Source: Thermoproteaceae archaeon (GTDB lineage Archaea > Thermoproteota > Thermoprotei > Thermoproteales > Thermoproteaceae). From it: 11,687 nucleotides of DNA. The stretch spans positions 1-11,687 of the forward strand of contig JAJHRB010000048.1 in NCBI GenBank assembly GCA_020833025.1, in the 5' to 3' direction. Every line of letters begins with the position of its first letter. Position 1 is the first letter of the stretch. Under the pieces are notes generated by a model. That model was not told where the DNA came from and made no database searches. It saw only the letters and a program-made list of their open reading frames with translations. Made by a program: the position numbers and the translations under genes. Positions 1-11,687 of this stretch are shown in pieces.

Positions 1-2
1 CC

Positions 3-458
3 AGGAGGCGGAGGGGGGAGGGCATAATCTCGGCGCTCGCGAGGGACTGGGCGAGGGAGGAGGAGGAGCTGGCCAGGCGCGCGTTCAGAATCCTCGAGGG
101 CGTGAAACTCGCCGACAAGTGGGACAGACCGGCCTACGCCCTGTCGGGCGGCGAGACGAAACTGCTCGAGATCGCCAGGGCGCTGATGGCGGGAGCCGAG
201 CTCATAATCCTGGACGAGCCGCTTGCCGGGATTCACGTGAGTTACGCCCACGAGCTGCTCAAGGCGCTGAGGGACCTGAGCCAGCAACACGGGGTCACGC
301 CCCTCATAATCGAGCACAGAATTGACATAGCATTTAAGTACGCCGACTACGTCTACGTGATGGCGGGCGGCCAGATTGTGTCACGCGGGACTCCCGACGA
401 GGTCATTGCTGACCCGAGGGTGAAGGAGGCCTACGTGGGATCCTACTCCGCAGCCTGA
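3..458 (+). CDS. livG: Branched-chain amino acid ABC transporter ATP-binding subunit (LivG-like), 5'-truncated by the window edge
   Basis: The frame is open from base 3 (RRRRGEGIISALARDWAREEEELARRAFRILEGVKL...), so the GTG at 102 is internal. It has the signature LSGGE, Walker B IILDEP, H-loop IIEHR, and the LLEIARAL / DEPLAG / GTPDEVIADPRVKEAYVG pattern typical of LivG. Confidence 0.85.
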   Translation, partial: RRRRGEGIISALARDWAREEEELARRAFRILEGVKLADKWDRPAYALSGGETKLLEIARALMAGAELIILDEPLAGIHVSYAHELLKALRDLSQQHGVTPLIIEHRIDIAFKYADYVYVMAGGQIVSRGTPDEVIADPRVKEAYVGSYSAA

Positions 459-470
459 AAAGCTTAAATA
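458..470 (+). promoter_or_regulatory. Archaeal BRE/TATA promoter of the tRNA gene
   Basis: AAAAG-CTTAAATA ends 21 nt before the tRNA 5' end at 492. Confidence 0.7.
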
Positions 471-491
471 GCGGCTCCCGGCGCGGGGCGA

Positions 492-579
492 GCCGGGGTG
501 GCCGAGCGGCCCAAGGCGCGGGCCTGCTAAGCCCGTCCCCGTTGAGGGGGCCCGGGTTCAAATCCCGGCCCCGGCGCCA
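492..579 (+). tRNA. tRNA-Ser(GCT), intronless, CCA encoded; integration target
   Basis: Folded by hand: acceptor GCCGGGG (492-498) / CCCCGGC (569-575), D arm, anticodon stem CGGGC/GCCCG with loop CTGCTAA (GCT at 526-528), long variable arm CCCC-GTTGA-GGGG, T arm CCGGG-TTCAAAT-CCCGG, discriminator G576, CCA 577-579. Confidence 0.97.
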
Positions 580-602
580 GCCCCTCTTGACACATATCAA
601 GT
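520..602 (+). repeat. Left attachment site (direct repeat copy 1)
   Basis: 520-580 is identical to 11340-11400 (61 bp). After 2 mismatches (CC vs TT), 583-602 is identical to 11403-11422 (20 bp). Confidence 0.95.
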
Positions 603-691
603 AGCGGCGCCGCCTTTGCAACGACGGCGCGCTTTGTCCAAAAGCGGGCCAAGCCCTTCAAAAGGCGCGCGACCAAGAACCGTCCAGGCGT

Positions 692-1531
692 CTATTGCCG
701 TACGGTATTCTGTCTCTCCTGCATCTCGATCAACCGCTCCACAAGTTTGTAGAAGGCCCTCTCCGTGATGACACGCTTCAAGACCTGCAGGGTGCGGTTA
801 ACGGCCGCCTCCTCTATCATCCGCTCGAGTTCCTCTCTCGCGCCAGGCACCTCCTTTATCAGCCGCTCCACGTCCACGTTGGGCTCGAGAACAATAATCT
901 CACTCTGCGCGCGGCTGCGGAAGAGCTCGAAGAGCTGCCGGTACTCACGGCTGTCGCTAAACGGCAGCACGAAATACGTGCAGGACAGATCGTGGTCGTG
1001 CTGCAGTATTGCCGCCAGGTCCTCCACGGAGCCGACACAGAGCACCCGAACGTCTCTGCACCAGCTCCACGAGCTCCACGGCCGCTTGGGAAACGCCCGC
1101 GGGGAAAGCAGCCACGCGCAGAGGAAGTAGTACTCGGGGTGCCCCGCCTGTATTGCAGCCCTGACGCACTCCCTGGACCTCTCGCAGAACTCTGCCGGCG
1201 TCACGGCGCTGTTGACCTCCACGACCGCCCGCATGAAGTGAGCGAGGGGATCCGCCGCGGGCAGGCAGACCCTGGCGCCGTCTCTCAGGACTCCGAGCTC
1301 CTCGAGCGCGTCTCCCACCATCGTCCTCACGCTGCGGTAGTTCCGCAAAACGCCGCACCTCGCGCTCAGCTCGTACACTTCGGCGATCAGGGCGTCCCGC
1401 TTCGCGCACCCGCCCCGGCGCTCGAGCAGCTGCCTCACAGCCGCGCGCACGAAGTCCCTAGCGGAGCTGACGCCCTCAGGGCATTCCGGCCCCTGGACAG
1501 GGCCGCCGTTGCCCTCCCCTGTTGACGCCAT
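692..1531 (-). CDS. Hypothetical protein (~279 aa), possible N-terminal winged-helix domain and C-terminal alpha/beta domain
   Basis: Protein-like ORF divergent from the rep operon. ATG 1531 (MASTGEG...) is preferred over 1585 because the extra 18 codons run through the intergenic repeat region. The N-terminal helical segment ending in a beta hairpin (RDFVRAAVRQLLERRGG...LGVLRDGARVCL) only suggests a wHTH. Confidence 0.7.
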   Translation of the reverse strand: MASTGEGNGGPVQGPECPEGVSSARDFVRAAVRQLLERRGGCAKRDALIAEVYELSARCGVLRNYRSVRTMVGDALEELGVLRDGARVCLPAADPLAHFMRAVVEVNSAVTPAEFCERSRECVRAAIQAGHPEYYFLCAWLLSPRAFPKRPWSSWSWCRDVRVLCVGSVEDLAAILQHDHDLSCTYFVLPFSDSREYRQLFELFRSRAQSEIIVLEPNVDVERLIKEVPGAREELERMIEEAAVNRTLQVLKRVITERAFYKLVERLIEMQERQNTVRQ

Positions 1532-1647
1532 AAGCCTGTCCAAGCTCCGGCCTAAATGAGCCTTTCGGTGGCAACGGCGCTTCAACAGCGCTGCCGTGAT
1601 GCCGCAACGGCGGGGCGCACATTTCTAGCCGCGCGCGTGCGGGGCAC

Positions 1648-2001
1648 ATGCGGTCTCATGCCCATGCCCATGTCGGGTGCGTCCTGGGCAGGATAGTGAG
1701 ATTCGGCCCGCGCCAGTTCGAGATCTCGCTGGATCCGCCGCCGTGGTGGCTCCCGAAGCTGCAGATGGCGAAGTACTTCCTCGCCGCGCTGCAGGTCGGG
1801 GACAGGGTGATCCAGAACGTCAGGCTCACGCTCCACCGCCGGCGCGGCGGCAGGGTCTACTTCTACGTGCCCGGCGACGCGCGGCTCGCGCTAGAGGAGG
1901 CGGCGGGCAGGGGGGAGCGTCTCGTCTACATTCTCGACCTGATACCGCTGCCGGAAACGGTATCCCCGAAGAGACAAAACAAGCGGGCCGCGCCGGCATG
2001 A
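1648..2001 (+). CDS. Small putative DNA-binding regulator (possibly AbrB/SpoVT-like), paralog of 9598..9957
   Basis: First gene of the operon, with its stop overlapping the next start (ATGA 1998-2001). It aligns by eye with 9598..9957 (DPPxW, RRRG, YVP motifs). The fold assignment is inference. Confidence 0.75.
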   Translation: MRSHAHAHVGCVLGRIVRFGPRQFEISLDPPPWWLPKLQMAKYFLAALQVGDRVIQNVRLTLHRRRGGRVYFYVPGDARLALEEAAGRGERLVYILDLIPLPETVSPKRQNKRAAPA

Positions 2002-2294
2002 CCGCGCCGGCGCAGGCAAGGGGCGCTGGGAGCGCCAGAGCTGGCGGCGCCCCGCCGCCGGGCGATGGGAATTATTTAAGCGTGTTGGCCGTGAGGAAGC
2101 TGAACGGCATCACGCTGCCCGTCATAACGTGTCTTGGTGACAGTGTGATGACAGTGCACCGCACGCCTCCCGCAATTGTCAGAAAGATACTTGACGAGGA
2201 GCCAATTGAAGTTGACAAACATGCAATCTTCTTCGACGAAATTGAAAAGATCAAACGCTGCACGGGCAAGAGAGTTGTCATAAGGCTGCCATGA
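1998..2294 (+). CDS. Hypothetical protein (98 aa)
   Basis: C-terminal part of ORF 1677..2294 starting at ATG 1998. It has ATGA overlaps with both the upstream and downstream genes, and the C-terminal ~70 aa look globular. Confidence 0.7.
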   Translation: MTAPAQARGAGSARAGGAPPPGDGNYLSVLAVRKLNGITLPVITCLGDSVMTVHRTPPAIVRKILDEEPIEVDKHAIFFDEIEKIKRCTGKRVVIRLP

Positions 2295-5200
2295 GTGCAG
2301 TTGAAAGCAGCTGTCTGAAAGACCTCAAGGCGCCGCACTTCGCCGCGGGCGAGAGGGCAGTCGTCGTCACGCGGAGCGGCAAGTACTACGAGGTGCGGAT
2401 CGTGGACGCGCGCGACTGTCGCGTCATTGAGATCGTCGCGCAGACGAGGAGCCTGGCGTCGGGGTCGGTCGAGAAGGCGCTGCGCCGTGCAGGCCTCTCG
2501 GCGGAGGACATCGCGAAATTCCTCGACTGGGCAAGGGGGCTCGGGCAGGCCAGGGGCAGAGGGAAGGAGGAGGTCGCGAGACTGCTCAAGGAGGTGATCG
2601 ACGGCGCGAGGAGGGCGCTGGCGGGAGATTTGAGCACGCCGCACTTGAACGTCCTGATACCGAAGCGCGACAAGACGACCGTCACGGGGTGCCGCCCGGC
2701 GGAGTGCTGGCAGCGCGCCAACGCCGCGGCGGTCAGGCCTAGGGACATAGATCCAGATCTGGCAATTCTCGACTTCGACTCGGAGAGGGCGCTGGCAGCG
2801 GCCGCGCGGCTCGGCTTTGACCCCAATAAGCACATGCACATCCTGGCAGGCCCTGCCGTTGACGGCGCCGTTCTCACGCCGGAGGGGCTGTGGAGGCTGC
2901 CGGACGGCCGCGTCCTCGAGCGGGTCCCGCGCAGGATCCACCTGCCCGTGTACGTTCCTGGCGGCTGCAAGAGAGACTTGCGGGCGCCCGGACTCGAGGT
3001 AAAGTGCAAGACGCCCGTGAACATTGCGGGGAGGCACCCCTCTGGCGCCGAGTACGAGCTCGTCGACGGCGAGCTCCTGGAGGCCAGCTGGCGGGCAATT
3101 AAGGATCTCGTCGCGGAGCTCGGGGGAGACCTGCCCGGCTACGAGAGACCGCCAGAGTGCAGCGAGGAAAGAGCGGTGGACGTAGACGAGCTGGCAGGGC
3201 TCTTCGGCCGCGTATACGCGCTGGCGCACCTCGCGGGCTGCCCGCGCCACGACGCGATTTACGACCTGGCAATCCTGGGCCGCTTCGCTTGCGTCAAGAG
3301 GGAGGTTATTGAGGAGGTCGTCAGGCGCGTTTACGGGAGCGCGGGGGAGGAGTCGCAGACGCTGTCCCAGAGACTCAATCACGTCGAGAGGGCATACCGC
3401 GCCGTCCCGCCGGGGTCCGGAGAGCCGGGCCCGAAGCTCAAGTCGCCGGAGAAGATACTGGAGGCGTGGTACAAGATCGACAGGGAGGCCGCAGAGATGA
3501 TCGCAAAAATTTTGAACATCGGTCTTCACCGCGCCCCGGCAGCCGAGTGTCTTGAGTTCTACATGAATATTTGCGAAAGGCGGGTGGTCGCCCGCCCCGC
3601 AGAGGACAGCAGGATTTACGTCCTTATCGAGAGCTATCACTGCAAGGAGATCGTGAACAAGAAGACCTGGGAGGTCGAGAAAAAGATCTGCGGTTACTTC
3701 CACAAGGCGGTGATTTACCACGGCCCCAAGCCGCGCAGGGTTTACGACGTGACGCGGCAGATGTGGTACTACGAAATTGGCGGCTATTACGGTACGGACC
3801 TGCGCGCGGTCGTCGAGAAGCTGAGAAAGGCGTCGGCAGGCGAGCCGATGTACATCAGCTCTAAGCACCTCGACGAGCTGATTGCGATTTTCCAGAAGGT
3901 GGCCGACAGGCATGAAGTGGCCCTTGCCGTCGGCATCCTCCCCGCCGAGAGCGGGGCCGCGCTGGTGGACGACCACGGCATTCTCGACACGGGGCCCTCG
4001 CCTGAGGACGCAGTCGCCGACCTCGAGAGGGCGCTGAGATCCGTCCTGAAAGTCTACCCGCCCGAGAATCATGACGCCGCGCTCGCGTCTGCGGGCTACG
4101 TCCTGGCCCTGAACGCAGCGCCCGTCTGGTGGTTCCACAAGCCCAACGCCGAGGTGCCGCTCCCGATAATTCACGGCGAGTCCGGTCTCGGCAAGTCCGA
4201 GCTGATGCGGAGGGTGGTAGAGCTGGCGGTCATAGGCCTGGAGGCGAGAAGGAGAATCGTGGAGATACGGAAGAAGATCGTCGACGAGCAGATAGCGGAG
4301 TACCTCGCGCCGGAGGTGTACAAGGCCACGGAGTATTTTTCGGCCGAGCAGTTCCGCAACGACCTAGACGCCAACCCGCTCGTTCTAATAGTGGACGAGC
4401 AGAGGCCCGGCGACCCGAGGAGCGAGAGGGCCCCCGCCAAGATCTACGGCCGCTTCTGGCTCCAGGTATCGACGGCAGAGTGGGGCAGAAGGCTCGCCCA
4501 GCACGCCTCGAGATACGGCGGAGGGTTCGGCTACAAGTTCTTCCGGCAGAGGGCATTTGCCATCGTAACGAACTACCCCCCCGAGAAGTGGAAGCGCGCG
4601 GGCCTCGCGTTGGGGGCCAGCGCCGAGGGCGCCGTGGATCGCCGCATTTTCGAGATCCCCTGGGAGAACGTCAAGCTCGACGGCACCAAGCTGGACAAGA
4701 TGTACACGCCGCGCTACTCGGTGCTGGGCGCCCTCGTGCACGTAATTAACAAGCACTTCCGGGAGCTGATCTCTGCGGGCAAGTTCGCGGACTTCGCGAT
4801 AAAGCTATGGCTGAAAGTCGCCGAGGAGTTCGAGCCCAGGCTGGGCCGGCTGGAGGGCATACGGAGGATGGCAGAGGCGTTAGAAAAGCTCAAGCGCTAC
4901 AATGAGGAGCGGCTTGCCCTCCGCGACCCGGTCACGGCGGCGAGGGAGGAGCTCCGGCGCAACGCGCTGGAGTACTTGAGGGAGGAGGCAAAAGTGCCCG
5001 ACCTGAGCCCTGCCAGGCTCGCGGTTAAGGTGATCGAGTACGCGCAGGAGCTGGGGCTGGTGTTTCGCAAGCCAAAATGGGCAGACGAGGTTGACAGGGT
5101 TCGCGAGGACTTCTGCAGGGCGCTTGCAGCCGCGGTCGGCGTTCCGGACTACGACTGCAGCACGTTCGTGACGACAAGGGTGGAGGAGTACAAGACGCCG

Positions 5201-5887
5201 GCAGAGGCGCCGCTCTTCAACCTCATTGCCGACAGGGAGCTGCGGGAGGCGCTCTGGCGCGTCTTCGTGGACTACGCGGCCAGGGGATACGTCCCCTCAG
5301 TTCTGGCGGGGAGCGTGCTCTGGCCGAAGAACACCAGAGCGCTCGGGAAGATTCCCAGAACGCCGTGGAAACGCCCGGACGGAACCGTCGAGTGCTATTA
5401 TAAACTGAGCTGGCAGGAGTTCTTCGAGACCTTTGTCGGCAGGCTCTTCATTGCCGAGGAGGAGACACATGCTGAAGAAACAGCTACCTCCCCGGCGCCC
5501 GGTGTTGAGCGTGTTGAGTTTCCGAAGCCCTTGACAGGCGTTGGGGAACAAGCGACAAATATCGAAACCGCCCCGCCGAGCGGTGTCAATATAAGTAAAG
5601 CGCAAAGCGAACTCAACACGCTCAACACGCTCAACACGCTCAACACCGCCCCCCGGGACACACTAACAGAAAAGGACATGCACGCACATCATGGAGGCAG
5701 AATTGAGCGGTGCAAGGCGAACATAATTTGCTGGAACCGCTTGCAGGTCTGCATCTGGCGGTCACTGAGAGGCACCCCGGAGGAGAAGAAAAAGCTTGCT
5801 GCCGAGGAGCTGGAGAGACGCGGCGAGCTGTTTTACAAGTGTCTCGCAGACGCCGAGGAGTACGCCGAGAGGGAGTCGGGGGCGTGA
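2291..5887 (+). CDS. Replication protein: PrimPol (AEP superfamily) + PriCT-like helical domain + SF3 helicase
   Basis: PrimPol-like motifs: LNVLIPKRDK, LAILDFD (2771-2779), KHMHIL (2831-2839), GLEVK...HPSGAEY. PriCT-like segment: GCPRHDAIYDLA...VERAY. SF3 motifs: Walker A GESGLGKS (4175-4198), Walker B VLIVDE, motif C IVTN, arginine finger AVDRRIFEIPW. Confidence 0.88.
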   Translation: MSAVESSCLKDLKAPHFAAGERAVVVTRSGKYYEVRIVDARDCRVIEIVAQTRSLASGSVEKALRRAGLSAEDIAKFLDWARGLGQARGRGKEEVARLLKEVIDGARRALAGDLSTPHLNVLIPKRDKTTVTGCRPAECWQRANAAAVRPRDIDPDLAILDFDSERALAAAARLGFDPNKHMHILAGPAVDGAVLTPEGLWRLPDGRVLERVPRRIHLPVYVPGGCKRDLRAPGLEVKCKTPVNIAGRHPSGAEYELVDGELLEASWRAIKDLVAELGGDLPGYERPPECSEERAVDVDELAGLFGRVYALAHLAGCPRHDAIYDLAILGRFACVKREVIEEVVRRVYGSAGEESQTLSQRLNHVERAYRAVPPGSGEPGPKLKSPEKILEAWYKIDREAAEMIAKILNIGLHRAPAAECLEFYMNICERRVVARPAEDSRIYVLIESYHCKEIVNKKTWEVEKKICGYFHKAVIYHGPKPRRVYDVTRQMWYYEIGGYYGTDLRAVVEKLRKASAGEPMYISSKHLDELIAIFQKVADRHEVALAVGILPAESGAALVDDHGILDTGPSPEDAVADLERALRSVLKVYPPENHDAALASAGYVLALNAAPVWWFHKPNAEVPLPIIHGESGLGKSELMRRVVELAVIGLEARRRIVEIRKKIVDEQIAEYLAPEVYKATEYFSAEQFRNDLDANPLVLIVDEQRPGDPRSERAPAKIYGRFWLQVSTAEWGRRLAQHASRYGGGFGYKFFRQRAFAIVTNYPPEKWKRAGLALGASAEGAVDRRIFEIPWENVKLDGTKLDKMYTPRYSVLGALVHVINKHFRELISAGKFADFAIKLWLKVAEEFEPRLGRLEGIRRMAEALEKLKRYNEERLALRDPVTAAREELRRNALEYLREEAKVPDLSPARLAVKVIEYAQELGLVFRKPKWADEVDRVREDFCRALAAAVGVPDYDCSTFVTTRVEEYKTPAEAPLFNLIADRELREALWRVFVDYAARGYVPSVLAGSVLWPKNTRALGKIPRTPWKRPDGTVECYYKLSWQEFFETFVGRLFIAEEETHAEETATSPAPGVERVEFPKPLTGVGEQATNIETAPPSGVNISKAQSELNTLNTLNTLNTAPRDTLTEKDMHAHHGGRIERCKANIICWNRLQVCIWRSLRGTPEEKKKLAAEELERRGELFYKCLADAEEYAERESGA
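5500..5648. repeat. Origin-like module 1 inside the 3' end of rep
   Basis: GTGTTGAG x2 (5502-5518), a 93-bp core, then CTCAACAC x4 at 9-bp period (5612-5647). 5502-5520 and 5610-5628 form a perfect 19-bp inverted repeat. The right arm encodes LNTLNTLNTLNT. Confidence 0.8.
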
Positions 5888-8000
5888 TCTACCTCGGCGG
5901 CGTCAAGTTCTGGGACGGGGAGCGGGTCAGGGCCTTCTGGCCGTACTTCTACGTCATCTCGACGGGGCGCGTCCCCGGCGCGGAGAGGACCGACCTGAAC
6001 GCCCGCTGCTGGGACGGCACGGGCTACAGGGAGTGTCCCGGCAGGGTCTACGCCGCGCGCGCGCGCGGCACCCCGCGGAGGTCAGGGAGCTCAGGGAGAA
6101 GTACGCCAAGTATGGCAAGGTGTCGCAGGCGCGCATCCTCTTCGTTTTCAGGTACTCCGTGGACACGGGCAGGCCCCCGCTGGTCTTCGCGAGAGATGAG
6201 CGCGAGCTGGCTGACAGCATGGAGAGACGGGTCCCGAGGTACGCTGTCGTGGACGTGGAGGTGGTCAACGGCAGGGTGCTGTACGGCTGGGCCCTCCCCG
6301 GCGGCGGGGTGAAAATATCGGACAATATCCTTGATCTGTACGCCGACCTGGAGAAGGTGAACCTCGTCGTCGGCTACAACCTTGCCGGCTTTGACTACAA
6401 GTACCTCGGCGGCACGCAGCTCTACATAGACGCCGGGAAGCCCGTCGGCATTGTCGACCTCTTCGACTTCGCGACGGGCGGCTGGCGCTCCTCGCTGGGC
6501 GTCGGCGAGGAGGCATACTCGCTGCACGAGGTGGTCAGGCAGGTCGGGCCCCCGCCGGAGATCGACATGCGCGAGTGGGTCAAGGCCAAGATGCGGCGCG
6601 GCTGGCTGGCGGGAGAGGAGCTGAGGCGCTACCTGGAGTGGGACGTCCTCGCGACTCTCCGTCTCGCGGAGGCGTGGCTTCCCGTGCTCGCGGCGCTGGG
6701 ATCCCTGGCTGGAGTCCCGCTCCACCTGCTCTGGGTCTCCGCGCGGAGCGCGTCGCCGGGCAGTCTCCACGAGGCGATGCTGGCCAGGCTGACCGTCGAG
6801 AGGGGGTACGTCCTCGAGGACAGGAGGCGCGAGCGCTCGTTCGGCGGGGAGAAGGTCGTCCTCAGGAGGTGCGGCCTGTTCCGCAGGGTTGCCGAGTACG
6901 ACTTCCACATGCTGTACCCCACGGCGTATTACGAGCTCGGCGTTGACCCCATAGAGGCGTACGAGTGCCAGAACGGCTTCCGCGGCGCCGGGAAGACCGT
7001 GTGCTTCAGGCAGGGCGACGCCTACGCCTACCTCGCCAGGGTGTACAAGGCAAGGGAGATAACGAAGAAAATGGGCGACAAGGCGCTGGACCAGGCCGTC
7101 AAGATCGTGGCCAACTCCGCCTACGGCGTGCTGGCAAAGCCCGAGGGCTACGGTCTCAACGAGCACGCCTCCGCCGTGATCTTCAACGAGACGGGGGCCC
7201 TCTTCGAGAGACTGGTGGATAAAATGCGCGCCATATACGGCGACACGGACTCCGTCTACGTCCCGCTCGCCAGCGACCCCTACCCCGACGATCACGTCAC
7301 GGCCGTGGCGCAGGGCACCGCCAGGGAGCTGTGGGGGGACAAGATGCTGTACGGCGGGATCCACTTCCGCCTCAAGCTCGAGGGGGTCTGGGACGTCTTC
7401 ATCTACGAGAAGAAGAACTATATCAAGTGGAACGAGAGTAAAATCGAGACCAGAGGCGCGGTCTTCAAGCCGAACCAGCTCCCCGCCGGCTGGAAGTACG
7501 GCGACTGGCGCCGGCTTCTCGTGGAGTTCGCGGAGGGGAGGAAGTGCTGGCTGGAGGAGCTCCGGAAGCTGCCGCCGGAAGACGCCATGCTGGAGACGTC
7601 CATCGACCTCGCCGACTTCTTCACGACAACGAGAGGAGAGGACATCAAGGCGCTTGACCTGCGGCGGCTGCCCGTCCTCGCGAGACTCCTCGTGGAGTCT
7701 GGCGGCACGGCCTACGCGCTGAGAAGGGGCGAGCGCGGCATTGTTGACGCCCGCTACCTCTTCATCAGCCGCGGCTTGAAGAGCCTGTCGCTGATCGTCC
7801 ACGCGGCCGGGGGGCTCTTCCGCGTCGACGTGTCGAGGGCGGAGCTCCGGAAGGACGGGAGGGGCAGGCCGGTCGCCGCGGAAATTGCCGGTACGTACAG
7901 GCCGCTCGAGAGCGCGGAGACAGTCTACGAGGCGGCCGCGGCCACTTACACCCACCTGAGGGGAGTGTTCGGGGACTGCAGGCGGGCCAGACTGGCGTGA
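5884..8000 (+). CDS. polB: Family B DNA polymerase with 3'-5' exonuclease (~704 aa if repaired), frameshifted at ~6054-6074
   Basis: The GTG start overlaps the rep stop (GTGA 5884-5887). The N-terminal FWPYFYV segment is in the 5710 frame and everything from HPAEVRELREK onward is in the 5796 frame. Exo I VVDVE, Exo II GYNLAGFD, Exo III YLEWD. Pol motifs DFHMLYPT, KIVANSAYG, YGDTDS, KKNY. Confidence 0.92.
6054..6067. repeat. (CG)7 microsatellite at the polB frameshift
   Basis: CGCGCGCGCGCGCG is read directly. Removing one CG joins the two frames as VYAARARHPAEV. Confidence 0.85.
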
Positions 8001-8086
8001 CGGGCTGGAATCACGGCCGTGACCCCAGCGCTCGGCTCTGCCTCCGGGCGCGCGCATGTGCTTTCTCTAGTCTCCATGCCCGGTAC

Positions 8087-8237
8087 CCGGTGGTTAGTGT
8101 GGTGAGCGTGTTGAGTCTCCGAAGCCCTTGGCAGATATTGAAAAACGGGCGACAAATGTCGAAACCGCTCTCCCAGCTGGCATCAACTCAAGTAAAGCGC
8201 AAAGGGGACTAACCACACTCACCACACTAACCACCGG
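8087..8237. repeat. Origin-like module 2 (diverged direct-repeat copy of module 1)
   Basis: GTGGTTAG/GTGGTGAG/GTGTTGAG, a 93-bp core, then CTAACCAC/CTCACCAC/CTAACCAC. 8087-8106 and 8218-8237 form a perfect 20-bp inverted repeat. It aligns ungapped to module 1 at offset 2597 (103/136 identical by hand count). Confidence 0.8.
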
Positions 8238-8310
8238 CCGCCGTGGAGCTGGCCGCGGTTGTTCTTCCATTGTGCGCTTGCCGCCTGGCGGCTGCGGGCC
8301 GGCGCGCGCC

Positions 8311-8342
8311 TTTTCAATAATCAAAATAAGTATTAAATACTT
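8311..8342. promoter_or_regulatory. AT-rich island (possible unwinding element, or BRE/TATA promoter)
   Basis: 26 of 30 bases at 8311-8340 are A/T in an otherwise GC-rich element. It contains AAAATAAG-TATTAAATA, but no obvious downstream ORF. Confidence 0.4.
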
Positions 8343-8816
8343 CGCGGCGGCGAGGGCGGTGTGGGCTGACCGGTGCTGACCTCCTCCGCGCGGACGGCGC
8401 GCGGCTAGGGGGGGCCGCGGCCGGCCGCAGCGTCACGATCCCGAGCATCCCCAGAACCCGCCAGAGGGACTCGGCGGCGCCGCGCGGGCTCCCGGCCGCG
8501 ACGATGATCGCCTCGCACCTCAGCGCCGTGAGCCGCTCCGGACATCTGTTCTCGCTGCACCACTCGCGCAGCTCGCTTAGCGGCGCCCCGGCCAGCCACG
8601 CGCCTGCGCGCGCCTGACCAGAACCGGCAGCGGCCTGCCGCTCGCGCTGTAGAGCCTGGCGCTCGCGCCCTCGGGCAGCAGGCGCTCGAGGTCGTCAATT
8701 GGGACCAGGCTGGGCGCGGCTGGCTCTCGCGGGGCGCGTAATAGAGTTCTGCCGCGCTGGCGCCGCACCGCAACGGCCCGGTTCGTGCGCGGCGTGCCAT
8801 AAGGGCGGGCAGACAT
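8314..8816 (-). pseudogene. Probable frameshifted orphan gene
   Basis: The protein-like segment LVPIDDLERLLPEGASARLYSASGRPLPVLVRR (8577..8816 frame) continues after a -1/+2 shift at ~8599-8613 into a start-less open frame WLAGAPLSELREWCSENRCPERLTALRCEAIIVAAGSPRGAAESLWRVLGMLGIVTLRP, which stops at 8316-8314. The start (8816 or 8800) is uncertain. Confidence 0.4.
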
Positions 8817-8842
8817 AAGTTGCTGGAAGCAGCCACTGCGGC

Positions 8843-9472
8843 ATGCTGAGGCTCGTCGCCTACGTCAGGGTGTCGAGAGAGGACGAGCGCCCGGAGAACC
8901 AGGAGTTTGCAATCTACAAGTGGGGCGCCGAGAGGGGCCACCGGGTAGTCGAGGTCGTGAGGGGCGCCGGCGCCTCCGGCGCCCTGCCGCCGGCAGAGAG
9001 ACCGGGCTGGCAAAAGGCCGTACAGCTACTGGAGCGGGCTGACGGCATTGTCGTGCACGCGCTCGACCGCATTGCCAGATCGCTGTGGGACCTGGCCAGC
9101 GTGGCGAGAGAGCTGGAGGCCAGGGGCAAGCTTCTGGTGAGCGTCCGCGAGGAGTGGCTGCAAGACGTGGACCCCAAAATCAGACAGTTGATTGTCGCCG
9201 TGCTGGGCTGGGCGGCAGAGATAGAGCGCGAGTTCATCCGCGAGAGGACGCGCGAGGCGCTGGCCAGGCTGAGGGCAATGGGCAGGCGCGTGGGCAGGCC
9301 CCCGAAGTGGAGCGAGACAATACGCCGCCGCATAATCGACCTCGTGAGGAGGGGCATCACGCTGAGAGATGCCTGCAGGCTGGCCGGCGTGGGGTACAGG
9401 ACGGCGCTCAGATACTTGTCGAGAGACCCGGAGTACCTCAAGGCGAGGGCCGAGGCGAGGCTCAAGGGCTGA
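8843..9472 (+). CDS. Small serine recombinase (resolvase/invertase family) with C-terminal HTH
   Basis: Catalytic YVRVS, LDRIARS, helix E AEIEREFIRERTREAL, GRPPK minor-groove arm, and C-terminal HTH GITLRDACRLAGVGYRTALRYL. Confidence 0.93.
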   Translation: MLRLVAYVRVSREDERPENQEFAIYKWGAERGHRVVEVVRGAGASGALPPAERPGWQKAVQLLERADGIVVHALDRIARSLWDLASVARELEARGKLLVSVREEWLQDVDPKIRQLIVAVLGWAAEIEREFIRERTREALARLRAMGRRVGRPPKWSETIRRRIIDLVRRGITLRDACRLAGVGYRTALRYLSRDPEYLKARAEARLKG

Positions 9473-9483
9473 GCCTGCGGGGA

Positions 9484-9519
9484 GGGAGCACGCCTCCTGT
9501 CGGCGGGAGTGCATCTCCT
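9484..9519. promoter_or_regulatory. Two tandem quasi-palindromes GGGAG-N5-CTCCT, 21-bp period
   Basis: GGGAGCACGCCTCCT (9484-9498) and GGGAGTGCATCTCCT (9505-9519), intergenic. Confidence 0.4.
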
Positions 9520-9568
9520 CACCTCTCGGCAGCACAGCAACTCGCCACCGCCAGGAGGGCCGCGCGCC

Positions 9569-9576
9569 AATTTAAG
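9569..9576 (+). promoter_or_regulatory. TATA box for leaderless gene 9598..9957
   Basis: AATTTAAG ends 21 nt before GTG 9598. Confidence 0.6.
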
Positions 9577-9597
9577 CAGCACCGCGCCCGTGCCGGC

Positions 9598-9957
9598 GTG
9601 CCGCGCTACAAGCCGATAGTCGTCAGGTACCCGCTGCCCTGCGTCGCCGCCGCCGTGATCTTCTGCGAGACGCGCGGCGCGGGCATGTGCCTCTCGCTCC
9701 ACGACCCGCCGAAGTGGGCCGTCGAGGTGCTCAACTCAGCCGGGTACTACACGTTGTACTTCGCGATCCGCGGGAGGCTCTACGAGGCGGGGGGGAGACT
9801 AGTGAGGAGGCGGGGCTCCGTCTATCACGTCTACGTCCCGGCGCCCGCGGGCAGGGTGCTCAGGCAGCTGCGCGCCGAGGGCTACCAGGCCGTTTGCCTT
9901 GTCGACATCAACATCAAGCAGGCTCCTGGCACGCTTACGACACAAAGAGCAAAATGA
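9598..9957 (+). CDS. Small putative DNA-binding regulator (119 aa, possibly AbrB/SpoVT-like), paralog of 1648..2001
   Basis: C-terminal part of ORF 9085..9957. GTG 9598 is in frame and correctly spaced from a TATA box. It aligns to 1648..2001 and is followed by a T-rich terminator. Confidence 0.75.
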   Translation: MPRYKPIVVRYPLPCVAAAVIFCETRGAGMCLSLHDPPKWAVEVLNSAGYYTLYFAIRGRLYEAGGRLVRRRGSVYHVYVPAPAGRVLRQLRAEGYQAVCLVDINIKQAPGTLTTQRAK

Positions 9958-10002
9958 GTAAAGTGGCGCTTAGCGATCGCCGCAACAGTTGAAAGGGCCC
10001 CG

Positions 10003-10038
10003 CTTCTTTCTTTCTTTATCTTTTTTCTATTTATTCCT
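10003..10038 (+). terminator. Oligo-T / pyrimidine-rich archaeal terminator
   Basis: CTTCTTTCTTTCTTTATCTTTTTTCTATTTATTCCT (T6 at 10021-10026) lies ~45 nt after the 9957 stop, between convergent genes. Confidence 0.65.
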
Positions 10039-10054
10039 GCTGGCCGCCGCGTAA

Positions 10055-11284
10055 TTAGGGGAAGACCCTAGGCGCGTGCTGTTCAAACACGGCGCGGAGG
10101 CGGCGCTCGTAGTCGGCTATATAGTGCTCTACGGTCACGGCGAGACCGCCTGGCAGCGAGCGGCCCTGAAGCACGGCGATGTCCGCGACGTCGACGCCGC
10201 GGTCCAGCAGCCACTGCGCGAAGAACTTGCGCAGCAGTCTCGGCTCGAGCCACGGGAGCCCCGCGCGCTCCCGCGCCTCCTTGAGCCACCTGTAGACCGT
10301 CAGCTCCTGGCACGGGAACAGCCTCTCGGTGCTGAGCTGAAGCTGCCGGCAGAATTTCTCCCTCCAGGGCAGGTAGACCTCCTTGAGGTACTTCACCGCG
10401 CCCTCGGTGAGGAACACGAGCGGCTGCCTCTTCGGGCCCTCCGTCTCTCCGAGGAGCAGGCGCCTTTTCTCCAGCTGCAGGCCGTCGAGCCTCGCCCTCA
10501 GCAGGTGGTCCAGCCTGACGCCGGTCTCCGCCATGATGCCCCACACCGCGGCGGCGCACGGCGAGATTTTGTGCGCCTCCTCCCACACGCGTCTCACCTC
10601 CTCTAGCGTCGGGACGCGGAAGCTGTTCCTCGCCCTGCTCTGGACCGTCTTGAAGCTGTCGTAGAGCAGCGAGGCGAGCTGCGGGTCCTTCACGCGCACC
10701 ACGGTGTCGATAAAGCGCTTTAATGCGACGGCGGTCTTCCCCGTCACGCGCGGGCGCTCTATCGTGTACACGCGCTGCAGGGTCTCCGGCGACAGGACCC
10801 AGCCCACCATGTCGAGGAACCTGACGAGGTACCTCACGTAGTAGTTGACGGTGTCGCGGGACACGCCCTCGGCGATCAGCTTCCCGCGGAAGAGCTCCAC
10901 GTCCTCGCGCTCGACCCTGTAGGCTATCTCGCGCCTCACCTGGCCCGGCAGGAGCTTCGACAGCTCGTCGATGACGTAGTCGCGGTACTTCTTGGCGCGC
11001 AGCGCCTTTGCGATGACGCTGATGGCCTGCACTATGTCAATTTCATTAATAGGCGGCTCGGGCAGGCACCTCTCCACCGTCTCCGGCATCGCGCTGTAGA
11101 GACGCTCCAGCTTATCCGCCTGAGGCGCCGCCCTGCCGGAAAGCCAGGCGTGGACGGTGCTCGGGTTCACGCCGGCGGCTCTGGCGATATCGCTCAGCGA
11201 GAGGCCCAGCTCTCTGAGACACGCTATAATGCCGCGCCGCTGCTCGTCGCTCAGCCTGAGCCAGTACGGATTTTGGACGCTCAT
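10055..11284 (-). CDS. int: Tyrosine integrase with N-terminal XRE-type HTH
   Basis: N-terminal LRELGLSLSDIARAAGVNPSTVHAWLSG (XRE HTH). Catalytic ETGVR, GPKRQ, RLLRKFFA, LQGR, EHY. It starts 55 nt inside the right att repeat. Confidence 0.92.
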   Translation of the reverse strand: MSVQNPYWLRLSDEQRRGIIACLRELGLSLSDIARAAGVNPSTVHAWLSGRAAPQADKLERLYSAMPETVERCLPEPPINEIDIVQAISVIAKALRAKKYRDYVIDELSKLLPGQVRREIAYRVEREDVELFRGKLIAEGVSRDTVNYYVRYLVRFLDMVGWVLSPETLQRVYTIERPRVTGKTAVALKRFIDTVVRVKDPQLASLLYDSFKTVQSRARNSFRVPTLEEVRRVWEEAHKISPCAAAVWGIMAETGVRLDHLLRARLDGLQLEKRRLLLGETEGPKRQPLVFLTEGAVKYLKEVYLPWREKFCRQLQLSTERLFPCQELTVYRWLKEARERAGLPWLEPRLLRKFFAQWLLDRGVDVADIAVLQGRSLPGGLAVTVEHYIADYERRLRAVFEQHAPRVFP

Positions 11285-11307
11285 TGGATATCTTTTGGCG
11301 AGCGCCG

Positions 11308-11313
11308 TTTAAA
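11308..11313 (-). promoter_or_regulatory. TATA box of the integrase gene
   Basis: TTTAAA on the minus strand, 23 nt upstream of ATG 11284 (leaderless spacing). Confidence 0.55.
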
Positions 11314-11339
11314 TGCGTTGCGCCGAATTCGAAAAATAT

Positions 11340-11422
11340 GGGCCTGCTAAGCCCGTCCCCGTTGAGGGGGCCCGGGTTCAAATCCCGGCCCCGGCGCCAG
11401 TTCCTCTTGACACATATCAAGT
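11340..11422 (+). repeat. Right attachment site (3' tRNA-Ser fragment plus trailer)
   Basis: Copy of 520-602 lacking the first 28 nt of the tRNA, so it cannot fold into a tRNA. Confidence 0.95.
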
Positions 11423-11448
11423 CACAGCCGCACCGTAAACTTACGGCG

Positions 11449-11476
11449 CGCCGCAATTAGAACGCCGCAATTAGAA
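11449..11476 (+). repeat. Perfect 14-bp tandem duplication CGCCGCAATTAGAA x2
   Basis: 11449-11462 equals 11463-11476. Confidence 0.85.
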
Positions 11477-11501
11477 GAAACTCGCCTTAAGGTTTAGAAT
11501 C

Positions 11502-11687
11502 CTATGCCCAGCTCGTCAAGAATCTCGCTATTTCCTCTATCGTCCCGCTTGCGACCTCTCGCGCCCTCCCGCGCTGCACCTCCCACAGCTCGATGCGCTG
11601 CACGCCCCCGAAGCTAGACCAATGCCTTGAGTATCTCTTGAGCTCCTCGAGGGCCGGCCTAGCCGTTATCCTGCCGTATTCGTCAGA
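11502..11687 (-). CDS. C-terminal fragment of a hypothetical protein, 5'-truncated by the window edge
   Basis: Open frame from 11687: SDEYGRITARPALEELKRYSRHWSSFGGVQRIELWEVQRGRAREVASGTIEEIARFLTSWA*, with TAG at 11504-11502. Confidence 0.65.
   Translation of the reverse strand, partial: SDEYGRITARPALEELKRYSRHWSSFGGVQRIELWEVQRGRAREVASGTIEEIARFLTSWA

Follow-up and report, generated by a model that had tools for sequence, protein, structure and literature searches.

Described systems of three kinds are relevant here. Cryptic integrated elements of archaea that bring private replication genes, a PolB and a helicase among them, are already known (PMC6563490). In certain metagenomic viruses a PrimPol, a helicase and a PolB are fused to each other (PMC7544198). 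The plasmid pRN1, which has a PrimPol-helicase, requires an origin formed by a 100-nt stem-loop just 3' of rep (PMC4234260). The window we analyse here (the whole stretch of 11,687 nt, which is an entire contig) holds an element of the first kind: it is a plasmid-like, archaeal 'cryptic integrated element', with a PolB and a helicase among its private replication genes as in the elements described (PMC6563490). Its rep and polB are separate, coupled genes. It is likely, in our judgement, an integrated copy of a plasmid-like Pyrobaculum element that belongs to a so-far undescribed family and carries its own replisome core. The original prediction had not recognised this gene combination. Among named plasmid and virus families none with rep-polB synteny was found, and to that extent it was right, but the kind of element is known; the novelty is at the family and variant level and is not categorical.

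Integration site and host

The element is a 10.8-kb insert in a tRNA-Ser(GCU) gene (492–579, forward strand; ARAGORN; Rfam RF00005, 52.9 bits). It is bounded by an 83-nt direct repeat, recovered by repeat search, whose two copies are attL (520–602) and attR (11340–11422), the latter containing a tRNA 3' fragment. The outer ends of this repeat coincide exactly with the borders first proposed for the element. The repeat comprises the 3' 60 nt of the tRNA gene and 23 further nt, its copies are identical at 81 of 83 positions, and the tRNA gene stays intact after integration. The left chromosomal flank contains the 3' end of a host gene for a LivF-like ABC-transporter ATPase (3–458, forward strand), an open frame that runs off the contig start and has many ABC-type paralogues elsewhere in the genome; the right chromosomal flank (11423–11687) extends to the end of the contig. 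A relative from another metagenome, L001, occupies the same LivF/tRNA-side site, and its counterpart of the 3–458 gene, beside the same att site, shows the ABC_tran and BCA_ABC_TP_C domains. The host, expected to be crenarchaeal, is Pyrobaculum.

The Rep protein

The operon is translationally coupled through overlaps of the ATGA type at 1998 and 2291 and of the GTGA type at 5884, all as predicted, with a further GTGA at 7997. Its rep gene (2291–5887, forward strand) is uninterrupted across 1198 codons and encodes a 1198-aa replication protein comprising, in order, an N-terminal region, a PrimPol domain, a helical domain, an AAA+ helicase, a C-terminal region, a linker and a Cys4 tail. Its 43 homologues (56–61% identity) come from Pyrobaculum and Thermoproteus MAGs and are all annotated 'hypothetical'. 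Rep was not found in the 28 other Thermoproteaceae species genomes searched, which fits an accessory, mobile gene.

The full-length protein has no match in the Pfam, NCBIfam, PHROG or PDB sequence libraries, and its PrimPol domain escapes the Pfam Prim-Pol model; profile-profile alignment, however, supports the presence of one. In hhalign, the Rep profile aligned with 27 Thermoproteota PF09250 domains over 189 columns with a probability of 94.3% (E = 1.1e-7), the catalytic DxD, H, E and HPSG..Y motifs lining up, while 11 reversed, shuffled or unrelated controls gave at most 0.4%. The AEP catalytic domain and the PriCT-like helical domain span Rep residues ~144–367 (2720–3391, forward strand), with D161 and D163 (the DxD motif), H217, E236 and the HPSG..Y motif as invariant residues. 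Language-model neighbours of this region are Prim-Pol, PriCT and the NrS-1 HBD (0.94–0.96); the AF2 model of the catalytic part is poor (pLDDT below 50).

The AAA+ replicative-helicase-like domain (Rep ~544–879; 3920–4927, forward strand) is supported by AF2 modelling (pLDDT 72.9) and structure comparison, and has a Walker A motif GESGLGKS (nt 4175–4198) and a Walker B motif LVLIVDE. The top VIA-align matches are Cch (5dgk_B, Z 11.5 over 238 aa, rmsd 3.9) and SaPIbov1 Rep (8tch_B, Z 8.6), both standing well clear of an AAA+ background of Z 4–6 that includes MCMs, the SaPI5 primase-helicase, ASFV PrimPol and D5. The best Foldseek match is likewise 5dgk (prob 0.93), and a weak AAA_22 match is seen in 14 of 18 Rep family members. 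In its predicted fold, the P-loop region of Rep is closest to Cch and SaPIbov1 Rep, both self-loading AAA+ helicases. Of the PrimPol-SF3 architecture originally proposed, the PrimPol part is thus supported and the SF3 assignment is not established. The Cys4 tail (residues 1127–1196; 5669–5878, forward strand), with C1141, C1147, C1154 and C1184 invariant in 19 homologues, recurs, at 79% amino acid and 87.6% nucleotide identity, as the tail of a 976-aa protein that is otherwise unrelated and is encoded by the element on contig C115.

PolB and the state of this copy

The polB gene (5884–8000, forward strand) encodes a family B DNA polymerase with a full set of 3'-5' exonuclease motifs, namely Exo I (DVE), Exo II (NLAGFD) and Exo III (YLEWD), and of polymerase motifs, namely A (DFHMLYPT), B (KIVANSAYG), C (YGDTDS) and KKNY. 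It scores 27 bits with PF00136, whose cut-off is 23, and its best PDB match is 5mdn. When the profile of its clade is compared with the PDB, the B3-group polymerases match at 1e-40 to 1e-37 (positions 19–607), Sso B1 at 3e-19 and E. coli Pol II at 1e-18, with no phi29-type polymerase among the best 60 matches. By sequence, PolB is nearest to the archaeal B3 group; inspection by eye noticed no canonical PCNA-binding motif at its C-terminus. In phylogenetic analysis it belongs to a clade of 20 metagenomic sequences that has full support and excludes the two PolBs of the host. About 40 relatives, on Pyrobaculum and Thermoproteus hot-spring contigs, retain the rep-polB pair, and in six of the six examined (L001, L003, L005, L009, L011 and L013) the syntenic polB is uninterrupted and encodes 708–714 aa.

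In the present copy the polB frame is broken, a point that the original prediction had overlooked. The frame that opens with GTG at 5884 (frame A) matches the relatives for ~60 codons, to ~6066, its N-terminal 56 aa being 75–80% identical to those of intact relatives, and the remainder is read in the -1 frame as far as 8000. The shift coincides with a (CG)7 run (6054–6067, forward strand), the longest CG run in the window; with one CG fewer the sequence reads GRVY-AARAR-HPAEV, spaced exactly as in the relatives (compared with P0048, P0198 and P0199). Hence, the claim of a proofreading PolB with intact motifs stands for the motifs and fails for the reading frame. Since the assembled polB is not in frame, this copy may not self-replicate. 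It also looks reduced, since its relatives are larger (~13–15 kb) and have 5–6 additional small orphan genes after polB (ORFs of 98, 177, 181, 214, 124 and 105 aa). Furthermore, its right arm is the product of an exchange with another element in the same genome. Given the 2-nt expansion in polB, the missing post-polB block and the exchanged right arm, this copy is probably impaired.

Whatever the status of the family, this copy might go further and be a dead relic, decaying in the chromosome with polB as a pseudogene and neither moving nor replicating: we take this seriously as a possibility, though we stop short of calling it likely. The frameshift and the lost gene block would fit such decay, as would the mismatch of attL and attR at 2 of 83 positions and left-arm ORFs that are unrelated to those of the relatives. 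However, all other genes are full length, with Rep unbroken and both integrase and resolvase intact; a dinucleotide run that differs by 2 nt is also what one would see if the assembly were wrong or if the population held a reversible slippage variant; and post-polB content varies among the relatives too, L013 being without the 177-aa gene.

Palindromic units

The window has two palindromic units of ~165 nt, built of inverted 9-bp repeat arrays on either side of a lower-GC core: pal1 (5491–5657), in the rep linker (inverted and direct repeats I5, I6 and D6), and pal2 (8079–8237), after polB (repeats D1 and I1–I3). In pal1 the 9-bp repeat is GTGTTGAGC / CTCAACACG. Pal2 is of the CTAACCACA type and has a 94% identical copy on C115. 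Folded as single-stranded DNA, pal1 and pal2 have z-scores of -4.78 and -4.39, with 0 of 200 shuffles each. The pal1 unit is kept in every Rep homologue and is duplicated in the long ones. In a gap-free alignment of 13 copies from 8 loci, 66% of the cells are paired, as against 34–50% in slid registers, and 17 of 33 pairs show double changes, with complementarity retained between copies; these pairing and covariation scores were reached by none of 500 shuffles. The GC fraction of the core is 0.52–0.53 versus ~0.65 for the window.

Initiator-binding origins are classically built in this way, with inverted arrays of tandem repeats about a core of lower GC. Purely on anatomy and analogy, we propose the palindromes as the candidate replication origin: they resemble the stem-loop of pRN1. 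We consider it rather unlikely that they are instead RNA attenuators or terminators for polB translation, resolvase sites or hot spots of module exchange. Such roles would accord with an arm covariation that suits an RNA stem equally with a DNA cruciform, with mosaic junctions against the C115 element that adjoin pal1/tail and pal2, and with the different 9-mers in the two copies of this one element (pal1 CTCAACACG, pal2 CTAACCACA), which are awkward for one single Rep specificity. The two copies are also directly oriented around polB (D1), such that a resolvase acting there would delete it. Nevertheless, arms of three tandem 9-bp units, inverted about the lower-GC core, are typical of an initiator-binding origin and not of a res site or terminator, and the 3' place of the unit in rep parallels the pRN1 origin (PMC4234260). 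Moreover, most relatives keep all copies inside rep, flanking no cassette, and there is just one copy in the C115 element.

Recombinases and small ORFs

Family matches confirm both of the predicted recombinases. The Tyr integrase (10055–11284, reverse strand; 409 aa, with an N-terminal HTH) is not split by integration, matches PF00589, PF16795, HTH families, the XerA-like NF040815 (E = 1.7e-15) and phrog_5127 (E = 4.8e-21), and is 65–80% identical to the copies of the relatives. The serine recombinase of the resolvase/invertase type (8843–9472, forward strand; PF00239, E = 4.6e-31; phrog_125, E = 4.7e-39) has a C-terminal HTH and is 76–85% identical in L001, L009 and C115. Matches to small terminases were traced to this resolvase HTH.

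Nearly all the accessory ORFs are orphans. The first operon gene (1648–2001, forward strand; 117 aa, basic, pI 10.9) has no Pfam, NCBIfam or PHROG match and is 40% identical to its counterpart ORF in the C115 element. The second (1998–2294, forward strand; 98 aa), ATGA-coupled at both ends, lies inside a 205-aa ORF whose upstream part is R/A/G/P-rich and reads as out-of-frame; the relatives have an ORF of 83–86 aa at this position. Divergent from the operon is an ORF listed at 297 aa (692–1585, reverse strand), the real start of which is probably internal; it lacks Pfam, NCBIfam and PHROG matches and has only a weak paralogue on C35, and the relatives have at this place, in the same orientation, an unrelated ORF of 270–278 aa. 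A 71-aa ORF (7997–8212, forward strand) overlaps pal2, is joined to the stop of polB by a GTGA and is 90% identical to a C115 ORF, the underlying DNA being 91% identical; its coding status is doubtful. Finally, a conserved ORF after the resolvase (9473–9957, forward strand; the 3' part of the 9085–9957 frame, with its start not fixed) has no Pfam family match and shows 70% amino acid identity to C115 13989–14642, the similarity reaching past the resolvase gene. In agreement with the original prediction, none of the ORFs in the window matched a capsid, packaging, relaxase or T4SS family in Pfam, NCBIfam or PHROG.

Nature of the element

The central prediction of a self-synthesizing integrative plasmid holds for what is encoded: a tRNA-integrated unit in which an AEP PrimPol-helicase Rep is joined to a PolB that is exonuclease-proficient by its motifs. 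In the cycle we propose, the integrase would cut out a 10.8-kb circle; Rep would bind the 9-bp repeats, melt the lower-GC core or extrude the hairpin, and load itself as a ring helicase; its PrimPol domain would synthesise primers, which the co-translated PolB would elongate with proofreading; the resolvase would separate multimers and the integrase would return the element to the tRNA gene.

It is improbable that the element is instead a provirus of an unrecognised archaeal virus, with divergent virion proteins encoded by the orphan ORFs here and in the post-polB block of the relatives. That archaeal virion proteins often escape recognition, and that 5–6 additional small orphans follow polB in the relatives, would suit a provirus; in the Atlas, the helicase region has as its nearest structural neighbour a viral cluster dominated by Taleaviricota, at a TM of only 0.44, and the contig of a distant PolB-clade member has a weak 'FV_peptidase' match. 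Nevertheless, neither the window nor ten accessory proteins of the relatives matched any virion, packaging or lysis family of Pfam or PHROG, none of the small ORFs has a transmembrane-like segment by a simple hydropathy scan, an IMG/VR scan with the Rep helicase profile returned no relative and no host CRISPR spacer matches. A helper-dependent satellite, self-replicating and packaged by a helper virus, had been suggested as well and is highly improbable: the absence of recognisable virion genes speaks for it and nothing else does, there being no terminase, capsid-redirecting or helper-sensing gene (Pfam, PHROG), no known helper and neither a CRISPR nor an IMG/VR link.

Least credible is a programmed shift in polB by a -1 ribosomal slip on C-CCC-G after the CG run (ACC CCG as CCC): at 6072–6076 it would yield GRVYAARARGTPAEV, just one residue longer than the relatives, but polB is a single open frame in all six relatives examined, the break falls at the longest dinucleotide run of the window, as slippage mutations and assembly errors typically do, and there is no close downstream stop, frame A remaining open to 6312. 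The family of plasmid-like elements to which we assign this copy has so far been seen solely in hot-spring metagenomes.

Anatomy of the integrated element

The contig that makes up the entire window (C12) belongs to a Pyrobaculum metagenome-assembled genome (MAG) of 1.56 Mb in 126 contigs, and its GC content is ~65% along the whole length. The integration target is a tRNA-Ser(GCU) gene at 492-579: an 83-nt direct repeat, present at 520-602 and 11340-11422 with 81/83 identical positions, comprises the 3' 60 nt of this tRNA gene and a further 23 nt. The outer ends of the repeats fall exactly on the borders that the original prediction had assigned to the element, and the 10.8-kb insert between them has the classic attL/attR anatomy. 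The right chromosomal flank is without a DNA-level match in 17 congeneric genomes.

Two recombinases had been proposed for the element, and family matches confirm both. Adjoining attR on the minus strand (10055-11284) is a tyrosine integrase of 409 aa, with an N-terminal HTH and matches to PF00589, PF16795, the XerA-like NF040815 and phrog_5127, whose gene is left unsplit by integration. The second, at 8843-9472, is a serine recombinase of the resolvase/invertase kind (PF00239, E 4.6e-31, positions 2-144 of 145) with a C-terminal HTH_23. In the 55 nt separating the integrase gene from attR is a TTTAAA box (minus strand; window 11300-11320). It precedes the start codon of the integrase by 26-31 nt, the spacing to be expected of a leaderless transcript in Pyrobaculum.

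The plus-strand operon (1648-8212) encodes a 117-aa ORF, a 98-aa ORF, the replication protein Rep (1198 aa; 2291-5887), the family B DNA polymerase PolB (5884-8000) and a doubtful 71-aa ORF (7997-8212). Its predicted translational coupling is borne out by 4-nt overlaps at 1998 (ATGA), 2291 (ATGA) and 5884 (GTGA), to which a further GTGA at 7997 can be added. Divergent from the operon is an orphan ORF of 297 aa (692-1585). Capsid, terminase/packaging, relaxase and T4SS families are found in none of the ORFs by Pfam, NCBIfam or PHROGs, and their claimed absence is thereby upheld as far as these libraries see; orphan ORFs remain.

PolB: a B3-like polymerase with a broken frame

The polymerase had been described as having intact exonuclease and polymerase motifs. 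With respect to the motifs this is correct: the Exo I-III, Pol A, B, C and KxY motifs form a complete set, motif C (YGDTDS) and KxY (KKNY) are canonical, and PF00136 matches with 27 bits against a cut-off of 23. The reading frame, in contrast, is shifted at a (CG)7 run at 6054-6067, the longest CG run in the window, all others being (CG)4. Relatives share 75-80% identity with the first 56 residues of the frame opened by the GTG at 5884, and beyond GRVYAARAR the homology continues in the -1 frame. With one CG unit removed the protein reads GRVY-AARAR-HPAEV, with spacing equal to the GRVY-RVRTD-HPADV of intact 709-aa relatives. A programmed -1 slip on the CCCC beside the (CG)7 run could join the two frames; it is unlikely, because all relatives have a single polB frame, which is uninterrupted in the six compared. 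The break is either a mutation by strand slippage, a variant within the population or an error of assembly.

Comparison of a profile of the PolB clade with the PDB gives as the best matches exclusively primer-extending enzymes of the archaeal B3, B1, Pol II and Pol alpha groups: the polymerase of P. calidifontis (5mdn, 1.5e-40) and those of the Thermococcales (~1e-37) are followed by Sso B1 (3e-19), E. coli Pol II (1e-18) and Pol alpha (1e-13). Structures of the archaeal B3 group are hence far better matches at the sequence-profile level than other polymerases, and no phi29-type polymerase is among the best 60 PDB matches listed. In a representative library of 1.84 billion proteins only 23 clusters match PolB at E < 1e-30. 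A FastTree phylogeny places it, apart from the two PolBs of the host, in a fully supported clade of 20 members, all metagenomic; in this tree, which has flagged long branches and contains no labelled B1-B10 references, the clade may lie inside B3 or be sister to it.

Other small elements, on contigs L051 (1686-8238), L052 (4985-12367) and L046 (685-7994), encode more distant members of the clade, with 35-38% identity; their partners there are a coupled operon of a 794-aa protein, a 312-aa protein and PolB, an MCM helicase, or a ResIII helicase. The clade as a whole looks borne by mobile genetic elements (MGEs) and paired with varied helicases, and these other partners make the rep-polB pairing specific to the family of the element. 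The 794-aa neighbor in L051 was considered as a relative of Rep and rejected, as the two show no similarity (Prob 2.6% and 0.2%).

Rep: a highly divergent predicted primase-helicase

Rep returns no match in Pfam, NCBIfam, PHROGs or the PDB (phmmer), nor in the PDB with a 19-sequence family profile; PF09250 does not match the N-terminal segments of the 19 family members even at E <= 10, and a genome-wide PF09250 search does not bring up Rep as a candidate. Profile-profile comparison, however, reaches this family: hhalign of the Rep N-terminal profile against an alignment of 27 genuine PF09250 Prim-Pol domains, all from genomes of Thermoproteota, gives Prob 94.3% and E 1.1e-7 over 189 columns, all controls (reversed, column-shuffled and unrelated profiles) remaining at Prob <= 0.4%. 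The Rep motifs ILDFDS, IHLPV, LEVK and HPSGAEY align on the DxD, H, acidic and hPSG..Y motifs of PF09250, and the alignment runs on into the helical domain downstream; D161, D163, H217 and E236 are invariant in 19 homologues. Independently, a language-model search with Rep yields Prim-Pol, PriCT and NrS-1 helix-bundle clusters. The AF2 model of the N-terminal part is poor (pLDDT 56 overall and <50 over the catalytic part), being confident only for the helical domain (Rep ~290-410), and with it Foldseek returned only noise. When relatives of the PrimPol part that are shorter or stand alone were sought by profile, only fragments of the same Rep family came up.

For the ATPase region, which carries a Walker A (GESGLGKS) and a Walker B (LIVDE) motif, the AF2 model of residues 540-1060 is usable (pLDDT 72.9). 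Exhaustive structural comparison ranks the SCCmec helicase Cch first (5dgk_B, Z 11.5, 238 residues, rmsd 3.9) and the SaPIbov1 Rep second (8tch_B, Z 8.6, 265 aa), the next best match being at Z 5.9; MCMs, clamp loaders, the SaPI5 primase-helicase, ASFV PrimPol and poxvirus D5 lie at Z 4-6. The best Foldseek match of the model is likewise 5dgk (prob 0.93, E 0.06). The language-model leads for this region are DUF5906 and DUF927; the Pfam DUF927 model does not match Rep, and a scan of IMG/VR with the helicase profile found no relative. Rep is accordingly predicted, from profile comparison for its PrimPol part and from modeled fold for its helicase part, to be a primase-helicase. The PrimPol half of the earlier description of Rep as a PrimPol-SF3 helicase is thus supported by the hhalign match and the catalytic motifs. 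The SF3 half is not established: the scores of the SF3 members poxvirus D5, ASFV PrimPol and B19 NS1 do not rise above those of AAA+ proteins in general (Z 4.3-5.1). A Cch/SaPI-Rep-like AAA+ protein is the most fitting description of the helicase, in the sense of a resemblance in predicted fold, not of proven homology.

At its C-terminus Rep has a ~70-aa module (residues 1127-1196; window 5669-5878) with four invariant cysteines in the pattern C-x5-C-x6-C-x29-C, which is kept in all Rep homologues and is 79% identical to the tail of an otherwise unrelated 976-aa protein from C115, another contig of the same MAG. It may bind a metal and dock Rep to an origin or a host factor.

Palindromic units in and beyond the rep gene

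Two palindromic units of ~165 nt each lie on either side of polB: pal1 (5491-5657) and pal2 (8079-8237). In each, inverted arrays of ~3 tandem 9-bp repeats, CTCAACACG for pal1 and CTAACCACA for pal2, form the arms and enclose a conserved ~85-bp core with a GC content of 0.52-0.53. Both fold as single strands more stably than shuffled sequences (z -4.8 for pal1 and -4.4 for pal2; 0/200 shuffles each). As part of the rep frame, pal1 specifies the peptide ...ATNIET.PP.GV..S..QSELNTLNTLNTLNT, which, together with the DNA unit, is found in every Rep homologue in 1-3 copies, being duplicated or triplicated in the longer ones.

Thirteen copies from eight loci were compared, eleven of them gap-free in the alignment used for counting. 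Their arm sequences vary (TTACCCACG, TTAGACACG and others) with complementarity retained: 66% of cells pair, as against 34-50% in slid registers, 17/33 arm pairs show two-sided changes, and 0/500 shuffles match the observed pairing or covariation score. Constraint on the protein cannot explain this complementarity; hence, the unit is selected at the nucleic-acid level. We rejected a MITE, since the unit occupies the same place, in frame, in every rep gene and elsewhere in the genome occurs only in a sister element. Roles at the RNA level or as resolvase sites are possible. We read the pal units as putative origins of replication, because initiator-type sites flanking an easily melted core present the classic origin layout, and by likeness to the stem-loop origin of the Sulfolobales plasmid pRN1.

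Relatives in hot-spring metagenomes

Homologues of Rep number 43, with 56-61% identity; all are annotated as 'hypothetical' and come from hot-spring metagenomes, under Pyrobaculum and Thermoproteus MAG names that are consistent with a Pyrobaculum host. The order of small ORFs, rep (1200-1524 aa) and polB (708-714 aa) is kept in all six relative contigs compared, with the same 4-nt rep-polB overlap, and wherever a contig extends that far it also carries the resolvase and an integrase 65-80% identical to that of the window. One of these elements (L001), from a different sample, is at the same ABC-ATPase/tRNA-side site; relatives also occur in other contexts. Terminal overlaps, as a test of circularity, were found in none of 13 contigs.

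The relatives are larger (~13-15 kb), with 4-7 extra orphan genes after polB that are missing from the window. The most constant of these encodes an acidic protein of 177-179 aa (pI 4.8) just downstream of polB (L009, 8095-8628; L001, 16449-16988; L003, 11260-11796; L005, 7692-8228; L011, 10605-11138), coupled directly to polB in L001 and L003. It has no Pfam or PHROG match and is a candidate polymerase accessory factor. One 15-kb relative, on L009, has an additional cargo gene at 11311-12651, for a thermopsin-family protease (PF05317), which separates the accessory block from the resolvase.

A search of 28 other Thermoproteaceae species genomes, all complete ones included, did not find Rep, which explains why the family escaped description; we found no paper in the literature describing it. 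That Rep was not found in these genomes lends indirect support to mobility of the element, as do the other contexts in which its relatives occur.

Comparison with known systems

The kind of element is already established, by the archaeal cryptic integrated elements (PMC6563490) and by PrimPol-helicase-PolB fusions (PMC7544198). Like the former, the element has direct att repeats at a tRNA gene, an integrase at one end and its own Rep and PolB, and is without recognizable virion or conjugation genes. Its replication proteins are drawn from the same pool: ThaMY3-E2 has a PolB and an MCM, NitKor_MY1-E1 a primpol-S3H and NitAR2-E2 a Cch-like helicase (PMC6563490). By their descriptions, however, these elements are set apart: they are thaumarchaeal, and the PolB-bearing example is 98 kb with its PolB paired with MCM; that paper describes no case of a PrimPol-helicase translationally coupled to a B3-like PolB in 10-15 kb (PMC6563490). 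In HelPrimPolB of metagenomic viruses, PolB is fused to an SF3 helicase and a PrimPol in a single polypeptide, and this PolB belongs to an EpsilonN-like clade with divergent motif C and KxY (PMC7544198). The three activities are likewise linked in one expression unit in the element, but as two coupled genes, and its PolB is nearest B3 with canonical motifs.

The pRN1 family shares with the element a crenarchaeal host, small upstream ORFs in the operon, a long stem-loop at the rep 3' end, and a Rep whose N-terminal AEP PrimPol is followed by a helical domain and a P-loop replicative helicase; replication of pRN1 requires a 100-nt stem-loop immediately 3' of its PrimPol-helicase gene (PMC4234260). 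The hairpins of the element are stabler than shuffles and covarying, and their role in replication is putative. Unlike in the pRN1 family, the stem-loop lies inside the rep frame, with 9-bp repeat arrays and in 1-3 copies; similarity between the Rep sequences is undetectable, PF09250 failing and the link being made by profile-profile comparison only; and in fold the helicase comes closest to Cch/SaPI Rep, not to any named SF3 member. At 5.3 kb, pRN1, with its Rep ORF904, has no polymerase gene, integrase or resolvase (PMC4234260, PMC2777425).

SCCmec Cch and SaPI Rep (5dgk, 8tch), which the Rep ATPase region matches best in structure, serve as initiator-helicases for integrative elements whose replication follows excision. 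They differ in being bacterial, in the absence of a fused AEP in Cch and in their ~10% sequence identity to Rep. The origin of lambda lies within gene O, and the ori and crr of P4 are bound by its primase-helicase alpha, the domain layout of which has been described (PMC4889955). The pal units resemble the former in having putative initiator-recognized repeat arrays in the linker-coding part of the initiator gene, and the latter in having a second repeat cluster (crr in P4) kilobases away, although lambda and P4 are bacterial phages with unrelated proteins and the role of the pal units is putative. Casposons (Cas1 and PolB) and pipolins (piPolB) are also integrated with their own family B polymerase (PMC5695915, PMC6563490), but the element uses a tyrosine recombinase with direct att repeats, and its PolB is of the primer-extending B3-like kind with a dedicated primase-helicase. 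A casposon is rejected: none of the ORFs matches a Cas1 family, and the ends are direct repeats of the tRNA 3' part instead of terminal inverted repeats.

A putative self-contained replicon

What is new is the family itself, together with the extreme divergence of its PrimPol, its MGE-specific clade of B3-like PolBs, the translational coupling of a primase-helicase and a primer-extending PolB in 10-15 kb, and the presence, in the coding sequence of rep, of covarying palindromes built from repeat arrays. We tentatively suggest, with some doubt, that Rep-PolB and the pal units might constitute a self-contained minimal archaeal replicon of 10-15 kb, representing a new plasmid lineage or capsid-less viruses. 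A single protein, Rep, would recognize an origin located within the gene that encodes it, would load itself as the helicase and would also synthesize the primers, which a dedicated proofreading B3-like PolB, translated from the message of Rep, would extend.

The polymerase used by small mobile elements is normally that of the host. If an element under ~40 kb has a polymerase of its own, this is usually a protein-primed enzyme (PMC4889955), and a 10-15-kb element of a hyperthermophile with a primase-helicase and a primer-extending proofreading PolB would be an unusually complete private replisome. An MGE-specific PolB clade, if indeed sister to cellular B3, would bear on the question of an exchange of archaeal replicative PolBs with mobile elements; as an MGE-borne relative of the archaeal B3 group, the clade is also material for the discussion of how archaeal and eukaryotic replicative polymerases arose (PMC7544198). 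Rep, too divergent for any library to recognize, and PolB are thermostable candidates for biochemistry. The covarying units in the rep frame offer a concrete, testable candidate origin for Pyrobaculum, and an origin and rep of this family could seed genetic tools for the Thermoproteales. To our knowledge, there are no plasmid vectors for Pyrobaculum.

Mosaicism among elements of the same MAG

A second integrated element, on C115 (6662-14647), is at a tRNA-Gly(GCC) and has a layout like that of the window, with a minus-strand 306-aa ORF, a 129-aa ORF and the large 976-aa protein, which is unrelated to Rep apart from its tail. Three parts of the window have similar DNA in this element: the Rep tail (5694-5875; 87.6% identity), the stretch from the polB stop that takes in pal2 (7995-8310; 91.5%) and the resolvase region (82%). 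The 2.1-kb slot that polB occupies in the window is filled in C115 by three genes (106, 389 and 186 aa), of which the 389-aa product matches the primase large subunit and is PriL-like (PF04104, E 6.9e-7). A third element, on C17 (1-10620), has an integrase 71% identical to that of the window and is at a tRNA-Ser(CGA) (10494-10581). Compared with the window, these two elements point to exchange of replication cassettes at conserved junctions; if so, the swap of polB for a PriL-like cassette in a sister element of one cell would show replication modules moving as cassettes.

The ~440 nt between pal2 and the resolvase region of the window (8311-8752) have no counterpart in the C115 element, where the two are contiguous; the one ORF they contain is doubtful, lies on the minus strand and is antisense to the resolvase start. 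The host CRISPR spacers (74 units in three arrays) show no match to the window or its relatives; one 26-nt array match to C17 begins at the first base of a repeat+spacer unit, and so probably involves the repeat. Each end of contig C17 bears an att-like repeat (69-116 and 10472-10541), and the cargo of the element is different, with ORFs of 521, 600 and 386 aa among it. Further integrase fragments of the same family on C19 (38658-38994) and C69 (879-1004), 69-81% identical over 42-88 aa, suggest older, decayed insertions. Fragments resembling att, derived from the 3' part of tRNA-Ser, are also present in the MAG on C69, C102 and C78.

Follow-up and report, generated by a model that had tools for sequence, protein, structure and literature searches.

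An inverted-repeat module within the rep gene, a candidate replication origin of Pyrobaculum/Thermoproteus integrative plasmids

Very few origins of replication have been defined in crenarchaeal plasmids and integrated elements. The origin of pRN1 is a stem-loop located 54 bp 3' of orf904, and its primase starts at GTG, a motif which is dispensable for pRN1 replication (PMC4234260). The stem-loop spans ca. 100 nt, with a 21-nt stem and a 58-nt loop; conservation extends to the structure but not to the sequence, and a compensatory mutation in the stem restores replication (PMC4234260). An earlier note on the DNA considered here had cited the stem-loop near the rep 3' end and priming at GTG, and both statements agree with this source. 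In staphylococcal pathogenicity islands (SaPI), the ori lies directly 3' of rep and has a central region with iteron sets on both sides, in opposite orientations; the iterons are bound by the C-terminal winged helix of Rep with a specificity that varies between elements (PMC9371898). Lambdoid phages carry the ori in the middle of gene O, where extra iterons lengthen the O protein by residues (PMC7466680).

The integrated element and its Rep protein

The window, the whole stretch of 11,687 nt analysed here, comes from a Thermoproteaceae archaeon and holds an integrated element of 10.8 kb, targeted to a tRNA-Ser gene according to the tRNA call and the att repeats. Its main features are as follows.

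492-579, + strand: tRNA-Ser(GCT) gene (ARAGORN)
520-602, + strand: attL repeat, an 83-nt direct repeat with 98% identity to 11340-11422
2291-5887, + strand: rep ORF of 1198 aa, comprising a PrimPol-like N-terminal part, a Cch/SaPI-Rep-like helicase and C-terminal domain, a module-encoded linker and a C-terminal Cys domain
5678-5884, + strand: C-terminal Cys domain of Rep (C-x5/6-C-x6-C...C); in every family member its coding sequence immediately follows the module
5884-8000, + strand: polB, starting at a GTG that overlaps the stop of rep (GTGA); PF00136 (weak) and PDB PolB matches
7995-8310, + strand: 316-bp unit consisting of module M2 and both its flanks, 91% identical to the sister element on contig C115
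8843-9472, + strand: small serine recombinase (resolvase with C-terminal HTH); PF00239, E 4.6e-31; phrog_125
10055-11284, - strand: tyrosine integrase with N-terminal HTH; PF00589, PF16795
11340-11422, + strand: attR repeat, direct repeat of attL; junction in metagenome contig L106

On L106 the element is joined head-to-tail with a 10,809-bp period and a single att junction (attP), and this arrangement is a circular or tandem copy of the element. The polB gene is frameshifted in the window at a (CG)7 run near 6052-6066, being read in frame 1 and then in frame 3, while L106 carries one CG fewer and an intact polB of 704 aa. A sister element lies on contig C115 of the same MAG. The segment encoding the Cys domain (5678-5884) has 87.6% DNA identity to a C115 segment that is fused to an unrelated Rep, of a type in which the module is normally absent, and the homology between C115 and the window begins directly after module M1.

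Approximately 40 homologues of the Rep protein were found, with identities of 55–60%, and the family, which encodes a putative PrimPol-helicase Rep followed by PolB, is apparently undescribed. The PrimPol-like part gave no Pfam or PDB match at sequence level. Its model (residues 105-470) has as best structural matches the pRN1 PrimPol entries 3m1m and 1rni, which are weak (Z 5.5 and 5.4; 122–123 residues aligned, rmsd 3.4, 17% identity; Foldseek E 3.9e-3, also weak). Residues 540-1060 resemble SCCmec Cch (5dgk_B, Z 11.7, 240 residues aligned) and SaPIbov1 Rep (8tch_A, Z 9.4, 277 residues aligned over model range 5-511, C-terminal domain included), other structural matches scoring Z 6 or less. 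This resemblance is at the fold level only, with no sequence similarity.

Anatomy and conservation of the modules

Modules M1 and M2 are members of one family of probably cis-acting DNA modules of ca. 150 bp, M1 being located in frame within the rep ORF. Their parts are given below, as read from the sequence and the repeat search.

5491-5657, + strand: module M1, whole inverted repeat, in frame within rep and translated ...GVERVEFPKPL...SELNTLNTLNTLNT...
5502-5518, + strand: M1 left arm, two GTGTTGAG units (5502-5509 and 5511-5518) at 9-bp spacing
5527-5603, + strand: M1 inner boxes GCCCTTGAC (5527-5535) and GTAAAGCGC (5595-5603), flanking the conserved 59-nt centre (5536-5594)
5612-5646, + strand: M1 right arm, four CTCAACAC units, translated Leu-Asn-Thr x4
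8087-8237, + strand: module M2, non-coding and oriented like M1
8090-8097, 8099-8106 and 8108-8115, + strand: M2 left units
8133-8191, + strand: M2 centre
8209-8216, 8218-8225 and 8227-8234, + strand: M2 right units

The earlier note had described two modules aligned without gaps at about 76% identity, with 93-bp cores and perfect 19- and 20-bp arms, and the repeat search and BLAST bear this out. The highest-ranking direct repeat pairs 5502-5637 with 8099-8234 (gapless over 136 nt at 76% identity, spacing 2597), the pair is recovered at E 1e-22 in a BLAST of the whole MAG, and the cores (5519-5611 and 8116-8208) share the conserved blocks TCCGAAGCCCTTG and AAGTAAAGCGCAAAG. The perfect inverted repeat of M1 covers 5500-5518 and 5630-5648, and that of M2 covers 8087-8106 and 8218-8237, with symmetry reaching 5491-5657 in M1 (28 nt, 89%) and 8087-8237 in M2 (43 nt, 81%). 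M1 contains two units on the left and four on the right, all of the CTCAACAC type, while M2 contains three on each side, of CTAACCAC and CTCACCAC types with the exception of the inner-left unit, which is of the M1 type. In M2 a TAG at 8095-8097 shuts the frame equivalent to that of M1. Single-strand folding against shuffles gave z values of -4.3 (M1) and -5.0 (M2), none of 200 shuffles being as stable. The core is only moderately poorer in GC than its surroundings and is not AT-rich, with 52% against 64–67% in the flanking genes of the window and a mean of 50% against 58% in the relatives.

Every one of the 26 related loci whose Rep belongs to this family has the same architecture at the orthologous position, with one to three modules inside an ORF that stays open for more than 2.4 kb; zero to two modules per locus are found elsewhere than in rep. 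Each arm is an array of units of 9 bp, or three codons, which read GTGNNKAR in the left arm and YTMNNCAC in the right one; M1, M2 and the relatives have two to four units per arm. Inside the arrays lie short inner inverted boxes, GCNCTTGAC ... GTCAAGNGC, and then the conserved centre, which measures 59 nt in nearly all modules. Between L106 and the window, M1 differs by exactly one 9-bp unit (three residues), the right arm of L106 having three. The central NN varies between elements and co-varies between arms, with at least seven unit types, every one of which occurs on both arms; two different types can be present within one element (L071, L096 and the window itself). The co-variation of the arms within a copy, which the earlier note had seen in the two modules of the window, is therefore real and extends across the whole family. 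Arm complementarity is 94% within modules against 74% across modules (1 of 10000 permutations as high), 82% of arm cells pair against 30–41% when slid, 16 of 26 arm pairs have changes on both sides, and the covariation score is 0.268 against 0.153 when shuffled (0/500). Folding z values of the modules range from -4.3 to -6.3 against shuffles.

The DNA of the module is also a coding sequence, and its pattern of substitution is unlike that of the gene around it. Mean pairwise differences at codon positions 1, 2 and 3 are 0.18, 0.15 and 0.475 in the Rep body against 0.25, 0.20 and 0.29 in the module core, and third positions are invariant within the GACAAATATCGAAAC and AGTCAAG.GCAAAGCG blocks. 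Since synonymous sites in the core are constrained, selection acts, judging by these alignments, on the nucleic acid. A purely protein feature, in which a repeat-containing linker peptide is what matters and the symmetry of the DNA is incidental, is highly improbable. The module is always in frame and the peptide pattern PLT.LE.QATNIET...SQ.QS.L-x-T is conserved, as such a feature would have it; however, third codon positions are conserved about as much as first and second ones, and the arms are reverse complements that co-vary. Furthermore, the left arm is read in two frames across the family (R-V-E in M1, V-x-N in relatives) with the DNA motif kept despite the frame change, and non-coding copies, stops included, retain the same blocks.

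Two observations on the arms may be added here. Their symmetry could persist through gene conversion between arms, without selection, and constraint at synonymous sites together with a co-varying stem would suit an RNA element equally well.

Such an element would form part of the rep-polB transcript as a long hairpin, the conserved 59 nt being its loop, and would regulate translation, processing or stability, for instance by setting how much Rep is made with the Cys domain and how much without it, or by controlling the coupling to polB; the extra copies would be 3' or 5' UTR elements or small RNA genes. Besides the synonymous constraint, stem and loop, the orientation of M1 and M2 along the rep and polB genes favours this reading, which we nonetheless regard as unlikely. 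Mismatches in the sense-strand stem are without bias to G.U (G.T 7, A.C 5), there is no Rfam match, and several copies outside the ORF have inverted arms with an unchanged centre orientation, which would alter the loop presented. In addition, a stem would not require periodic 9-bp units, and variant units occur on both arms at positions which are not always mirrored.

Additional copies and neighbouring genes

M2, an additional copy outside coding sequence, most resembles M1 and is common only to the window and the C115 element. Among the sequences searched, the 316-bp unit was found only in these two, and the third copy, M3 (C115 13335-13500), has 94% identity to M2. M2 may be a second origin, an orphan one, or a site that titrates Rep, and the Rep of the window may not use it because five of its six units differ from those of M1.

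The earlier note had proposed that polB was acquired by recombination at the origin between two replicons, and had looked to polB-less relatives with a single module for comparison. The idea of polB as a cassette captured between two origins finds no support in these data, which correct it: polB lies 3' of rep in all 23 loci reaching past the rep 3' end (of 31 related loci), no module occurs downstream of polB among these relatives, 10 of which continue for 1 kb or more beyond the gene, and this Rep family has no polB-less relatives. The number of modules is unrelated to polB. The location of polB between two copies in the window is incidental, and the position of M2 after polB does not define the system.

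The presence of extra copies also invites comparison with a MITE- or foldback-like selfish insertion of palindromic structure, or with a neutral, hypervariable repeat that a disordered linker tolerates, its symmetry kept only by slippage and arm-to-arm conversion. The arms resemble terminal inverted repeats, copies number one to three per gene with others outside it, the number of units is polymorphic, and Reps of the C115 type normally do without a module. Dispersed copies, which the earlier note had named as the mark of a MITE, did not appear: the MAG (94% complete) holds only three, all in the two elements, 60 related genomes hold none, and no target-site duplications are evident at M1 or M2. 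The orthologous position across Reps that are only 55–60% identical argues against insertion, and the strong conservation of the centre, third codon positions included, is unexpected for neutral DNA, so that we consider this origin of the module very unlikely.

The module could instead be a recombination or inversion site for the serine recombinase (res/hix-like) or the integrase, at which multimers would be resolved, the 59-nt centre inverted or gene blocks shuffled between elements. M2 and M3 are located upstream of the resolvase gene, by ca. 150 bp in C115 and, where a 440-bp insertion intervenes, by ca. 600 bp in the window, and modules lie ca. 100 bp past the integrase gene in four relatives. 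Mosaic junctions coincide with modules, both between C115 and the window and in P0004 and P0010, which are identical after the module and different before it; several copies outside the ORF have their arms inverted relative to a centre of unchanged orientation, so that the centre appears flipped against the arms, and several metagenome contigs end within modules. Across the related loci, however, neither resolvase nor integrase consistently adjoins a module. Binding by the resolvase, which the earlier note had listed as a possible refutation, is unlikely because six of the eight related loci with that resolvase (L076, L082, L088, L101, L104, L105) have no module beside it; in a module-less element, the conserved stretch immediately 5' of the resolvase gene is a different one. 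The integrase genes of L072, L073, L082, L088 and L091 have no adjoining module either, and the tRNA att repeat already explains the integrase substrate. Junctions and flips are expected from homologous recombination at the most conserved island of DNA or between inverted arms. Known res and hix sites use paired 12–13-bp half-sites, which the tandem 9-bp units do not resemble. A recombination site is therefore quite unlikely.

The origin reading and its relation to known systems

The origin-like character which the earlier note had ascribed to the modules is supported by their structure, their link to Rep and their conservation. On this analysis the module would be a replication origin embedded in rep, for a family of Pyrobaculum/Thermoproteus integrative plasmids, with a probability of about one half. 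M1 would be the resident copy. Its translation forms a linker between the helicase C-terminal domain and the small Cys domain, in which each repeat unit supplies three codons (Leu-x-Thr). The C-terminal domain of Rep would bind the arrays on both sides in opposite orientations, and two helicase rings would form around the less GC-rich centre or the stem-loop of the module, as has been proposed for pRN1. The centre would then melt, the PrimPol domain would prime and PolB would extend. The variable NN would set the specificity of Rep for its origin and hence the compatibility of co-resident elements. Among 21 sequences, NN type correlates with a variable hairpin of Rep, RT...YYK, which directly precedes the module; P0003 pairs an LPT-type hairpin with LTT-type modules, and no determinant in Rep was found to track NN type.

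A further reading, doubtful as it stands, would make this a dual-coded origin, in which the 9-bp units are at once Rep-binding or stem elements and linker codons, such that slippage, arm-to-arm conversion and flipping could alter NN, unit number and even centre orientation while leaving the gene intact. The result would be a fast-evolving compatibility system, and extra copies such as M2 and M3 would let one element replicate in trans via the Rep of another, which would suit the presence of M3 on C115 although Reps of its type are normally without a module.

The module offers a concrete, testable candidate origin. If the origin reading is true, an archaeal origin is written within the coding sequence of its initiator, and the family provides natural specificity variants (at least seven unit types) as well as copy-number variants for study. 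The head-to-tail element with its single att site, together with these variants, would then suit the study of origin choice by a self-loading helicase at ca. 100 degrees C, and would also be material on the ways in which co-resident elements evade or exploit the replication machinery of one another.

With res and hix sites the modules have in common that M2 and M3 contain inverted repeats and lie upstream of a resolvase-type gene, an adjacency which is confined to the window and C115 and is not conserved. In the pRN1 family of Sulfolobus, the Rep ORF904 is a PrimPol-SF3 helicase. ORF904 provides the best, though weak, structural matches of the PrimPol-like N-terminal part, and the module is likewise a stem-loop of ca. 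100–150 nt at the 3' side of rep, with a loop of ca. 58–59 nt, GTG/CAC motifs within the stem, and a stem whose structure is kept while its sequence varies. Unlike pRN1, with which no sequence homology was found, the module is inside the rep ORF and translated, its stem is made of periodic 9-bp units and its loop sequence is conserved; the helicase part resembles Cch/SaPI Rep with no clear SF3 match, and the element carries a polB of its own and uses tRNA genes for integration.

The SaPI and SCCmec elements share with this family the fold of the initiator-helicase, C-terminal domain included, and a repeat region, in their case the ori, that directly follows the helicase domains, with at least two short repeats per side in opposing orientation around a central region. 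Those elements are bacterial, with iterons of 5–6 bp and a truly AT-rich centre, in contrast to units of 9 bp and 52% GC here, and their ori is intergenic, 3' of rep, whereas M1 and all 26 orthologous modules are in frame within the ORF, the module being coding, with an extra Cys domain encoded after it. The lambda ori, for its part, has four to six direct iterons of 18–19 bp beside an AT-rich tract; the O protein, which is unrelated to this Rep, binds them through its N-terminal domain. This ori is without inverted arrays or a long stem-loop, as opposed to the inverted 9-bp units described here. In layout, however, the lambdoid ori is alike in being embedded in the gene of its own initiator, with repeats translated as a linker, a likeness that extends to function only insofar as the module is an origin, and in both systems variants in unit number change the residue count, one 9-bp unit here corresponding to three residues.

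An integrated element encoding Rep and PolB

The MAG, of 1.56 Mb and 63% GC, includes the window as one entire 11.7-kb contig (C12), in which a 10.8-kb element is bounded by an 83-nt direct repeat (520-602 and 11340-11422, 98% identical), the left copy beginning within tRNA-Ser(GCT). Homologues are labelled "Pyrobaculum sp." and "Thermoproteus sp.". GC skew tracks gene orientation and is uninformative for this element. Window positions 1-127 are identical to 16092-16218 of contig C100, a host ABC-transporter flank, so C12 continues C100. More integrase paralogues (at most 76% DNA identity) and tRNA-Ser-like att fragments are present on C17, C19, C69, C102, C78 and C35, so several related elements, whole or as remnants, are integrated in the MAG.

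Genes of the element and palindromic modules in the window
2291-5887, Rep, 1198 aa
5491-5657, module M1, inside rep
5884-8000, polB
8087-8237, module M2, non-coding
8843-9472, small serine recombinase
10055-11284, minus strand, tyrosine integrase

The same element, 99-99.7% identical, lies head-to-tail with a period of 10,809 bp in a metagenome contig, L106 (JGI 3300045883, contig Ga0496349_000918, 1-16733), where the copies connect via a single att site (junction about 8230-8312) with flanks derived from attR and attL. This arrangement is an excised circular form or episome, or else a tandem array. polB starts with a GTG at 5884 that shares bases with the rep stop (GTGA). In the window its reading frame shifts (5884-6070): after ~60 codons in frame 1 the gene continues in frame 3, the break falling at a (CG)7 run near 6052-6066. 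Since polB of L106 is intact (704 aa) and has one CG fewer, the frameshift is either natural variation or an artefact of assembly, and not ancestral.

A palindromic module inside rep

The earlier note had described two aligned, origin-like modules, and its description is borne out: M1 and M2 form a 136-nt ungapped direct repeat of 76% identity at an offset of 2597, with perfect inverted arms (19 bp and 20 bp), equal 93-bp cores and both conserved blocks present in each. The single strands of both fold far better than shuffled sequence. Two features had been overlooked, namely that M1 lies within the rep ORF, in frame and stop-free, and that C115, another contig of the MAG, whose sister element is integrated beside a tRNA-Gly, has a third copy (M3; 94% identity to M2). 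All three have in common a 1-nt deletion adjoining the left arm. A search with module DNA across 60 related genomes and exact-pattern scans for the conserved blocks in genome and metagenome contig collections gave no match, and the sole Rfam match in the window was a tRNA; relatives were reached solely via the Rep protein. Exact-pattern matches in viral contigs fell in unrelated coding DNA and were dismissed as chance.

About 40 Rep homologues (55-60% identity) were obtained from hot-spring metagenomes, all of them containing a peptide that resembles the translated module (...PLT.LE.QATNIET...SQ.QS.L-x-T L-x-T L-x-T...), after which comes a small Cys domain. With the Rep alignment 31 loci were fetched and searched with a profile made from the modules, which located 1-3 tandem modules at the same place, inside an ORF of >2.4 kb, in 26 of the 26 loci covering the region. 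The consensus opens with a left array of GTGNNKAR units at 9-bp spacing, inside which lies the left inner box GCNCTTGAC; a 59-nt centre including GACAAATATCGAAAC leads to the right inner box GTCAAGNGC and AAAGCG, and a right array of YTMNNCAC units is outermost on the right. As the unit measures 9 bp, each right-arm unit is translated as Leu-x-Thr, and L106 and window M1 are exactly one unit, or 3 residues, apart. One locus, L080, carries a 2-nt deletion just past its third module (about 5500-5515), so that its Rep stops short of the Cys domain, either as a truncated natural variant or through an error in sequencing.

Codon positions were compared over 21 non-redundant genes. Mean pairwise difference at positions 1/2/3 is 0.18/0.15/0.475 in the Rep body and 0.25/0.20/0.29 in the module core, which contains runs of codons with invariant third positions. 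The left arm of M1 is translated as R-V-E, against V-x-N in relatives, its reading frame being different because of the adjacent 1-nt deletion, and still retains the GTGNNKAR pattern; non-coding, stop-containing copies retain the same conserved blocks. Such comparisons indicate that selection on the module targets DNA or RNA, not the peptide.

The proposal that the two arms of a module change together extends to the relatives, in which at least 7 unit types occur, each on both arms.

Unit types of the arrays, left / right partner
GTGTTGAG / CTCAACAC
GTGGTTAG / CTAACCAC
GTGCTTAA / TTAAGCAC
GTGTCTAA / TTAGACAC; one-base variant GTGCCTAA / TTAGGCAC
GTGCATAA / TTATGCAC
GTGGGTAA / TTACCCAC
GTGGTGAA / TTCACCAC

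Arm complementarity is 94% within modules versus 74% across modules, a value reached in 1 of 10000 permutations. A 12-sequence alignment has 82% of cells pairing, versus 30-41% in slid controls, and changes on both sides in 16 of 26 arm pairs; the covariation score exceeds that of all 500 shuffles. Where genes have 2-3 modules, the full 3-unit arrays are outermost and match each other across 370-450 bp. Variant units sometimes occupy non-mirrored positions (locus L074) and stem mismatches have no G.U bias, points that somewhat favour repeated units bound by protein, or conversion from arm to arm, over a strict RNA stem. A search for a specificity determinant in Rep yielded a hairpin before the module that correlates with unit type, the homologue P0003 being a counter-example and linkage a confounder, so the hairpin is not put forward as the determinant.

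Module copies, polB and recombination

That polB was acquired by recombination at the origin, as the earlier note had suggested, finds no support in the relatives, nor does its bracketing by modules. In 23 of 23 loci reaching past rep, the next gene is a polB of about 70% identity, and no module lies downstream of it in any of them, 10 extending at least 1 kb beyond; Rep-polB is thus ancestral, with polB no cassette captured between two origins. M2 and its flanks (7995-8310) are common only to the window and C115 (91%), M2 being located at the junction with the resolvase block. Its closest relative is M1, with which it shares the 1-nt deletion and the conserved blocks, and it seems to be a module that once lay in the ORF of a related Rep and has since become non-coding. 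Four relatives have additional non-coding modules as well, located past the integrase gene in an intergenic region of 560 bp; having several modules per element is common, yet has no relation to polB. If M1 and M2 recombined, the Cys domain and polB would be lost; no such loop-out product was found, and stretches identical between the two do not exceed 15 nt.

The sister element on C115 (6662-14647) adjoins tRNA-Gly(GCC) and differs in having a 979-aa Rep of another family and a PriL-like gene (PF04104) replacing polB; the resolvase block is the same. Its Rep possesses the C-terminal Cys domain; as other members of that Rep family have neither Cys domain nor module, the Cys segment and M3 were apparently imported from a window-type element. 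Relative to C115, the window contains an insertion of ~440 bp between M2 and the resolvase gene (8311-8752), with a core (8395-8710) that is found again, 83-85% identical, on MAG contigs C43, C126 and C104; the insertion is possibly a small repeat or mobile sequence.

Several signs of exchange coincide with modules. The Rep homologues P0004 and P0010 are identical past the module and different before it, a mosaic junction; homology between the window and C115 starts just past M1, and several contigs terminate in modules. Some non-coding copies have arms, arm-proximal segments and a 25-nt flank that form a near-perfect inversion of the in-ORF module, the 59-nt centre keeping its orientation, a flip-flop-like state of centre relative to arms.

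Non-coding modules with inverted arms
L077, 1497-1644 (73 nt perfect)
L096, 1790-1936
L098, 249-396
L071, 1806-1943

These junctions and flips are read as side effects of homologous exchange, which would fall on the DNA island with the highest conservation, and of exchange from one inverted arm to the other. The modules may instead have a dedicated recombination function, for which resolvase and integrase are poor candidates, since neither gene is consistently next to a module. Regions upstream of resolvase orthologues in other genomes contain no module. An in-frame invertible centre was considered and rejected, since a flipped 59-nt centre would bring a stop into most in-ORF modules (M1 excepted) and flipped centres are seen in non-coding copies only. 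An integron attC-like cassette model was likewise discarded, the window/C115 cargo-swap boundaries (5875 and 7995) not matching module ends. Separately, a class-wide search detected a serine recombinase paralogue, 33-40% identical and usually a single match per genome, in most genomes of the two main families searched (26/28 and 28/31); it seems chromosomal and conserved, not part of a mobile element.

The module as a candidate replication origin

Rep had no match in Pfam, PHROGs or PDB sequences. Residues 105-470, modelled with AlphaFold (pLDDT 74.5), are best matched by the pRN1 PrimPol (3m1m, Z 5.5; 1rni, Z 5.4), a weak match that nonetheless ranks first in both Foldseek and VIA. For residues 540-1060 (pLDDT 73) the top matches are SCCmec Cch, a helicase (Z 11.7), and the initiator-helicase of SaPIbov1 (Z 9.4), C-terminal domain included, with the remaining matches clearly below at 6 or less. 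The plasmids that carry the module form an integrative Rep-PolB family of Thermoproteales, of which no description was found in the literature searched.

Because the studied relatives of both Rep halves have module-like origins just 3' of rep, the module is taken as a candidate replication origin, at which binding, melting and priming would be predicted; the probability of this is put at about one half. The association of module and Rep in 26/26 loci is in line with it, as is a core GC 12-14 points below the surroundings, and head-to-tail assembly via one att junction, fitting an excised circle, is consistent with it. The origin-like reading of the earlier note is plausible and has been much strengthened by the comparative data.

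Beyond the rep operon, the sole cis requirement of pRN1 is a stem-loop of ~100 nt, its stem 21 nt long and its loop 58 nt; within the pRN1 family the structure is conserved and the sequence is not, and replication is restored by a compensatory mutation in the stem (PMC4234260). SaPIs carry 6-12 iterons after rep, half on each side of a central region and in opposite orientation, bound by the Rep C-terminal winged helix, with one hexamer thought to load per side (PMC9371898). Both origins resemble the module but sit just 3' of rep, whereas the module is inside it. It may plausibly represent the stem-loop or iteron type of origin near the rep helicase, here dual-coded inside rep. Lambdoid phages have the layout proposed for the module, with the origin embedded in the initiator gene, where additional iterons lengthen the O protein (PMC7466680).
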